A DNA stretch of 46,874 bases from Escherichia phage SusanneMuster_Bas79. The notes below the pieces were generated by a model that was not told the origin of the DNA, ran no database searches, and was given only the letters and a program-made list of their open reading frames with translations. The translations under genes were made by a program, and so were the position numbers. Of the stretch, positions 1 to 46,874 are shown one piece after another. The first letter of the stretch is position 1, and the number at the start of each line of letters is the position of its first letter. The stretch lies in sequence record PQ850629.1; one strand, written 5' to 3'.

Positions 1-489
1 ATGTGCAGACGCGAAATGAAAATGCATGGTGCTACACAAAAAATCATACAAATGGTAGATGAAATGAAGCTAACAAAAAAACAACGCGAAGAGCTACGCA
101 TGAAGTTCGGTGGTCGCTGTGCTTATTGTGGGTGTGAGCTACCCGAGAAAGGTTGGCATGCAGACCATGTTGAACCAGTGCTACGTAAATCTGAGCAGTG
201 CATGAAGGCAGCGGCGAAAGGGATTTTCAAGCTGAAGGCAACCGGTGAGCTATATCGACCAGAAGCCGAGCGACTGGAAAACCTTTACCCTGCGTGCGCC
301 CCCTGCAATCTGATGAAAACTTCCTATTCCCTGGAAATGTTCAGGAAGCAGGTATCTCTTCAGGTTGCTCGTGGGCGCAAAAGCAGCATGAATTTCCGCA
401 CTGCAGAGCGTTTCGGTCTTATCGCCGTGGTGGAGAAACCAGTTGTTTTCTGGTTTGAGAAATACCAGGAAGAGAACGAAAAAAAATAA
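1..489 (+). CDS. HNH endonuclease (may be 5'-truncated by window edge)
   Basis: 162-aa ORF with HNH/zinc-finger signature CAYCGC...WHADHVEPV...CAPCN; directly upstream of terminase genes, as in many cos-type phages. Confidence 0.75.
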   Translation: MCRREMKMHGATQKIIQMVDEMKLTKKQREELRMKFGGRCAYCGCELPEKGWHADHVEPVLRKSEQCMKAAAKGIFKLKATGELYRPEAERLENLYPACAPCNLMKTSYSLEMFRKQVSLQVARGRKSSMNFRTAERFGLIAVVEKPVVFWFEKYQEENEKK

Positions 490-610
490 ATGTGTTTATG
501 ATGCTCTGTTGGCAAGCGCGATAATGATGGTGTACAATAAACGCATAACCACCATTGCTTTCACTCATATCATCACCCAACCTTTAACCCGCCTTGTGCG
601 GGTTCTTTTT

Positions 611-633
611 TATCTACGTCTATGTGTTAAAAT
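611..633 (+). promoter_or_regulatory. promoter region upstream of small terminase: conserved box plus extended -10
   Basis: TATCTACGTCTA (611-622) followed by TGTTAAAAT (625-633). Confidence 0.35.
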
Positions 634-669
634 TAGCGTATGTGAGTTACTCAAAGAACACAAAAAGAC

Positions 670-1113
670 ATGGCGAATCCAAATCCAAAACACAAGTTTT
701 CCTCTACAAATCAACCGCCTCCGCGCGGTAAGAGTTATCGCACAGTGCTGCTTGAGGCGCTTCGTGCTGCAAATACACCGATGAATGAGATTGAATTCGT
801 CACGTATTACATCAATAGGGCCATGACATGCGAAGACGCTCAGGCAACTGGTATGCTTCGAGAGATATTCCTGCGGCTCAACCCAATTCCTAAGCCTGTA
901 GCTCCTCCTGTGGAGTTTGACTTCCCTGCTGACGGAACTCCGGTTCAGAAAATGGATGCAATCATCAAGGGTGTATCCACTGGCGTTGTGCCTGCTGACA
1001 TAGGCAAGATGATGGCTGACATTATCAAGTCTGGCCTTGATATTCAGGAAATCACCGAACTCGCCGCGCGACTTGAGCGACTGGAGAAATTACTGGAGCA
1101 GCAGAATGCGTGA
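670..1113 (+). CDS. terminase small subunit
   Basis: 147 aa; N-terminal NPNPKHKFSSTNQPPPRGKS resembles small-terminase N-termini; sits immediately upstream of large terminase. Confidence 0.55.
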   Translation: MANPNPKHKFSSTNQPPPRGKSYRTVLLEALRAANTPMNEIEFVTYYINRAMTCEDAQATGMLREIFLRLNPIPKPVAPPVEFDFPADGTPVQKMDAIIKGVSTGVVPADIGKMMADIIKSGLDIQEITELAARLERLEKLLEQQNA

Positions 1114-1253
1114 TGTTGTTACGTGGTGCTTTGTGGCATCTATCGCTATGAGCATGATCAGCGTCATTACGCCATCGGGAGATTTTGCTGTAAGCATATT
1201 CGGTTTTATGTTCTGGATATCAGGATGGGTTATCGCTTGGGGGCGGATTCGAT

Positions 1254-2678
1254 ATGGCTCGTAAACGACTCTCCGCGCTGGCAATCGAAAAACTTGAACA
1301 GGTAGTTGGCAACTCAACTGCAAAGCCTGAATCAGCAGTTTTTGGGCTTGTAGATAAGTTACTTCAGGATGGTTCTCCCAGTGTCGTAAAGCGACTTAAG
1401 ATGACAGCCACTGGGGTATCTGAAACTGATGAAGAGCCAACAATATTAATTCCTGAGCGGATGGAGCTTATCCTTTACCCACGGCGCTTTAAGGTGTTTT
1501 ATGGTGGTAGGGGCAGTTCCAAGAGCCGAACGTGTATATCCTACCTTATCGAAAAGGCAAGGTTCCGCAACAGTCGCGTTGGTTGTTTTCGTGAGATACA
1601 GAACTCAATCAAAGAATCAAGCTATGCAGAGCTGGTCGATGAGATAAACAGGAAGGGGCACGCTCAGGAATATCGTTGCGTTGATGGTGAGATAACGCAC
1701 CACTCAACGAGATCAAAGTTTGTTTTCCGTGGACTGTGGCGAAATATAACCGCCATCAAGGGTATGGCTGGTCTGACTGATGTATTCTGCGAAGAGTCTG
1801 AAAACATCAGTCAGGTGTCATGGGATACGCTGATTCCAACAGTTCGCGCCGCTGGCTCTGAAATTATTATTGTTTTTAACCCAAATAAAGAGACAGACCC
1901 GACGTGGACTAACTTTGTTGAGCCTTACATCGACAAGATGGTTGATGGCATATATCAGGATGATGACATAGTTGTTGTTAATGTTAACTACGTCCACAAC
2001 CCGTGGTTCACGGAAGAACTTAAACAGCATATGAACCAGATGAAGGCGGTGGATTATGACCGCTATCTGTGGGTGTATGAAGGATTATTCAACAAGCGGT
2101 CTGAGGAAGCTGTGCTTGGCGGGAAATGGCAAACGCTGGACTTCGAGCCATCTCCCGAATGGGGAGGGCCATATTATGGCATTGACTTTGGTTTTTCTCA
2201 GGATGCAACCGCAGCAACAGAATCATATGTAGAAGATTTGGGAGATGGGCGCAGAAATCTATATATCTATCGTGACTTTGCAAAGGTTGGCCTTGAGATA
2301 ACTGACACGCCAGAAGCGATGCGCTCAGCATTCCCAAATTCAGAGAAGTACAGGTGGTATGGGGATTGCGCAAGGCCTGAAACAATAAGCCATATACGAC
2401 GATCTGGATTCGATATTCATCCGTGCGCAAAATGGCCGGGTAGCATTGAGGACGGGATTACGTGGCTGCGTGGGTGTGACAGAATTTACGTACACTCAAG
2501 ATGTAAGCACGTCATTGAAGAGATGACAATGTACAGCTACAAGGTGGATAAATTAACAGGAAACATACTCCCTGACATAGTTGATAAGTACAATCACGCG
2601 ATTGATAGCCTACGCTATGGCCTTGGTGACCACATCGTTCAGCGCGGTAGCGGAATGCTAATCCGGCGCAGGCGATAA
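1254..2678 (+). CDS. terminase large subunit
   Basis: 474 aa; Walker A-like FYGGRGSSKSRT near N-terminus; size and position typical of TerL. Confidence 0.9.
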   Translation: MARKRLSALAIEKLEQVVGNSTAKPESAVFGLVDKLLQDGSPSVVKRLKMTATGVSETDEEPTILIPERMELILYPRRFKVFYGGRGSSKSRTCISYLIEKARFRNSRVGCFREIQNSIKESSYAELVDEINRKGHAQEYRCVDGEITHHSTRSKFVFRGLWRNITAIKGMAGLTDVFCEESENISQVSWDTLIPTVRAAGSEIIIVFNPNKETDPTWTNFVEPYIDKMVDGIYQDDDIVVVNVNYVHNPWFTEELKQHMNQMKAVDYDRYLWVYEGLFNKRSEEAVLGGKWQTLDFEPSPEWGGPYYGIDFGFSQDATAATESYVEDLGDGRRNLYIYRDFAKVGLEITDTPEAMRSAFPNSEKYRWYGDCARPETISHIRRSGFDIHPCAKWPGSIEDGITWLRGCDRIYVHSRCKHVIEEMTMYSYKVDKLTGNILPDIVDKYNHAIDSLRYGLGDHIVQRGSGMLIRRRR

Positions 2679-2694
2679 ATCCGCATAACCACAC

Positions 2695-2734
2695 TTGACC
2701 AATCTACACCGAGCGCATAGTATAATCTACATCA
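2695..2734 (+). promoter_or_regulatory. promoter with two conserved boxes
   Basis: TTGACC (2695-2700), box AATCTACACC (2701-2710), TATAAT (2721-2726) overlapping second box AATCTACATCA (2724-2734). Confidence 0.4.
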
Positions 2735-2754
2735 TGCTTACCGGAGATATTACT

Positions 2755-2961
2755 ATGCGCAGCTATGCAGGATTCACACAGGAGGAAAAAGAGCAGGTTT
2801 ATTCACTGGCGCGCGCTGGTGTGCCTGATGAGGTGATTTGCCGTCGGTATGACATCGACGAGGATTTTCTGCTGCGCGTTCTGGATGATGTCTTCGTTAA
2901 CCTGCAAGAGAGGCGCGGGTACAAGGGTATCTGCTGCAAGAATGATTTTTTGAGAGGGTAA
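2755..2961 (+). CDS. hypothetical protein (68 aa)
   Basis: ORF in frame with ATG at 2755 preceded by GGAGA; unusual position between terminase and portal. Confidence 0.4.
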   Translation: MRSYAGFTQEEKEQVYSLARAGVPDEVICRRYDIDEDFLLRVLDDVFVNLQERRGYKGICCKNDFLRG

Positions 2962-2962
2962 T

Positions 2963-3370
2963 GTGTTTAATAATAAATTAAAGAAAAGAATCCGTGACGC
3001 TGCGGATAAGAAATACACCAAAAAGATTGACATATCATTCATCGACGGTGCTGGATTGTACAATCACGCCTGCCACCTGAATGCAGTGAACCGTGCGCGG
3101 GATGGTAGCTCGTGCGCAGTGGTTGAGGTGGTTATAATTAATGATGATGGCGCAACAGCTCATTACATCAATATGCAGTCGGACGGTTCTTATGTTGATT
3201 ACACGCTCGGCTGGCACTGGTCTGGCGCTGATTACCGATTTGTGCGATTTGTTCCGTTTACTGAATGGTCGGATATTACAGGCTCGTTAAGCAGACTGAA
3301 GGCCGGGCTGTGCAGGTCAGTGGCTAAATGGCAGAAGTTGTTGATGATAACTGATGGTGAACTTTGCTGA
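2963..3370 (+). CDS. hypothetical protein (135 aa)
   Basis: ORF abutting the upstream gene; no recognisable motif. Confidence 0.45.
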   Translation: MFNNKLKKRIRDAADKKYTKKIDISFIDGAGLYNHACHLNAVNRARDGSSCAVVEVVIINDDGATAHYINMQSDGSYVDYTLGWHWSGADYRFVRFVPFTEWSDITGSLSRLKAGLCRSVAKWQKLLMITDGELC

Positions 3371-3379
3371 GGTGATGTG

Positions 3380-3553
3380 ATGAAAATCGAAGGTGATTAC
3401 GGGCAGTATATTATGATTGATAAGGATTTTGAATACGGAAGCGATCTACTAGTTGTCAGGCAGACAGGTGATGTAATAGTTGTTGCAATTGAGCAAGCAG
3501 AGCAACTAATCGAAGTCCTGCAACGCTGGGTTAATGGTGAGGAGATTGAGTGA
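3380..3553 (+). CDS. hypothetical small protein (57 aa)
   Basis: ATG at 3380, stop at 3551-3553 overlapping next start; below the 60-aa ORF track cutoff, translated by hand. Confidence 0.3.
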   Translation: MKIEGDYGQYIMIDKDFEYGSDLLVVRQTGDVIVVAIEQAEQLIEVLQRWVNGEEIE

Positions 3554-3738
3554 TGAGCGTTTATTTTATTCATGCTGAAGTGCTTGGTGGTGGCGATATT
3601 GTTACCAAGGTTTGCGCGATAGCTACGACATCAAACGCCAATGAAGCGTTTGATTGGTTTTTAGGTCAGGAATTGGTTGCAAAATACGAAATAAAAGGCT
3701 ACGACGTCATCATTGATAAACTTGAAAAGGTGGAGTGA
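3550..3738 (+). CDS. hypothetical protein (about 61 aa; ATG at 3553 likely the true start)
   Basis: ORF track entry; stop/start overlap with neighbours. Confidence 0.4.
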   Translation: MMSVYFIHAEVLGGGDIVTKVCAIATTSNANEAFDWFLGQELVAKYEIKGYDVIIDKLEKVE

Positions 3739-3938
3739 TGGATAGAAAACATCTTCACGAAATGGCGGTCGAACTTAGAAAAAACTTTGAGAGCATCTGG
3801 TTTGATAGTCATGATAAATTCAATAAGCAGTATCAGGTTTACGCAAAATGCAGAGGGTTAGTGATTGGTGATAGAATGGAAAATGCCGTACTCCATCATA
3901 GCAACGCCACTATGCACAGGCGAGCATTCGACTACTGA
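3735..3938 (+). CDS. hypothetical protein (67 aa)
   Basis: ORF with overlapping start; followed by hairpin terminator. Confidence 0.4.
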   Translation: MMDRKHLHEMAVELRKNFESIWFDSHDKFNKQYQVYAKCRGLVIGDRMENAVLHHSNATMHRRAFDY

Positions 3939-3950
3939 TACCATGCTATA

Positions 3951-3980
3951 ATCCCATCCAACGTGATGGGATTTTTTATT
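3951..3980 (+). terminator. rho-independent terminator
   Basis: stem ATCCCATC / GATGGGAT with 6-nt loop followed by TTTTTATT. Confidence 0.55.
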
Positions 3981-3988
3981 GGTGACAT

Positions 3989-5401
3989 ATGTCAAAAATT
4001 GATGCATTAAACGCCTATATACGCGACCGCGTGGCGAACAATAACCGGGCGCTTCAGCAGCAGCGGCTTTGTGCTGGCGGGAAGAATCTGGACCAGAAAC
4101 GTGAGTTCATGTGGAAGGAACTGGGCTACCCGCAGGAAATAACCGCCGAGATGTTCCGCTATGCATACGAGCGACATCCAGCCGCCGCCGCTGGCATTAA
4201 CCGCATTATTAATAAATGCTGGCAGAAATATCCTGAAGTGGTCGAAGATGGCGAGGATGATAAGAACTCAACGCCGTGGGAGTTGTCCATCAACGATATG
4301 ATGAAGCGTGCCTATCCGTTCATCAAAGAGGCCGACAAGCGCAACGCCATCAACAGATACTCCGCTGTTATCCTGCAAATCCGCGATGGTCGCCAGTGGA
4401 GTGAGCCGGTAGACATCACCAAAACCCGCCGCATTAAAGATAAATCCATTGTTCGCTTTATCCCAGTATGGGAAGAGCAACTCCGCGTCAGCGCATGGAA
4501 TAACGATGAAACAAGTGAAGACTACGGCATGCCTGAGATGTACGAATATCAGGAAAGCGCCGTAGAGGATTTCGATAGCGACGGCAAGCCTGAGCGTTCC
4601 GTGCAGATTCATCCTGATCGCATTATCATTCTGGCAGAGGGTAGCTTCGATGGCAGTATGTTCAGTGGCATCCCGATGCTACGTGCTGGCTACAACAGCC
4701 TTATCGACATGGCTAAGGTTTCCGGTAGTTCAGCAGAAGGCTTCCTGAAGAATGCCAGCCGTCAACTGGCTGTTAACTACACGAAGGACAACGTAACGCC
4801 AGCAAGCCTTGCACAGTCAATGGGTGTATCTCAGGATGAGCTTATTGACATCATGAATGACAATATCGAGATGCTGAATTCTGGCATTGACGCTGCACTA
4901 TTTAGCATGGGCGCCGAGACTCAGGTGTTATCCGTAACGCCAGCTGACCCGAAACCAACATGGGAAGTGGCTGCCAACCAGTTCGCTGCATCAATGGCGC
5001 TTCCGTTCACCGTCATTTTCGGGCAGCAAACCGGACGCCTTGCGAGTGATGAAGACAAGATGCAGGAGGCGATGACTGCCAAGCAGCGCCGAGAAACATG
5101 GGTGGATTATGTTATCTCAATGTTCGTTGAGCGCATGATTCAGTTCGGCATCGTCGATAAAGCACCGGAAAATGGCTACAAGGTTAAGTGGGACGACCTG
5201 CTTGCTCCATCAGAGCTGGATAAGGCGGAGTTGCTGTCTAAGCTCGCCACTGCGAACAAGTCGTTCTTTGATGCTGGTCAATCTGCGTTGCTTACCGTCG
5301 ATGAGGCTCGCGGCATGGTTGGTATGGAGCCGATTGAACTTGATGAAAGTTATCGCGAAGACACGCCACCGGAAGATGAAAATGAAGATACTCCGGTTTA
5401 A
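3989..5401 (+). CDS. portal protein
   Basis: 470 aa; position between packaging genes and Mu-F-like head morphogenesis gene; acidic C-terminus; assignment mainly by synteny and size. Confidence 0.65.
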
Positions 5402-6335
5402 CGCAAGACTTCCGCAGCCGCGCATATCGCAGAGCCTGACCGACCCGTTAGGCGCTGCAACCCGCATGTCGAAGATGGACAAGGTGATAACGCGCAAATA
5501 TAAGCAACTCAGGACTCGTGCGCTTGAGTTGTTTCGCACCATTCCGCATAGTCAGACTAACGCAGAATCAAGCGGTCTGTATTTCTATGATTTCAGTAGT
5601 GCGCGCGCCGCTACTTTCATGGATGAGTTGCAGGCGCTGATTGACGAGATTCTGCTGGAAGGTGACGACTTCAGTCACGGCAGGATGTGGGCCAATGTGT
5701 TCATCGGTGATGCGTATCAGGCAGGAACGCAGAAGGCCAACTCTGAACTATCAAGCCTGTCTCCGGTTTATGCCGAGCAAAGGCCTATTGCCGCGATACT
5801 CTACAGTGAGCCATATCTGAATCGGCTGCGGCTTGCGTATACAGCTGGTTACTCGGACTGGCGAGGATTGAGTGATTACTCACGCCAACAACTGGCATCC
5901 GTCATTATGGAAGGCATTGCCCGTGGTGCCAATCCTCGAGATGTTGAGGCTGATATTGTTAAGCGTGTTGACGTGTCACATAGTTACGCGAAGCAGATAG
6001 CGCAGACTGAAATCACCGGAACGCTGCGGCAGGCTAACAGGAGAGAAGTCATTGAGGCTCGCGAGGAATTAGGTATTGAAACGGTGATGCTGTGGCAATC
6101 GGCATTATTGCCTGGTCGAACGAGATTTACTCACGCGGCACGGCACGGGCGGTTTTACGCGCCAGAGGAGATTGACACGTTCTATAGCGAGAATGGCAAT
6201 AGATATAATTGCCACTGTGCACAAGTACCAACATTGATAATGGATGGCAAGCCAGTCATTCTTGAGTCGTCGCAGGAAAGGCTTGATAAGCAGCGTGAAG
6301 CGTGGCAATCAGCCAATAAAAAGCCCTCTAAGTGA
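5376..6335 (+). CDS. head morphogenesis protein (Mu F / SPP1 gp7 family)
   Basis: C-terminal motif [16 protein letters not shown] resembles the conserved R-x-R-x2-H-x3-G core of the Mu F family; ORF track extends upstream to 5172 but overlaps portal, so ATG 5376 (or 5343/5382) is the likely start. Confidence 0.7.
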
Positions 6336-6349
6336 GGGCTTGGTTTTAT
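6322..6349 (+). terminator. rho-independent terminator
   Basis: stem AGCCCTC / GAGGGCT followed by TGGTTTTAT; overlaps stop codon of head morphogenesis gene. Confidence 0.5.
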
Positions 6350-6357
6350 CTTATCAG

Positions 6358-6435
6358 CATACACAGAACGAATATTATTATCGCATACACAGAACGAATA
6401 TTATTATCGCATACACAGAACGAATATTATTATCG
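6358..6435. repeat. tandem direct repeat, 3 x 26 bp (CATACACAGAACGAATATTATTATCG) plus partial flanking copies
   Basis: three perfect consecutive copies read directly from the sequence, in a convergent intergenic region. Confidence 0.9.
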
Positions 6436-6470
6436 CATAGCACAATATCTCTACGACGCTGAATATTGTT

Positions 6471-7079
6471 TTAATCATCAAGTTTCACGCCGGGAATTTT
6501 GCCTGCTGCGATGGCTTCATAAATTAGCTTAGCCTCATCCTCGCGCTTGTAATCTTGCGCTACCATTTCTAATACCGCGCAGATAGATTCAAGTACAGCC
6601 TCATGCTTCCTTTCTGCTTCTGTGCGAAATGGGATGAAAACATCCTTATTGGATGGGGTTATTGCGTAGTAAATCTCACCAGATGGTCTGATAACTATTT
6701 TTTCGCCATCAAGACCAATAACCTTGACTTTTCCCCATGACGTTCCGTTGCTGATATACTCACATTCACACCCAACTGGCGGCAGTCCTTCTCCGTTCCA
6801 TGCTGAATTTTTCGATGCTGCGAGTGCTGCTTTGTATTGCCAATAGGTTACTATCGACTCCTTATGGTCGGAAGATAATTGCGTAGCCCATTCTTCTCCA
6901 TACCAGAAATGCACAAGGCTATTTCCTGTGTGATGTTTCCATGAGAACCCATCATAGTGTGGGTCATTTGTGTCCCATGCGCACAGCGAACCGTCATTAT
7001 CTTGAGTAATTGACAGCGCGTTTTGAGGCCACCAACCACGCTTAGGCAATTCTTGAACTAACAGGTCGATAAGTTTCAT
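6471..7079 (-). CDS. hypothetical protein (202 aa, Trp-rich)
   Basis: long ORF on minus strand, first of a leftward cassette between head and lysis genes. Confidence 0.5.
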   Translation of the reverse strand: MKLIDLLVQELPKRGWWPQNALSITQDNDGSLCAWDTNDPHYDGFSWKHHTGNSLVHFWYGEEWATQLSSDHKESIVTYWQYKAALAASKNSAWNGEGLPPVGCECEYISNGTSWGKVKVIGLDGEKIVIRPSGEIYYAITPSNKDVFIPFRTEAERKHEAVLESICAVLEMVAQDYKREDEAKLIYEAIAAGKIPGVKLDD

Positions 7080-7091
7080 TTTTGTTCTCCG

Positions 7092-7307
7092 TTAATAATT
7101 TGGCTTTACGTCTTTCATTGTTAGTGGCTTCCATCCACTTGCGATTGCAATATCAATACAATCCTCAAGCGTTTCAGCTTTTATTGGCTCACCAACTTCA
7201 CTATCATCAAATTTTCTCTGTATTTGATAGCCATCTACGACATAAAGAATCTCTACAGAACCATGTAGTGTGTGCATCGACTCAAGCCATTGCAGGTGGT
7301 AGCTCAT
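7092..7307 (-). CDS. hypothetical protein (71 aa)
   Basis: ORF with 4-nt overlap to upstream gene. Confidence 0.4.
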   Translation of the reverse strand: MSYHLQWLESMHTLHGSVEILYVVDGYQIQRKFDDSEVGEPIKAETLEDCIDIAIASGWKPLTMKDVKPNY

Positions 7308-7585
7308 TTTGTTCCCCCTAATGCCTTATTAACCGCAGCACGCGCATTATCTAGAGCGCGGCGCTTACTTGATGTTGTCCAGACTTTGCCGGAGTGGTCG
7401 TCGTAGATTTCCAGTAGTTGCTGGAGTGCTGATAGCATGGCCTTGTTATTATCGTGGCAATACCCAACAGAAAAGCCATGCCATAATTCATCCTTTTCTC
7501 TATCGGTCATGTCGCCAAACCCAACCGAATCAAACCATTCAATAAATAATTGGTACACTTCGCGTTGCGTCATTATCAACCTCAC
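7304..7585 (-). CDS. hypothetical protein (ATG at 7573 gives 89 aa)
   Basis: ORF on minus strand; track start is an alternative codon. Confidence 0.4.
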   Translation of the reverse strand: MRLIMTQREVYQLFIEWFDSVGFGDMTDREKDELWHGFSVGYCHDNNKAMLSALQQLLEIYDDHSGKVWTTSSKRRALDNARAAVNKALGGTK

Positions 7586-7725
7586 TTAATATATTCAATA
7601 ATCTCAACTTCACGCATCTGCACCAGACTAAATGGCGCAACCACTTTGCCGCATGGGCGGATTTTGATTTGCTCAAGGCCGAACATTCCGCAGCGTCCGT
7701 TTTCTTTGAATTTGACCATTACCAT
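7582..7725 (-). CDS. hypothetical small protein (47 aa)
   Basis: hand-translated ORF (MVMVKFKENGRCGMFGLEQ...), first gene after the divergent promoter. Confidence 0.3.
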   Translation of the reverse strand: MVMVKFKENGRCGMFGLEQIKIRPCGKVVAPFSLVQMREVEIIEYIK

Positions 7726-7740
7726 AATTTCTTCCTCACT

Positions 7741-7830
7741 CATCGTTTGATGTAGATACTATGCACCACCACTCAATCTACGTCAATAGCCATTGTGATA
7801 GAATTAATCATTATTTGAACAGGAGGCAGA
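7741..7830. promoter_or_regulatory. divergent promoter region with two conserved boxes
   Basis: TGATGTAGAT (7748-7757, reverse orientation) and AATCTACGTCAA (7775-7786); extended -10 TGATAGAAT (7796-7804); AGGAGG before ATG 7831. Confidence 0.45.
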
Positions 7831-8109
7831 ATGAAACTATCGCAACGCGGCATGGAGGTGTTTGGAATTACCGATGCCGTAGATATATCGCCTTACATCA
7901 CCACTGAGACAACACAGAATCAGTTTGATGCGCTGACAAGCCTTGCCACCGACATCGGCATTGACTCGTTCCGCAAATCAACGCTTCTGAAGAAACACAA
8001 TCTCCGCTGCTTCTCATGTGTCGTCGCGCATTTCATCGTGTGGGGTGAGAAGACTGGCGACAAAGCAAAATGCAAGGCTGAAAAAGAGGTTTACTGGTAT
8101 GGCTATTAG
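7831..8109 (+). CDS. degenerate lysozyme-like protein (P22 gp19-type fragment lacking catalytic core), possibly a remnant
   Basis: N-terminus MKLSQRG and segment NQFDALTSLATDIGIDSFRKSTLLKK resemble lysozyme N-terminus and the conserved NQ-[FY]-DAL...STLL-[RK]-K region, but the E-G-x-R-L / TIGYGHT catalytic segment is absent; overlaps next gene by 11 nt. Confidence 0.45.
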   Translation: MKLSQRGMEVFGITDAVDISPYITTETTQNQFDALTSLATDIGIDSFRKSTLLKKHNLRCFSCVVAHFIVWGEKTGDKAKCKAEKEVYWYGY

Positions 8110-8563
8110 CAAAAACATGAAGGCGTTTCTGGATATGCTGGCGTACAGCGAGGGCACTGATAACGGGCGGCAGAAAACCAATAATCATGGTTATGATGTG
8201 ATTGTTGGCGGCTCACTGTTTACCGACTATTCCGATCACCCGCGCAAGCTGATTAGCCTGCCTAAGCTGGGCATCAAATCCACTGCCGCCGGGCGCTATC
8301 AGGTGCTGGCTAAATTTTATGATGCGTACAAAAAGCAACTGCGCCTGCCTGACTTCTCCCCCGCGTCACAGGACGCTATCGCAATGCAACTAATCCGTGA
8401 ATGCAAAGCCACCGCCGATATTGAGACTGGTCGCATTGCTGATGCTATCCATAAATGCCGCTCCCGCTGGGCTTCATTACCGGGCGCTGGCTATGGTCAG
8501 CATGAGCAGAAGCTGGATAAGTTGATTCAGGTATACAAAGAGGCTGGCGGAGCTGTGGCATGA
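8099..8563 (+). CDS. endolysin, lambda R-type lytic transglycosylase
   Basis: MAISKNMKAFLDMLAYSEGTDNGRQKTNNHGYDVIVGG...FTDYSDHPRK...WASLPGAGYGQ closely parallels phage lambda R along its length. Confidence 0.9.
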   Translation: MAISKNMKAFLDMLAYSEGTDNGRQKTNNHGYDVIVGGSLFTDYSDHPRKLISLPKLGIKSTAAGRYQVLAKFYDAYKKQLRLPDFSPASQDAIAMQLIRECKATADIETGRIADAIHKCRSRWASLPGAGYGQHEQKLDKLIQVYKEAGGAVA

Positions 8564-8799
8564 AAAAGCTAAGCAACTGGCTGCTCGGCGCGTGGATTTC
8601 ATTCTGCTCACTATTGCAGCTATGGCCTGATGCAATGATGCACGTGTGGGTAATGATGCCGGACGACCTGAAAGCGGCGCTACCGCCAATCGTGGTCAAA
8701 GGTGTAAGCTACTCCATCATGCTGGTTGGTATTCTCGGAAAAATGCACGGCATGAGGAAGGAGAACCGGAGGCTGCGCAATGATGTCAATTCTCGCTAA
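8560..8799 (+). CDS. putative holin or small membrane protein
   Basis: 79 aa with two hydrophobic segments (WLLGAWISFCSLL, VSYSIMLVGILG) and basic C-terminus; lies between endolysin and spanins. Confidence 0.35.
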   Translation: MKKLSNWLLGAWISFCSLLQLWPDAMMHVWVMMPDDLKAALPPIVVKGVSYSIMLVGILGKMHGMRKENRRLRNDVNSR

Positions 8800-9271
8800 A
8801 TACTGGCGACCACTGGCAATTATTATAATTGTTGTCTCTGGCGCGTTGTGGGCGCGTAGCGAAATCATCAGCTACGGCGACCAACGATACGCAGAAGGCA
8901 AATCCCAAGCAATCGCCGAACAGAAGGCCGCAGACGAACAAGAGGAGCAACGACGCAATGCAGAACTGCAAAAGATTCAGGCTGACGCACAGCAAAGGAT
9001 TGACGCTGCGCGCAATGATGCTGTCAATGCTGCTGCTAAGTCTGGCAGGTTGCAGCAACAGCTCGCAAATATCCGCAAGCAGCTCGTCGGATATTCCACC
9101 GCTGAGTCCATTGGCAATCCAGCCGCAGAAACCGGAGTTTTGCTTGGAGACGTGCTCGGCAAATCTGTCGAAAGAAATCGACAACTGGCAGATTATGCTG
9201 ACAGGGCAAGAGAGGCAGGATTAGCGTGTGAGGCGCAGTATAATTCGCTGCGTAATAAAAAAGCCCCGTGA
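8780..9271 (+). CDS. i-spanin (Rz-like)
   Basis: N-terminal transmembrane segment LAIIIIVVSGALWA followed by a charged coiled-coil-like region; position after endolysin. Confidence 0.7.
   Translation: MMSILAKYWRPLAIIIIVVSGALWARSEIISYGDQRYAEGKSQAIAEQKAADEQEEQRRNAELQKIQADAQQRIDAARNDAVNAAAKSGRLQQQLANIRKQLVGYSTAESIGNPAAETGVLLGDVLGKSVERNRQLADYADRAREAGLACEAQYNSLRNKKAP
9015..9224 (+). CDS. o-spanin (Rz1-like lipoprotein) embedded in +1 frame of the i-spanin gene
   Basis: MMLSMLLLSLAGCSNSS lipobox followed by Pro-rich DIPPLSPLAIQPQKP; entirely inside 8780-9271 in another frame. Confidence 0.7.
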   Translation: MMLSMLLLSLAGCSNSSQISASSSSDIPPLSPLAIQPQKPEFCLETCSANLSKEIDNWQIMLTGQERQD

Positions 9272-9290
9272 TGGGGCTTGTGTTTAATTG
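9255..9290. terminator. bidirectional rho-independent terminator
   Basis: A-tract, stem AAGCCCC / GGGGCTT, T-rich tail; between convergent lysis and leftward cassette. Confidence 0.55.
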
Positions 9291-9410
9291 GTTTGTTAAG
9301 ATTCTTCCCGCTGCTTCCACATCTGTTTCAGCTGGAAATAAGCATACGCTTCATCACCATCTTTCGCATTGCGCTCCATTTGCTCACACCATGCCGATGG
9401 TTTTGGCGGC

Positions 9411-9716
9411 TCACTCTGCTGGCAATGTTGTTGGCTCATTAACAGATTCCTCAACCGCAGATTCAACGATGCGCACCAGTGAGCACTCAAGATTCGGTGC
9501 ATTGTAATTACCAGCCAGAAACAGAACACTGCCGGTGCTGATTAATACCTGCTTTGCGTTCGCCTGTGACAGATTCTGCACGATGAATTGCGCTGTTTCC
9601 GTGCCGATTTTTAGCACTGCGCTGCCGTCGCTGTTCAGTGATACCAGTTGTGCTGAAGTGTCGGTAATATTGGTGTAGCTCGCGTTTCGTTGCGCGATTG
9701 TTATGTCTGTGAACAT
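9411..9716 (-). CDS. hypothetical protein (101 aa)
   Basis: last gene of a four-gene leftward cassette. Confidence 0.4.
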   Translation of the reverse strand: MFTDITIAQRNASYTNITDTSAQLVSLNSDGSAVLKIGTETAQFIVQNLSQANAKQVLISTGSVLFLAGNYNAPNLECSLVRIVESAVEESVNEPTTLPAE

Positions 9717-9717
9717 A

Positions 9718-9939
9718 TTAGCCTCTTACGTTTAATTTGATTTTTCCATCCACGTCGCGTGATGCACACTCAACAGTGATTGTTAACTTGGTGATCTCTT
9801 CGACGTCTGCATCAAGAATCAAGCGGACGCAACCACCAACTATTCTACCATCCTGATCAACAACGCGAATTTTATCATCGACTCTTTCAACGTGGAGCCA
9901 AACCTTTTCTTCATCACAGCCATTATTGAGAATTGACAT
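9718..9939 (-). CDS. hypothetical protein (73 aa)
   Basis: tightly spaced ORF in leftward cassette. Confidence 0.4.
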   Translation of the reverse strand: MSILNNGCDEEKVWLHVERVDDKIRVVDQDGRIVGGCVRLILDADVEEITKLTITVECASRDVDGKIKLNVRG

Positions 9940-10370
9940 TATTTAATCTCCAGTTCTTTTGCGCGAATTGCGCTGTCAATGATGTCTTGCAAATCCTGTT
10001 CGCGCGATTTATGTCCGCGCTCGCCAGCCTGTAATGCCTTCTTGATTAAGTGCTGCAATGCAGGGTTGGTGACATTCCACGCCATGAGCACATCGTATAC
10101 GTCAACAAATATACCCGGCTTAATCTCGTGCAGGTATTTGTTATCAGCCTCAGGAGCGCCAATGCAATCATTGAGGTCTTGTTCGTCGGTAATTGGCTCG
10201 CGGTATGCAATAACAACATCCCCGCGACCCTCAATCACTTCAATGCGATCAGCATAATATTTGCTTAGATAGAAAATCTCACCAGTCCTTTCTGACTTAA
10301 CTACAAGATAAGCCGCGTTATGGCCAGCAAAATCATCCTCATAACCTTTCAGATATTTCCATTTTTTCAT
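9939..10370 (-). CDS. hypothetical protein (143 aa)
   Basis: ORF with C-terminal HLIKKALQAGERGHKSR segment; family not recognised with confidence. Confidence 0.45.
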   Translation of the reverse strand: MKKWKYLKGYEDDFAGHNAAYLVVKSERTGEIFYLSKYYADRIEVIEGRGDVVIAYREPITDEQDLNDCIGAPEADNKYLHEIKPGIFVDVYDVLMAWNVTNPALQHLIKKALQAGERGHKSREQDLQDIIDSAIRAKELEIK

Positions 10371-10561
10371 TTCATCGTCACCCGATTATTTTCATCAACA
10401 TTAAAATTATCACGAATCAAATCGTACATCTCATCCTTCGGCATATCAGCCAGCGCCACATAGCAACGGGCAAAGTAGCGAACATCACGGAGTGTCAGCG
10501 GCTGCCGCTTCTCCACAATGCTGGTGATAATGTCCATCGGCTCGCGTCGTGGTCTTGGCAT
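10367..10561 (-). CDS. hypothetical protein (64 aa)
   Basis: first gene of leftward cassette, start adjacent to divergent promoter. Confidence 0.4.
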   Translation of the reverse strand: MPRPRREPMDIITSIVEKRQPLTLRDVRYFARCYVALADMPKDEMYDLIRDNFNVDENNRVTMK

Positions 10562-10659
10562 ATTTACTACTCCTTTTTCGAAATTTATTATTGACGAATC
10601 TACGTCACTTAGTCAATACTGTTGGTGTAGAATGATTCTACCACAACGAAAGAGGTGAT
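10562..10659. promoter_or_regulatory. divergent promoter/operator region
   Basis: box GAATCTACGTCAC (10596-10608) and near-perfect palindrome GTAGAAT-G-ATTCTAC (10627-10641). Confidence 0.45.
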
Positions 10660-10863
10660 GTGGAAATGCGATACAAAGAAATAGCAGCGAGCTATCAGAA
10701 GGAAGTTCGCGAGGTTATGGAAATCCTTAACGTTCGAGAGGATACCATTAAGTATGTGGAAACTGCCATGTGTTCACTTGCTCTTGAAGCGGAGGTTGCA
10801 GGTCGTGAAAAGGCTGACGAACTTATATCTGCGTTGGTTTATAGTTCAACCAGTAACGGTTGA
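10660..10863 (+). CDS. hypothetical protein (about 66 aa)
   Basis: first ORF of a rightward early-type cluster; GAGG upstream. Confidence 0.4.
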   Translation: MEMRYKEIAASYQKEVREVMEILNVREDTIKYVETAMCSLALEAEVAGREKADELISALVYSSTSNG

Positions 10864-10923
10864 ATATGAAGGTTATCTGTGCGTTGAGCACGTTGTTATC
10901 AAGTTCTACGGGAGAAGTTATAA

Positions 10924-11118
10924 ATGGCGCATGACGAACTGTACGAAGAATCGTTAATCCAGCGACTGAATGAAGTTGAGCGCACACGCGAATGGCTGGA
11001 GTGCGAATTGCGAGAGGTGCGCAATCGACTGCAACGCAAACGCAGTCAACAGAAAGATGTTATCGACTGGTCTGGCAATGCACCTAAATTTAACAACATT
11101 GGAGAATGGTTGAAATGA
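10924..11118 (+). CDS. hypothetical protein (64 aa, charged/coiled)
   Basis: ORF track entry. Confidence 0.4.
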   Translation: MAHDELYEESLIQRLNEVERTREWLECELREVRNRLQRKRSQQKDVIDWSGNAPKFNNIGEWLK

Positions 11119-11336
11119 GAAAGTTCAGTACGTTAGTTGATTTAATTTTTGCTGACATAAGTGAGGATAACGCCAGAAGCGAGAAGTCAAAAAATCAGCG
11201 TCAGGATATTACGTTTCGCACACTGCTTAAGCAATCAATGCGCAATAAGAAGGAGTGGAGATACAGGCGCGACAGAGTTCTGATAAGACTGTGCAAATTG
11301 AATATGAATAAGATACTTAAGGATATGACCAAATGA
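11106..11336 (+). CDS. hypothetical protein (76 aa, basic)
   Basis: ORF with overlapping start/stop. Confidence 0.4.
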   Translation: MVEMRKFSTLVDLIFADISEDNARSEKSKNQRQDITFRTLLKQSMRNKKEWRYRRDRVLIRLCKLNMNKILKDMTK

Positions 11337-11581
11337 CAGCACCACATATGCCAATGATGAATGATAGCGGGTTGCTGTGCTGCCCATTCTGTGGCGGGAA
11401 TGAAGTTTACTTGAATATTGATTTAGTGCTTGTATCTGTCGAATGCGGAGATTGCTGTGCAAGTTCAGGTGAATGGGGTTCACCGGAAACCGCTGTCAGG
11501 CACTGGAACACCCGCAACGGACACCTATACACCGCAGACGACTTCAATCAGGCAGCAGAGGAGCGTGATTATGGACTATAA
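11333..11581 (+). CDS. Lar-family restriction alleviation protein (putative)
   Basis: zinc-ribbon pattern CCPFCGG...ECGDCC...AVRHWNTR matches the CPFCGG...C-x2-C...W-N-R-R signature I associate with Lar of the Rac prophage. Confidence 0.6.
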   Translation: MTAPHMPMMNDSGLLCCPFCGGNEVYLNIDLVLVSVECGDCCASSGEWGSPETAVRHWNTRNGHLYTADDFNQAAEERDYGL

Positions 11582-12059
11582 ATCACAAATCATGCGCGTG
11601 ATTATGAATCACCCCGGTTCAACGCGCGCATATATTGAGAAGCATTGCGGAGGAAAGCATTCAAGCACCACAACGCATCGTTTGCATGAGATGCTTGCGC
11701 TTGGATTCATTCGCCGCGAGAAGTCCGTGATTCGCGGTGGGAAGTGGCAGTATAAATATTTCATCTCTGATGATGCAGCTGGTATTGATGATGCTATTAA
11801 GTGCCATTTGCTTGATAACGCTGGCGCAGAGGTGAAAGAAATCAGCGTAGCCACTGGCATTGATTACCGAATCGTGAAAAGCCGCATCCGCATTATGTTT
11901 CATAACGGTGATGTAACGCGAAGATATGACCACCACAAGAAGCTGTGGCGTTATTCTTGGCATGAGAAGGAAGTTAACGTCAGCAACCTGTTTAATTCAC
12001 TTCTTCGCAATGTAAGAGGTCGTCATGGGGAAAGCCAAACGCAAGAAGCAAGAGTATGA
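11571..12059 (+). CDS. hypothetical protein (162 aa), possibly DNA-binding
   Basis: ATG 11571 overlapping stop of upstream gene; basic, helix-rich sequence. Confidence 0.45.
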   Translation: MDYKSQIMRVIMNHPGSTRAYIEKHCGGKHSSTTTHRLHEMLALGFIRREKSVIRGGKWQYKYFISDDAAGIDDAIKCHLLDNAGAEVKEISVATGIDYRIVKSRIRIMFHNGDVTRRYDHHKKLWRYSWHEKEVNVSNLFNSLLRNVRGRHGESQTQEARV

Positions 12060-12184
12060 GCCATTACCGCCATGCGAAATGTCAGGAATGCCGCAGCAGG
12101 AGGATGTGATTCTCACCGAGGCTGAGTGGCGCAAGGTGGCAAGAGTGCAAATCATGTTCCGCAAACTTGCTGAGGACGTACTAA

Positions 12185-12532
12185 ATGAGATGGGCTATTA
12201 AGCATAAATCTGGCAGAACTCTGTTTATTACATCGGATGAGTTTATTGCCAATAACCGTAGAAAGATGGGCTGGATAGTGGAGGAAGTGAAGATGACGAG
12301 TAGAGAGCAGTTTGAGGAGTGGGCCAAGGAGAACGGAATGAGTCTTGTTTATGGTGACTGTGATTATGTGTATTCGCCAACCGTATGGGCGTGGAAAGCA
12401 TGGCGAGCATCGCGCTCAGCAATTGAGATTGAATTGCCAGCGGTAGAGATTGGTTATGAAATGATGGAATACTACGAGCCTCAACAGGTTATTGAGGCAA
12501 TCAAACAAGCAGGCTTAAAGGTGAAAAAATGA
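12185..12532 (+). CDS. hypothetical protein (115 aa)
   Basis: ORF track entry. Confidence 0.4.
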   Translation: MRWAIKHKSGRTLFITSDEFIANNRRKMGWIVEEVKMTSREQFEEWAKENGMSLVYGDCDYVYSPTVWAWKAWRASRSAIEIELPAVEIGYEMMEYYEPQQVIEAIKQAGLKVKK

Positions 12533-12855
12533 TTATCCCATTAAACGACATTATGAAAGCAGACATCATTCAGCTTGAAGATTATGACATGCAACTGGCG
12601 TTTGAAATAGAAACTGTTGAGCGTCAACTGCAATATGCTGATAAGAAGAATGATCGCATCTGGCATGAGAAAGCGCTTAAAGCACGGGACCACATGAAGC
12701 GCACGCGCGCACTTATTAAAACTCGTCTGGATAAGCTGTATTTTGGCGAGGAAAGATATTTGCATGGCGCAATTCTTGCGCAAATCCGTAAGGAAATGCC
12801 AATTGGCAAGTTTATGTCATACGTTCACCGCGCAAAGCAGGAGGCCGGGTTATGA
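12529..12855 (+). CDS. hypothetical protein (108 aa)
   Basis: ORF with 4-nt overlap. Confidence 0.4.
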   Translation: MIIPLNDIMKADIIQLEDYDMQLAFEIETVERQLQYADKKNDRIWHEKALKARDHMKRTRALIKTRLDKLYFGEERYLHGAILAQIRKEMPIGKFMSYVHRAKQEAGL

Positions 12856-13040
12856 GCGAACCAAAATTTCCAGAGCTGCCTGTTGAGGTTCAGGTTGCAT
12901 TGATCAATGCGGCAAGTGCAATGGCGACAAAGAAGATTGAGGCAATAGGCAGTGATTACAACAGGAGCATAGACTGGTTTCAGAGGGAGTATCAAAAAAT
13001 CTGCGACGCACTCTACAAAGAAAACAGGGGTAGATCATGA
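12852..13040 (+). CDS. hypothetical protein (62 aa)
   Basis: ORF with 4-nt overlap. Confidence 0.4.
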   Translation: MSEPKFPELPVEVQVALINAASAMATKKIEAIGSDYNRSIDWFQREYQKICDALYKENRGRS

Positions 13041-13183
13041 TTCCATTACTGTGGATATTATCAGCATACGCATTCGCAAGGGTATTTGAGGCTGACACTC
13101 TGTACCAGATGATTTGCTATGGCGCTCTGTTCTGCCTATCTGGTGCTGCACTTGCATTTATGGATGATGTGATTTCAGACTAA
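13037..13183 (+). CDS. small hydrophobic protein (48 aa)
   Basis: hand-translated MIPLLWILSAYAFARVFEADTLYQMICYGALFCLSGAALAFMDDVISD; ATGA overlap with upstream stop. Confidence 0.3.
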   Translation: MIPLLWILSAYAFARVFEADTLYQMICYGALFCLSGAALAFMDDVISD

Positions 13184-13337
13184 CTCCGTATATCTTTTGT
13201 TCATCATGGGCTGCTATCATTTAATCAGGAGGTAGCCCATGAATATAATCCCTATCACTTACTTTCTCACGCTGTACGCACTCACCAATTCGCCATTGTT
13301 TGCACTGGCTACCGCCTCATGGTGCTACATCTCCCTG

Positions 13338-13346
13338 TGTTATAAT
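13338..13346 (+). promoter_or_regulatory. extended -10 element upstream of protease/scaffold gene
   Basis: TGTTATAAT about 32 nt upstream of ATG 13378. Confidence 0.3.
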
Positions 13347-13377
13347 TCGACCACAAACTAACCGTGGAGAGTTAACC

Positions 13378-15257
<1,880 letters not shown>

Positions 15258-15259
15258 TA

Positions 15260-16330
15260 ATGGAAAAGATTATTTTTACCAAAGACCTGGTAGCCAACTC
15301 CGCAGTGGTGGCTGACCAGTGGAAACATCTGACCATCGACCGCAAGGTGTTCTGCAATGCAGAAGCTGAACTGGCGAAAACATACGGTGTTAACGCCACC
15401 GCACTGGTAACGAAAGATTACTGGCGCGACGTGGATAACGTCACCACCCGCGTTTTCCGCAACGAAGCTGGTCAGGACATGATGGCTGACCTGATGGGCA
15501 TCGCGGCAAACATCAACATCGGAAAGACTGTGGCAATCAGCCGCATTGCTTCCGATGCTGGCAAGGTAGTCCGCACTCTGTCTGGTCAGGAGCCGGAAGA
15601 TTTGGATAAAACTCGCTACGATTACACTGGCGATGTGATCCCAATCTTCAAAACTGGCTACAGCCGAGAATGGCGCGAGCTGCTGGGTATGCAGTCTGAA
15701 GGCTTCGACCCACTGCTGGACGATCAGGCCAACGTCACCTTTAACCTGCGTTCCGACATGGCGCAGTATCTGCTGACCGGCGACCAGACTCTGAACGTGA
15801 ACGGCGTTTACACTGGCTATGGTATCACCAACCACCCGAACACTGTTCAGGTTAACCTGAATGCTTCCGGCGGCCTTAATATCGACCTGCAAACTGCAAC
15901 GCCAGACGAAATCGTGACCTTCTTCAATCAGGATTTCCAGGCTATTCTGGATGCGCAGAACGTATTTGAGCAGGTGACTCTGTGGGTTTCTCCGGCAGTG
16001 CGTCGTAGCTTCATGCGTCCGTATTCTGATGCGGCAGGCTTCAAAGGCGGCACTGTTGAGCAGTACATCACGCAGTTTGGCAATGGTCGCATCGGTAAGA
16101 TTGGCACCAACTTCCTGCTGACTGGTAACCATTTCGTTGGCTACGTTCGCAACGACATGTACATCCGTCCGCGTGTTGCTCAGCCAGTTTCCACCTACGC
16201 GGCAGCTCGTGCCAACCCGCACGATAACTTTAACTTCCTCGTGTGGTCTGCTTTTGGTTTGCAGATTCGCAAGGACGCCACTGGCAAGTCCAGAGTGTTC
16301 AACGGCTACGGTACGCAAACTCCGGTGTAA
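15260..16330 (+). CDS. major capsid protein
   Basis: 356 aa, follows scaffold and decoration-like genes, followed by terminator. Confidence 0.7.
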   Translation: MEKIIFTKDLVANSAVVADQWKHLTIDRKVFCNAEAELAKTYGVNATALVTKDYWRDVDNVTTRVFRNEAGQDMMADLMGIAANINIGKTVAISRIASDAGKVVRTLSGQEPEDLDKTRYDYTGDVIPIFKTGYSREWRELLGMQSEGFDPLLDDQANVTFNLRSDMAQYLLTGDQTLNVNGVYTGYGITNHPNTVQVNLNASGGLNIDLQTATPDEIVTFFNQDFQAILDAQNVFEQVTLWVSPAVRRSFMRPYSDAAGFKGGTVEQYITQFGNGRIGKIGTNFLLTGNHFVGYVRNDMYIRPRVAQPVSTYAAARANPHDNFNFLVWSAFGLQIRKDATGKSRVFNGYGTQTPV

Positions 16331-16331
16331 T

Positions 16332-16357
16332 AAAAAAAGGGGCGAAAGCCCCTTTAT
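16332..16357. terminator. hairpin terminator
   Basis: A7, stem GGGGC / GCCCC with GAAA loop, then TTTAT; reads as a stronger terminator on the minus strand. Confidence 0.5.
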
Positions 16358-16373
16358 GAATTTGAGGTGAATA

Positions 16374-16571
16374 ATGGCTAAATACGAAGTGATCGCTCGC
16401 GGAATCTTTGTTAAAGAGAAGGGCAAGATTCGTGAATTGCAGCTTGGCGAGGTGATTACCGAGCCAGACGAGCATCTGCTACCAAAACTGCGCGTTATGC
16501 CAGAACTGGAAAAGACTTTCGAAGTCGCAACCCCGCAACAAAAGACGACAAAGAAAAAGAAAGCAGAGTAA
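16374..16571 (+). CDS. hypothetical protein (65 aa, Lys-rich C-terminus)
   Basis: ORF between two terminators, downstream of capsid gene. Confidence 0.4.
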   Translation: MAKYEVIARGIFVKEKGKIRELQLGEVITEPDEHLLPKLRVMPELEKTFEVATPQQKTTKKKKAE

Positions 16572-16600
16572 ACAAAACCCGCATCATGCGGGTTTTTTAT
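16572..16600. terminator. bidirectional rho-independent terminator
   Basis: AAAACCCGC-ATCAT-GCGGGTTTTTTATT; separates convergent capsid operon and leftward accessory operon. Confidence 0.65.
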
Positions 16601-16602
16601 TG

Positions 16603-17142
16603 CTACAGACGCATCGGCATAACAACAATCTTAGCAGTCTCGCCAGATGGCGCATTAAGACAGCAAACTGCGGCATTTGTGTTTCCATTAAGTTCAAATT
16701 TGATACAACTGAATTTAGGATTAAACAGCTTCGCCACTTTCTCAACGTCAACCAGATATCCAGCATTGAAGCCAATTTCCTCTGCTGGCAAGGTCTGCTT
16801 CGGAATGACGCGATCAATATCAGGGAATCGCCCGTCAATCTCTTCACAGATACCAGCACCAACCATAACGCCAGCTTCATCATGATACGTTGCAATTTTC
16901 GACTTTGTATCAATGATGGCGTAGTCATAGCGTTTTGTTGGTGACTTGCCAATCTTGATAATCACATTTTCTGTAAGATTATTATCATGGTTTCCACCAA
17001 TAAATGCGCGATGACCGTCAGTTGATGCAATACGACCATCAGGCATAAAGCAAATGCCATTCAGGTAATATCGCACATCGTTGCGCGCCTGAAATATTAA
17101 TGCTGATTCAAGTAATAGTTTGCCGATTTTTAGTTTCATCAC
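16603..17142 (-). CDS. truncated DnaN-like (DNA polymerase III beta clamp-like) protein
   Basis: 179 aa with DVRYYLNG, TDGHR, DGRFPD-x3-V-PK, EIGFN-x-YL-DV and C-terminal VVMPMRL, matching hallmark segments of bacterial beta-clamp domain II and the C-terminal end of domain III; ATG at 17139 is the likely start. Confidence 0.7.
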   Translation of the reverse strand: MMKLKIGKLLLESALIFQARNDVRYYLNGICFMPDGRIASTDGHRAFIGGNHDNNLTENVIIKIGKSPTKRYDYAIIDTKSKIATYHDEAGVMVGAGICEEIDGRFPDIDRVIPKQTLPAEEIGFNAGYLVDVEKVAKLFNPKFSCIKFELNGNTNAAVCCLNAPSGETAKIVVMPMRL

Positions 17143-17312
17143 TTCACCTTAATCATATGCTGTTTTGCAACCTTCAGGCACTCCTCAAAAATGCCACCCT
17201 TCTTTGCGCTCTGATTGCGCTTGTAATACTGAACTGCCGCATCAATTGCCATCTGGTCGATTTCAGGCAGTTTGGTACGTAGTTGTTTTTCAATGAATTG
17301 TTCTGGTGTCAT
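17139..17312 (-). CDS. hypothetical small protein (57 aa)
   Basis: hand-translated MTPEQFIEKQLRTKLPEIDQMAID...; overlaps stop of methyltransferase and start of DnaN-like gene. Confidence 0.35.
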   Translation of the reverse strand: MTPEQFIEKQLRTKLPEIDQMAIDAAVQYYKRNQSAKKGGIFEECLKVAKQHMIKVK

Positions 17313-18112
17313 TAAACGGACCTCATGAATGCTTTAATGAATTCTGCTGCGACTTGTGGAACTATGGCATTGCCATAACCGCGCAATCGTCCCACTCTTG
17401 CGGATACCCCATGAGTTGCCTCGCAAAATCCGCCTGGTATGACTCTAGTTTCCTTATCTGCTCCATGGTTGGGTTTCCATGAATCCCATAAACATGAAGC
17501 CACATCTGGCGATAAAGAGTATCGTTCCTGAATTTTCCGTCCTTTCTGTAAAATGTCTTGCTGAGATCCCCGTAATCCTTCCATCCTCGCGCCGTTGGTG
17601 TCGCCCATCCTCGCGCCAAAGATGATTCTTTTCCTTTCCTGTGGAGAGCCGACGCTGCAAGCTGGCAATACTGACGCCCCGCAGGCGTAGCCTTTGTCTT
17701 CCAGGTTAAGGAATACAAAATCGAGCCAGTGCTTCCCAATTGCTGCTGCAACCTGCTCTCCAAACAGCAATTCAGGCTTGCACTCTCTGATGAGCCTGAG
17801 AAATGCTGGGGCAAGGTGTCGATCGTCGTCAAATCCGAGAGACTTACCGGCAACGCTAAACGGCTGGCAAGGTGGTGATCCTGTCCAGAGTCGAGTGCTT
17901 TCTGGTATTCCTGCCAGCTGGAGTGCAAGGGGCCACCCTCCGATTCCGGCAAAGAAGTGACACTGTGTAAATCCTTCCAGGTCTGAAGGGGTGACTTCGG
18001 TGATTGATCGTTCATCGACATATCCGTAAGGAATTAGTTTATTGTTAATTAATTCACGCAGCCATGCCGCTGCGCCCTTGTCCCACTCATTGTAATAGTG
18101 GACCATCATCAC
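17312..18112 (-). CDS. DNA (cytosine-5)-methyltransferase
   Basis: motif I FAGIGGW, motif IV PPCQPFS, motif VI FGEQV, motif X GNAIVPQV; compact 266 aa. Confidence 0.85.
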   Translation of the reverse strand: MMMVHYYNEWDKGAAAWLRELINNKLIPYGYVDERSITEVTPSDLEGFTQCHFFAGIGGWPLALQLAGIPESTRLWTGSPPCQPFSVAGKSLGFDDDRHLAPAFLRLIRECKPELLFGEQVAAAIGKHWLDFVFLNLEDKGYACGASVLPACSVGSPQERKRIIFGARMGDTNGARMEGLRGSQQDILQKGRKIQERYSLSPDVASCLWDSWKPNHGADKETRVIPGGFCEATHGVSARVGRLRGYGNAIVPQVAAEFIKAFMRSV

Positions 18113-18918
18113 ATCTTCTCCAGAATTGCCATCACCTCGTGAATATCAGCAACAGGAATCTGGATAAACTCCTCATTCTCTGCCACTACATGACCAGCAG
18201 GAAGAATAACGTGGTCAGCTGGCTTCAGTAACTCAATCAGTCGGTCTACTGGCTTAATCTTTTTCGACTTAAGCACCTTCGCCGTTACCTTATCCTTGCC
18301 TTGCGCCTTCGCTTCTTCGACTGCCTCGTCGATAACTTTAACCGCATCATCGCCATGTTCGCGAGTTACTGCTACGGCATTTGCATAGCTGATTTGCCCT
18401 GCACTGATTCGCGCTTTTACTTCGGCTGGCACATCACCCAGTGACAGGTGCATCTGCACGTCAGAAACTGAGCGCCCTACCTTCTTGGCGATTTCCTCGT
18501 TGGTCCAGCCAAAACCCTTCAGTCGCGTGTAAGCCTTTGCGCGTTCAAACGGGTCAAGCTGCTTACCCTGACTGGACGACACCATGAAGGCGATTTTATC
18601 TGCTTCGCCTCCTGTGAAATCCTTGCACTCAATACGAACAATTGGTGCGCCACGCTCAATGGCACGCAACGCTCCGAGATAGCGATGCTGACCATCAAGA
18701 ATGCGGATTCCCTTCTCGTCTGGAATAACTGTTAATGCTGGCAATGGCTGACCTGACTCCCAGCACTGCGCGAAATACTCCACATGCTGCTCATCTGCTT
18801 CGCGGATGTTGTATCCTGGTTCCAGATAGATTTGCTCAACTGGCACGAGATATGTCTTGTTTACCGCGATTCCGTTGCGCGTTTCTTTGTCTGAATAGAT
18901 TTTGCTTAGTGTTTTCAT
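18109..18918 (-). CDS. ParB/Srx-domain protein (ParB-like nuclease domain)
   Basis: N-terminal ILDGQHRYLGALRA (ParB box GxxRxxA), Lys/Ala-rich linker, C-terminal domain; 4-nt overlap with methyltransferase gene. Confidence 0.7.
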   Translation of the reverse strand: MKTLSKIYSDKETRNGIAVNKTYLVPVEQIYLEPGYNIREADEQHVEYFAQCWESGQPLPALTVIPDEKGIRILDGQHRYLGALRAIERGAPIVRIECKDFTGGEADKIAFMVSSSQGKQLDPFERAKAYTRLKGFGWTNEEIAKKVGRSVSDVQMHLSLGDVPAEVKARISAGQISYANAVAVTREHGDDAVKVIDEAVEEAKAQGKDKVTAKVLKSKKIKPVDRLIELLKPADHVILPAGHVVAENEEFIQIPVADIHEVMAILEKM

Positions 18919-18921
18919 TGT

Positions 18922-19563
18922 TTACTCCTCATCACCGGAATTAGCAATATCGTAAAACTGACCGTATGTTATCTGCTTAAAGTTATCAGGTATCGTTACC
19001 TGTCCATGACCTTCACCTTTTGTATTTGGCACGGCAAAAATCAGGCAATCATCCTTTTGCGGGTGTTTGCCGCCATGAGTAGACAGCATTGCAAAACCAA
19101 ATCCGCGACCAGATTGCTCTCCGATTCCGGTGCGTGCGATGCCATAATGATTAACAATATAGTCTTTCCATTCTGGCAATAACTTTAATTTCTCGTTTGC
19201 CTCGCGCATCACCGCGTCCAGATTTTTGTTGTATTCCCGCCCGTCTTTTGTGTTTCCTTTTCCGCGAGCCACGATTACACGCTGACCATCCAAGAACTCT
19301 TCGCGCTTTATTGTCACAGGGCACGGAAATTCAAACTGCTTACTCCACACAAAGCTCTCAAGTAAGCCACCACCGACTGCTCCCCAGCTACGTGTCGTGG
19401 TGAAAGCGATAGCGCCAACCTTTTTCATGGCGTCGCCAAGAACTTCATTGCGGCGCTTTTGGATGTCATCATATGCGTCAATAACTTTCTTAACATCAGC
19501 ACCTTCAACCATGTAATAATCATAATGTTTTGCATTGCTGCTCATCTTCATCACCTCTAGCAT
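18922..19563 (-). CDS. hypothetical protein (about 207-213 aa)
   Basis: first gene of leftward operon; Gly-rich with acidic C-terminus; family not recognised. Confidence 0.5.
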   Translation of the reverse strand: MLEVMKMSSNAKHYDYYMVEGADVKKVIDAYDDIQKRRNEVLGDAMKKVGAIAFTTTRSWGAVGGGLLESFVWSKQFEFPCPVTIKREEFLDGQRVIVARGKGNTKDGREYNKNLDAVMREANEKLKLLPEWKDYIVNHYGIARTGIGEQSGRGFGFAMLSTHGGKHPQKDDCLIFAVPNTKGEGHGQVTIPDNFKQITYGQFYDIANSGDEE

Positions 19564-19564
19564 T

Positions 19565-19660
19565 TATTGTTGTTTCTACGTCACTAACTATAAACGCCAC
19601 ATCAATCTACGTCAACAGGAATATGCTAAAATCATGCTAATCAAAAAACAGGAGATTTGA
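19565..19660. promoter_or_regulatory. divergent promoter region with two conserved boxes
   Basis: TTTCTACGTCAC (19573-19584), CAATCTACGTCAAC (19603-19616), extended -10 TGCTAAAAT (19624-19632), GGAG before ATG 19663. Confidence 0.45.
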
Positions 19661-19662
19661 GC

Positions 19663-19782
19663 ATGGGTTCAACAAACGGTCCTTCTCGTTCGCGCGCTAC
19701 TGGAAATACCAAAACTGGCGGAAAAACTGGCGCAGTTAAGCCAAACGGTTCCACCCGTTCACCATCGCGCGGGAAGAAATAA
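19663..19782 (+). CDS. small highly basic Gly/Ser/Thr-rich protein (39 aa)
   Basis: hand-translated MGSTNGPSRSRATGNTKTGGKTGAVKPNGSTRSPSRGKK; good RBS; TAATG overlap with next gene. Confidence 0.35.
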   Translation: MGSTNGPSRSRATGNTKTGGKTGAVKPNGSTRSPSRGKK

Positions 19783-20222
19783 TGTTCGGCGCAGACATTG
19801 CCATCATGATCATGTATGTGCTGGGTTTTGCCTGCACGGGCATGGTTGCGTTTCTGGTGTTCATTCCGGCAATGGCGATGTCTGTGTATCTTGGATGGGT
19901 GCTTGCTGATTCATTTCCCGCCGAATATCTGTATTACCTTGCGCAGTCTATGGTCTGGCTATTCCCGGCTATTGCACTGCGCAAAAGTACAAAAATGGCG
20001 CTCTGCGTGCTGACGATGAGCCTTTACGAATGGCTGGTAGCGATAGAGTCATTCGTATGGGAATTTATCACGCCTGTAGAAACGCCGCTTCATGCGCAGT
20101 ACGCATTTATTATTATCGGCATCCATCTGTTCATCCTTTCCATCACTTTTAAATGGGGCGGCGAAATTGGACATTATTCTTGGCGTGGTCGCCATTGTTT
20201 TTTCGCTGATTCAAGTCTATAA
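19782..20222 (+). CDS. integral membrane protein (about 4 TM segments)
   Basis: 146 aa, strongly hydrophobic. Confidence 0.45.
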   Translation: MFGADIAIMIMYVLGFACTGMVAFLVFIPAMAMSVYLGWVLADSFPAEYLYYLAQSMVWLFPAIALRKSTKMALCVLTMSLYEWLVAIESFVWEFITPVETPLHAQYAFIIIGIHLFILSITFKWGGEIGHYSWRGRHCFFADSSL

Positions 20223-20254
20223 GTGCTGGAAACATATCATCAGCGAGACACGCA

Positions 20255-20539
20255 ATGAACGAAACACTAAGGCAGGCAGCAGAGCAAGTTATAAGCGGGA
20301 CGACAGGACAGGTGATTGACAAGGCTGGATATGCCTCCATTGGTACTGGTATTGGACTGAAAGTTGCAGAGCAAACGCCTGTCACGCAGTCTTATTTTGA
20401 GGCTATGATTCCACACAGTCTGACGGAGTGGGCGGCAGTAGCGTCAATCCTTGGCGCTCTGTCTCTGGTAATAAAGAACCTGTTTGAAATGTGGTGGAAA
20501 GTCCGGGAGTCAAAGAGAAATGACAGCACCAACACCTGA
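20255..20539 (+). CDS. hypothetical protein with C-terminal hydrophobic segment
   Basis: 94 aa; WAAVASILGALSLVIKNLF segment near C-terminus. Confidence 0.4.
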   Translation: MNETLRQAAEQVISGTTGQVIDKAGYASIGTGIGLKVAEQTPVTQSYFEAMIPHSLTEWAAVASILGALSLVIKNLFEMWWKVRESKRNDSTNT

Positions 20540-20912
20540 AGAACTGGTCAGCCAAATGGCGAATCGCGGAATGACCATCACCACAACAGATGCGTCTGGC
20601 ATTCTGTGTCTTGTGGCGTCAATCAGTGAATGCCTTGAGCTGAACTACCCCAATGATGAATGCCGGCAAAATGCGATCATGCTGTGGGCTTCCATCCTGA
20701 TTAGCGCAAATACCGCAGGGCGCTACGTCACCAGTCAGAGCGCACCATCTGGCGCATCGCAATCATTCGCTTATGGCAGCAAGCCGTGGGTGGCGCTGTA
20801 CAATCAGATGAAGCTACTGGATACGGCAGGATGCACTGGCGATTTGGTGGAAGACCCTGACGGAAGCGGTAAGCCGTGGTTTGCGGTTGTGCGTGGGAGT
20901 AAGTGTAAATGA
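20520..20912 (+). CDS. head-tail connector/adaptor protein (by position)
   Basis: first of four small co-oriented overlapping ORFs between capsid region and major tail gene. Confidence 0.4.
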   Translation: MTAPTPEELVSQMANRGMTITTTDASGILCLVASISECLELNYPNDECRQNAIMLWASILISANTAGRYVTSQSAPSGASQSFAYGSKPWVALYNQMKLLDTAGCTGDLVEDPDGSGKPWFAVVRGSKCK

Positions 20913-21250
20913 CTTCACTGGCTAACTGGAGCTACACGCAACCATGCACCATCTGGCACAAAAGCGGCACTGACAAGTACGGAAAGCCGACTTTTGATGC
21001 ACCAGTAAGCATCATGTGCGATTATGGCTTTAACGATGATGTATCGACCGATGCGAAAGGCAATGAGATTGTGCAGAAGAATACCTTCTGGACAGAATAC
21101 ACTGGCGCTAAGGTTGGTGATTACATCATGACTGGCACAGTGACAGAAGCTGACCCGCTGGCGGCTGGCGCAAACCAGATTCTGAATGTGATTAATTATG
21201 GCAACACGTTCAATCGTGCTGAGCCGCCTGACTTTGCACTGGTGACATAA
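20909..21250 (+). CDS. head-tail joining protein (by position)
   Basis: 113 aa, overlapping starts and stops. Confidence 0.4.
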   Translation: MTSLANWSYTQPCTIWHKSGTDKYGKPTFDAPVSIMCDYGFNDDVSTDAKGNEIVQKNTFWTEYTGAKVGDYIMTGTVTEADPLAAGANQILNVINYGNTFNRAEPPDFALVT

Positions 21251-21714
21251 TGCCAGCGAAATTAAGAGGCATTCAGGAGGCAATTCGCAAAACTGAGCAG
21301 ATAGCTGGCACTATCACGGCAGAAAAAGCGGTGAGAGCAATCAAAAGTGCCAACTATATTATTCGCACAGAAGCGGCAACAATAACGCCAATTGATACAT
21401 CAAACCTTATCAATAGCCAATATGATACGGTGGAAGTGTCAGGGACGAGGATAACAGGAAAAATAGGATATTCTGCTGATTATGCTCTATATGTTCACCG
21501 CGCACCGGGGACACTAAAAGGAAAGCCACGCGCTCATTTTGGCAAGACCAATAACCTTTCAGATTTTGGCCCGAAACAGGTTAAGGAATTTGGTGGCGGC
21601 TCGCTGACAGGTAACTACTGGGACCCAAATGCCGAGCCACAATTCCTGACCAAGGCGGCGCAGCGCACAAAAGACCTGGTTGATAGTGTGATTAAGAAGG
21701 AGATGAAACTGTGA
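21250..21714 (+). CDS. neck / head-closure protein (by position)
   Basis: 154 aa, overlapping starts and stops. Confidence 0.4.
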   Translation: MPAKLRGIQEAIRKTEQIAGTITAEKAVRAIKSANYIIRTEAATITPIDTSNLINSQYDTVEVSGTRITGKIGYSADYALYVHRAPGTLKGKPRAHFGKTNNLSDFGPKQVKEFGGGSLTGNYWDPNAEPQFLTKAAQRTKDLVDSVIKKEMKL

Positions 21715-22085
21715 ACATGCTTGAGCTGGTTGATGCATATCTTCAGGATGCAGGATTGTATGATGGCTGGACTTCGCAGTTGCAGTTCTGGAACGACACC
21801 GGAGATGGCAACGAGCAATTTATTGTTCTGCAATCCAATGGTGGCACGCAGGTGATGGACGGCCTCGGCGGTGACTTCTATTTCTCGCTGTACGTTGTTG
21901 GGAAACAAGGCCAGTACAATGTTGCTGATGTCGACGCTAAAGCCAATGAGATTATCGAATACATCAAGACACATCCGATTGATTCATGCGTGAACTACAT
22001 CCAGTTGCAGGCTCCTCTCGGACGACCAATGTTGACGGAGGAGAAGCGCCCTGTGCATGAGTTGCTTTTGCGGGTTGTGAAATAA
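21711..22085 (+). CDS. tail completion / tail terminator protein (by position)
   Basis: 124 aa, followed by hairpin. Confidence 0.4.
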   Translation: MNMLELVDAYLQDAGLYDGWTSQLQFWNDTGDGNEQFIVLQSNGGTQVMDGLGGDFYFSLYVVGKQGQYNVADVDAKANEIIEYIKTHPIDSCVNYIQLQAPLGRPMLTEEKRPVHELLLRVVK

Positions 22086-22086
22086 A

Positions 22087-22112
22087 TAAAGCCGCACGAA
22101 GCGGCCTTATTG
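22087..22112 (+). terminator. weak hairpin terminator
   Basis: stem GCCGC / GCGGC with ACGAA loop followed by CTTATT. Confidence 0.4.
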
Positions 22113-22119
22113 CTGGTTT

Positions 22120-22830
22120 AAGCATTGCCAGCATGCTTTCTTAATATCCAGCCCCGTAACCCATACATACCCCTACATATGATTGCGATAATGCTGGATA
22201 TTAAGTGTTGTGGTGGCCGGTGCTGATATCCGGCATAAGGCGCTTATTCGGCGGCGTCGAGCTTGCTTATTCGCTTGAGCCATCCTCGTGAGTCAGCCAC
22301 GTCCCACTGCGCATCAGCCTGCGCATTCACCACAACGGAAATAGCACTGGATAACCAAGCGCGCAGACTCTTCACGATTATCTGCTCAATGCTCTTACCT
22401 GTTGTGTGCCACGTTTCGTGTGGCTTACGGCAACGACATTACCGGGTTATTCGCTGCACCCTTGAGGGATTTACTAAGGCGACATGCCCGTTGTTACCCA
22501 CGAATGAGAGTACTGTCTTCGAGCAGACTTTGCCGCGCAAGAACGACGATCAATCACAATACCCTCATTTGTGGGTGCCCATTATTAATCACAGCGGGCC
22601 ACTGCGCCGAATTTGCTTACAAGGAATCGGAAGACCTTGCTGACTTACAGGCTATTACGCCGCCATCAGAACAACATCATCGTTTGCATTTATCTTTGTG
22701 GTCAGTTTCTAAAAAGTCCGCAAAGTCGCTTACGAAAACCATCTGAAATACAATCTACACCACAAAATAATCACTGTCAACACCTGTGATATAATCACCA
22801 CGTTAGCAGCTAACACAATTCGGAGATCGA
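22120..22830. other. ORF-free, inverted-repeat-rich region of about 0.7 kb upstream of major tail gene
   Basis: no plausible ORF on either strand; perfect 12-bp inverted repeat TTAATATCCAGC / GCTGGATATTAA (22141-22152 / 22192-22203); long-range inverted repeat CCCACGAATGAG / CTCATTTGTGGG (about 22497-22510 / 22563-22575); promoter elements at 22751-22796. Confidence 0.5.
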
Positions 22831-22831
22831 A

Positions 22832-23548
22832 ATGGCTATTTGTGCAAATGATAAAGGCGTTCTGGTCGGTCGCATGACCAGACTGTTCCTTGCTGAAGGG
22901 TGCGGAGACGCAGTTCCGGAGGCGGGAGACTGGAAGTATTTAGGCTCAACCACCAGTAAGGGTGTTGACTACTCGCCGCAGACTACCACGTCGGAGGCAG
23001 ATACCACTGGCGGTTTTGTTTCCACTCTCGTTACCAGCTCTGATATGACCATCAGCGCAGAGGTGGAAATCCGCAAGAATGACCCGAGCGATGAGTTTGG
23101 CTTCCATCGTCTGGTTGAGATTTACGCCACCGAACTGAAAGCTCGTCGCCAGCCTTCCTTGTGGGTGCGTCAGGTGACTGGTGCGACTATCGTTACGGCG
23201 TATTGCAACATCACCAGCATCAGCTACGAAGGTGGTACGAACGATATCGTTACTGGCAGCCTTGAGTTCAAGGTTTACGATTCTGATAGCGTTACCGTCG
23301 AAAGCCTTGAGCCTCTGGCATTCACTACAGACCTGCCATCAACTGGCACGGCTGGCAACCCGTTAACTGTTGCTGTTGAAGGTGGTGTCGCTCCTTACAC
23401 TTATGTATGGCGCAAAGATGGCGTGGTTGTCGGCAGCGAATCAGGCGCGTCTCTGGCAAGCCCTACCGCTGGCGTGTATACCGTCACGGTGACTGATTCG
23501 TCTACTGACCCTGAAATTATTATCAGCACGGCTTGCACTGTGTCCTGA
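22832..23548 (+). CDS. major tail protein with C-terminal Ig-like domain
   Basis: 238 aa; Thr/Ser/Val-rich C-terminal segment (TVAVEGGVAPYTYVWRKDG...YTVTVTD) typical of Ig-like decoration domains; followed by strong terminator. Confidence 0.7.
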   Translation: MAICANDKGVLVGRMTRLFLAEGCGDAVPEAGDWKYLGSTTSKGVDYSPQTTTSEADTTGGFVSTLVTSSDMTISAEVEIRKNDPSDEFGFHRLVEIYATELKARRQPSLWVRQVTGATIVTAYCNITSISYEGGTNDIVTGSLEFKVYDSDSVTVESLEPLAFTTDLPSTGTAGNPLTVAVEGGVAPYTYVWRKDGVVVGSESGASLASPTAGVYTVTVTDSSTDPEIIISTACTVS

Positions 23549-23551
23549 TAA

Positions 23552-23582
23552 ATAAAAAAGCCCCGGAAGGGGCTTGTTTTAT
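23552..23582. terminator. bidirectional rho-independent terminator
   Basis: AATAAAAAAGCCCCGGAAGGGGCTTGTTTTATT. Confidence 0.6.
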
Positions 23583-23845
23583 TCTTGCGGTGGCTCTGGT
23601 AGTGGCATCCAGTGGGTGGCATCACTAATCCAGCCATATTCATTAGTTTGAGGGTGATTACCGCGCCCATCTCCGTATTTAAAACTCTCCATAAAGCCAT
23701 AATGTTTATCACCATTAATGTTCACAAAACCGTAATAAGCAGGAATAACGCCGATCTCACACGTAACCAGTAAGGGAAAACTAGTTCTCCAGTTTAGCTC
23801 GCCAATTACAGGCATCCTCTCACTGCACTTAATCCACTGGATCAT
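23579..23845 (-). CDS. DUF551-like protein
   Basis: 88 aa; N-terminal WIKCSERMP and C-terminal THWMPLPEPP resemble DUF551 hallmarks. Confidence 0.6.
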   Translation of the reverse strand: MIQWIKCSERMPVIGELNWRTSFPLLVTCEIGVIPAYYGFVNINGDKHYGFMESFKYGDGRGNHPQTNEYGWISDATHWMPLPEPPQE

Positions 23846-23985
23846 ATCACCTTATCCTCATCAAAAATCACACCAATCACACGAAGCAAGTCTTTCGCCA
23901 TGCGTTCAGCTTCTTCATAGTCGTAACCCGCATCGACATACAAATCGGTGTAGAAAATCAGGTCGGATTTTGTTTGTTCGTTCAT
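23842..23985 (-). CDS. hypothetical small acidic protein (47 aa)
   Basis: hand-translated MNEQTKSDLIFYTDLYVDAGYDYEEAERMAKDLL...; 4-nt overlaps on both sides. Confidence 0.3.
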   Translation of the reverse strand: MNEQTKSDLIFYTDLYVDAGYDYEEAERMAKDLLRVIGVIFDEDKVI

Positions 23986-24188
23986 TTTTTATCGTCGCTC
24001 TTAACTAATGCCCAAACAAGCGCGGCGACCCAGCCAATAAAACTCCATCCAACGAGAATATTCAGTACGCAGATTGCAGTCGTGTTTACGTGCTTGCGTT
24101 GCAGAGCCACAAAAGATGGCAGGAGGTACGCAAATATCACCAACCCAACAAAAAACAACAAAATAACGACGTCCATAGCTAACCTCAA
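23982..24188 (-). CDS. superinfection-immunity-type small membrane protein
   Basis: 68 aa; YLLPSFVALQRKHVNTTAICVLNILVGWSFIGWVAALVWAL matches the pattern of the small Imm-type superinfection immunity membrane protein family. Confidence 0.7.
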   Translation of the reverse strand: MRLAMDVVILLFFVGLVIFAYLLPSFVALQRKHVNTTAICVLNILVGWSFIGWVAALVWALVKSDDKK

Positions 24189-24208
24189 CTGTTAATAACT
24201 TGTTTATA

Positions 24209-24502
24209 TTACATGCCATTCTTTTCACACAAAGCAACAGCCACATCACGCAATTGCTCTTTAGTCATATCCTTGCGTGCATAAACCATTTCTACGATAG
24301 CAAGGCCGATTATTTCTGCTGATTCGTTGTTTTTTGCAGAACCTTTTACCACCACTTCCGCAAGATTCTTGCTGATACCGTTATCGCGAACATCAGCAGT
24401 GTTCATGGCGATTTCTCCAATGTTTTTGCACATATCGGAAGTCGCACTGGCGGCAAAAGAAGAAGCCAATAGTACAGATGCAATCAACATTTTAATTTTC
24501 AT
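24209..24502 (-). CDS. secreted small protein (signal peptide), function unknown
   Basis: 97 aa; N-terminal MKIKMLIASVLLASSFAASA resembles a Sec signal peptide; two Cys. Confidence 0.5.
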   Translation of the reverse strand: MKIKMLIASVLLASSFAASATSDMCKNIGEIAMNTADVRDNGISKNLAEVVVKGSAKNNESAEIIGLAIVEMVYARKDMTKEQLRDVAVALCEKNGM

Positions 24503-24610
24503 AACTCACCTCATTTATTCATCACTCGTTTCGATGACTTGAATCTACATCACCACCTCGCAGGTGTCAACACCACTGAGATGATATAATCAACATCAGT
24601 CAAATTCAGG
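24503..24610. promoter_or_regulatory. divergent promoter region
   Basis: box TTGAATCTACATCACC (24539-24554), extended -10 TGATATAAT (24582-24590) upstream of ATG 24611. Confidence 0.4.
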
Positions 24611-25327
24611 ATGCAAAACATGAGCAATCGCACGCCACTAACAGAAATCGGGGAGATGCGCATCTCTCTTTCTGACAGGAGTTTTTTCTTTAAGCCATCA
24701 TTCCGCGCAATGAATGAAATTGGCACACCAAAAGAAATCGTCGAGGTGTACGCTAAGCTCAATGGCATTGATTATGTTGCGCCATTGCAGCACGTCGAGT
24801 ACCTGCCATTTGGCGCGCAGATGCAGGTTATGAAGACCATCAGCAAGCCTGTTTATGGTCGCCATGTGCTGAGTGCGGCCTATATCGTAATGCAGTCATG
24901 CTGTGAAGATGATGTTTCTGTGCTGATTGGTGGATGGAAGCCAACTCCGCGCGGCGTGCGATATGTGCCGGGCATCATGCCTGTGAGCGACATTATTATT
25001 ATTGCGCGCAACCTGATGCAGCACGGCGTCATTGGCAAATCACCACTCAAAGTGCCTGAACGCCTGGAAGAGCAGGGCAAGAAAACCACAAACGAGTTTC
25101 ATGCGTCTCAATACATCATCTCAGCACGCACGCATTTCGACATGACGCGCGATGAGGCTGAAAACCTGTCTATGACAGAGTTTCAAATGATGATTAAGAA
25201 TAAATATCCAGAGCCGAAAGGGTTAACGAAAGAAGAGCGCGCGGCAGAGTACGATCAGGCCAAAGCAGACCGTGAGCGCATGAAGGCACTGGCTGAACGC
25301 AAAGCGAAAAAAGCGAGGAATACATAA
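24611..25327 (+). CDS. tail assembly chaperone (by position)
   Basis: 238 aa ORF immediately upstream of and overlapping tape measure gene; Lys/Glu-rich C-terminus. Confidence 0.45.
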   Translation: MQNMSNRTPLTEIGEMRISLSDRSFFFKPSFRAMNEIGTPKEIVEVYAKLNGIDYVAPLQHVEYLPFGAQMQVMKTISKPVYGRHVLSAAYIVMQSCCEDDVSVLIGGWKPTPRGVRYVPGIMPVSDIIIIARNLMQHGVIGKSPLKVPERLEEQGKKTTNEFHASQYIISARTHFDMTRDEAENLSMTEFQMMIKNKYPEPKGLTKEERAAEYDQAKADRERMKALAERKAKKARNT

Positions 25328-28268
25328 TGGCTGAAGAAGTCGGCGGAATTGTCTATGAAGTCGGGATGGATGTATCCGGACTTAAAGCTGGCACAAGTTC
25401 AGCGGAATCAGAATTATCAAAATTTGACTCCGCTGTAAGTGGCTCCACGAAGAATTTAAATAAACTTGATGGTCAGGCTGACTCAACTGGCAAGGCATTC
25501 TCCTCCCTTGTCTCCGTGGTTAAAAGCATTGATGCAACACTCAGCAAGATGGCAGCTTCCAGTGATGGTGCAGCAAGCGCTGTCAAGTCAACATCGCAAT
25601 CTGCTGAGTCAGCGAATCAGGTTATCGATGCATTAAATCAGCAACTTGCCATGATGCAGCAGCAACAGCAACAAGCCGCTGTATCAACAGGAAGGCTGGA
25701 AACCTCAATTAATGCCGTTACGACTGCTATTCGTGAGCTTGGAACATCAACTGGCGGCGCTGGCGCAAGCATATCTGGCACAGAAAGATTAATTGAAAGC
25801 CTCGGCAATCAGGTTGCCATTCTTGAAGAGCAAATGGAAAACGGCGCGAGAAGTGCGGCAATTCTTGCGGCGCAACTCAGAGCTGGAGATGGCGCAACTG
25901 ACGCGCAAAAGGCCAAGATTGCTGAGCTGACTGGTCGCCTGTACGACATGAAGAATGGCACAGAGTCGGCTGGCAAATCCACAAACGGATTCAGGAACGC
26001 GCTACAACAGGGCGGTTATCAGGTTCAGGACTTTATTGTTCAGGTTCAGAGTGGGCAGTCTGCTCTTGTTGCATTCAGTCAGCAGGGTTCGCAACTTGCA
26101 TCTGTATTCAGTCCGGTGGCTGGCGCAGTGTTAACGATAGCGACAGTTATCGCCGGCTCACTGATGGCCTCACTTAGTAACGGCAAGAATGCCATTAATG
26201 CCATGAAGGATGCCATATCTGCAATGGATCAGGTCATCAGTGTTTCCAGTAACGGCGTGGCAGCATACTCAGATAAGTTTGCAGCACTGGCAAAAGCCAA
26301 CACAACAGTTGCGACACTGATGCGCCAGCAAGCGCAACTTGAACTTTCAGCGGCTCTCTCTAAGGTATCGAAAGAAGTATCAAAAGCATCAGGTGAGTTC
26401 GTCACCTTTGGTGACAGACTTTTCGCATCTTTTGCTGGTGCAAACGTCAGCGTTAAATCATTCAACGATTACCTCTCAATGCTGAATATCACTACCAATG
26501 ATTTCAGCGAGGCAATGAAGCAGGCTGCATCTGCCGGACTTGCCGGGCAATCCACGATGAATAATATGATTGCCACCGTTGGCGCTCTGGCAAGTCGATT
26601 TGATTTGACCGACCAGCAAGCATTTGAATTTGCTAAACAACTCTCTGAAATCGCCAAAAACCCGAGCAATGAAAAACTTAATGCTTTAATTGTTACTCTG
26701 CAAAAGGTAGGTGAAGGACAGTCATCTGGCGCACAAAAGGCACGAGAATATGCTGCTCGTTTGCTGGAAATTGCCACCACAACAACTGACGCAACAATGC
26801 GCCTGAAAGCTCTTAAGGAGATGACTGACTCCTTAACGTCAAGTCAGGACAAGGCATTGCAAACTGCTCGTCAGACACTGTTTATTGAGAAGCAAACTGG
26901 CGATGAAAAACTAAAAGCTCAGGCATGGCGTGATGCGGAGGCTCAGGGATTAAAGCAGAATACCGCTGCGTTTCGTGAATATTACAATGTCAGACTTGAG
27001 ACGTACCGTCAGCAGGAAAAAAACGCTCAGGCAGCAAAAGATGAACGTAATGCAAACAACCAGCTAAAAACTGAATTAAAGCAACAGGAAACAATCCAGC
27101 AGAAATTAAATAAACTGCGGCAGGAAGCTCTACTTGCTGGTCAGGCAGAATCCACAAAAGAACTATCCCGCGAGCAAGCCATTCTCAACGCGCAGCAATC
27201 GCTTGGCAAAGCTGCCACTCAGGAGCAAATAAAACTGGCTGGTGAGTACGCTGCGAAGATTTGGGACCAGAAGAATGCACTGAAGGAACAGGCGGAAGCG
27301 GAGAAAGAAAAGCAGCGGGTAGAAAAATCATATCAGGGATTACGTGCCATTGCGTCACCAACGACTGGCATTGACAGCGAATACCAGCAACGCATGGCTG
27401 ACCTTGATGCTTATGCTGCTGCGTACCCACAGAAAATTACAGAGATTGAACAGACTCGCGCGTCCATTGAAGCACAATACCGCCAGCAGAGAATGGATGC
27501 TATGTGGGCTGAATGGCAGCAACAAAGCCTCGGAGCGCAACTGTTTGGCACCGCGCTGGATTCTGCAATGAGCACGGCATCAAACAGCATCACCGGATTG
27601 CTGACAGGTACAATGAGCGTTCAGGATGCCATGCGCAGTCTCGGCTCTACAGTGCTTAACTCGCTGGTAAATAGCTTCGTCGAGATGGGCGTGCAGTGGG
27701 TAAAATCTGCCGTTATGGGACAGACTGCACAGGTTACGGCTACGGCAACCACAACGGCTGCGCAAACGGCAGGACTGGCAACTACAACAGCAGCATCCAC
27801 TGCGGCGGCAGCCACCACCACGGCAGCGTGGACTCCGGCAGCAATCGTCGCATCAATCGGTTCATTCGGCGGCGCTGCTGCAATTGGGGTAGGCGCTGTT
27901 CTTGGGGCGCTGGCGATGGGTATCGCTGGCAAGCGAAAAAATGGTGGTCCTGTTAGCGCCGGAAGTATGTACGAAGTGGGCGAAAATGGCTTACCTGAGA
28001 TATTCCAGGCATCCAACGGTCGCCAGTACATGATTCCCGGAAATGACGGTTCAGTTATCAGCAACAAAGACCTGACAGGCGGCAGCGGTGGCGTCGTGGT
28101 TTATAATAGCATCATCAATAACAGCTCAGCGCAGGTTAGCAGCAGCGCCAGAGATAATGGTGATGGCAGCGTAACAGTTGAGACGATTGTGAGTGATATT
28201 GAGAACAACGGCGCGATAGGGCAGGCTATTTCAAGAAATTACTCAACAAACCGGAGAGCAACAGAATA

Positions 28269-28269
<1 letters not shown>
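25327..28269 (+). CDS. tail tape measure protein
   Basis: 980 aa, long helical Ala/Gln/Lys-rich sequence, internal hydrophobic segments and a Thr/Ala low-complexity tract. Confidence 0.85.
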
Positions 28270-32991
<4,722 letters not shown>

Positions 32992-33030
32992 TACAATATA
33001 CATCAAATTCACAAAGGAGCATTTATTATA

Positions 33031-34938
33031 ATGACTACCACACCAACTAATAAACCAATTCCGTCTGAAGACCCGCGCGACCTGAAATTTAATGCCGGGA
33101 AAATCGACGAGGTGGTAACATCTAACGCGCATTACTACACCGACCGCTTCGGAGTTCGCCGGTTTACTATCGCCGGTTTCCAATATACAGCAGAAGAAGC
33201 TATCCGTAATTATGGCTATATCACGATGGACAGTTTTGAGGATGGGGCGACACTGACGTTGCCTAATCAGGTTCTGCGCTATGAGGCTACTGGCGAATAT
33301 TACCGCTGGGACGGTGAATTTCCTAAAACTGTTTCTGCCGGCTCAACACCTGAAGCATCTGGTGGTGTTGGTATTGGTGCATGGGTTAGTGTTGGTGATG
33401 CTTCATTGCGCAGTGATTTGGCCCTAAGCACTGGCGCAGGGTTAGTTGGGACAACATCCGGCAGGACCGTACAGGCAGAGTTTGACCATTTCAAAATAGG
33501 GTATATGACACCCGATGATTTCGGCGCGGTAGGTGATGGTGCCACCGACGACACCACGCCTTTGCAACAGGCTATTGACTATTGTTCAAGCAACGGTATC
33601 GCGTTAAGAATCCCCGCAAAATCTTATGTTTGGAATGGCGGTATTATAACTTCACCCATAACAATAATCGGTGACAGACGTCCAGATTACAATTTTAGCT
33701 CCAATTCTATGTCTAACGGGTCTGTCATAATTGGCAATTTAAGATTTTCCGCAAGCCAGGTGATTATTAAGTCACTTGGTGTGCGTAGGCCTACAGGCTC
33801 CCCCGGAGATTGTCTGGTGTTATCGACCGATAACTATGCTGGTGGGTCTTGTATTGTTCAAGATGTAGTTGCCGCGGGCCTTTCCGGTTCGGACACGTAC
33901 CACAGCGTTCTTGTTGAAGGCTACGATTCCGCGCATGTATCTCAAATAACTGGCGGTTATAATCTTTTTGGCCTCGCGATTAAGTCAAGAAACGTTGTTG
34001 CCAGAGGCGTAATAACCGTAAGCTGTGATACTGGCGTTATCATTAAATCTGATAGTGAGTTCAGCACGGCAAAAAATGTGGTGCTGGACGGGCACATTAA
34101 TGTCGGTAATGGTGTTTCTAGTCAAGGTGTTTGGATTTACAGCACAACCGCACAACTTGAGCGTATTACCTGCGCAAACTTACAAAGCATCGATTCCGCT
34201 ATACATATGCGGATTAAGTCCGAAAACGTAGCTAATGACGTGCAAATTGTTGGGGCAAATTATTCAGGATCTACTTATGCGGATGTGCTCGTCGAAGGCA
34301 CTTCGGCTGGCACGTTGAACAATGTTAGTTTAGATAGTATAACCGCAGTAAATAGCCAGAAATTTATGGCTGCAGGTTTCTGTGAACAACTGATGGTAAC
34401 AGGATTCTATGGGTCCCTGAAACCCGGCGCTCCCGCCGATACTGCGTTTGAGGTTAGCGCCGCCGTAGGGCTTTTTAGCGGGTCAAATATCCAACTAGTC
34501 CGTCAATACAGCAGTGACCTAATGACAATGAATCTCGGTAACAGTTATCTTAATAATAGATTATCATCTGTTAAGGCGAAAGTAATAGGAAACGGCAAAC
34601 CTAGGCCTGGGTATAAAGAACAGAATCTTAGCGGCGCTGCGGCTACAATGATTGTTGGCGACAGTTTGGGGCCCTCTGGGGTTGTGTCTGTCACCGCGAT
34701 ATCCTCCGGCAGTTCATTCAGCAGTATTGCTATTAATGACGACTATGGTCAGCCGGTTAAGCCAGGTTTTCTTCTAATAATCCGAAACGCATCCGCTATC
34801 TCGTTCGTTATGAACCATAATCCAGGGTCTGGTGGAATCGCAAATAACGGGGCGGTTGGTAAGACCATTGCGGACGGAGACACTATAATGTACGTTTTTG
34901 ACGGGACGAATTGGCGTCAAACTCCATCTATAGCTTAA
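33031..34938 (+). CDS. tailspike / receptor-binding protein with parallel beta-helix (pectate-lyase-like) domain
   Basis: 635 aa; N-terminal anchor-like segment, then Gly/Ser/Asn/Val-rich repetitive sequence typical of right-handed beta-helix depolymerases; good RBS AAAGGAGC. Confidence 0.65.
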   Translation: MTTTPTNKPIPSEDPRDLKFNAGKIDEVVTSNAHYYTDRFGVRRFTIAGFQYTAEEAIRNYGYITMDSFEDGATLTLPNQVLRYEATGEYYRWDGEFPKTVSAGSTPEASGGVGIGAWVSVGDASLRSDLALSTGAGLVGTTSGRTVQAEFDHFKIGYMTPDDFGAVGDGATDDTTPLQQAIDYCSSNGIALRIPAKSYVWNGGIITSPITIIGDRRPDYNFSSNSMSNGSVIIGNLRFSASQVIIKSLGVRRPTGSPGDCLVLSTDNYAGGSCIVQDVVAAGLSGSDTYHSVLVEGYDSAHVSQITGGYNLFGLAIKSRNVVARGVITVSCDTGVIIKSDSEFSTAKNVVLDGHINVGNGVSSQGVWIYSTTAQLERITCANLQSIDSAIHMRIKSENVANDVQIVGANYSGSTYADVLVEGTSAGTLNNVSLDSITAVNSQKFMAAGFCEQLMVTGFYGSLKPGAPADTAFEVSAAVGLFSGSNIQLVRQYSSDLMTMNLGNSYLNNRLSSVKAKVIGNGKPRPGYKEQNLSGAAATMIVGDSLGPSGVVSVTAISSGSSFSSIAINDDYGQPVKPGFLLIIRNASAISFVMNHNPGSGGIANNGAVGKTIADGDTIMYVFDGTNWRQTPSIA

Positions 34939-34940
34939 AA

Positions 34941-34968
34941 CTAAGGCCCCGAAAGGGGCCTTTTATCT
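34941..34968. terminator. bidirectional rho-independent terminator
   Basis: stem GGCCCC / GGGGCC with GAAA loop flanked by A- and T-tracts; between convergent tailspike and ssb. Confidence 0.65.
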
Positions 34969-34979
34969 TTGGTCACCAT

Positions 34980-35465
34980 TTAGAAGGGTATTGAATCATC
35001 GAAGTCTATCGGATGCTCATTGCCTCCTTGTATGCTTTGTTGTTTTTGCTGTTGTTGTTGCTGTTGCGATTGTTGGCCTGATTGCTGTCGTGGTTGCTGC
35101 TGACTGGAATCATCACGTTTACCACCAAGCATCTGCATAACGCCGCCCACCTGTGGAATAACAATCTCAGTGGTGTATCGGTCTACGCCATTGCTGTCAG
35201 TCCACTTACGAGTGCGTAGCTGACCTTCGATATAAACCTGCGATCCTTTGCGAAGGTATTCTCCTGCAACTTCTGCAAGTTTCCCGAAGATGACAACGCG
35301 ATGCCATTCAGTTTGCTCTTTCTTTTCTCCTGTTTGCTTGTCCTTCCACTGTTCAGATGTTGCAACAGAAAGATTGGCAATTGCAGAGCCTGATGCTGAA
35401 TATTTAACTTCAGGGTCGTTGCCGAGAGTGCCGACAATAATTACTTTATTTACGCCGCGTGCCAT
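34980..35465 (-). CDS. ssb: single-stranded DNA-binding protein
   Basis: [20 protein letters not shown]...[14 protein letters not shown]-fold signature, Gln-rich tail and C-terminal DFDDSIPF acidic tip. Confidence 0.9.
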
Positions 35466-35468
35466 TTA

Positions 35469-36524
35469 TTAAAATCCTTCAATTGGAGTTGGTTTGTGTT
35501 CTGTTTTTTCTTCCTGCGGTTCTGGCTGCTGTGGTTGCGGTTTAGCCAGTTTTGCAGGATTGAAATTATCCTGCGGAGTTATTACCACAGGAGATAATTG
35601 CTCATCATTGATAAAAGACTCAATGCGATCATATTCAGCGGCAGAAGCAGCCAGAGAAGGCCAGATTGCGCGAATTTTATCTTTCAGGTTATCAGGTATT
35701 GATTTTGCTTCTTCCTTCAGGCCTTCCATGCCTTTTGCTGCAGAAAGCTGAAGTCTTGAGCGCCATGACTCAAACTCTTCGTCAACTTTAACGCCAGAGT
35801 CAACCCATTTGATGAGTCCGCGACCATGCGCCTCTCCAATATATCCATGGCGAACACTTTCACGACCAGACTCAAAGAATATTGGGCGTAGTTCTTCTGG
35901 TAATTTTGTGAACTCCTGAATTTTTCCTCCATCGTGCATCATCATGCTCACGGTCATCTCGAACATGAAATCTTTCTCGCACACTGGTTGCAACCCAAGT
36001 GATACAGGTTCCTTCGGGTTTGCGAAATCAGTTTTCTGACGTGCGCGAAGGCAGACAATGATATGCATATTGCTTTGTAGCATGGCATTCATGAACTTCT
36101 TGTGTTCAGCTTTGGCGCGCTTCCAGTCAGCCATCTTTTTACCGTTAAGCAGCGGCTTTTCAGCAATCTCCGTGCAACTGCCTTCACCTTCCCATTCATG
36201 CGAACCTGAATCAATAACAAGAACCTTAACGCCGGCAGCCTGAAACTCTTCAATGGCCTGACGGTAACGGGCCGGGCTGAATGGAGCATACATATCAGCG
36301 TGCAGGAATTTGCCATCAAGGATGTTTGAGTACAGGCGACCGCGACCGTTTTCAGTATCAAGGAATCCGATTTCTTCTGGTGAATCAACCATCCCGCGAG
36401 CCAGCTTAAGTGCGCTATATGTTTTGCCGCTACCTGACTGGCCTGAAATGCCGATGACCACGCGAGAACCTGAACGCTCTGCTGGTTTAATATTGAGAAT
36501 ACCCATTTGCATTACCTCACTCAA
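35469..36524 (-). CDS. RecA-like ATPase (Sak4-like recombination protein)
   Basis: Walker A GISGQSGSGKT near N-terminus; next to SSB and exonuclease. Confidence 0.6.
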   Translation of the reverse strand: MSEVMQMGILNIKPAERSGSRVVIGISGQSGSGKTYSALKLARGMVDSPEEIGFLDTENGRGRLYSNILDGKFLHADMYAPFSPARYRQAIEEFQAAGVKVLVIDSGSHEWEGEGSCTEIAEKPLLNGKKMADWKRAKAEHKKFMNAMLQSNMHIIVCLRARQKTDFANPKEPVSLGLQPVCEKDFMFEMTVSMMMHDGGKIQEFTKLPEELRPIFFESGRESVRHGYIGEAHGRGLIKWVDSGVKVDEEFESWRSRLQLSAAKGMEGLKEEAKSIPDNLKDKIRAIWPSLAASAAEYDRIESFINDEQLSPVVITPQDNFNPAKLAKPQPQQPEPQEEKTEHKPTPIEGF

Positions 36525-36714
36525 ATTCTACAAAATCACCACCAACCATTTCGACGATAATGAATCCAGATTCATCATCATATGTTGCCTGCCATATAGC
36601 TCCAGTTTCGTCGCTTATTTTAAAGGTACCACCAAAAAAGTCAGCGCTATACCACTCATCTTCTTTAAATCTTTTGCTTGTTGAGCTTGCACAAAATAAT
36701 TTCATTTGCATCAC
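36517..36714 (-). CDS. hypothetical protein (65 aa)
   Basis: ORF overlapping neighbours in replication module. Confidence 0.35.
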   Translation of the reverse strand: MMQMKLFCASSTSKRFKEDEWYSADFFGGTFKISDETGAIWQATYDDESGFIIVEMVGGDFVEFE

Positions 36715-36722
36715 CTCACTAA

Positions 36723-37667
36723 TTATAAATTAAACTGTTTTTTGAACCATTCAGGCGTTTCCATTTCTATGACAGGATTACCCATTGAATAACCGGGCCA
36801 CGAATTGGCTTTTTTGCACGCCTTGTAAATTTCCATAGCGCCATGCAACTGAATTCGACCGATGCGTAATTGCTCTTCAGTCAAGCGAATTAACGCAGGA
36901 ATAAATGGTGCTTTCTTTTCCTGAACGAGAAGATTAACAGAGCGTGGCGCATGACCATATGCCGCAACAAACATGTCGTGCTGCATCGCCATTTTCATAA
37001 AGTACCCAAGTCTCGCAGCATGACGGAAAAACTCTTCTGGCTTGGCGCTCACCGCTGTTTTGTAGTCGATGATGTCGCCACCTTTGGTAAGGCAGTCAAA
37101 GCGAACTTTTGCCTTCTCTCCGTTAAGTTCACCTAGAATTGACACTTCAGCATAAGCACCAGCGAGAAGACTGCTGTAATAGCTGTTTGCGTGGATTACA
37201 GCACGCATTTGCTGAATAGCGTCATAATCACCACCTTCCAGCATTTGCTTTCCTACAGCAGCTTTTTCAGCCTCTTCACGGATGACATCGTAAATTTTCA
37301 CTGGCTCGCCAGTCGCCTGGATGATTTTGATCACCTCAGCTTTCGACTTTCCTGAAAGTCCTTTGATGCCTCGTTCTTTTGCCCATGAGTTCATATCACT
37401 TACAGTAACAAGCAGGTCATCACCAAAATCTTCTTTGGTTGGCATTCGTGCATATTCAGCATCAAAACGCTCTGGTTCAAGCAACGCAGTATGGCTACCT
37501 GTACCGAATATAAGAGCTTTTGATTGCTCATCCTCTTCGTCTTTGTATCGCCATGCTGCTGGGCATCTGTCAAGTATATTCCATAATCCAGAGCCATTAA
37601 TATGCTCTGTGTCTGCGTGGTAATCTTCATTACTGAGTTCATTATTGAAATAGACTTTCATCATCAC
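36723..37667 (-). CDS. PD-(D/E)XK family exonuclease (recombination exonuclease)
   Basis: 314 aa; DCLTKGGDIIDYKT resembles the D...D/E-x-K nuclease core; partnered with ATPase and SSB. Confidence 0.6.
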   Translation of the reverse strand: MMMKVYFNNELSNEDYHADTEHINGSGLWNILDRCPAAWRYKDEEDEQSKALIFGTGSHTALLEPERFDAEYARMPTKEDFGDDLLVTVSDMNSWAKERGIKGLSGKSKAEVIKIIQATGEPVKIYDVIREEAEKAAVGKQMLEGGDYDAIQQMRAVIHANSYYSSLLAGAYAEVSILGELNGEKAKVRFDCLTKGGDIIDYKTAVSAKPEEFFRHAARLGYFMKMAMQHDMFVAAYGHAPRSVNLLVQEKKAPFIPALIRLTEEQLRIGRIQLHGAMEIYKACKKANSWPGYSMGNPVIEMETPEWFKKQFNL

Positions 37668-38290
37668 TCTCCGTGGTTACAGAATTCTTTATGCATCTTT
37701 TCTCTAAACTTCATGACAGCAACTCTTGCTTTATCAATATCATGAAATAATCCAATGTGGTATTTAATACCATTAACCGTACATCTGGCATGCCATTTTT
37801 TGCATTGTTTGTTCCAGTAAACACCTTTCACTCCAGATGTATTATTTTTTTGCTTTTTACGATTAAACTGATTCTGTTCATTGCTTGCTATTCTTAAGTT
37901 ATCAATCCTGTTGTCATCTCTAATGCCATTAATGTGATCAATATTATCTTCTTGCCAATAACCATAACAAATCAACCACGCGAGTATGTGAGCATAATAC
38001 CTATTATTATTTATGCTTATTTCTATGTAACCGTTATCTTTTTTGCAGCCCGCCAAATCTCCATTGTTTACGCAACCAACAGTCTTGTTCCATGCAAACA
38101 AACCAGTTACCAGATTGTAAGTTAAGTTATCTAAAACAACATTACGAGGTATTCTTTTTCTTCCACCTATGGTGTTTGACCCTGCATTTCCCTGAGCAAA
38201 ATCTTGCTTTTGCAGTTCCGATAAACTCATTTCCGCAAACCTCGCACTTCTTAACGGTGATAGCCATTTCTTAACCTCTATTGTAATCAT
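37664..38290 (-). CDS. HNH homing endonuclease with AP2-like DNA-binding domain
   Basis: YAHILAW...DHINGIRDDNRIDNLR (HNH) then GVKGVYWNKQCKKWHARCTVNG (AP2-like); AT-rich gene. Confidence 0.65.
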   Translation of the reverse strand: MITIEVKKWLSPLRSARFAEMSLSELQKQDFAQGNAGSNTIGGRKRIPRNVVLDNLTYNLVTGLFAWNKTVGCVNNGDLAGCKKDNGYIEISINNNRYYAHILAWLICYGYWQEDNIDHINGIRDDNRIDNLRIASNEQNQFNRKKQKNNTSGVKGVYWNKQCKKWHARCTVNGIKYHIGLFHDIDKARVAVMKFREKMHKEFCNHGE

Positions 38291-38335
38291 TTACCGTTAC
38301 ATTGCAAGTAACTTTTATTTGTTACTAACAATACA

Positions 38336-38776
38336 TCAATCTACATCATTCAGCAAGCCAAAATAGAAAAGTGTGGCTCTTTTTAGTTCATCAAGACCGT
38401 AAGCAATGGCGGCATAATGACCAAGTCTGCACATCTCAGTTAACACAGCCGATTGCTCCTTGCTCACTCTGCTTTTGCTTTTATCGCGGCGCTTTGACTC
38501 AATCATCCCGCAACTGTGATTCGCACCCGGCGTCATTATCACGTTGTCGCCTATTCCAGGCTTAACCCCCATCTTCTGGCGCTTCAGTACGAACTGGACG
38601 CGGCTGGATGTTCCTGTTTCATTCGGGACGTGAAACCATAGCACATCAGGGAAACAGTGTTGCATCCATGTTCCATAACCCATCTGGTCAGTCTCCTCTT
38701 TTGGGCATTCGCCGCGATAACCGCTATCAAATACCCATATACCGCTATCAAGCTGCTTCACTTTGTTCTCCTGCAA
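38336..38776 (-). CDS. VRR-NUC domain nuclease
   Basis: 146 aa; WFHVPNE...GVKPGIGD...MIESKRR pattern consistent with VRR-NUC; overlaps helicase gene end. Confidence 0.6.
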   Translation of the reverse strand: MQENKVKQLDSGIWVFDSGYRGECPKEETDQMGYGTWMQHCFPDVLWFHVPNETGTSSRVQFVLKRQKMGVKPGIGDNVIMTPGANHSCGMIESKRRDKSKSRVSKEQSAVLTEMCRLGHYAAIAYGLDELKRATLFYFGLLNDVD

Positions 38777-40685
38777 AATCTTTTCTATGGATTATGTCGC
38801 GACCTTTATCATTAATGCGATGAGTGATGCGTTTTGGCGCTTTAATCAATCCAGCATACATCATGAACTGCTTAGCATTCTGGCATTTCAGGATTTTCCC
38901 CGCCATTGACTTATCATCAAGGTGAGGAAAAATAGCCTTTGCCTTGAACATGTTTTTCATGTGAGTCGCACCGCCATATGGGTAGAAAACTTCGTTAGCC
39001 CAGCCTTCTTTGCCATCACAACGATTAATCCAGTAGCGATACAAAATACCTTCTCCATCCTTTGTTAGCTGGACTTTGAAATCAATAACATCAGCCCACT
39101 CATTATCGGTATACGCACGCTCATTCAGTGCCGCATTCGGGTCGCGCAACACGTGATCGCAATGCCGGCAATAGCGCGCCGTTGGGTCGTTTTTAGTGCC
39201 GCATCCATCATCAAAAATCCGTATTCCGTGCTTATCAAAACCGCAACGAATATAACTGAAAAACTCCTCGCAGCGACCATCTGGCGACAATGCATCTTTG
39301 CCAATGCATCGACGCGCATATGGGCTGTTCATTGTTCCACATGTATGACACGGAACTTGTTCGCCACTGCGTTTTGAACGTTGCGCTTCAGCTTCTTCCA
39401 GAATTGGGTCTTCATATAGCTGACCAAGCTCAAACATCGTGCCTGAGAAATCAAGAACCAGATGGTTTTCTTTATGATACCCGGCGTCAATTTGGTCTTT
39501 CTTCAGCAGTCGCATTCCGCGACCAAGCAACTGAACAAGAAGGGTGAGCGACATTATTTTTCGCAATATAACGCTTGTATCCCATAGCGGGATGTTTACG
39601 CCGGTCGTCAAGCAACCAATTTGGAAAACATATTTAATCTTGCCAGTGTATGCATCCTTTAATGCCTTGCGTCTGGCTTTCTGTCCCATATCTTCGGTGA
39701 CGATCGCATAACTTCCTTCAGGTAGGTATTTTGCCGCCTCCTGACAGTGCTTCTTGCCAGCGCATGTAATCAATACGCCGTTTCTGTTTTTTGTCAGCTC
39801 CATAACCTTGAGCATGATTTTCTGCGTGAGTGTTCCTTGCTCAAGGATTTCTTTCTGCATCTGCTTGAGTTGCTCGGTGGTAAATTCCTGAACTCCATCA
39901 CTTCCTGACGCCTCAAATGCTGACAGGTCGTAATGCAGATCATCAATATCATGAAGACCAAAAATTGTAGGGACAAGAAAGCCATTATCAACAAGGTATT
40001 TGGTATCAATATTTATTATTTCATGCTTCCAGTAAGAACCCTTAATTGACTCAGTTCCACGAAATGGGCTGCCAGTGTAGCCAATAACAATGACATCGTG
40101 TCCGTATTTAGCTTTGCACCTACGGTTAAATTCGGTCATTATTACGCCGTACTGTGTGTCTGAATCTTCTCCAACAATATCCTCCCAGTTCACTTGATGG
40201 CACTCATCAACCAAAATATATCGTGGGCAAAAGTCTGAAAGTGCACACTTTGAGATAACATTGCCTGATTCATCCTTTATGTCGAAAAGTGAGTTTTTTA
40301 TTGTTCTCTCCGTCCCAGCAATAAGCGGGTATGCCGTTGACTTTCTGCCAAGAGACGCGCTGAAAAGTGAGTTTTTAACACTCAGATTCCATAGCTCTTC
40401 CGCATCCTGCTCAATAATTTCCCCCTGTCTGGCAATAACAAGGCCTTCCCACCCCATATCCTGAAAGCGTCGCGCAATCATGGCAATCATAATGGTCTTT
40501 CCAGCACCTACAGATGCCGTCACAAAACTTGGCTTAGGGTCTTTGCCAAACTTGCGGATAACTTCAGCCGTCTTTTCATAAACCAGCCACTGATATGGTC
40601 GCGGCTCAATCTCACCCGTATGAACAACTGACCGCAATTTGTCTATATCCAATTCAGCAATCATTGCGTCTATTTTATGCGTCAT
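38748..40685 (-). CDS. SF2 DNA helicase (DEAD/DEAH-box type) with C-terminal zinc-ribbon region
   Basis: Walker A ASVGAGKT, motif II LVDECHQ, C-terminal Cys clusters (CHTCG...C, C-x2-C). Confidence 0.8.
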   Translation of the reverse strand: MTHKIDAMIAELDIDKLRSVVHTGEIEPRPYQWLVYEKTAEVIRKFGKDPKPSFVTASVGAGKTIMIAMIARRFQDMGWEGLVIARQGEIIEQDAEELWNLSVKNSLFSASLGRKSTAYPLIAGTERTIKNSLFDIKDESGNVISKCALSDFCPRYILVDECHQVNWEDIVGEDSDTQYGVIMTEFNRRCKAKYGHDVIVIGYTGSPFRGTESIKGSYWKHEIINIDTKYLVDNGFLVPTIFGLHDIDDLHYDLSAFEASGSDGVQEFTTEQLKQMQKEILEQGTLTQKIMLKVMELTKNRNGVLITCAGKKHCQEAAKYLPEGSYAIVTEDMGQKARRKALKDAYTGKIKYVFQIGCLTTGVNIPLWDTSVILRKIMSLTLLVQLLGRGMRLLKKDQIDAGYHKENHLVLDFSGTMFELGQLYEDPILEEAEAQRSKRSGEQVPCHTCGTMNSPYARRCIGKDALSPDGRCEEFFSYIRCGFDKHGIRIFDDGCGTKNDPTARYCRHCDHVLRDPNAALNERAYTDNEWADVIDFKVQLTKDGEGILYRYWINRCDGKEGWANEVFYPYGGATHMKNMFKAKAIFPHLDDKSMAGKILKCQNAKQFMMYAGLIKAPKRITHRINDKGRDIIHRKDFAGEQSEAA

Positions 40686-40760
40686 AGCTACTAACCTTTG
40701 TTGATGTTTCTACGTCAGTTAGCTTATACTCAATCTACACCAACAATCAAGGGTCAATTT
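40686..40760. promoter_or_regulatory. divergent promoter region between helicase and primase
   Basis: TTGATG -35 (40701-40706), box TTTCTACGTCAG (40707-40718), TATACT -10 (40725-40730), box CAATCTACACCAAC (40731-40744). Confidence 0.45.
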
Positions 40761-41714
40761 ATGAGATATGACTGGAAGGAAATCGAGCCAAAAATGATCG
40801 GCAACTGGCAGGCTGCCATCATGTCTATCGTCAATGTGGATAGCAGAGTTTTCAATGGCAAGCACCAGCCATGCCCTCATTGCATGGGGGTTGACCGGTT
40901 CCGTTGGGATAATCACTTCGAAACAAAAGGCGATGGCGGCGCAATCTGCAATCAGTGCGGTTCCGGCAGCGGCATGAATTGGCTGATGAAACTCTCCGGA
41001 ATGAGCTTTCCTGAAGCACTGGAGGCGCTTGGTGGATTCCTGAACATGCACCCGCGTGAAAAGCTGGAGGCAATCAGGAAAGAGCTACCGAAGATAAATC
41101 ACAGCGATGACTTCATCACCGAGCAGGAAGTCGCAGCAATCATGGCTAAAACGACTCGTGTCGCGATGAATGAGTGGACTTTGATAAATGGTATTGGTTG
41201 CGACGTTAACGTCACCAGAGGCAAATCTGGAGAACTTATTGCGGTTGAGATGATGCGAGCTGACACAATGAAACTGTGCAACGTGGCATTCATTGGCATG
41301 GATGGTGATTCAATCAGAACGTTTTTCCGCGCAGGATACAACAAGGACTCAGCCATCAACGGCAAACTCACGCGCGGCGCGATAAGCCCAATCGGAGAAG
41401 ACAACGGGAAGTTCATTTACCTGGTATCTGATTATGCCGATGCGTGGAAGTGCCATTACTTCACTGGCGCGCATGTCTGGTGCTGCTGGTCGCCGGAAAA
41501 CATGTGGGAAGTAATGCGCTCTGTTAGCGATGAAACGAAGGCGAGGTTGCGCTGCATAGTTAATTATAAATTCGACGAACTGTGTGCAGCAGAAAACGCA
41601 GGGATTCCGGTGATGCTTCCTGATGATGCCGACACTATCAGGATGGCAAAGAGAATCAGGAGAAAGATTTATGACGCTGGCGAGTTGATAGAGAAAATGT
41701 CAGTTAGAAGATAA
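40761..41714 (+). CDS. DNA primase (zinc-ribbon type)
   Basis: C-x2-C ... C-x2-C zinc-binding region (CPHCMG...CNQCG) near N-terminus; divergent from helicase; ORF track start 40698 is upstream of RBS/ATG 40761. Confidence 0.55.
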   Translation: MRYDWKEIEPKMIGNWQAAIMSIVNVDSRVFNGKHQPCPHCMGVDRFRWDNHFETKGDGGAICNQCGSGSGMNWLMKLSGMSFPEALEALGGFLNMHPREKLEAIRKELPKINHSDDFITEQEVAAIMAKTTRVAMNEWTLINGIGCDVNVTRGKSGELIAVEMMRADTMKLCNVAFIGMDGDSIRTFFRAGYNKDSAINGKLTRGAISPIGEDNGKFIYLVSDYADAWKCHYFTGAHVWCCWSPENMWEVMRSVSDETKARLRCIVNYKFDELCAAENAGIPVMLPDDADTIRMAKRIRRKIYDAGELIEKMSVRR

Positions 41715-41715
41715 A

Positions 41716-41745
41716 AGAAACCCTCCGACTGGAGGGTTTTTGTTA
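41716..41745. terminator. bidirectional rho-independent terminator
   Basis: AAACCCTCC-GACT-GGAGGGTTTTTGTT. Confidence 0.65.
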
Positions 41746-42048
41746 TGCTTTGATGTTAACTTTTATTGCGAACACTTCCACCGGGTCAGGACCGAAATGT
41801 GGGTGGGTGATGGTCTTAACCGTCCATCCATCGTATGGGATATCAATACGCCTGGATTTATCGTCCTTCTTTGGATATCCTTTTGTGATAATTAACCTTT
41901 CGTACTTCCTTCCAATCTGTCCGCTATCTTTAAAGTTAATAAGGCGCTTCTTCCAGTAGTCATTAAAAAGGCGATACTCTTCCGTTTTATCTCCGCGAAT
42001 CATGGCATCGAAGTATTCACCTTTGACGGCAAGTTGCAGGTTAGCCAT
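41743..42048 (-). CDS. ASCH/PUA-like domain protein (putative)
   Basis: MANLQLAVKGEYFDAMIRGDKTEEYR resembles the N-terminal motif of ASCH/DUF3850-type proteins; ATG at 42048. Confidence 0.45.
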   Translation of the reverse strand: MANLQLAVKGEYFDAMIRGDKTEEYRLFNDYWKKRLINFKDSGQIGRKYERLIITKGYPKKDDKSRRIDIPYDGWTVKTITHPHFGPDPVEVFAIKVNIKA

Positions 42049-42304
42049 TATTTCCCTCCAGAATCCAAACTGAATTACCAATACGACTGTTATTTAAATC
42101 CTTTGACACGCGGCCATCCTTACAAAGAGAAATCAGAACCTTCCGTAACTTCGCTGCTGTCCATTCATCATCAGGAAATTCATTCACCATTGATAGACGC
42201 AAACTCCACGTAGCCACTGAGAACTTACGAAAAATTCCAAGTTTCTCCTCCTCAATGGATTTTCTCTTTCTCATCACATATAAAACCTTATCCTTCACAT
42301 CCAT
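42041..42304 (-). CDS. hypothetical protein (87 aa)
   Basis: ORF track entry. Confidence 0.35.
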   Translation of the reverse strand: MDVKDKVLYVMRKRKSIEEEKLGIFRKFSVATWSLRLSMVNEFPDDEWTAAKLRKVLISLCKDGRVSKDLNNSRIGNSVWILEGNNG

Positions 42305-42314
42305 TTCCTTACCC

Positions 42315-42506
42315 TCACTTAATCATCATCTTTGAAATATCAACGTGACCAACACAAAATCTGTGCCAGTAATCATCAAGCATGTGGTAATTAGAGCGAA
42401 TCCATACTTTGTTAATCCGGCTCCAGAAAAACCACGTCGAATAACCATGCGGCCTGAAATGCCATAAACCTTCTGAGCGACAAATTTCGCCTGATATTGT
42501 TCTCAT
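42315..42506 (-). CDS. hypothetical protein (63 aa)
   Basis: ORF track entry, Trp-rich. Confidence 0.3.
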   Translation of the reverse strand: MRTISGEICRSEGLWHFRPHGYSTWFFWSRINKVWIRSNYHMLDDYWHRFCVGHVDISKMMIK

Positions 42507-44059
42507 TTCAACCTCGGATTTATGTGAACAGTATTCCCGATAAATACGCAGTAACCATCCTCTTCAAGTGATGGCAATACACTTGACCTGAGTCGGTCAT
42601 AAATTTTAGGTATCCCTTTGAATGGTCGTACGTTTTTAAGTGAATCATAAAGCCACTTCACCGTTACGTTTGTTTTTCCTTTCTGAGCGGCAGAGCGTAG
42701 CTTTTCGGCAACAACATCAAATTCAGAACGCTCACCAGCATATCCATTTGATTCCACGGCGTCGGTGAATGTTTTTGTTAGTGCGTCATAAACACTGATG
42801 GCGCGACTAATTTCATTTTCACCGATAATCTTTGATTGCTTTCCTCCATCACACCAGTTTTCAGCAGCGTGAAATATTGCTGCCAGACGTATTATTTGCT
42901 TATCAGCTTTACCCATCGCGCCACGAAGAAGGACGTGATCCCACTTACCGCCGGGAAGGAAGTTTTTCTCCCACTGATTTCGTAACAGGCCAATCATTCT
43001 TGCTGAGTCATTGTGAAGCGTCAGTTTTGTTTTTTCTGCTGACACAACATTATGTATAAATCTTGCATATTCCGACCTCAAGCTATCTGGCATTGGCTTG
43101 CTTACAGGGCAATCATTAACCATGTCCCAGTGTTCGCGATAGCCAAGCATTGATTGCTCTCGCAACATCAGGAAACGTTCAGAAAGACCGTTCCCCCTGT
43201 CGCCAGCGGCAAGAATGGCATCAATACTTTCATCCTGCGCAATCACACTTATGTTTCCAAGCACGTAACCAGATGAAACGCCACGACCAACACGAGCAGA
43301 ACCAATGAATCCGCCATCCCAGCCCTTCAGGATGACTTCGGCGTTTGCCTTTCCACCTTCTTTTCCGTAAGAGAGGCCAAGACATGTGTTAAGGACGCTT
43401 GCCTCGTCACTTATCAGATTAAAAAAACCACCTTCATGAATGGCCTGATGCTGGACAGCCTCCGGAGTTGCGTCCGTCAGTGGATATGTGATCGTATAAA
43501 GCTCCTCCAGCTTCTCCTTTTCGCGAGCAATATCATCGCCGATTAGTGCCTTTGCATTCTGATTACTGGCCTCTTTGTATGCCTTCATCAACTCTTCAAT
43601 GCGAAGATTTATTTTTATGATCTGCTTTTCCATCTTTTTGGAAAGGTTGTCATATTCAATCTTCACCGGATTCATGTGCATTGAGTTGATGGCAGTTTTC
43701 CCTGCTGATGGAGGCTGAGAAGTAACCACGTAAAGAGAAACTGGAAGCTCTGAATGGTAATACTCAACGCTAAAGTTTCTCGTCATTGCGCTGGCAACGC
43801 ACCCAAGTAAATGCATGAACGATGTATTTATTGGGAACTGAACAGCACGAGCTGCAGCGATTGCATAACGAGACAGCAAATCTGTTCTGTGCTCACTGGT
43901 CAGTTCTGTTTCTGAGTACGTTACATCACGCTCCTTACCTTCCTTGATATCCAGCCACATATTTGAGCTTGGTGTCATGCCATGATGGAAGGCGACGCGA
44001 GCAGGAGATACTTTCAATTCCCTTGCTTCGTTGAAGATATCTTGAGCTGTGATCATCAT
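42503..44059 (-). CDS. large replication-module protein, possible origin-associated initiator/ATPase
   Basis: 518 aa; P-loop-like PPSAGKT; located next to the iteron-flanked AT-rich region; family not confidently recognised. Confidence 0.4.
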   Translation of the reverse strand: MMITAQDIFNEARELKVSPARVAFHHGMTPSSNMWLDIKEGKERDVTYSETELTSEHRTDLLSRYAIAAARAVQFPINTSFMHLLGCVASAMTRNFSVEYYHSELPVSLYVVTSQPPSAGKTAINSMHMNPVKIEYDNLSKKMEKQIIKINLRIEELMKAYKEASNQNAKALIGDDIAREKEKLEELYTITYPLTDATPEAVQHQAIHEGGFFNLISDEASVLNTCLGLSYGKEGGKANAEVILKGWDGGFIGSARVGRGVSSGYVLGNISVIAQDESIDAILAAGDRGNGLSERFLMLREQSMLGYREHWDMVNDCPVSKPMPDSLRSEYARFIHNVVSAEKTKLTLHNDSARMIGLLRNQWEKNFLPGGKWDHVLLRGAMGKADKQIIRLAAIFHAAENWCDGGKQSKIIGENEISRAISVYDALTKTFTDAVESNGYAGERSEFDVVAEKLRSAAQKGKTNVTVKWLYDSLKNVRPFKGIPKIYDRLRSSVLPSLEEDGYCVFIGNTVHINPRLK

Positions 44060-44295
44060 GAAATCCTTTTTACGTAAACCATATCTTTGTCAGGGTATCC
44101 AACCTTTGTTGAGAATTTCATGCCTTCATTCCTGCGCATGAAATAGTTTAATGCGTTCCTCAGGCTTGCAATACCTCCAAACCTCTTCGAGTCAATCATC
44201 ACAGTCTCCCCTACTGAAACCGCCGACAACCCAGAAAGAGCTGCATTCTTTTTGCCATACTTATCAAGTTTCACAAAATCCTCCAACAGCAACAA
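44056..44295 (-). CDS. hypothetical small protein (start uncertain; track start is TTG)
   Basis: ORF adjacent to iteron region. Confidence 0.35.
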   Translation of the reverse strand: MLLLEDFVKLDKYGKKNAALSGLSAVSVGETVMIDSKRFGGIASLRNALNYFMRRNEGMKFSTKVGYPDKDMVYVKRIS

Positions 44296-44348
44296 ATTAT
44301 GATTGAATCATATCATAAGTATTGAATCATGCAACATCAAATACGACT

Positions 44349-44663
44349 CACGTGGGTAACGTGGGGCAGCCGTGGGGAACATCACCTTCCCCACGAACTT
44401 TTACTCTAAGTATATGTAATATAATATAATTATTATTATTTGGGTTAATGGGTAATATTATTATTCATATTATAGATAGTAATTAACATAATATTAACAA
44501 ATGGATTATTTGAATATATTTATAAGGGGATGGGTATGAAATCTGCCCCTTTTTACCCACGAAAAATAAAAACATTCAAATCAATAATTTACGATGAAAA
44601 ACGTGGGGCAACCAACCTTCCCCACGACCTGCCCCACGAGCAAAAATTTACCCCACGGGCACG
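44349..44663. repeat. iteron-flanked AT-rich region (candidate replication origin / control region)
   Basis: about 9 copies of CCCCACG / CGTGGGG (4 left, 5 right, both orientations) flanking a roughly 120-bp strongly AT-rich core (44400-44520). Confidence 0.6.
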
Positions 44664-44680
44664 TTTTTAACGCATCCCTG

Positions 44681-44711
44681 TTGACGTAGAATCATCGTTG
44701 ATGTAGATTGA
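44681..44711 (+). promoter_or_regulatory. promoter for rightward early genes built from two reversed conserved boxes
   Basis: TTGACGTAGAAT (44681-44692) supplies -35 TTGACG; TGATGTAGATTG (44699-44710) supplies -10 TAGATT with 17-bp spacing; GAGGGTGAAGAG before ATG 44740. Confidence 0.45.
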
Positions 44712-44739
44712 ACTCATCGAAACAAACGAGGGTGAAGAG

Positions 44740-44925
44740 ATGAACAAAGAAAGCACGTACAGCATCGACCAGATGAAGTTGTTCAGCGATATATGCATGG
44801 CATTGTCACAACAGGTTCCAAGTCTACCTGCTGATATGCGCTCAAATGCCATCATTGATGCGGCAAACATGATTTGTGAGGCATATGCTATGACTGAAGA
44901 TGAATATAAGGCATCGAAGAAATGA
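44740..44925 (+). CDS. hypothetical protein (61 aa)
   Basis: ORF track entry with RBS. Confidence 0.4.
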   Translation: MNKESTYSIDQMKLFSDICMALSQQVPSLPADMRSNAIIDAANMICEAYAMTEDEYKASKK

Positions 44926-45017
44926 CAGGCGCATCATTCGAGCTTATCTCCAGTCTGGTTATCGTGGCATTCATCATTATCGCAGTGGCGGTTTCTAAAT
45001 CAGGGTATAAGGAGTAA
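44922..45017 (+). CDS. tiny hydrophobic peptide (31 aa)
   Basis: hand-translated MTGASFELISSLVIVAFIIIAVAVSKSGYKE; ATGA overlap with upstream stop. Confidence 0.25.
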   Translation: MTGASFELISSLVIVAFIIIAVAVSKSGYKE

Positions 45018-45020
45018 CAA

Positions 45021-45203
45021 ATGGCAAAGACTATCTATCGTCGCGAGAAACTGGAGCCTGAACTCGGTCACGTTGGCGCGCAAAACTTTATGAGCAAGCA
45101 GGCACGCAATGCAATGGAATCTATACGCGTGAATCGCGTTGTGCGCGTGTTTAATGGTGAAGGTAAGCGAAGAGTAATGGATGAACTGATTATCGTATTT
45201 TGA
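45021..45203 (+). CDS. hypothetical protein (60 aa, basic)
   Basis: ORF track entry with AAGGAG RBS. Confidence 0.35.
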   Translation: MAKTIYRREKLEPELGHVGAQNFMSKQARNAMESIRVNRVVRVFNGEGKRRVMDELIIVF

Positions 45204-45239
45204 CATCGATTCAGCAGGCTTATTTCTAATGGTGATGAT

Positions 45240-45473
45240 ATGGAAAAAGTAAAAACATACGAGTTCTGGTTTGTGCAGAACAAAATGTATGCAAGCAGGA
45301 CAATCAAGAGAGTCAGCTGGTGGAATAAGTGGTTAATCCTCTCCGGCTGCATCGTGCTGGCAAAGTGCAAATTCAAAGCGATTGACATCACCGGTGAAGA
45401 TGCACTCACAATCGCAAAGATTGAGTTTGAAGAAGATGGCTATTACGAAGAAATTATGGGGGTTAGGGTATGA
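45240..45473 (+). CDS. hypothetical protein (77 aa)
   Basis: ORF track entry. Confidence 0.4.
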   Translation: MEKVKTYEFWFVQNKMYASRTIKRVSWWNKWLILSGCIVLAKCKFKAIDITGEDALTIAKIEFEEDGYYEEIMGVRV

Positions 45474-45748
45474 GTGAAGAATCACGCGGAACAGTAAAAG
45501 CAAAAACATACTCAGTACCGAGAAGCGCAATTCCGCATCCTCCTGATGGTGATGGATATTACGTGACTGTTGTTGAGATTGCTGACTACATGGCCTGCCT
45601 CAACAGAATCACAGAAATGAGCGTCGAAAACTATCACATGAAGAATCGCATTGCAGAGCTTGAGTCTGCATTAAATCGCCATTATGAGTTACCTGACGTT
45701 TATGATATGGCAGTAAAGCAATTCGAAAGCCTGGCTAAAAGTGAATAG
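45470..45748 (+). CDS. hypothetical protein (92 aa)
   Basis: ORF with 4-nt overlap. Confidence 0.4.
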   Translation: MSEESRGTVKAKTYSVPRSAIPHPPDGDGYYVTVVEIADYMACLNRITEMSVENYHMKNRIAELESALNRHYELPDVYDMAVKQFESLAKSE

Positions 45749-45811
45749 CTACCCGTTCATATTAATTATCAGTGCGCTCTATGTGGCGCACGCTTTAGTG
45801 GAGATGTATGG

Positions 45812-46198
45812 ATGAGCAATAGATATATTTATCACTACAACGCAATATCTGTGGGCGGCGCGTCATCAGTGGCTGGCATCGCTCAGTTGACATTCAGAAT
45901 TAAATCGCAAGAAGATGTCGAGATGCTGAAGAGTTTGATTGGCCGTGACGGTTTCACAGCAGTAGCAATCGCATCTCTTTCATATCTCTGGCGAGAGAAT
46001 GATGACGAAGGGTATGACGCAACAAAATTCGACCAGGCGTTTTTGATTAACAAATTCTACGAGCGTTATCCGCTTCCTGAATTTAAGAGTGATTCAGAGC
46101 GAGCAGAGGCACTTGGTTACTTCATGACTGGTGCAGAATTACAGCGACTTGGAAAGTTTATCGAATACAACGATGAGGATGATAGTGATGATTACTAA
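45812..46198 (+). CDS. hypothetical protein (128 aa, acidic C-terminus)
   Basis: ORF track entry. Confidence 0.45.
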   Translation: MSNRYIYHYNAISVGGASSVAGIAQLTFRIKSQEDVEMLKSLIGRDGFTAVAIASLSYLWRENDDEGYDATKFDQAFLINKFYERYPLPEFKSDSERAEALGYFMTGAELQRLGKFIEYNDEDDSDDY

Positions 46199-46298
46199 AC
46201 AACAACGACGCCGCTACACCACTGGCGCTAAAATCTTCCTTACTGTTTATGTGCTGGCACTGGTGGCGGCTATTGCAGGAGTTGTGCATTATGTTTAA
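46188..46298 (+). CDS. small membrane peptide (36 aa)
   Basis: hand-translated MITKQQRRRYTTGAKIFLTVYVLALVAAIAGVVHYV; overlaps both neighbours. Confidence 0.3.
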   Translation: MITKQQRRRYTTGAKIFLTVYVLALVAAIAGVVHYV

Positions 46299-46596
46299 TC
46301 AATTATCTGATTTTTATAAAGCATATTCAGACTGGGTTGCCGCTGGCGCAACAGAAGGCAAACCATTTAGCCGTCACGTCGGGCTTTGTGGCTCTATTTT
46401 TCTTTACCTTTCTATGAAAGGATATCCAATAAAAGATAGAAAAATTACTCTTGAGATGATGCGAGCGCAGTTTGTTAAGGCTGGTCTTGACCGTGAGTAC
46501 CCGTTTAATAACCAAAAGAACCCATACCGTATGGAAAGCATTAATGGGCTGATTCACACCAACAAGAATCGCATCCAGTGGGTTAAAAAGGAGTAG
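46291..46596 (+). CDS. hypothetical protein (101 aa)
   Basis: ATG 46291 preceded by GGAG; ORF track start 46249 lies upstream in the same frame. Confidence 0.45.
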   Translation: MFNQLSDFYKAYSDWVAAGATEGKPFSRHVGLCGSIFLYLSMKGYPIKDRKITLEMMRAQFVKAGLDREYPFNNQKNPYRMESINGLIHTNKNRIQWVKKE

Positions 46597-46768
46597 TGCA
46601 TTATGTTTAACGATATCAGTGACGCAATGCAAAACATGTGGGAATGATACTGGAACAGCATGAAGACGTGTCACTACATGATGGTACAGATAGGTAATTA
46701 CATTGAGGTTGTGCCTGATACTGGTGTTCACAACATTAAGTGCATGTGTTCTACGAGGGCTTTTGCGA

Positions 46769-46874
46769 ATGCAAACAACTAAGCAGAAAGTCTGGCAACT
46801 CGCCAAACAACACGAATTAGACGATTTCATCGCGAAGGTTGCAAAGACATTCCCTGACGCGCTTGAAGTCGTTC
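46769..46874 (+). CDS. hypothetical protein, 3'-truncated by window edge
   Basis: ATG 46769 then open frame (MQTTKQKVWQLAKQHELDDFIAKVAKTFPDALEVV...) running off the end. Confidence 0.3.
   Translation, partial: MQTTKQKVWQLAKQHELDDFIAKVAKTFPDALEVV

What the first reader, a model, noticed from the sequence alone, without database searches (positions are those of the whole stretch)
23579..24502. Leftward four-gene moron inside the tail module, with a superinfection-immunity-type membrane protein
Between the major tail gene terminator and the tail assembly chaperone promoter sits an oppositely oriented, translationally coupled operon: a signal-peptide protein (97 aa), a small membrane protein matching the superinfection immunity pattern (GWSFIGWVAALVWAL), an acidic 47-aa protein and a DUF551-like protein. 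Placement inside the late structural region with its own terminator is typical of a horizontally acquired exclusion cassette that protects infected cells from competing phages.
Basis: partly seen in the sequence, partly recalled or inferred. Interest (0 to 1): 0.6.

Follow-up and report, generated by a model that had tools for sequence, protein, structure and literature searches.

The report
Opposite-strand accessory operon with Imm gene
Four small genes read backwards between the tail-tube and tape-measure genes of a Skatevirus-type phage form a swappable accessory operon; one gene is a clear relative of the phage T4 protein that blocks DNA entry by later-arriving phages, which relatives' database annotations already say but nobody has tested.

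Summary
Four minus-strand genes at 23579-24502 form one transcription unit between the major tail gene and the DUF6246/tape-measure genes. It has a conserved sigma-70-type promoter and a bidirectional terminator shared with the tail gene.

Gene 2 is a true member of the T4 Imm family: Pfam 63.6 bits, 36% identity to T4 Imm, and both residues needed for T4 Imm function are kept. Gene 4 is DUF551. Gene 1 (sp97) is an exported four-helix protein of a rare family, not T4 Spackle. Gene 3 (a47) is an acidic protein specific to this lineage. Genes 1-3 are under purifying selection.

The slot is empty in 13 distant relatives and filled in all 41 Skatevirus-clade loci examined. Its content is combinatorial: sp97 and/or Imm, then a47, sometimes NinX, then DUF551. 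The "acquired exclusion cassette" reading is therefore partly supported. Only Imm belongs to an exclusion family, the phenotype is untested, and GenBank relatives already carry this annotation.

Cassette content tracks the type of the adjacent tape measure protein.

Separately, the neighbouring leftward unit (about 22090-22780) encodes an unannotated structured RNA with a tmRNA-like tag frame. It occurs in 527 phage records and deserves its own follow-up.

The parts
24542..24570 (-). Leftward sigma-70-type promoter TTGACA-N17-TAGATT that drives the cassette
   Evidence: This exact pattern occurs only twice in the window against 0.02 expected. Both hexamers are kept while the spacer differs (N17 or N18) in divergent relatives L029, L040 and L042. 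Function is predicted, not shown.
24209..24502 (-). sp97: exported 97-aa protein. It has a Sec signal peptide with cleavage after ASA, and a mature domain of about 76 aa modelled as four helices with invariant Cys25 and Cys92.
   Evidence: phrog_2315 of unknown function, no Pfam match. Rare family: 10 cluster representatives at E<1e-3 among 1.84 billion. Invariant C25, A36, R39, D40, G42, Y74, C92. AF2 pLDDT 83.8. pN/pS 0.15.
23982..24176 (-). Imm: 64-aa inner-membrane protein of the T4 superinfection-immunity family (an alternative TTG start at 24188 gives 68 aa)
   Evidence: PF14373 63.6 bits. phrog_1039 'immunity to superinfection'. 36% identity over 53 aa to T4 Imm, E 9e-12, with T4 R33 and W50 aligned to R27 and W44. 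pN/pS 0.09.
23842..23985 (-). a47: acidic 47-aa protein (pI 4.1), the most conserved gene of the cassette, overlapping the Imm stop codon (ATGA)
   Evidence: phrog_17424. The family is confined to this phage group. Found in 42 loci, including the clade at 65% identity. pN/pS 0.05.
23579..23845 (-). DUF551 protein, 88 aa, overlapping the a47 stop codon (ATGA). Its termini are conserved and its middle is hypervariable.
   Evidence: PF04448 43.6 bits against a cut-off of 22. 34 distinct proteins of 58-88 aa among relatives, with termini WIKCSERMP and THWMPLPEPPQE.
23558..23575 (.). Bidirectional intrinsic terminator (AAGCCCC-GGAA-GGGGCTT with T-runs on both strands) that ends both the major tail gene and the cassette
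   Evidence: The same feature is annotated in phage Skate.
24582..24590 (+). Extended -10 element TGATATAAT of the rightward promoter for the DUF6246 and tape measure genes, back to back with the leftward promoter
   Evidence: The same module is repeated upstream of the major tail gene at 22787-22795.
22832..23548 (+). Left flank: major tail protein with a C-terminal Ig-like domain
   Evidence: phrog_853, E 1.3e-87.
24611..25327 (+). Right flank: DUF6246 protein at the position where a tail assembly chaperone gene normally sits
   Evidence: PF19759, E 2e-73.
25327..28269 (+). Tape measure protein (980 aa), the class of protein that T4 Imm binds. Hydrophobic segments lie near residues 258-285 and 836-875.
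   Evidence: phrog_1538, E 2.7e-201. Sequence. Variability profile. T4 Imm-TMP binding from bioRxiv 10.64898/2026.03.06.709160.

Best explanation
The block is a host-RNA-polymerase-driven accessory operon. It sits in a recombination-prone slot between the major tail gene and the tape-measure operon of a Skatevirus-type siphovirus.

It is transcribed leftward from a near-consensus sigma-70 promoter and stops at the bidirectional terminator. That would allow expression as soon as the DNA enters the cell (inferred).

Its first two products go to the cell envelope. sp97 is exported to the periplasm, where its two invariant cysteines probably form a disulfide. Imm inserts into the inner membrane.

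By homology with T4 Imm, Imm most likely stops later-arriving phages from passing their DNA across the inner membrane, by binding the incoming tape measure protein (inferred from family membership and conserved functional residues).

sp97 is most plausibly a second, periplasmic entry-blocking factor (weak inference).

a47 and DUF551 are cytoplasmic proteins of unknown role that travel with the slot.
For: Shown here:
- Operon anatomy.
- Promoter hexamers conserved across divergent spacers.
- Imm family membership, direct similarity to T4 Imm, and conservation of R33 and W50, which are needed for T4 Imm activity.
- Purifying selection on sp97, Imm and a47.
- The slot is empty in 13 distant relatives and filled in all 41 Skatevirus-clade loci, every one carrying sp97 and/or Imm at the promoter-proximal end.
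- Gene content is patchy relative to the flanks.
- GC is lower than in the flanks.
- Independent parallels: Jerseyvirus and Klebsiella phage KP591P1 also carry Imm at the head of an opposite-strand cassette between the major tail gene and the chaperone/tape-measure genes.
- HK97 places its unrelated exclusion moron gp15 just before the tape measure gene. gp15 is reported to act through the tape measure protein.
- Cassette content tracks tape measure type. Short type: Imm in 17 of 17. Long type: sp97 in 16 of 16. Fisher p = 9e-4 and 9e-5.
Against: - There is no functional evidence for any siphovirus Imm homologue in the papers I could search.
- Imm allele distance does not correlate with tape measure distance (Spearman -0.04). 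The association with tape measure type could be plain physical linkage or shared ancestry.
- This Imm is shorter than T4 Imm (64 against 83 aa).
- sp97 resembles no known exclusion protein.
- Promoter, timing, signal-peptide cleavage and disulfide are all predictions.
- Two of the four genes have no link to exclusion.
Confidence: 0.55

Rival explanations
1. The operon is a clade-core developmental or host-takeover unit rather than an exclusion cassette. a47 and DUF551 would be its essential business, for example modulating a host process early in infection. The envelope proteins would be optional passengers with some other membrane role.
For: a47 is present in 42 of 42 loci and is the most constrained gene (pN/pS 0.05). 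DUF551 is present in 39 loci. NinX and DUF551 are typical of early accessory regions of lambdoid phages.
Against: The whole slot is absent from 13 distant relatives with the same tail genes. Imm membership is strong. Every clade member keeps at least one envelope gene at the head of the operon.
Confidence: 0.2
2. Imm and sp97 are counter-defence or self-protection factors. They would act on host envelope-based defences that attack DNA injection or the tape measure protein, or on the phage's own lysis timing, rather than on competing phages.
For: Host inner-membrane defences that act during genome injection exist (title of PMC13190303, listed). The sp97 homologue of Klebsiella phage KP591P1 lies next to the endolysin gene. 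A weak PADLOC match of Imm to a 2TM module (E 0.002) shows only that such membrane modules occur in defence systems.
Against: The only characterised family member, T4 Imm, acts on superinfecting phage and binds the phage tape measure protein. In this window the cassette is not adjacent to lysis genes.
Confidence: 0.12
3. The association with the tail module means nothing. The terminator after a highly expressed major tail gene is simply a tolerated insertion site, and the four genes are unrelated cargo with no joint function.
For: Gene content is combinatorial and mosaic. A second leftward unit with unrelated cargo (tRNAs and a structured RNA) sits in the next intergenic slot under the same promoter module.
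Against: Imm recurs at the same slot in unrelated Jerseyvirus. The order is constant, with envelope genes first, then a47, then DUF551. There are ATGA overlaps. Cassette content is associated with tape measure type.
Confidence: 0.13

Closest known systems
Bacteriophage T4 Imm (Pfam PF14373 Imm_superinfect)
   Same: Homologous small inner-membrane protein: 36% identity over 53 aa, the shared motif YxLPxxxALxR...GWxxIGWxxxxxWA, and T4 R33 and W50 conserved. Encoded by a phage isolated and studied as a lytic phage. The expected action is a block of genome translocation through the tape measure protein.
   Different: 64 aa instead of 83, lacking the C-terminal tail. The host phage is a siphovirus. 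The gene lies inside the tail module next to the tape measure gene, whereas T4 imm lies between genes 42 and 43. No phenotype has been tested.
HK97 gp15 moron (superinfection exclusion acting through the tape measure protein)
   Same: A small membrane-protein gene with its own terminator, inserted immediately before the tape measure gene of a siphovirus. It is reported to block genome entry through the tape measure protein (PMC3594210 listed).
   Different: No sequence similarity. It has the same orientation as the tail genes, is a single gene, and belongs to a temperate phage where it is expressed from the prophage.
Imm-headed opposite-strand cassettes of Jerseyvirus (phage Shelanagig) and Klebsiella phage KP591P1
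   Same: The same slot (between the major tail gene and the chaperone/tape-measure genes), the same opposite orientation, Imm as first gene, and a bidirectional terminator next to the major tail gene. The Jerseyvirus Imm is 40% identical.
   Different: The downstream cargo differs: an HTH regulator/nuclease and an antirepressor in Jerseyvirus, and 42-aa and 92-aa proteins in KP591P1. Neither cassette contains sp97. In KP591P1 the sp97 homologue lies beside the endolysin gene.
T4 Spackle (Sp), the periplasmic exclusion partner of Imm
   Same: sp97 is likewise a small (97-aa precursor) Sec-exported helical protein encoded alongside an Imm gene. The size and location of Sp are from my own knowledge.
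DUF551 domain (Ea22 variant V2 of Stx phages, E. coli prophage protein YfdS) and P22 NinX
   Same: ORF4 passes the DUF551 threshold. The extra gene in 14 relatives passes the NinX threshold. Both are portable accessory domains of lambdoid early regions (PMC10834534).
   Different: Here they are stand-alone 58-88-aa and 96-137-aa proteins inside a tail module. Their function is unknown in every context.

Membership tests
T4 Imm / Pfam PF14373 Imm_superinfect | Profile match above the curated threshold | tested here: met
   63.6 bits against a cut-off of 27.9, covering profile positions 2-42 of 42. phrog_1039, E 7e-24.
T4 Imm / Pfam PF14373 Imm_superinfect | Direct similarity to the characterised T4 protein and conservation of residues needed for its activity (R33, W50) | tested here: met
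   BLASTP 36% identity over 53 aa, E 9e-12. R27 and W44 align with T4 R33 and W50. The mutational data come from bioRxiv 10.64898/2026.03.06.709160.
T4 Imm / Pfam PF14373 Imm_superinfect | Small hydrophobic inner-membrane protein | tested here: met
   64 aa, GRAVY 1.27, two long hydrophobic stretches. Localisation itself was not tested.
T4 Imm / Pfam PF14373 Imm_superinfect | Blocks DNA entry of superinfecting phage and binds the tape measure protein | not testable with these tools
   Needs plating, injection and binding assays.
Moron (independent transcription unit added to a phage operon) | Own promoter and terminator between genes of a conserved operon | tested here: met
   A conserved TTGACA-N17-TAGATT promoter and a bidirectional terminator. 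Both are predictions from sequence and conservation.
Moron (independent transcription unit added to a phage operon) | Absent from relatives in which the flanking genes are adjacent; composition differs from the flanks | tested here: met
   13 distant relatives have the major tail gene and the DUF6246 gene 64-328 bp apart. GC is 40-45% against 50-55%.
Moron (independent transcription unit added to a phage operon) | Expressed from the repressed prophage to the benefit of the lysogen | not tested
   No lysogeny module was looked for. The nearest relative, Bas77, was isolated as a plaque-forming phage on E. coli K-12.
T4 Spackle (for sp97) | Sequence or fold similarity to Spackle | tested here: not met
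Pfam PF04448 DUF551 (for ORF4) | Profile match above the curated threshold | tested here: met
   43.6 bits against a cut-off of 22, full-length profile.
tmRNA (for the neighbouring RNA noticed in passing) | Tag reading frame without a start codon, opening at an alanine codon and ending in a hydrophobic Ala-rich tail, followed by pseudoknots | tested here: met
   All 94 unique copies have 10 codons, giving 14 different peptides of the type ANDDVVLMAA. A pseudoknot is supported by three covarying states in 93 of 93 copies.
tmRNA (for the neighbouring RNA noticed in passing) | tRNA-like domain with acceptor stem, T-arm and CCA end; match to curated tmRNA models | tested here: not met
   ARAGORN finds none. 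The Rfam tmRNA_permuted match is 28.5 bits against a gathering score of 47. The 3' CACCACAAC pairs with the upstream GTTGTGGTG (read).

The most novel reading that the evidence does not exclude
The slot next to the tape measure gene is a dedicated entry-immunity locus, and each phage keeps the blocker that matches its own tape measure type. Imm would block the short type (778-792 aa; Imm in 17 of 17). The new periplasmic family sp97 would block the long type (816-1097 aa; sp97 in 16 of 16). Phages carrying both would exclude both classes. On this reading the hypervariable N-terminal 600 residues of the tape measure protein are the other side of an arms race, and sp97 is a new kind of exclusion protein.
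Probability: 0.25. Interest if true: 0.6.

Novelty: new member of a known kind. Interest (0 to 1): 0.3.

Why it matters
Superinfection exclusion shapes which phages can co-infect and recombine, and it matters when designing phage cocktails. T4 Imm was recently reported to work by binding the tape measure protein. A natural collection of near-identical Skatevirus phages that differ in Imm, sp97 and tape measure type includes the isolates Bas77 and Bas78. It would be a ready-made panel to test whether that mechanism extends to siphoviruses and whether sp97 is a new exclusion factor. In itself, the finding mostly confirms existing database annotation.

Tried and rejected
- sp97 as a T4 Spackle homologue: rejected. 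There is no sequence match and no fold match.
- sp97 as a lipoprotein: no lipobox before the cysteine. The cleavage site reads ASA|T.
- a47 as a relative of the 47-aa protein that follows imm in T4-like phage VR26: rejected. That protein is hydrophobic and unrelated.
- PADLOC and NCBIfam scans of the four proteins gave nothing above threshold.
- Co-variation between Imm alleles and tape measure alleles: none (Spearman -0.04).
- The first pN/pS run was wrong because of an off-by-one in my coordinates. It was redone.
- The ARAGORN 'tmRNA' call in locus L036 is built on a tRNA-Met and does not contain the conserved tag frame, so I treat it as spurious.
- The 58-nt tRNA-Ser annotated upstream of the major tail gene in phage vB_CECAV_048 led to the tRNA scan. 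The window itself has no tRNA.

Full report
**Identity of the window**

The region 22800-25400 is 98.5% identical to Escherichia phage ClaudiaMuster_Bas77. It is 90-93% identical to about 150 Salmonella, Escherichia and Shigella phages classified in or around the genus Skatevirus. Bas77 is one of the small siphoviruses that depend on the O16 O-antigen, described in the BASEL collection paper (PMC11990801).

**Checking the observation**

Their sequence features:

| Gene | Coordinates | Product | Main evidence |
|---|---|---|---|
| sp97 | 24209-24502 | 97 aa, N-terminus MKIKMLIASVLLASSFAASA followed by TSD (a standard Sec signal with an AxA site) | phrog_2315, no Pfam match |
| Imm | 23982-24188 | 68 aa from TTG; 64 aa from ATG 24176 | PF14373, 63.6 bits |
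| a47 | 23842-23985 | 47 aa, pI 4.1 | phrog_17424 |
| DUF551 | 23579-23845 | 88 aa | PF04448, E 5.4e-11 |

- For Imm, the ATG at 24176 has GAGG six bases upstream and is the start annotated in Bas77, so the product is probably 64 aa.
- The Imm/a47 and a47/DUF551 junctions are ATGA overlaps. sp97 and Imm are 32 nt apart.
- A stem-loop at 23558-23575 has T-runs on both strands. It lies 10 nt after the major tail gene stop codon and 3 nt after the DUF551 stop codon, so the terminator is shared.
- GC falls to 40-45% across the block against 50-55% in the flanks, and GC skew turns negative.
- Among 22-32 distinct alleles in relatives, pN/pS is 0.15 for sp97, 0.09 for Imm and 0.05 for a47. These are real genes under selection.

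**Promoters**

- A TTGACA-N17-TAGATT match lies at 24570..24542 on the minus strand, 40 nt upstream of the sp97 start.
- This exact pattern occurs twice in the window against 0.02 expected.
- In relatives whose intergenic sequence has diverged (L029, L040, L042), both hexamers are kept while the spacer sequence and length change. That is what a working promoter would show.
- Back to back with it is TGATATAAT, an extended -10 element that faces the DUF6246 and tape measure genes.
- The whole divergent module is repeated upstream of the major tail gene at 22752-22795.

**What the proteins are**

*Imm.* It matches T4 Imm directly: 36% identity over 53 residues, E 9e-12. It aligns R27 and W44 with T4 R33 and W50. 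A 2026 preprint reports that T4 Imm binds the tape measure protein and that R33A and W50A weaken exclusion. tblastn finds Imm homologues in 1066 phage records, including T-even phages, G7C-like podoviruses, Jerseyvirus and mycobacteriophages.

*sp97.*
- The family is rare, with ten cluster representatives at E<1e-3 among 1.84 billion.
- Invariant residues are C25, A36, R39, D40, G42, Y74 and C92.
- The AlphaFold model is confident (pLDDT 83.8) and shows a long helix that includes the signal peptide, plus three more helices.
- It matches nothing specific in the PDB.
- In the viral structure library it matches only other uncharacterised exported proteins or lipoproteins of about 100 aa, from phages of Burkholderia, Bordetella, Pseudomonas and Xanthomonas, and the 'exported phage protein' of Salmonella phage Vi II-E1.
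- It is not T4 Spackle.

*a47.* It has no relatives outside this phage group.

*DUF551.* It is a portable domain also seen in Ea22 variants of Stx phages and in YfdS (PMC10834534).

**Comparative genomics**

I fetched 51 loci through the DUF6246 gene and added GenBank relatives. I then typed every minus-strand ORF between the major tail gene and the DUF6246 gene.

- Thirteen distant relatives (DUF6246 31-50% identical) have the two genes 64-328 bp apart and no cassette.
- All 41 Skatevirus-clade loci, a few of which are duplicates of the same phage, have a cassette.

| Architecture (promoter-proximal first) | Loci |
|---|---|
| sp97 > Imm > a47 > DUF551 (includes the window) | 11 |
| sp97 > a47 > DUF551 | 7 |
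| Imm > a47 > DUF551 | 6 |
| Any of the above with a NinX gene between a47 and DUF551 | about 13 |
| A 93-aa tail-anchored membrane protein added at the head | 2 |

- Every locus has sp97, Imm or both.
- A clade at 65% identity has a47 followed by different cargo.
- Architecture is patchy relative to flank similarity. For example, the window and L002 differ by 5% in the flanks and by the presence of Imm.
- The DUF551 gene exists as 34 distinct proteins with fixed termini and a hypervariable middle.

**Parallels elsewhere**

- Jerseyvirus phage Shelanagig, unrelated at the DNA level, carries an Imm gene (40% identical) at the head of an opposite-strand cassette between its major tail gene and its chaperone/tape-measure genes. 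A bidirectional terminator sits next to the major tail gene.
- Klebsiella phage KP591P1 has Imm, a 42-aa gene and a 92-aa gene in the same slot. Its sp97 homologue sits beside the endolysin gene.
- HK97 has its unrelated exclusion moron gp15 immediately before the tape measure gene.

**Link to the tape measure protein**

- Among 34 distinct complete tape measure proteins of the clade, the N-terminal 600 residues are hypervariable (27-40% identity to the window). The C-terminal 380 residues are conserved (64-85%).
- Lengths range from 778 to 1097 aa.

| Tape measure type | Phages | With Imm | With sp97 |
|---|---|---|---|
| Short, 778-792 aa | 17 | 17 | 6 |
| Long, 816-1097 aa | 16 | 8 | 16 |

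- Fisher p is 9e-4 for Imm and 9e-5 for sp97.
- These tests ignore shared ancestry and the physical closeness of the genes.
- Imm allele distance shows no correlation with tape measure distance.
- I therefore treat this as a lead, not a result.

**Verdict on the finding**

The anatomy is confirmed, with small corrections. The Imm assignment is sound. However:
- exclusion is inferred for one gene only;
- sp97 is an unknown;
- a47 and DUF551 behave as clade-core genes;
- relatives in GenBank are already annotated 'superinfection immunity protein' and 'moron'.

It is a new member of a known kind, of modest interest. It would be more interesting if the tape-measure-type matching proves real.

**Noticed next door: a leftward RNA unit**

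The 750 bp between the tail terminator gene and the major tail gene (22086-22831) form a second leftward unit under the same promoter module.

- It has no conserved ORF.
- In most relatives its far end carries one to four tRNA genes on the minus strand. The window and Bas77 have none.
- Just after the promoter lies a conserved module (22585-22745, minus strand) that reads GAUAAAU GCA AAC GAU GAU GUU GUU CUG AUG GCG GCG UAA UAG. This gives ANDDVVLMAA, close to the E. coli SsrA tag ANDENYALAA.
- The 17-mer around the first codon occurs in at least 120 viral contigs.
- All 94 unique copies keep a 10-codon frame with no start codon and encode 14 different peptides of the same pattern.
- The frame is followed by a 5-bp stem with five Watson-Crick variants. 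Next come a pseudoknot with three covarying states in 93 of 93 copies and a second covarying pseudoknot.
- No tRNA-like domain was found, and Rfam gives only sub-threshold tmRNA hits.
- The module is present and unannotated in 527 phage records: Skatevirus, G7C-like, Ackermannviridae, FelixO1-like, P1/P7, and Klebsiella, Erwinia and Vibrio phages.
- It is also present and unannotated in 656 of 5426 complete E. coli genomes.
- In an O26 prophage it lies in the gap between the Q antiterminator gene and the holin gene.
- A 2014 survey knew of phage tmRNAs only in mycobacteriophages and Bacillus phage G (PMC4131195).
- My literature searches found nothing on this element, but the paper library is partial.

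Noticed in passing
window 22090-22780, minus strand (conserved core 22585-22745): A second leftward unit under the same TTGACA-N17-TAGATT promoter has no conserved ORF but contains a tmRNA-like message, GCA AAC GAU GAU GUU GUU CUG AUG GCG GCG UAA UAG (ANDDVVLMAA). It is followed by covarying pseudoknots. All 94 unique copies keep a 10-codon frame with no start codon, giving 14 different tag peptides. No tRNA-like domain was found and Rfam gives nothing at threshold. It is unannotated in 527 phage records and in 656 of 5426 complete E. coli genomes. It may be an undescribed phage RNA that acts on ribosome rescue.
   Followed up: partly
L184 2146-3217 (E. coli O26:H11 11368 prophage): In a lambdoid prophage the same RNA module lies in the 1.07-kb unannotated gap between the Q antiterminator gene and the holin gene. 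That places it in the late-operon leader.
   Followed up: no
window 22086-22120; loci L008-L043 just right of the tail terminator gene: Most relatives carry one to four minus-strand tRNA genes (Met, Ile, Arg, Ser, Thr) at the far end of that leftward unit. The window and Bas77 have lost them cleanly.
   Followed up: partly
window 22263-22746 plus strand; Bas77 CDS Bas77_0057: Bas77 annotates a 160-aa 'hypothetical protein' over the structured-RNA region. In the window the frame is broken into 126-aa and 114-aa ORFs, and no ORF is conserved among relatives. The CDS is probably spurious.
   Followed up: partly
window 25327-28269 (tape measure gene): Among phages whose neighbouring genes are 97-99% identical, tape measure proteins range from 778 to 1097 aa. 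The N-terminal 600 residues are hypervariable and the C-terminal 380 residues conserved. Short types always co-occur with Imm (17/17) and long types with sp97 (16/16).
   Followed up: partly
L029 3135-3416 and L042, head of the cassette: Two relatives add a 93-aa tail-anchored membrane protein in front of sp97 or Imm. Its N-terminus weakly resembles the tailspike N-terminal domain (PF18668, E 0.0015, below threshold). This may be a membrane-bound decoy.
   Followed up: no
window 19782-20539 plus strand and 17312-19563 minus strand: There are further accessory genes inside the structural region. A predicted lipoprotein (146 aa, phrog_14688) and a membrane protein (94 aa, phrog_13738, category 'moron') lie just upstream of the head-tail joining genes. 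They are preceded by a leftward block with a DNA methyltransferase and a ParB-like protein.
   Followed up: no
L007 2941-3231 (Klebsiella phage KP591P1): The only sp97 homologue outside the Skatevirus clade in the phage database (27-32% identity) lies divergently next to the endolysin gene and is followed by a 43-aa gene and a 287-aa gene. This hints at a possible link to the envelope or to lysis.
   Followed up: no
P0128 (metagenomic protein, 260 aa): A distant sp97 relative has an N-terminal membrane anchor followed by two tandem sp97 domains, each keeping the Cys...RD.G...Cys pattern.
   Followed up: no

What the first reader, a model, noticed from the sequence alone, without database searches (positions are those of the whole stretch)
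33031..34938. Tailspike with beta-helix depolymerase-like body and a compositional shift suggesting a swapped receptor-binding module
The N-terminal roughly 130 residues look like a conserved virion-anchoring domain, while the remainder is Gly/Ser/Asn/Val-rich repetitive sequence typical of right-handed parallel beta-helix (pectate-lyase-like) polysaccharide depolymerases. The DNA of the downstream portion is visibly more AT-rich than neighbouring tail genes, consistent with horizontal acquisition. The enzymatic specificity determines host range.
Basis: partly seen in the sequence, partly recalled or inferred. Interest (0 to 1): 0.45.

Follow-up and report, generated by a model that had tools for sequence, protein, structure and literature searches.

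The report
Modular O16-antigen tailspike, already published
This gene encodes the tailspike with which a small E. coli siphophage (almost certainly BASEL phage Bas79) recognises, and probably cuts, the O16 O-antigen; its receptor-binding body has indeed been swapped between phage genera, but this is shown by comparing genomes, not by base composition, and it is already in the literature.

Summary
The ORF at 33031..34938 (+, 635 aa) is real and is a tailspike. Its parts are a Skatevirus-type N-terminal anchor (aa 1-116), a conserved linker or hinge (aa 117-152), a right-handed beta-helix body (aa ~160-545) and a C-terminal beta-sandwich (aa 551-629).

The claimed AT-rich shift is not there. The body has GC 0.459-0.465 against 0.467 for the whole window (36th-45th percentile). 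GC3 does not change at the domain junction (0.434 vs 0.422, z = 0.26).

The module swap is nevertheless real:
- Skatevirus relatives are collinear at ~87% nt identity up to 33419/33485 and again from 34935/34982.
- In between, the body (33487-34935) is 96-99.8% identical to the tailspike of Kagunavirus Bas70, whose backbone shares no DNA similarity in the flanking tail-hub and replication genes compared.
- The cassette is flanked by a conserved linker and by a conserved stop codon plus terminator.

Window length and GC match BASEL phage Bas79 (PQ850629). Humolli et al. [quoted passage not shown] The anchoring mode was solved in Shigella phage Sf11 (PDB 9OCC). Enzymatic cleavage is still only inferred.

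Verdict: correct interpretation, wrong supporting evidence, already known, low interest.

The parts
33014..33020 (+). Ribosome-binding site AAAGGAG, 10 nt upstream of the ATG. Only 39 nt separate it from the J-like tail hub gene, with no terminator between, so the gene is probably co-transcribed with the tail genes.
   Evidence: Sequence read directly; no terminator-like site upstream in the scan.
33031..34938 (+). Tailspike gene, 635 aa plus stop codon.
   Evidence: ORF list. 98.9-99.1% nt identical to the 'tail fiber protein' genes of Bas77, Bas78 and Bas80. PHROG tail fiber and tailspike families.
33031..33210 (+). aa 1-60: genus-specific N-terminal adaptor. By homology with Sf11 gp13 residues 4-59 it forms a helical bundle with an adaptor helix of the distal tail protein (DTP). 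The contact residues R16 and K19 are conserved.
   Evidence: phmmer hit to 9occ_G, E 4e-73 over aa 1-154. Sf11 cryo-EM description (PMC12724387). R16/K19 checked. aa 1-50 are only 18% identical to Kagunavirus Bas70 but 88-92% to Skatevirus Bas81 and ASO78B.
33217..33399 (+). aa 63-123: Tail_spike_N beta domain (PF18668), shared with CBA120 TSP1/3/4 and many other tailspikes.
   Evidence: Pfam 74.1 bits vs cut-off 25. PDB sequence hits 4oj5, 5w6h, 6nw9 and others.
33379..33486 (+). aa 117-152: conserved linker or hinge (GAWVSVGDASLRSDLALSTGAGLVGTTSGRTVQAEFD). It is the 5' boundary of the exchangeable RBD cassette and the probable 5' homology arm for recombination.
   Evidence: Shared at 88-100% nt with Kagunavirus Bas75 and 91-92% with Skatevirus Bas81, while the sequence downstream is unrelated. 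94-97% aa identity in Bas81, Bas82 (Nonanavirus) and Bas105 (podovirus Kayfunavirus), against 19-83% in the flanking segments. pLDDT <50 at aa 124-141. Lies next to the Sf11 hinge, which is near gp13 residue 162, about residue 159 here.
33487..34935 (+). aa 153-635: receptor-binding cassette, called 'type A' here (my label). It starts at HFKIGYMTPDDFGAVGDGATDDT, the N-terminal cap motif of the beta-helix.
   Evidence: 96.3-99.8% nt identical to Kagunavirus Bas70, unrelated to Bas81, Bas75 and ASO78B. Bas70-73 and DUEC01 match nt 349-1908 of the gene at 96-97%.
33508..34665 (+). aa ~160-545: right-handed parallel beta-helix, the putative O16 O-antigen binding and cleavage domain. The PF12708 match covers aa 162-350.
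33808..34053 (+). Candidate catalytic acids: D260 (33808-33810), E296 (33916-33918, within the invariant E-G-Y motif) and D341 (34051-34053).
   Evidence: The only acidic residues within the beta-helix proper that are invariant across 18 homologues, down to 31% identity; D174 in the N-cap motif is also invariant. Their catalytic role is inferred. No solved relative aligns in this region.
34681..34917 (+). aa 551-629: C-terminal beta-sandwich domain (Phage_depo_C, PF25692).
   Evidence: Pfam 30.2 bits vs cut-off 25. Beta strands in the model.
34935..34968 (.). Stop codon plus intrinsic terminator between the convergent tailspike and SSB genes (hairpin 34943-34962, AAGGCCCC-GAAA-GGGGCCTT, then TTAT). 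It is the conserved 3' boundary of the cassette and the probable 3' homology arm.
   Evidence: Terminator scan. RNA fold -17.4 kcal/mol, z = -2.6. The sequence is shared by Skatevirus Bas81 (94%) and Kagunavirus Bas70 (88%) and Bas75 (89% by blastn), although their upstream RBDs differ.
28269..29642 (+). Distal tail protein (DTP, 457 aa), the docking partner of the tailspike. Its adaptor helix lies around aa 129-152 (28653-28724). A ~300-aa C-terminal appendage (28731-29642) has no known function.
   Evidence: Full-length match to Sf11 gp17 (9occ_C, E 4e-201). The contact residues E129, E136, E147 and E152 are conserved. Sf11 structure paper.

Best explanation
The gene encodes the single receptor-binding tailspike of a Skatevirus-type siphophage, very probably BASEL phage Bas79 SusanneMuster. 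It has three modules.

1. aa 1-~60 is a genus-specific adaptor. By homology with Shigella phage Sf11 gp13, three such helices bundle with an adaptor helix of the distal tail protein. This would give six trimers (18 copies) around the tail tip.
2. aa ~61-152 is a widely shared Tail_spike_N domain followed by a highly conserved, flexible linker or hinge.
3. aa 153-635 is a beta-helix plus C-terminal beta-sandwich receptor-binding domain (RBD). It binds the O16 O-antigen of E. coli and most likely cleaves it as a glycoside hydrolase, so the phage can work its way down to the outer membrane.

The third module is a mobile cassette. It sits between a conserved linker-coding stretch (33379-33486) and a conserved stop codon plus terminator (34935-34968). 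Nearly identical copies occur in Kagunavirus phages whose genomes share no DNA similarity in the flanking tail-hub and replication genes compared. It was therefore exchanged recently, most simply by homologous recombination in these two flanks.

Shown: the ORF, the domain architecture, the fold, the mosaic pattern and its breakpoints, and (from published data) strict O16 dependence of the phage.
Inferred: trimer number and docking (from Sf11), enzymatic hydrolysis and the catalytic residues D260/E296/D341, recombination in the flanks, and the direction of transfer.
For: Identity of the window:
- 98-99% nt identical to Bas77, Bas78 and Bas80.
- Length 46,874 bp and GC 0.467 equal those listed for Bas79, PQ850629 (S2 Table of PMC11990801; GC).

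Domains and fold:
- PF18668, PF12708 and PF25692 all score above their Pfam cut-offs.
- AlphaFold model with pLDDT 84 shows a long beta-helix.

Anchor:
- aa 1-154 match Sf11 gp13 at E 4e-73.
- The window's DTP matches Sf11 gp17 at E 4e-201.
- The published salt-bridge residues are conserved on both partners.

Mosaic:
- Bas81 is collinear at 87.7% up to 33485 and again from 34935. ASO78B is collinear to 33419 and from 34982. Bas70 matches 33379-34968 at 96.9%.
- Segment identities to Bas70 are 96.3-99.8% inside the RBD and 38-54% in the anchor.
- Alignments place the junctions at 33486/33487 and at the stop codon and terminator.
- About 100 of the 120 best database hits share only the N-terminal 20-41% of the protein, joined to other C-terminal domains such as SGNH, NosD or peptidase S74.

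Host range (S1 Data of PMC11990801):
- Bas79 plates at 1e8-1e9 pfu on the O16-restored host and gives no plaques on wbbL(-).
- Lysis of three O16 clinical strains (ST131/ST144/ST8281) follows RBD type rather than genus. Type A (Kagunavirus Bas70-73, Skatevirus Bas77-80) gives 0/0/1, with 1/0/1 in single replicates of Bas70, Bas71 and apparently Bas77. Type B gives 1/0/1 (Bas74-76) or 1/1/1 (Bas81).

Catalysis: within the beta-helix proper, D260, E296 and D341 are the only acidic residues invariant across homologues down to 31% identity.
Against: - No biochemical evidence of cleavage exists for this protein or its close relatives. The BASEL paper calls the tailspikes 'enzymatic' from the fold; the words halo and hydrolase do not occur in it.
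- Sequence profiles reach solved enzymes only through the N-terminal cap motif, so the catalytic residues could not be transferred by homology.
- The structure was predicted as a monomer. Inter-subunit active sites (as in Sf6) and trimerisation were not tested.
- The left junction is complex. In 33440-33486 the window is 100% identical to Bas75 and only 66% to Bas70. The history therefore involves more than one crossover, and the donor cannot be named.
- Composition gives no sign of foreign origin in this genome.
Confidence: 0.8

Rival explanations
1. The tailspike only binds. The beta-helix acts as a lectin-like O16 receptor-binding domain without cleaving the glycan.
Against: Three acidic residues on consecutive rungs (D260, E296, D341) are invariant down to 31% identity, which is typical of active-site conservation. 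From my own knowledge, O-antigen-specific tailspikes of this architecture that have been tested (P22, Sf6, HK620, CBA120 TSP2-4, Det7, 9NA) are endoglycosidases. A siphophage with O-antigen as its only receptor has to get through a thick glycan layer.
Confidence: 0.12
2. The protein modifies rather than depolymerises the O-antigen, for example as a deacetylase or esterase like G7C gp63.1, or it acts as a polysaccharide lyase.
Against: This protein has no SGNH or lipase domain. The G7C match covers only the N-terminal domain (aa 57-132). From my own knowledge, beta-elimination needs a uronic acid, and the O16 repeat (Galf, Glc, Rha, GlcNAc, with a Glc side chain) has none. That structure was not retrieved here.
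Confidence: 0.04
3. The RBD is native to this Skatevirus lineage, or to a donor of similar ~46% GC, and the Kagunaviruses are the recipients. On this reading the window's gene is the source of the swap, not its product.
For: The RBD's GC (0.459) and GC3 (0.421) fit this genome (mean GC 0.467; gene GC3 0.474 +/- 0.066). They are far below the Kagunavirus backbone (GC 0.50-0.55, GC3 0.53-0.62).
Against: RBDs of other types are AT-rich in every backbone examined: ASO78B RBD GC 0.406, Bas81 0.446, Bas75 0.457. Low GC may therefore be a general property of these domains or of a common pool, and it does not show direction. Other Skatevirus relatives carry unrelated RBDs at the same site, so this lineage too acquired its RBD at some point.
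Confidence: 0.35
4. The tailspike is not the only host-recognition element. The C-terminal appendage of the distal tail protein, also shared with Kagunaviruses, or the J-like hub, contributes a second receptor interaction.
For: The window's DTP carries a ~300-aa appendage that is absent from Skatevirus Bas81 and ASO78B. It is 88-95% nt identical to that of E. coli Kagunaviruses. aa 217-425 resemble the RcGTA head-spike fibre Rcc01080 (E 1.8e-7). The Sf11 paper states that its function is unknown.
Against: The appendage occurs in Kagunaviruses with both RBD types and in relatives from other E. coli hosts, so it does not track O16 specificity. Bas81 lacks it and still infects O16 strains. Lysis range follows RBD type.
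Confidence: 0.25

Closest known systems
Tailspikes of BASEL phages Bas77, Bas78 and Bas80 (Skatevirus) and Bas70-73 (Kagunavirus), described in Humolli et al., PLoS Biol 2025 (PMC11990801)
   Same: Full length is 98.9-99.1% nt identical to Bas77, Bas78 and Bas80. The RBD (gene nt 349-1908) is 96-97% identical to Bas70-73 and DUEC01. Same locus directly after the J-like hub gene. O16 O-antigen dependence, the pectin-lyase-like RBD on variable anchors and horizontal exchange are all published.
   Different: Nothing of substance; the window is very probably the sister isolate Bas79. This analysis adds the exact breakpoints, the conserved flanks, the composition test and the candidate catalytic residues.
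Shigella phage Sf11 tailspike gp13 docked on distal tail protein gp17 (PDB 9OCC; Subramanian et al., J Virol 2025, PMC12724387)
   Same: aa 1-154 align with gp13 1-157 (E 4e-73). The DTP is a full-length homologue (E 4e-201). Contact residues R16 and K19 (spike) and E129, E136, E147 and E152 (DTP) are conserved. A hinge follows the anchor.
   Different: The RBD is unrelated. Sf11 carries an Sf6/P22-like domain for the S. flexneri O-antigen; this protein carries the O16 'type A' domain. The middle of the DTP appendage (aa ~215-400) has also diverged.
CBA120 tailspikes TSP1 and TSP3 (PDB 4OJ5, 6NW9, 5W6F)
   Same: Shared Tail_spike_N domain (E 1e-24 and 5e-18), followed by a beta-helix. They are the best full-length Foldseek matches (E ~1e-11).
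   Different: 12-18% identity. Myovirus branched-spike context with a different upstream attachment domain. From my own knowledge, they target different O-antigens.
Beta-helix carbohydrate enzymes: AlgE4 mannuronan C5-epimerase A-module (2PYG), GH87 alpha-1,3-glucanase (7C7D), GH28 polygalacturonases (1BHE, 8IKX)
   Different: Only the cap motif is detectable by sequence. Active-site regions do not align. Their substrates are uronic-acid polymers or glucans, unlike O16.
P22, Sf6, HK620, 9NA and Det7 tailspike endoglycosidases
   Different: No detectable sequence similarity in the RBD. Different anchor. Whether the active site lies within or between subunits is unknown here.

Membership tests
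Phage tailspikes with the Tail_spike_N anchor (PF18668) | Match to PF18668 above the curated cut-off, near the N-terminus | tested here: met
   74.1 bits vs cut-off 25, aa 63-123.
Pectin-lyase-like right-handed parallel beta-helix superfamily (PF12708 / IPR011050) | Sequence match to a beta-helix family above its cut-off | tested here: met
   PF12708, 30.1 bits vs cut-off 27, aa 162-350. N-cap motif shared with GH55, Phi92 gp150 and AlgE.
Pectin-lyase-like right-handed parallel beta-helix superfamily (PF12708 / IPR011050) | Three-dimensional beta-helix fold | tested here: met
Sf11 gp13-type tailspike docked on the DTP | Homologous N-terminal helix with the conserved contact residues R16 and K19 | tested here: met
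   E 4e-73 to 9occ_G over aa 1-154. R16 and K19 present.
Sf11 gp13-type tailspike docked on the DTP | Partner DTP with an adaptor helix carrying E129, E136, E147 and E152 | tested here: met
   The window's 28269-29642 product matches 9occ_C at E 4e-201. All four Glu residues are present.
Sf11 gp13-type tailspike docked on the DTP | Physical assembly of six trimers on the DTP ring | not testable with these tools
   Needs cryo-EM of this virion or a multimer prediction. Known only for Sf11.
O16-specific 'type A' RBD of BASEL phages (Bas70-73, Bas77-80) | Near-identity of aa 153-635 to members of that group | tested here: met
   96.3-99.8% nt identity to Bas70 by segment and 98.7-100% to Bas77.
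O16-specific 'type A' RBD of BASEL phages (Bas70-73, Bas77-80) | Phage depends on the O16 O-antigen | not testable with these tools
   Published for Bas79: no plaques on wbbL(-) (S1 Data of PMC11990801). Applying this to the window rests on its identification as Bas79.
O-antigen endoglycosidase (glycoside hydrolase) tailspikes | Pair or triad of catalytic carboxylates in the substrate groove | tested here: inconclusive
   D260, E296 and D341 are invariant in 18 homologues.
O-antigen endoglycosidase (glycoside hydrolase) tailspikes | Demonstrated cleavage of the polysaccharide | not testable with these tools
   No assay is reported in the BASEL paper.
SGNH esterase / deacetylase tailspikes (G7C gp63.1 type) | SGNH or GDSL hydrolase domain | tested here: not met
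   No such Pfam match down to E = 1. Similarity to 4qnl is limited to aa 57-132.
Horizontally acquired DNA recognised by composition | GC, GC3 or codon composition of the module deviates from the host genome and shifts at the junction | tested here: not met
   RBD GC 0.459 is at the 36th percentile. GC3 is 0.422 against 0.434 in the anchor (z = 0.26). 23% of the window's ORFs have lower GC3.
Horizontally exchanged module recognised by mosaic similarity | High identity to an otherwise unrelated genome, confined to the module, while close relatives differ there | tested here: met

The most novel reading that the evidence does not exclude
The tail tip of this phage is a two-part chimera. Both the tailspike RBD and the ~300-aa C-terminal appendage of the distal tail protein are shared with Kagunaviruses at about 90-99% nt identity, while sister Skateviruses lack or replace them.

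On this reading, the conserved 36-aa linker (94-97% identical across Skatevirus, Nonanavirus and the podovirus genus Kayfunavirus) and the conserved stop codon plus terminator act as universal homology arms. RBD cassettes would then circulate among unrelated virulent phages that share O16 hosts. The DTP appendage, distantly related to the RcGTA head-spike fibre, would be a second, glycan-binding host-recognition module that the published 'single receptor-binding protein' model overlooks. RBD-A itself would be the first member of an uncharacterised glycoside hydrolase family, with D260, E296 and D341 as catalytic residues.
Probability: 0.25. Interest if true: 0.4.

Novelty: already known. Interest (0 to 1): 0.14.

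Why it matters
Tailspike RBDs set the host range of glycan-dependent phages and are the parts people swap when engineering phages for therapy or diagnostics.

This protein, its O16 specificity and the fact of horizontal exchange are already published for this phage group. The value here is confirmation and refinement:
- exact cassette boundaries (33487-34935), with conserved flanks that could serve as natural splice points for RBD grafting between Skatevirus and Kagunavirus;
- a caution that base composition fails to detect a very recent swap in this genome;
- three candidate catalytic residues for mutagenesis.

Tried and rejected
1. Compositional evidence for the swap. Sliding GC, segment GC and GC1/2/3, the GC3 distribution of 57 ORFs and a same-length window percentile all show no anomaly in this genome. 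Rejected as evidence here.
2. Sequence repetitiveness. Tandem Repeats Finder at minimum score 30 found nothing in the gene. The 'repeats' exist only as structural rungs.
3. Transfer of catalytic residues by homology. phmmer and an RBD-only profile (alignment A4) against all PDB sequences align only the N-terminal cap motif. Not possible.
4. Geometry of D260, E296 and D341 in the model. Model coordinates are not exposed to the script environment.
5. Esterase or lyase readings. There is no SGNH domain. The lyase reading is rejected from my own knowledge of the O16 repeat, which I could not retrieve from the papers searched.
7. Promoter scan. Hits were no more frequent than in shuffled sequence (5 vs 5.1 expected), so no promoter is claimed.
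8. Minus-strand and alternative-frame ORFs inside the gene (33300-33557 minus strand, 34025-34231 plus strand) were treated as chance ORFs, because the long ORF matches its homologues end to end.
Full report
**What is at the coordinates**

A single ORF runs from 33031 to 34938 on the + strand (635 aa). It has an ATG start and an AAAGGAG ribosome-binding site 10 nt upstream. It begins 39 nt after the 829-aa J-like tail hub gene and converges on an SSB gene on the other strand. An intrinsic terminator lies between the tailspike and SSB genes: hairpin 34943-34962 followed by a T-rich tail, -17.4 kcal/mol, z = -2.6.

**Where the window comes from**

The gene is 98.9-99.1% nt identical to the 'tail fiber protein' genes of Escherichia phages Bas77, Bas78 and Bas80. 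The first 25 kb of the window are 98.4% identical to Bas77 over 95% of their length. These phages belong to the Skatevirus cluster of the completed BASEL collection (PMC11990801). That paper's S2 Table lists a fourth sister isolate, Bas79 SusanneMuster (PQ850629), with 46,874 bp and GC 0.467. These are exactly the window's length and GC. The window is therefore very probably the complete Bas79 genome.

**Check of the observation**

The anatomical part is right.
- Pfam finds Tail_spike_N (PF18668, aa 63-123, 74 bits vs cut-off 25), a pectate-lyase-like domain (PF12708, aa 162-350, 30.1 vs 27) and a phage depolymerase C-terminal beta-sandwich (PF25692, aa 551-629, 30.2 vs 25).
- The body is rich in Ser, Gly, Val, Ala and Ile.
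- An AlphaFold2 model built on 27 homologues has mean pLDDT 84. It shows a long run of short strands from about aa 160 to 545 and a disordered stretch at aa 124-141.

The compositional part is not right.
- The body has GC 0.459 (33487-34938) or 0.465 (from gene nt 349). The whole window has 0.467, the J-like gene 0.470 and the minor tail gene 0.469.
- Among same-length windows the body lies at the 36th-45th percentile.
- GC3 is 0.434 in the anchor and 0.422 in the body (z = 0.26). Against the J-like gene z = 1.90. 23% of the window's 57 long ORFs have lower GC3.
- There are no tandem repeats at the DNA level.
- The only real AT-rich island nearby is an HNH endonuclease gene (GC 0.352). It is a 670-nt insertion relative to phage ASO78B.

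**The swap is real, on other evidence**

- blastn of 30001-36600 against Skatevirus relatives with other RBDs shows collinearity at ~87% up to 33485 (Bas81) or 33419 (ASO78B). Similarity resumes at 34935 (Bas81) or 34982 (ASO78B).
- The Kagunavirus Bas70 matches only 33379-34968, at 96.9%. Its genome is 43 kb with GC ~0.52. Within the ~13.5-kb locus compared, it otherwise matches the window only in the DTP appendage described below.
- By segment, identity to Bas70 is 38-54% in the anchor (no real alignment), 88.5% and 66% in the two halves of the linker, 96.3-99.8% across the RBD, 88% in the terminator, and nothing beyond.
- Alignments place the left junction at 33486/33487 (aa 152/153...QAEFD|HFKIGYMTPDDFGA...). 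The right junction is at the stop codon, followed by the shared terminator TAAAACTAAGGCCCCGAAAGGGGCCTTTT.
- The cassette is therefore 33487-34935.
- A second RBD type is shared in the same way between Skatevirus Bas81 and Kagunavirus Bas75 (82.5% nt). At least two cross-genus exchanges have used the same boundaries.
- The linker (aa 117-152) is 94-97% identical in Bas81, Nonanavirus Bas82 and the podovirus Kayfunavirus Bas105. The segments on either side are only 19-83% identical.
- About 100 of the 120 best database hits share only the N-terminal 20-41% of the protein, fused to many other C-terminal domains.
- For most Skatevirus relatives, similarity ends at gene nt 371-389 (aa ~124-130).

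**Composition points the other way**

In Kagunavirus Bas70 the same RBD has GC 0.462 and GC3 0.424. Its anchor has GC3 0.531 and its neighbouring genes 0.53-0.62. The module looks foreign there, not here. This hints that the Kagunaviruses were the recipients. However, RBDs of other types are also AT-rich in every backbone examined, so the direction remains open.

**How it most likely works**

- The first 154 residues match Shigella phage Sf11 gp13 (PDB 9OCC, E 4e-73).
- In the Sf11 cryo-EM structure, residues 4-59 of three gp13 chains bundle with one adaptor helix of the distal tail protein gp17. This gives six trimers per tail tip, with a hinge near residue 162 (PMC12724387).
- The window encodes a full-length gp17 homologue at 28269-29642 (E 4e-201).
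- The published contact residues are all conserved: R16 and K19 in the spike, and E129, E136, E147 and E152 in the DTP.
- The cassette junction (aa 152/153) lies just upstream of the position equivalent to this hinge.
- Published plating data for Bas79 show 1e8-1e9 pfu on K-12 with restored O16 and no plaques on the wbbL(-) strain.
- Across the collection, lysis of three O16 clinical strains (ST131/ST144/ST8281) follows RBD type rather than genus. Type A (Kagunavirus Bas70-73 and Skatevirus Bas77-80) gives 0/0/1, with 1/0/1 in single replicates of Bas70, Bas71 and apparently Bas77. Type B gives 1/0/1 (Bas74-76) or 1/1/1 (Bas81).
- Cleavage of the O-antigen is inferred, not shown. The BASEL paper reports no enzyme assay.
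- Sequence profiles reach solved enzymes only through the N-terminal cap motif DFGAxGDGxTDDT.
- Within the beta-helix proper, the only acidic residues invariant across 18 homologues down to 31% identity are D260, E296 (in an invariant E-G-Y motif) and D341. They sit 36 and 45 residues apart, roughly one to two rungs. I propose them as the catalytic site of a glycoside hydrolase.
- A lyase mechanism is unlikely because, from my own knowledge, O16 contains no uronic acid. An esterase is unlikely because there is no SGNH domain.

**Comparison with what is known**

The BASEL paper already states the main points:
- these Skatevirus and Kagunavirus isolates depend on O16;
- they carry a single tailspike directly downstream of the J-like gene;
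- these tailspikes have a pectin-lyase-like RBD on variable anchor domains;
- their close relationship across very different phages reflects frequent horizontal exchange.

The anchoring mechanism is known from Sf11. This analysis adds only refinements: the breakpoints, the conserved flanks, the negative composition test, the reversed compositional signal in Kagunavirus, and candidate catalytic residues.

**Verdict**

The feature is an ordinary, already described member of a well-known kind. Interest is low.

**Seen in passing**

The distal tail protein is itself chimeric. Its first 155 aa are 95% identical to the 157-aa DTP of Bas81 and ASO78B, which end there. Its ~300-aa appendage is 88-95% nt identical to that of E. 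coli Kagunaviruses. The appendage distantly resembles the RcGTA head-spike fibre (E 1.8e-7). Its function is unknown.

Noticed in passing
window 28269-29642 (+), especially 28731-29642: The distal tail protein is chimeric. aa 1-155 are 95% identical to the complete 157-aa DTP of Skatevirus Bas81 and ASO78B. The extra ~300-aa C-terminal appendage is 88-95% nt identical to the DTP of E. coli Kagunaviruses (Bas70-76, XY2, 590B, NTEC3). aa 217-425 resemble the RcGTA head-spike fibre Rcc01080 (PDB 6tb9, E 1.8e-7). In this gene the window is only ~91% identical to Bas77, against 98-99% elsewhere. The Sf11 paper calls the appendage's function unknown. It may be a second, glycan-binding module.
   Followed up: partly
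window 37662-38331 (gene 37664-38290, minus strand): An HNH endonuclease gene (HNH_3 plus a weak AP2-like domain) with GC 0.352 and GC3 0.325 is the real AT-rich island near the finding. It is a 670-nt insertion relative to phage ASO78B, between the exonuclease gene and the next gene, and it is present in Bas77. It is likely a homing endonuclease.
   Followed up: partly
L003:4457-6157 (Bas81) and L004:3109-4809 (Bas75): A second, unrelated O16 RBD ('type B') is shared between Skatevirus Bas81 and Kagunavirus Bas75 at 82.5% nt identity, with the same linker and terminator boundaries. This is a second cross-genus exchange. Yet Bas74-76 are blocked by GtrABS glucosylation of O16, whereas Bas81 was grown on the normal host, so fine specificity differs within type B.
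   Followed up: partly
window 33379-33486 (aa 117-152) compared with L006 (Bas82) and L007 (Bas105): The 36-aa linker is 94-97% identical in a Nonanavirus (Bas82) and a podovirus (Kayfunavirus Bas105). Their RBDs are only ~29% identical to this one and their N-termini are unrelated. The linker is more conserved than either flanking module, across genera and morphotypes.
   Followed up: partly
L002:6109-7560 (Bas70 tailspike RBD): In the Kagunavirus the shared RBD is compositionally foreign: GC 0.462 and GC3 0.424, against GC3 0.53-0.62 in the neighbouring genes and 0.531 in its own anchor.
   Followed up: yes
window 35469-36524 (minus strand) and 36517-36714 (minus strand): Similarity of the Sak4-like / AAA recombination gene to ASO78B stops at 35564. 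ASO78B annotates a shorter 'recombinase' there, while Bas81 stays collinear to 36521. The small 65-aa ORF at 36517-36714 has no counterpart in Bas81 or ASO78B. This is further mosaicism in the replication and recombination module.
   Followed up: no
window 30078-30593 (+): The minor tail protein carries an NlpC/P60 domain (E 8.5e-9), as in lambda gpK-like tail tip proteins. It overlaps the start of the J-like hub gene by ~90 nt. The relatives' annotation starts it later, at the position equivalent to 30123.
   Followed up: no
whole window: The window's length (46,874 bp) and GC (0.467) equal those listed for BASEL phage Bas79 SusanneMuster (PQ850629). That record does not appear among the phage-collection matches, whereas its sisters Bas77, Bas78, Bas80 and Bas81 do.
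   Followed up: yes

What the first reader, a model, noticed from the sequence alone, without database searches (positions are those of the whole stretch)
42503..44295. Unrecognised 518-aa protein and small partner adjacent to the iteron region
The large protein has a P-loop-like PPSAGKT but I cannot assign it to a known initiator, helicase-loader or primase family from the sequence. Its position immediately beside the iterons makes it the prime candidate for an origin-binding initiator of an unusual type.
Basis: inference. Interest (0 to 1): 0.4.

Follow-up and report, generated by a model that had tools for sequence, protein, structure and literature searches.

The report
MCM-like phage helicase beside its origin
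The "unrecognised" 518-residue protein belongs to a known family of phage replication helicases (DUF3987, distantly related to MCM). It sits beside a real, conserved origin-like DNA region that it may recognise itself, so the finding is sound but largely ordinary.

Summary
ORFs 42503-44059(-) and 44056-44295(-) exist, PPSAGKT is the Walker A motif (residues 116-122), and a real repeat and AT-rich module lies next door at 44351-44657.

DUF3987 proteins are published as divergent SF6 replicative helicases that pair with primases, and a Zn-ribbon primase lies 0.8 kb away.

The neighbouring module carries opposed CCCCACG repeats on both sides of the most AT-rich stretch of the genome. It travels with the helicase gene in relatives down to 39% identity, even where gene order differs. 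This layout matches the origins of SaPI Rep self-loading helicases, so an initiator role is plausible (about 0.5) but untested.

The small partner is a swappable cassette, not an obligate cofactor. It is a 72-aa winged-helix-like protein in some phages, an AP2-like protein in others, and a pseudogene in Vi II-E1.

Verdict: new member of a known kind, modest interest.

The parts
42503..44059 (-). DUF3987-family, MCM-like AAA+ helicase (518 aa, or 517 from the second ATG). Walker A is G120-K121-T122 and Walker B is D218-E219. Q275 is sensor-1-like, and R295 in 'SERF' is Arg-finger-like. Residues 123-185 form a long helical hairpin, and residues ~443-513 form a C-terminal winged helix.
44056..44274 (-). 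Small upstream gene (72 aa from GTG 44274; the maximal ORF runs to 44295). It is predicted to be winged-helix-like. It belongs to an ORFan family confined to this phage group and occupies a swappable cassette position.
44302..44340 (-). Leftward promoter-like site (-35 TTGATG at 44340-44335, -10 TATGAT at 44317-44312). Two ATTGAATCAT direct repeats (44302-44311 and 44321-44330) overlap it and are a candidate operator of the type-A cassette.
   Evidence: consensus match only
44351..44395 (.). Left repeat cluster: CGTGGGT, CGTGGGG and CGTGGGG at 9-11 bp spacing, plus an inverted copy CCCCACG. The inverted copy forms a 9-bp-stem palindrome at 44371-44395.
44396..44542 (.). AT-rich core and candidate DNA-unwinding element, 85% AT. 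It has a central TGGGTTAATGGGTAAT pair (44441-44456). It is 80% identical to Vibrio phage pYD38-A, whereas third codon positions of the adjacent helicase gene are 49% identical.
44543..44657 (.). Right repeat cluster: inner degenerate copies (TGCCCC...ACCCACG, 44543-44561), a palindrome at 44602-44626, then CCCCACG at 44632 and 44651. The copies point in the opposite direction to the left cluster.
44681..44709 (+). Rightward promoter-like site (TTGACG-17-TAGATT) driving the + strand early genes. It is conserved in all close relatives.
40698..41714 (+). Stand-alone primase with a Zn-ribbon of the primase-helicase type, matching PHROG 510 'DNA primase'. It is annotated from 40728 in Bas78 and is the presumed partner of the helicase.
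41743..42506 (-). Three small genes downstream of the helicase in the same leftward transcription unit: 63 aa, 87 aa (phrog_2814) and 112 aa (phrog_625, annotated ASCH in relatives). Their presence varies between relatives.

Best explanation
The 518-aa protein is the phage's replicative helicase, a member of the DUF3987 family of divergent MCM-like (SF6, AAA+) helicases found on phages and mobile elements.

Shown here:
- Family membership.
- An intact ATPase motif set.
- An MCM-like core fold with a C-terminal winged-helix domain.
- Genomic pairing with a Zn-ribbon primase.
- No DNA polymerase is annotated in the near-identical Bas78 genome. SSB, an exonuclease VIII-type nuclease, a RusA-like resolvase and an SNF2-like helicase are present. 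That the host polymerase does the synthesis is my inference from this.

Inferred (about 0.5): the helicase loads itself. Its winged helix binds the CCCCA(CG) repeats that flank the AT-rich core at 44351-44657. One ring assembles on each side in opposite orientation and the AT-rich DNA melts. The two outward-facing promoters may help by leaving negative supercoils between them. The primase then primes. This is how SaPI Rep helicases work.

The small upstream protein is most likely a cassette-specific DNA-binding regulator of the leftward operon, not a helicase cofactor.
For: Family membership:
- Pfam DUF3987, E=9.7e-35, 120.8 bits against a cut-off of 27, residues 79-429.
- PHROG 2373 'DNA helicase', E=2.6e-194.
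- 100% identity to Bas78_0081 'DNA helicase'.

ATPase motifs: K121, E219, Q275 and R295 are invariant in 53 homologues.

Fold:
- The AF2 model has pLDDT 90.8.
- The C-terminus matches winged-helix domains. Foldseek agrees.

Literature:
- DUF3987 proteins are SF6 helicases with a C-terminal wHTH that pair with primases; phage N4 dns is essential (PMC4889955).
- A PriCT-DUF3987 protein is an ATP-dependent helicase that binds its primase (PMC11724360).

Primase link: a primase gene lies next to or near the helicase gene in every relative examined. P0065 carries the Pfam families PF13148, PF13155 and PF13362 in one 830-aa protein. I recall the last two as Toprim families, which would make it a Toprim-DUF3987 fusion.

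Origin module:
- It is statistically exceptional.
- The same layout of opposed G-rich and C-rich repeats flanking an AT-rich core lies next to the helicase operon at 90, 89, 86, 62, 61 and 39% identity. Repeat words there include CCCCAG/CCCCAA, ACCCCA and ATCCCA.
- In Pectobacterium phage Ymer (49%), a TCCCCACGGT cluster lies about 1.7 kb upstream at the contig end.
- At 42% and 39% identity, where gene order is primase then helicase, the module lies downstream of the helicase gene.
- The AT-rich core is far better conserved than synonymous sites in the helicase gene: 80% against 49%.

The SaPI Rep precedent has the same layout: a C-terminal WHD binds 5-6-nt iterons on both sides of an AT-rich region, pointing in opposite directions (PMC9371898).
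Against: - There is no binding, melting or origin-mapping evidence. The module also sits exactly upstream of two divergent promoter-like sites, so the repeats could be transcription-factor sites.
- Other DNA-binding candidates are encoded next door: the winged-helix-like 72-aa protein, or an AP2-like protein in relatives.
- T1-like phages carry a 35%-identical helicase without a CCCCA cluster next to the gene (Tls and Rogue1).
- Substitutions between helicases whose repeats end in CCCCACG and those ending in CCCCAG/CCCCAA are densest in the N-terminal 60 residues (27%). The winged helix shows 13%. Repeat words also vary within a single phage (L016), so no clean co-variation could be shown.
- The protein lacks the MCM N-terminal OB/Zn domain.
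- The one characterised DUF3987 helicase moved 5' to 3', unlike MCM and SaPI Rep.
Confidence: 0.6

Rival explanations
1. The protein is only the fork helicase. A different protein reads the CCCCACG repeats and recruits or loads the helicase at the AT-rich region. Candidates are the adjacent small winged-helix-like or AP2-like cassette protein, another early phage protein, or a host factor such as DnaA.
For: - The alternative cassette protein is weakly AP2-like, E=7e-4.
- Most cellular replicative helicases need separate initiators and loaders (established knowledge).
- TTCCCCACG matches the DnaA-box consensus TTATCCACA at 6 of 9 positions. This is my own comparison and a lead only.
Against: - The small genes are not conserved. 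Type A, type B and a pseudogene occur with the same CGTGGGG repeats and with helicases at least 98.5% identical.
- The small genes of L013, L014 and Ymer are unrelated to either type.
- In L018 and L019 only the primase and helicase genes stay linked to the module.
- Repeat words such as CCCCAA and ATCCCA in relatives move away from the DnaA box.
Confidence: 0.25
2. The repeat and AT-rich region is not an origin. It is the control region of two divergent early promoters, with activator or repressor sites and UP-like AT-rich DNA. Replication starts elsewhere or by recombination, and the helicase merely lies next to its own promoter.
For: - Both repeat clusters lie 11-24 bp upstream of the -35 hexamers of outward-facing promoter-like sites.
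- The region is where the transcription direction flips, which alone could explain the cumulative GC-skew minimum at 44-45 kb.
- The phage encodes recombination proteins: exonuclease VIII, SSB and RusA.
Against: - In L018 the module lies immediately downstream of the helicase gene, and in L019 about 1 kb downstream. In neither is it a divergent promoter region for that gene.
- The symmetric layout of opposed repeats around an 85% AT core with strongly conserved sequence is the classic origin layout (SaPI ori).
- The two roles do not exclude each other.
Confidence: 0.12
3. The protein is a non-replicative P-loop ATPase, for example in packaging, defence or anti-defence.
For: Pfam formally lists DUF3987 as a domain of unknown function. 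NCBIfam has no model for the protein.
Against: - The MCM-like fold, the complete AAA+ motif set and the linkage to a primase argue against it.
- Helicase activity has been published for a family member, and phage N4 dns is essential for replication.
- The terminase is encoded elsewhere in the genome.
Confidence: 0.03

Closest known systems
DUF3987 (PF13148) helicases of phages and mobile elements, e.g. phage N4 dns, E. coli CP4-57 YfjI, T1-like 'yfiJ' and AgaPH
   Same: The Pfam match is significant across the whole domain. Walker A and B motifs are present, there is a C-terminal winged helix, and the gene pairs with a primase. Homologues of about 35% identity occur throughout the T1-like phages.
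   Different: Here the helicase stands alone, with no AEP, PriCT or Toprim domain fused to it. The primase is a separate DnaG/P4-alpha-type gene on the opposite strand. No origin or iteron link has been described for the family in the 13 papers of the searchable library that mention DUF3987.
Archaeal and eukaryotic MCM (SF6, pre-sensor II insert clade of AAA+)
   Different: Sequence identity is only 9-14%, with no Pfam MCM hit and no sequence-level PDB hit. There is no N-terminal OB/Zn collar domain. A roughly 60-residue helical hairpin is inserted after the P-loop helix. The polarity of this protein is unknown; the one characterised DUF3987 helicase moved 5' to 3'.
SaPI Rep self-loading initiator helicases (Rep1, PriRep5, SaPIbov1 Rep) and SCCmec Cch/Cch2
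   Different: They belong to different Pfam families (DUF927, D5/Primase_Cterm). The SaPI ori lies immediately downstream of rep, whereas here it lies upstream between divergent promoters (it is downstream only in the distant relatives L018 and L019). The host element is a lytic siphovirus of Enterobacteria, not a satellite. DNA binding by this protein is untested.
Iteron-plasmid initiators (RepE, pi, RepA)
   Different: No two-winged-helix Rep protein is encoded here. The repeats are 7 bp long and arranged in opposed clusters, not 17-22-bp direct repeats. The small protein is dispensable or replaceable.

Membership tests
DUF3987 (PF13148) | Pfam HMM score above the gathering threshold over the full domain | tested here: met
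   120.8 bits against a cut-off of 27, E=9.7e-35, profile positions 6-356 of 364
DUF3987 (PF13148) | Conserved Walker A (GxxxxGKT/S) and Walker B (DExx) motifs | tested here: met
   PPSAGKT at 116-122 and ISDEAS at 216-221. K121 and E219 are invariant in 53 homologues. The motifs are as described in PMC11724360.
DUF3987 (PF13148) | [quoted passage not shown] | tested here: met
DUF3987 (PF13148) | Association with an AEP or DnaG-type primase, fused or adjacent | tested here: met
   A Zn_Ribbon_Prim primase lies at 40698-41714. It is directly adjacent in L013, L018 and L019. P0065 carries PF13148, PF13155 and PF13362 in one protein.
DUF3987 (PF13148) | ATP-dependent DNA helicase activity | not testable with these tools
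   Shown only for the distant member AgaPH.
MCM / SF6 AAA+ helicases | AAA+ core fold closest to MCM | tested here: met
MCM / SF6 AAA+ helicases | Sequence-level membership (Pfam MCM PF00493) | tested here: not met
   No MCM family appears at E<=0.1. There are no PDB sequence hits with a single sequence or with a profile. The literature reports the link only by HHsearch.
MCM / SF6 AAA+ helicases | N-terminal OB-fold and Zn collar domain | tested here: not met
   Residues 1-95 of the model are short helices plus a low-confidence linker, with no beta-barrel.
MCM / SF6 AAA+ helicases | Trans-acting arginine finger in an SRF-type motif | tested here: inconclusive
   An invariant R295 lies in 'SERF'. 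Equivalence to the MCM SRFD motif rests on my reading of the motif, not on a residue-level superposition.
SaPI-Rep-type self-loading initiator helicases | Origin made of short iterons on both sides of an AT-rich region, pointing in opposite directions | tested here: met
   Copies at 44351, 44360 and 44371 lie on one strand. Copies at 44620, 44632 and 44651 lie on the other. An 85% AT core lies between them. The definition is from PMC9371898.
SaPI-Rep-type self-loading initiator helicases | Origin immediately downstream of the helicase ORF | tested here: not met
   In the window the module lies upstream of the small gene and helicase operon. It is immediately downstream only in L018, and about 1 kb downstream in L019.
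SaPI-Rep-type self-loading initiator helicases | The winged-helix CTD binds the iterons specifically, and the origin melts without a loader | not testable with these tools
   Only indirect evidence exists: conserved linkage of the module to the helicase gene.
SF3 (P4 alpha / D5) or SF4 (DnaB / T7 gp4) primase-helicases | Family HMM match or closest fold | tested here: not met
Helicase loader or obligate cofactor (role proposed for the small partner) | Conserved co-occurrence with the helicase | tested here: not met
   Two unrelated small genes alternate at this position, and the gene is a pseudogene in Vi II-E1. Other unrelated small genes occupy it in L013, L014 and Ymer. No relatives of the 72-aa protein outside the phage group were found among 1.8 billion representatives.

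The most novel reading that the evidence does not exclude
A strictly lytic enterobacterial siphovirus (Skatevirus and its relatives Roufvirus, Macdonaldcampvirus, Deseoctovirus and Shuimuvirus) starts replication with a self-loading, MCM-like DUF3987 helicase. The helicase reads opposed CCCCA-type 7-mers around an AT-rich element placed between divergent early promoters. If true, this would be the first initiator and origin pair defined for this large phage group. It would also be the first origin-recognition role assigned to the DUF3987 family, extending the SaPI-Rep mechanism to Gram-negative lytic phages.
Probability: 0.45. Interest if true: 0.45.

Novelty: new member of a known kind. Interest (0 to 1): 0.3.

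Why it matters
The protein needs no new category. It is already annotated as a DNA helicase and belongs to a family found in over a thousand phage genomes.

The part worth keeping is the conserved link between this helicase and a symmetric repeat and AT-rich module. That link gives a concrete, testable origin and initiator prediction for a phage group now in the BASEL collection. It also suggests that DUF3987 helicases may be self-loading initiators like SaPI Rep. No DUF3987 structure has been solved, and no origin has been described for the family in the papers I could search.

Tried and rejected
- **PDB sequence searches.** A single-sequence search and a profile search returned only coiled-coil noise. 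The MCM link is visible only at the fold level.
- **NCBIfam.** No model matched the helicase, the primase or the small protein.
- **Rfam on 44000-45000.** Only sub-threshold snoRNA noise appeared, so no known RNA lies in the intergenic region.
- **Small partner.** Pfam, PHROGs and NCBIfam gave no hit. An HMM search of 1.8 billion representatives returned only the protein itself plus a spurious repeat match in an LRR/Ig surface protein, P0076. I rejected the helicase-loader or obligate-cofactor idea because the slot holds unrelated genes or a pseudogene in near-identical phages.
- **Co-variation test.** I compared helicases whose repeats end in CCCCACG with those ending in CCCCAG/CCCCAA. Fixed differences are spread out and densest in residues 1-60 and 324-352. 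Six of the 10 C-terminal differences fall in helix 3 or the wing, which is not significant. Repeat words also vary within one phage (L016), so the test is uninformative.
- **IMG/VR scan for the palindrome CGTGGGGNA-N5-11-TNCCCCACG.** Of 73 loci, 12 are close relatives with the helicase 311-567 bp away. The other 61 are isolated matches with no high-copy repeat cluster combined with a strongly AT-rich core. No independent occurrence of the module was found.
- **Terminator reading of the two palindromes.** The T-runs face inward into the AT-rich core and nothing is transcribed towards them, so I rejected this reading.
- **Packaging-site reading.** The terminase genes lie about 3.5 kb away across the circular map. 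I did not pursue this further.
- **T1-like phages.** No CCCCA cluster lies next to the homologous gene in Tls or Rogue1.
- **Pickard 2008 Vi II-E1 paper.** It could not be retrieved.

Full report
**What is there**

The window is a near-complete genome of a small lytic siphovirus. Positions 41700-45000 are 99.8% identical to Escherichia phage SandraMuster_Bas78. The BASEL paper places that phage in Skatevirus (PMC11990801). Close relatives include Salmonella phages Vi II-E1 and IME207, Escherichia phage C1 and Shigella phage DS8.

The ORF list confirms a 518-aa ORF at 42503..44059(-) and a 79-aa ORF at 44056..44295(-). The two overlap by ATGA. GenBank starts the large gene at the second ATG, giving 517 aa. 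The small gene most likely starts at GTG 44274, 4 nt after GGAGGA, giving 72 aa. All database homologues are also 72 aa. PPSAGKT lies at residues 116-122.

**Identity of the large protein**

- Pfam DUF3987 (PF13148): E=9.7e-35, 120.8 bits against a cut-off of 27, residues 79-429.
- PHROG 2373 "DNA helicase": E=2.6e-194, full length.
- The C-terminal 75 residues also match phrog_7327.

A tblastn search finds homologues in 1162 phage records. These include T1-like phages at about 35% identity, such as Tls "yfiJ putative ATPase" and Rogue1 "DNA helicase". In an alignment of 53 homologues the invariant residues include K121 (Walker A), E219 (Walker B), Q275 and R295, the last within "SERF".

An AlphaFold2 model built on that alignment is confident, with pLDDT 90.8 and pTM 0.86. 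It shows:
- a short helical N-terminus;
- an AAA+ core with a roughly 60-residue helical hairpin after the P-loop helix;
- a lid domain;
- a C-terminal H-E-H-H-E-E winged helix.

This matches the literature. Kazlauskas et al. classed DUF3987 as divergent SF6 helicases with a C-terminal wHTH, usually fused or adjacent to AEP or DnaG primases. They cite phage N4 dns as essential for replication (PMC4889955). A PriCT-DUF3987 protein was shown to be an ATP-dependent 5'-to-3' helicase that binds its primase (PMC11724360).

**Replication context**

A stand-alone primase with the primase-helicase type of zinc ribbon lies at 40698-41714(+). An SNF2/ResIII helicase lies at 38748-40685(-). The Bas78 annotation lists SSB, exonuclease VIII, a RusA-like resolvase and no DNA polymerase. 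In relatives the primase is directly adjacent to the helicase (L013, L018 and L019). One homologue, P0065, carries PF13148, PF13155 and PF13362 in a single 830-aa protein. I recall the last two as Toprim families, which would make it a Toprim-DUF3987 fusion.

**The neighbouring DNA module**

The 44296-44740 intergenic region separates leftward from rightward genes.
- All seven exact CCCCACG sites of the window lie in 44360-44657. With the CCCACG variants there are nine copies.
- The left cluster (44351-44395) has three direct copies on one strand at 9-11 bp spacing. An inverted copy adds a 9-bp-stem palindrome.
- The right cluster (44543-44657) mirrors the left on the other strand.
- Between them lies the most AT-rich 120 bp of the genome, at 85% against 72% for the next.
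- Outward-facing promoter-like sites flank the clusters.
- No Rfam family matches.

**The module travels with the helicase gene**

The same layout appears next to the helicase operon in relatives at 90, 89, 86, 62, 61 and 39% helicase identity. It consists of G-rich repeats, an AT-rich core with a central repeat pair, then C-rich repeats. Only the repeat word drifts:

| Relative | Repeat word |
|---|---|
| pYD38-A, KpV2811 | CTGGGG/CCCCAA |
| L014, L017 | TGGGGT/ACCCCA |
| Ymer | TCCCCACGGT x4 in 10-bp phase |
| L013 | TGGGAT/ATCCC in ~10-bp phase |

In Ymer (49% identity) the cluster lies about 1.7 kb upstream of the helicase gene, at the end of the contig.

In L018 (42%) and L019 (39%) the gene order is primase then helicase, and the module lies downstream of the helicase gene.

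Between the window and Vibrio phage pYD38-A, the AT-rich core is 80% identical and the right repeats 75% identical. Third codon positions of the adjacent helicase gene are only 49% identical. The non-coding module is therefore under selection.

T1-like phages lack the module next to the gene.

**Mechanism**

This layout is the published architecture of SaPI origins. There, the C-terminal WHD of the Rep helicase binds 5-6-nt iterons on both sides of an AT-rich region, pointing in opposite directions, and the helicase loads itself (PMC9371898; Cch2 in PMC7581432).

By analogy I propose that the DUF3987 helicase binds the CCCCA repeats through its winged helix and assembles one ring on each side. 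It then melts the AT-rich core and recruits the primase. This step is inferred, not shown.

My attempt at a co-variation test was uninformative. The repeats could equally serve another DNA-binding protein or act in transcription control. The fact that only the helicase and primase stay linked to the module across contexts favours the helicase as the binder. I put that at about 0.5.

**The small partner**

It is not a conserved partner. Phages with helicases at least 98.5% identical and the same CGTGGGG repeats carry one of the following at this position:
- the 72-aa protein (window, ST1UNAM, C1, KpV2811, L015, L016);
- an unrelated 85-90-aa AP2-like protein (IME207, DS8, pYD38-A);
- a pseudogene (Vi II-E1).

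More distant relatives have other unrelated small genes there.

The 72-aa protein has no relatives outside the group. It is predicted at moderate confidence to be winged-helix-like.

It travels with its own promoter segment. That segment carries two ATTGAATCAT repeats overlapping the -10 and spacer of the leftward promoter-like site. I read the protein as a cassette-specific regulator of the leftward operon, with low confidence of about 0.35.

**Verdict**

It is wrong that the protein is unassignable or unusual. This is a new member of a known kind. The useful residue is a testable origin and initiator prediction.

Noticed in passing
window 44056-44350; L009 3859-4250; L010 3056-3440; L002 5239-5600: The small gene upstream of the helicase and its promoter segment form a swappable cassette. 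Type A is the 72-aa winged-helix-like protein with ATTGAATCAT x2. Type B is an 85-90-aa AP2-like protein with a different upstream sequence. Both occur in phages whose flanking helicase and origin-like core are nearly identical. In Vi II-E1 the gene is annotated as a pseudogene.
   Followed up: partly
window 40685-40698, compared with L001 2216-2989 (Bas78_0076) and L002 913-1917 (Vi II-E1 'phage endonuclease'): The window has no gene between the SNF2-like helicase and the primase. Bas78 carries a 774-bp gene there, and Vi II-E1 carries a 1005-bp 'endonuclease' gene. This looks like a presence/absence polymorphism of a mobile endonuclease. The window is nevertheless 378 bp longer than Bas78, so it must carry insertions elsewhere.
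   Followed up: no
L020 (Rogue1) 26500-26900: The T1-like phage Rogue1 has its own 589-bp divergent intergenic region ahead of the pRha, exonuclease, Erf and SSB genes. It carries repeated GTATAC(G)/ATACGC words around an AT-rich stretch, GTATTATTATTATTATATATGTTACTATGTATACC. That stretch resembles the (ATT)n plus TATATGTA core of the window module. It may be the T1-group equivalent, with different repeats and not adjacent to the helicase gene.
   Followed up: no
window 44396-44470; L005 5945-6020; L018 4270-4390; L019 4930-5040: The AT-rich cores share sequence features even when the helicases are only 39-42% identical. These are a TATGTA/TATATGTA element and a run of ATT or AGT triplets, such as ATTATTATTATT or AGTAGTAGTAGTA. 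A central pair of repeat-like words splits the core.
   Followed up: partly
window 44322-44429 and 44530-44670 (+): Bas78 annotates two short hypothetical genes, Bas78_0083 and 0084, inside the repeat and AT-rich module. The 46-aa ORF at 44530-44670 runs through the right repeat cluster. These are probably spurious gene calls.
   Followed up: no
window 41716-41741: An 11-bp-stem GC-rich hairpin with T-runs on both strands lies between the convergent primase (+) gene and the 112-aa ASCH-like (-) gene. It is a likely bidirectional terminator.
   Followed up: no
window 41743-42304: A megablast search of 41700-45000 hit 343 phage records, including about 90 Stx-converting phages and many Salmonella phages. 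Some annotations call the 87-aa gene 'EaA protein' and the 112-aa gene 'ASCH domain'. I suspect these small genes downstream of the helicase are shared with lambdoid prophages, but I did not check which part of the query the hits cover.
   Followed up: no
helicase residues 123-185 (window ~43505-43693): The model shows a long antiparallel helical hairpin that continues directly from the Walker A helix (helices 121-163 and 167-185, pLDDT >90). MCM has no such insertion. The hairpin lies within the Pfam DUF3987 match, so it seems to be a family feature of unknown role.
   Followed up: no
window 38748-40685 (-): The 645-aa ResIII/Helicase_C (SF2, SNF2-like) helicase carries two or three C-terminal zinc-ribbon motifs. 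It is conserved next to the primase and helicase in relatives. Bas78 annotates it only as hypothetical.
   Followed up: no

What the first reader, a model, noticed from the sequence alone, without database searches (positions are those of the whole stretch)
44349..44663. AT-rich core flanked by about nine CCCCACG/CGTGGGG iterons: candidate replication origin
Four copies on the left (44349-44398) and five on the right (44551-44663), in both orientations, flank a roughly 120-bp strongly AT-rich stretch (44400-44520). ACCTTCCCCACGA occurs on each side. The region lies between the leftward replication genes (518-aa protein with a P-loop-like motif and a 79-aa protein) and the rightward early genes. 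This is the classic iteron plus DNA-unwinding-element architecture, although a transcription-factor binding array is an alternative.
Basis: seen in the sequence. Interest (0 to 1): 0.6.

Follow-up and report, generated by a model that had tools for sequence, protein, structure and literature searches.

The report
Phage replication origin with helicase-linked iterons
This is very probably the phage's replication origin: nine short repeats arranged as a mirror image around the most AT-rich DNA in the genome, next to the gene for an MCM-like helicase that most likely binds them. It is an ordinary kind of origin, but it has not been described for this phage group or for its T1-like relatives.

Summary
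All seven exact CCCCACG copies in the 46.9-kb window, plus two CCCACG variants, lie in 44351-44657. They flank a 128-bp, 85% AT stretch that holds the most AT-rich 100 bp of the genome.

The window is a Skatevirus/Macdonaldcampvirus-like siphophage, 99.8% identical to Escherichia phage Bas78 over 1.4 kb.

- **The helicase.** The adjacent 518-aa protein is a DUF3987 helicase. Its predicted fold is MCM-like with a C-terminal winged helix.
- **Conservation.** The same layout (two palindromic repeat pairs 222 or 231-232 bp apart, extra direct copies, AT core) recurs in all 22 close relatives examined.
- **Linkage.** It recurs next to DUF3987 helicase genes in distant phages that share only replication genes with this one. 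As the helicase diverges the repeat sequence changes: CCCCA-type, TCTTACC, CGATTAAC, ATGACACG.
- **Cassette swap.** One relative, ~90% identical on both sides, has window 41746-44681 replaced as a block. It carries a different helicase and different repeats (TTATCC).

This is the behaviour of an origin-initiator cassette, and it matches the origins of staphylococcal pathogenicity islands (SaPIs). The pac-site and operator readings are disfavoured. Nothing has been tested experimentally. Verdict: new member of a known kind, moderate interest.

The parts
44351..44359 (-). Iteron L1, degenerate (TTACCCACG on the - strand), pointing away from the AT core
44360..44368 (-). Iteron L2 (TGCCCCACG on the - strand)
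44371..44395 (.). Left palindromic pair: iteron L3 (44371-44379, -) + 7-nt spacer + iteron L4 (44387-44395, +), CGTGGGGAA-CATCACC-TTCCCCACG
   Evidence: The pair is present in all 22 related loci examined.
44399..44526 (.). AT-rich core (85% AT), the putative DNA-unwinding element and the most AT-rich DNA in the genome
   Evidence: Conserved at sequence level in groups A and B and partly in Webervirus GH-K3.
44407..44416 (+). Conserved core word TAAGTATATG
   Evidence: Identical in groups A and B and in Klebsiella phage GH-K3. Used as a probe.
44429..44466 (+). (ATT)4, then an internal pair of degenerate boxes GGGTTAATGGGTAA (44442-44455), then T(ATT)3C: weak iteron copies flanked by trinucleotide repeats inside the core
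   Evidence: The internal boxes match the local iteron type in D71, L041 and L107.
44469..44497 (-). Promoter-like site inside the core, TTAATA-17-TATAAT, pointing toward the helicase operon. It overlaps two ATTAACA repeats (44482-44488 and 44493-44499).
   Evidence: The -10 region is conserved in groups A and B. Function not shown.
44527..44548 (+). Conserved GGGATGGGTA...CTGCCCC segment with partial iteron-like boxes at the right edge of the core
44553..44561 (+). Iteron R1, degenerate (TTACCCACG)
44579..44591 (+). IHF-consensus-like site AATCAATAATTTA, one of only two matches in the window
   Evidence: Read by eye as present in the DS8 and Vi II-E1 relatives but not in group B. Weak evidence.
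44602..44626 (.). Right palindromic pair: iteron R2 (44602-44610, -) + 7-nt spacer + iteron R3 (44618-44626, +). It starts 231 bp (22 helical turns) after the left pair.
   Evidence: The homologous pair in Vi II-E1 is annotated only as a 'repeat'.
44630..44638 (+). Iteron R4 (TGCCCCACG)
44649..44657 (+). Iteron R5 (TACCCCACG)
44681..44709 (+). Rightward sigma-70-like early promoter TTGACG-17-TAGATT. Its -35 marks the right boundary of the exchangeable origin-helicase cassette.
44312..44340 (-). Leftward sigma-70-like promoter (TTGATG-17-TATGAT) just outside the left iterons
44056..44295 (-). 79-aa ORF of unknown function. It is not a conserved partner of the repeats.
   Evidence: No Pfam or PHROG family. 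Replaced by two unrelated small ORFs in relatives that keep the same iterons.
42503..44059 (-). 518-aa DUF3987 helicase, MCM-like AAA+ fold with a C-terminal winged helix (residues 443-517): the proposed initiator-helicase
41746..44681 (.). Exchangeable replicon cassette: three small ORFs, the helicase, the small ORF and the whole iteron/AT-core region
   Evidence: In L107, ~90% identical on both flanks, this block is replaced by a different helicase and TTATCC repeats.
40698..41714 (+). 338-aa DnaG-type primase with a zinc ribbon, a conserved neighbour
   Evidence: Pfam PF08273 and PHROG 510. Co-occurs with the helicase in the related loci.
38748..40685 (-). 645-aa SF2 helicase with C-terminal zinc ribbons, part of the shared replication module

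Best explanation
Window 44349-44663 is the phage's origin of vegetative DNA replication, and it forms one functional cassette with the adjacent DUF3987 helicase gene.

**Proposed mechanism.**
1. Host RNA polymerase transcribes the leftward operon early and makes the 518-aa MCM-like helicase. (Inferred.)
2. Helicase protomers recognise the 9-bp repeats T-K-CCCCACG, most likely through the C-terminal winged helix. (Inferred by analogy with the SaPI Rep and SCCmec Cch helicases.)
3. The repeats lie as a mirror image around the core. Each side has one palindromic pair plus direct copies spaced 9-12 bp (the outermost right copy 19 bp). The two palindromes are 231 bp apart, so both faces are in helical register. 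(Shown in the sequence.)
4. Two helicase rings therefore assemble in opposite orientation, melt the 85% AT core and leave in opposite directions. The core carries weaker internal boxes and trinucleotide repeats. (Inferred.)
5. The neighbouring DnaG-type primase primes, and host polymerase is presumed to copy the DNA. (Inferred; the proteins of the replication module that were scanned matched no polymerase family, but the whole genome was not screened.)

The iterons may additionally modulate the two outward promoters beside them. (Speculative.)
For: 1. **Clustering.** All 7 CCCCACG plus 2 variants fall in 315 bp, P ~1e-16. The core holds the genome's most AT-rich 100 bp, 86% against a next best of 72%.
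2. **Selection on architecture.** All 22 Skatevirus-like loci examined have exactly two palindromes TGGGGnn-N6/7-nnCCCCA flanking the core. They are spaced 222 or 231-232 bp, about 21 or 22 helical turns, although the spacer sequences differ.
4. **Linkage to the helicase across distant genomes.** Vibrio myophage D71 shares only SSB, an AAA_24 ATPase, an exonuclease, the SF2 helicase, the primase and DUF3987 (40% identity) with the window. It nevertheless has TACCCCCA repeats in both orientations around an 88% AT core directly upstream of its helicase operon, 24 kb from its terminase gene. Metagenomic relatives at 62, 49, 42, 39 and 39% helicase identity all have CCCCA- or TCCCA-type clusters plus an AT core within about 2 kb of the helicase gene, three upstream and two downstream.
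5. **Iterons diverge with the helicase.** TCTTACC in Webervirus GH-K3 (38%), CGATTAAC in T1 (34%), ATGACACG in Vibrio phage K219 (26%), each flanking an AT core. Within the genus, helicases 98-100% identical go with CCCCA-CG and 87% helicases with CCCCA-nn.
6. **Cassette swap.** L107 is ~90% identical to the window on both flanks. Window 41746-44681 is replaced there by a 495-aa non-DUF3987 helicase (phrog_33132) plus seven TTATCC repeats around an AT core.
7. **Reverse search.** The core word TAAGTATATG-N8-22-ATTATTATTA found 119 IMG/VR stretches, of which 80 were returned as loci. Thirty-four of those 80 carry DUF3987, primase, SF2 helicase or exonuclease genes in the stretch held, and about a dozen more appear to be second copies in Webervirus-like contigs.
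8. **GC skew.** The cumulative minimum is at 44678.
9. **Match to a proven origin.** The SaPI origin is described as 6-12 short iterons, an AT-rich centre, at least two iterons per side in opposite directions, an MCM-like self-loading Rep with a C-terminal winged helix, and a primase next door (PMC9371898).
Against: - No experiment exists: no marker-frequency, binding or plasmid-replication data.
- The GC-skew minimum coincides with the switch in transcription direction, so it is not independent evidence.
- Which protein reads the repeats is not established. The primase and the SF2 helicase co-occur with DUF3987 in nearly all relatives. Per-domain identity did not single out the winged helix. 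The differences between the two helicase groups cluster in residues 1-80 and 321-360, not in the winged helix.
- The repeat clusters sit directly upstream of two outward promoters, and the core contains a promoter-like site, so a transcriptional role is possible.
- In T1-like phages the pac site and genome start are placed in the same untranslated region (PMC7718038).
- The link between helicase group and the CG extension rests on only two clades.
Confidence: 0.72

Rival explanations
1. The repeats are operator or activator sites for a DNA-binding regulator of the two divergent early promoters. On this reading the AT-rich stretch is promoter and UP-element DNA, not an origin.
For: - Sigma-70-like promoters face outward directly beside each repeat cluster (44681-44709 on + and 44340->44312 on -), and a 10/12 promoter-like site lies inside the core.
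- The -10 inside the core is conserved in close relatives.
- Palindromic sites suit dimeric regulators.
- The small ORFs upstream of the helicase in some relatives show weak AP2-like or YdaS-like matches.
Against: - No regulator is shared among the phages that share the element. D71, T1 and GH-K3 share only replication and recombination proteins (plus an HNH endonuclease in T1 and an uncharacterised 146-aa ORF in GH-K3) with the window.
- The small ORF next to the repeats is of three unrelated types with identical repeats.
- In L043, L044 and GH-K3 locus 1 the element lies downstream of, or between, co-directional genes rather than at a divergent promoter region.
- In the L107 swap the element goes with the helicase, while the rightward promoter and its genes stay.
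- Conserved spacing of 21 or 22 helical turns between two palindromes across an unwinding-prone core is not a usual operator layout.
Confidence: 0.12
2. The element is the packaging initiation (pac) region. The repeats would be small-terminase binding sites flanking an imprecise cleavage zone, as in SPP1 or P22.
For: - In T1-like phages the genome start and pac site are placed in the same untranslated region between the divergent early operons (PMC7718038; the T1 record starts about 215 bp from its AT core).
- Three of 29 related assemblies (Akira, L016, L026) begin inside the AT core.
Against: - The element is conserved in phages with no detectable terminase or structural homology to the window (tblastn).
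- In D71 it lies 24 kb from the terminase gene and directly beside the helicase.
- GH-K3 has two copies, one inside the replication module between the primase and exonuclease genes.
- The repeats change when the helicase is swapped although the packaging genes stay ~90% identical.
- The three contig starts are at different positions, and Akira's two ends abut without overlap, as expected for assembly breaks in extreme AT DNA.
Confidence: 0.04
3. It is an origin, but the repeats are read by another module protein (the zinc-ribbon primase, the SF2 helicase with zinc ribbons, or a host factor) which then loads the DUF3987 helicase.
For: - Primase and SF2 helicase co-occur with DUF3987 in nearly all relatives.
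- D71 keeps CCCCA-like repeats at 40% DUF3987 identity while GH-K3 at 38% does not, so helicase identity alone does not predict the repeat type.
- An IHF-like site is present.
Against: - In the L107 swap the primase 3' end (the only part held) stays 92-96% identical while helicase and repeats both change.
- L044 has primase and DUF3987 but no SF2 helicase within the ~7.8-kb stretch held.
- In the characterised SaPI and SCCmec systems the winged-helix-bearing MCM-like helicases are the iteron readers (PMC9371898).
- There is no DnaA box in the region.
Confidence: 0.1

Closest known systems
SaPI origins with Rep initiator-helicases (SaPI1, SaPIbov1, SaPI5) and the related SCCmec Cch helicase
   Same: - Six to twelve short iterons are split by a central AT-rich region, with iterons in opposite orientation on each side.
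- The element lies adjacent to the gene for a self-loading MCM-like AAA+ helicase that carries a C-terminal winged helix.
- A primase gene lies next door, and the origin and initiator are exchanged as a specificity pair (PMC9371898).
   Different: - The helicase is DUF3987, a different Pfam family from the SaPI Rep helicases, with no sequence-level match to any solved structure.
- The host is a virulent Gram-negative siphophage, not a satellite.
- The origin lies upstream of the helicase here, whereas in SaPIs it lies downstream.
- The repeats are 9 bp, include two phased palindromic pairs 231 bp apart, and there are internal boxes and trinucleotide repeats in the core.
- The one measured DUF3987 helicase moves 5'-3' (PMC11724360), whereas SaPI Reps move 3'-5'.
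Coliphage P4 ori/crr with the alpha primase-helicase (from general knowledge, not tested here)
   Same: A phage-encoded helicase-initiator binds short repeated octamers through a C-terminal DNA-binding domain. A second repeat cluster (crr) lies elsewhere in the genome, reminiscent of the two cassettes in Webervirus GH-K3.
   Different: P4 alpha is an SF3 helicase fused to a primase. P4's repeats do not flank a central AT core in mirror symmetry. The window has only one cluster.
Phage lambda ori with the O and P proteins (described in PMC11447400; otherwise general knowledge)
   Same: Iterons lie next to an AT-rich region, origin function depends on nearby transcription, and the origin and initiator form a swappable specificity module among relatives.
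   Different: Lambda's iterons lie inside the initiator gene O. O is not a helicase and recruits host DnaB through P. Here the repeats are intergenic and the neighbouring protein is itself a helicase.
SV40 and polyomavirus core origin with large T antigen (PMC1779811)
   Same: Pairs of inverted short repeats next to an AT tract direct assembly of two helicase hexamers in opposite orientation.
   Different: Large T antigen is an SF3 helicase with a separate origin-binding domain, and its single central palindrome is much more compact than the two palindromes 231 bp apart seen here.

Membership tests
Iteron/AT-core origin served by a self-loading MCM-like initiator-helicase (SaPI/SCCmec type) | Multiple short repeats, at least two on each side of the centre, in opposite orientations | tested here: met
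   Four plus five copies in the pattern (- - - +) core (+ - + + +).
Iteron/AT-core origin served by a self-loading MCM-like initiator-helicase (SaPI/SCCmec type) | Central AT-rich unwinding region | tested here: met
   128 bp at 85% AT, containing the most AT-rich 100 bp of the genome. Melting itself was not tested.
Iteron/AT-core origin served by a self-loading MCM-like initiator-helicase (SaPI/SCCmec type) | Adjacent gene encodes an AAA+ helicase of the MCM (pre-sensor-II insert) clade with a C-terminal winged helix | tested here: met
Iteron/AT-core origin served by a self-loading MCM-like initiator-helicase (SaPI/SCCmec type) | Primase gene in the same module | tested here: met
   338-aa zinc-ribbon DnaG-type primase at 40698-41714. 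It is conserved beside DUF3987 in the relatives.
Iteron/AT-core origin served by a self-loading MCM-like initiator-helicase (SaPI/SCCmec type) | Repeat sequence and initiator change together (specificity pair) | tested here: met
   Cassette swap in L107: different helicase and TTATCC repeats between ~90% identical flanks. Different repeats accompany diverged helicases in GH-K3, T1 and K219. This is correlative only.
Iteron/AT-core origin served by a self-loading MCM-like initiator-helicase (SaPI/SCCmec type) | Initiator binds the iterons specifically and melts the AT region; origin plus initiator replicate autonomously | not testable with these tools
   Needs EMSA or footprinting, permanganate probing and a plasmid replication assay.
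Iteron/AT-core origin served by a self-loading MCM-like initiator-helicase (SaPI/SCCmec type) | Sequence homology of the initiator to SaPI Rep or Cch | tested here: not met
   Only DUF3987 was found by Pfam, and there is no sequence match to any PDB chain. Similarity is at fold level only. It therefore works like this family but belongs to a different helicase family.
DnaA-dependent oriC-type origin | Cluster of DnaA boxes (TTWTNCACA) | tested here: not met
   None in 44200-44800 and one in the whole window.
Lambda-type origin | Iterons inside the initiator gene; a separate loader for the host helicase | tested here: not met
   The repeats are intergenic. The proteins of the replication module that were scanned matched no O/P-like family.
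pac site (P22, SPP1 or T1 type) | Co-inherited with the terminase and marking the packaging-series start | tested here: not met
   The element follows the replication module into phages without homologous terminases. It lies 24 kb from the terminase gene in D71. Virion DNA ends were not testable.
Known structured RNA | Match to an Rfam family | tested here: not met
   No match at E <= 1 in 44100-44900.

The most novel reading that the evidence does not exclude
The element may be one instance of a portable origin design used by DUF3987 (MCM-like) helicase phages across unrelated virion types: Skatevirus-like phages, Webervirus, T1 and a Vibrio myovirus.

- The design would be a conserved AT core flanked by freely exchangeable iterons matched to the local helicase. 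The core carries TAAGTATATG, box-adjacent (ATT/ACT)n trinucleotide repeats reminiscent of bacterial DnaA-trios, and internal weak boxes.
- If so, it would supply the unmapped origin of the classical phage T1 and its large family.
- It would also suggest that an MCM-like initiator uses a trio-like single-strand recognition element.
Probability: 0.2. Interest if true: 0.65.

Novelty: new member of a known kind. Interest (0 to 1): 0.45.

Why it matters
Recent genome papers on T1-like phages state that no origin could be found (PMC11447400, PMC7718038). None of the top 30 public records matching this region annotates an origin. Vi II-E1 lists the two palindromes only as repeats, and Bas78 places two small CDSs over the element.

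Recognising a helicase-linked iteron/AT-core cassette has four uses:
- It gives a concrete, testable origin for Skatevirus/Macdonaldcampvirus phages, and by extension for the Drexlerviridae examined (T1 and Webervirus).
- It assigns an initiator role to the widespread DUF3987 helicase family.
- It offers natural specificity pairs (CCCCACG, TCTTACC, CGATTAAC, TTATCC) for dissecting how an MCM-like helicase reads and opens an origin.
- It would improve annotation and the engineering of these therapeutic-candidate phages.

Tried and rejected
- **The 79-aa protein as repeat binder: rejected.** It has no family match, and it is replaced by two unrelated small ORFs (one weakly AP2-like) in relatives with identical repeats.
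- **pac site: considered seriously, then rejected.** T1-like genome starts fall in the same untranslated region and three assemblies break in the AT core. Rejected on the D71, GH-K3 and L107 evidence and because the breaks fall at different positions.
- **Per-domain identity analysis: inconclusive.** It was meant to decide whether the winged helix or the N-terminal HTH-like segment reads the repeats.
- **Rho-independent terminators: rejected.** The scan flags the palindromes, but the right one has no T-run and both are conserved as paired sites.
- **Host DnaA boxes and GATC clustering: absent**.
- **Rfam: no RNA family**.
- **Repeat scan within 2.8 kb of the T1, Rtp and GH-K3 helicase genes: nothing found**. 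For T1 and GH-K3 the cassettes lie further away, in the divergent early untranslated region and, in GH-K3, also beside the primase gene. For Rtp the equivalent region lay outside the stretch fetched.
- **Pickard et al. 2008 paper on Vi II-E1: not held**. Whether it comments on the repeats is unknown.
- **Sequence search of the helicase against PDB chains: nothing useful**.

Full report
**Observation.**
- CCCCACG occurs seven times on both strands of the 46,874-bp window, and all seven lie between 44360 and 44657. Two more copies carry CCCACG only, at 44351 and 44556.
- From the shuffle mean of 2.73 copies per window, 0.018 are expected in 315 bp. P(>=7) is about 1e-16.
- Oriented on their own strands, the nine sites read T-[G/T/A]-C-CCCACG.
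- Between the clusters, 44399-44526 is 85% AT. Its best 100-bp window is 86% AT, against 72% for the next best in the genome.

**What the phage is.** A 1.4-kb stretch around the region is 99.8% identical to Escherichia phage SandraMuster_Bas78. It is 90-95% identical over about 80% of its length to Shigella phage DS8, Salmonella phages Vi II-E1, ST1UNAM and STGO-35-1, and others. The BASEL study treats this cluster as Skatevirus and relatives (PMC11990801). The Vi II-E1 record already marks the two palindromes as "repeat of sequence GTGGGGCAACCAACCTGCCCCACGA", with no function given. The Bas78 record lays two short hypothetical CDSs over the element. No listed record annotates an origin.

**Anatomy.** The element is close to a mirror image.
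- Left flank: three copies on the minus strand (44351, 44360, 44371), then one on the plus strand (44387).
- Right flank: 44553 (+), 44602 (-), 44618 (+), 44630 (+), 44649 (+).
- Each flank contains a palindrome CGTGGGGnA-N7-TTCCCCACG (44371-44395 and 44602-44626). Their starts are 231 bp apart.
- Folded as a single strand, the region has z = -5.4 because of this dyad symmetry.
- The core contains TAAGTATATG, (ATT)4, an internal pair of degenerate boxes GGGTTAATGGGTAA, T(ATT)3C, two ATTAACA repeats and a promoter-like TTAATA-17-TATAAT pointing toward the helicase.
- Sigma-70-like promoters face outward just beyond each cluster.
- The region has no DnaA box, one IHF-like match and no Rfam family.

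**Neighbouring genes.**
- The 518-aa protein is DUF3987 (E = 9.7e-35), which PHROGs labels a DNA helicase.
- An AlphaFold2 model built on 45 homologues is confident (pLDDT 89.8, pTM 0.86). It ends in a helix-strand-helix-helix-strand-strand winged helix at residues 443-517.
- This fits published inferences that DUF3987 proteins are distant MCM relatives with a C-terminal winged HTH that act as phage replicative helicases (PMC4889955). It also fits the biochemical demonstration of helicase activity for one PriCT-DUF3987 protein (PMC11724360).
- A zinc-ribbon DnaG-type primase (40698-41714), an SF2 helicase, a PDDEXK exonuclease, an AAA_24 ATPase and SSB complete the module. The module proteins that were scanned matched no polymerase family.

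**Conservation in close relatives.** In 29 IMG/VR loci with helicases 87-100% identical, the AT core sits at the same place.
- All 22 loci examined have exactly two palindromes TGGGGnn-N6/7-nnCCCCA flanking the core. The spacing is 222 or 231-232 bp, a difference of one helical turn, although the spacer sequences vary.
- Both helicase groups share T-[G/T/A]-CCCCA. The 98-100% group adds CG (77% and 70% at the next two positions) and the 87% group shows no preference there.
- The differences between the two helicase groups cluster in residues 1-80 and 321-360.
- The small ORF between the repeats and the helicase is of three unrelated types, all with the same CCCCACG repeats. The 79-aa protein is therefore not the conserved partner.

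**Distant relatives.** The helicase has more than 1,100 homologues in phage records.
- **Vibrio myophage D71 (79 kb).** It shares only SSB, the AAA_24 ATPase, the exonuclease, the SF2 helicase, the primase and DUF3987 (40% identity) with the window. Directly upstream of its helicase operon, 24 kb from its terminase gene, it has TACCCCCA repeats in both orientations around an 88% AT core with an internal GGGGGTAATGGGGGTA pair.
- **Five metagenomic relatives (62-39% identity).** All carry CCCCA- or TCCCA-type clusters around an AT core within about 2 kb of the helicase gene. In two the cluster lies downstream of the gene, not at a divergent promoter.
- **Klebsiella phage GH-K3 (38%).** It has two cassettes with TCTTACC repeats, one between the primase and exonuclease genes and one in the divergent early untranslated region. 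Their cores are inverted copies of each other and share TAAGTATATG...ATTATTATTATT with the window.
- **T1 (34%) and K219 (26%).** T1 has CGATTAAC repeats and an 85% AT core in its divergent early untranslated region. K219 has ATGACACG repeats around an AT core.
- T1 and GH-K3 share only replication-module genes with the window, plus an HNH endonuclease in T1 and an uncharacterised 146-aa ORF in GH-K3.

**Reciprocal and swap tests.**
- Searching IMG/VR with the core word TAAGTATATG-N8-22-ATTATTATTA gave 119 stretches, of which 80 were returned as loci. Thirty-four of the 80 contain DUF3987, primase, SF2 helicase or exonuclease genes in the stretch held. About a dozen more appear to be the second copy in Webervirus-like contigs. 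The rest look like chance hits in AT-rich DNA.
- One hit, L107, is ~90% identical to the window up to 44681 (the -35 of the rightward promoter) and again from 41746. Between these points it carries a different small ORF, a 495-aa helicase with no detectable DUF3987 similarity (Pfam none, hhalign probability 18%, phrog_33132) and seven TTATCC repeats around an AT core.
- The repeats therefore belong with the helicase cassette, not with the rightward early genes.

**Interpretation.** The most economical reading is a replication origin whose iterons are read by the neighbouring MCM-like helicase. Two rings would be loaded in opposite orientation to open the AT core, with the DnaG-type primase following.
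- **Shown:** the repeats and their statistics, the architecture and its conservation, the helicase fold prediction, and the linkage and co-replacement of repeats with the helicase.
- **Inferred:** binding through the winged helix (by analogy with SaPI Rep and Cch, PMC9371898), double-ring loading, melting, and any role of the internal promoter or of the trinucleotide repeats.
- The cumulative GC-skew minimum at 44678 agrees but is confounded by gene orientation.

**Rivals.**
- A regulator-binding array remains possible because promoters adjoin the clusters. However, no regulator is shared among the phages that share the element, and the element also occurs away from divergent promoters.
- A pac site is suggested by the placement of T1-like genome starts in the same untranslated region (PMC7718038) and by three assemblies that break in the core. 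The element nevertheless follows replication genes rather than terminases. The breaks are at different positions, and Akira's two ends abut.
In L107, however, the primase 3' end (the only part held) stays 92-96% identical while the repeats change.

**Novelty.** The architecture is the classical iteron-plus-unwinding-element origin, and it matches the SaPI origin description closely. The helicase belongs to a different family (DUF3987). I found no paper or annotation describing an origin for Skatevirus-like or T1-like phages, and two recent papers report failing to find one (PMC11447400, PMC7718038). I rate it a new member of a known kind, of moderate interest, with all functional claims awaiting experiment.

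Noticed in passing
L107 10492-13418 (IMGVR_UViG_2974772676), corresponding to window 41746-44681: A close relative has the whole origin-helicase block replaced. It carries a 495-aa helicase of PHROG 33132 with no detectable DUF3987 similarity, and TTATCC repeats around an AT core, between flanks ~90% identical to the window. L071 appears to be the same type.
   Followed up: yes
L046 (Klebsiella phage GH-K3, MH844531) 15292-15660 and 49071-49300: This Webervirus carries two copies of the cassette (TCTTACC repeats plus an AT core). The roughly 50-bp cores are inverted copies of each other. One copy lies between the primase and exonuclease genes and the other in the divergent early untranslated region. 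Many 49-51-kb IMG/VR contigs show the same two hits.
   Followed up: partly
window 44429-44466; also L043 ~5835-5860, L044 ~5005-5035 and group B loci: Trinucleotide repeats, (ATT)n or (ACT)n (TAA/TAG on the other strand), lie directly beside the internal pair of weak boxes in the AT core. They persist in relatives even where the repeat unit changes. From memory they resemble the DnaA-trio elements of bacterial oriC. Not tested statistically.
   Followed up: partly
L038 (phage T1, NC_005833) 140-425: T1's divergent early untranslated region holds three tandem ACGATTAAC repeats, a further inverted copy (GTTAATCG, at 317) and an 85% AT core about 215 bp from the record start. T1-like pac sites are placed in this same region, so origin and pac may be neighbours in T1-like phages.
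   Followed up: partly
L009 (Akira, MK599416), L016 and L026: contig starts: Three of 29 related assemblies start inside the AT core, at different positions, and Akira's two record ends abut exactly. These are probably assembly or coverage breaks in 85% AT DNA rather than physical termini, but the clustering is non-random.
   Followed up: partly
window 44322-44429 and 44530-44670 (+): The near-identical Bas78 record annotates two short hypothetical CDSs (35 and 46 aa) lying over the iterons. In group B relatives the second reading frame, read by eye, stops after about 12 codons. These are probably over-calls.
   Followed up: partly
L007, L008, L010, L011, L013 (-273 to -1 relative to the helicase start): In DS8, Vi II-E1 and related phages the 79-aa ORF is replaced by a 90-aa protein with a weak AP2-domain match (E = 7e-4, below the Pfam cut-off). 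D71 has a weakly YdaS-like 103-aa protein in the same position.
   Followed up: partly
window 44579-44591: An IHF-consensus-like site (AATCAATAATTTA) lies between right-hand iterons R1 and R2. It is one of only two matches in the genome. Read by eye it is conserved in DS8 and Vi II-E1 but not in group B.
   Followed up: partly
window 37664-38290 (-) and 1-489 (+): HNH endonuclease genes sit inside the replication module and at the window start. The first has three homologous copies in T1.
   Followed up: no
window 42503-44059, helicase residues 11-27: The N-terminal segment ARELKVSPARVAFHHG looks like a helix-turn-helix. It falls in the part of the protein (residues 1-80) that differs most between the two helicase groups. 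It could be an alternative or additional DNA-reading element to the C-terminal winged helix.
   Followed up: partly
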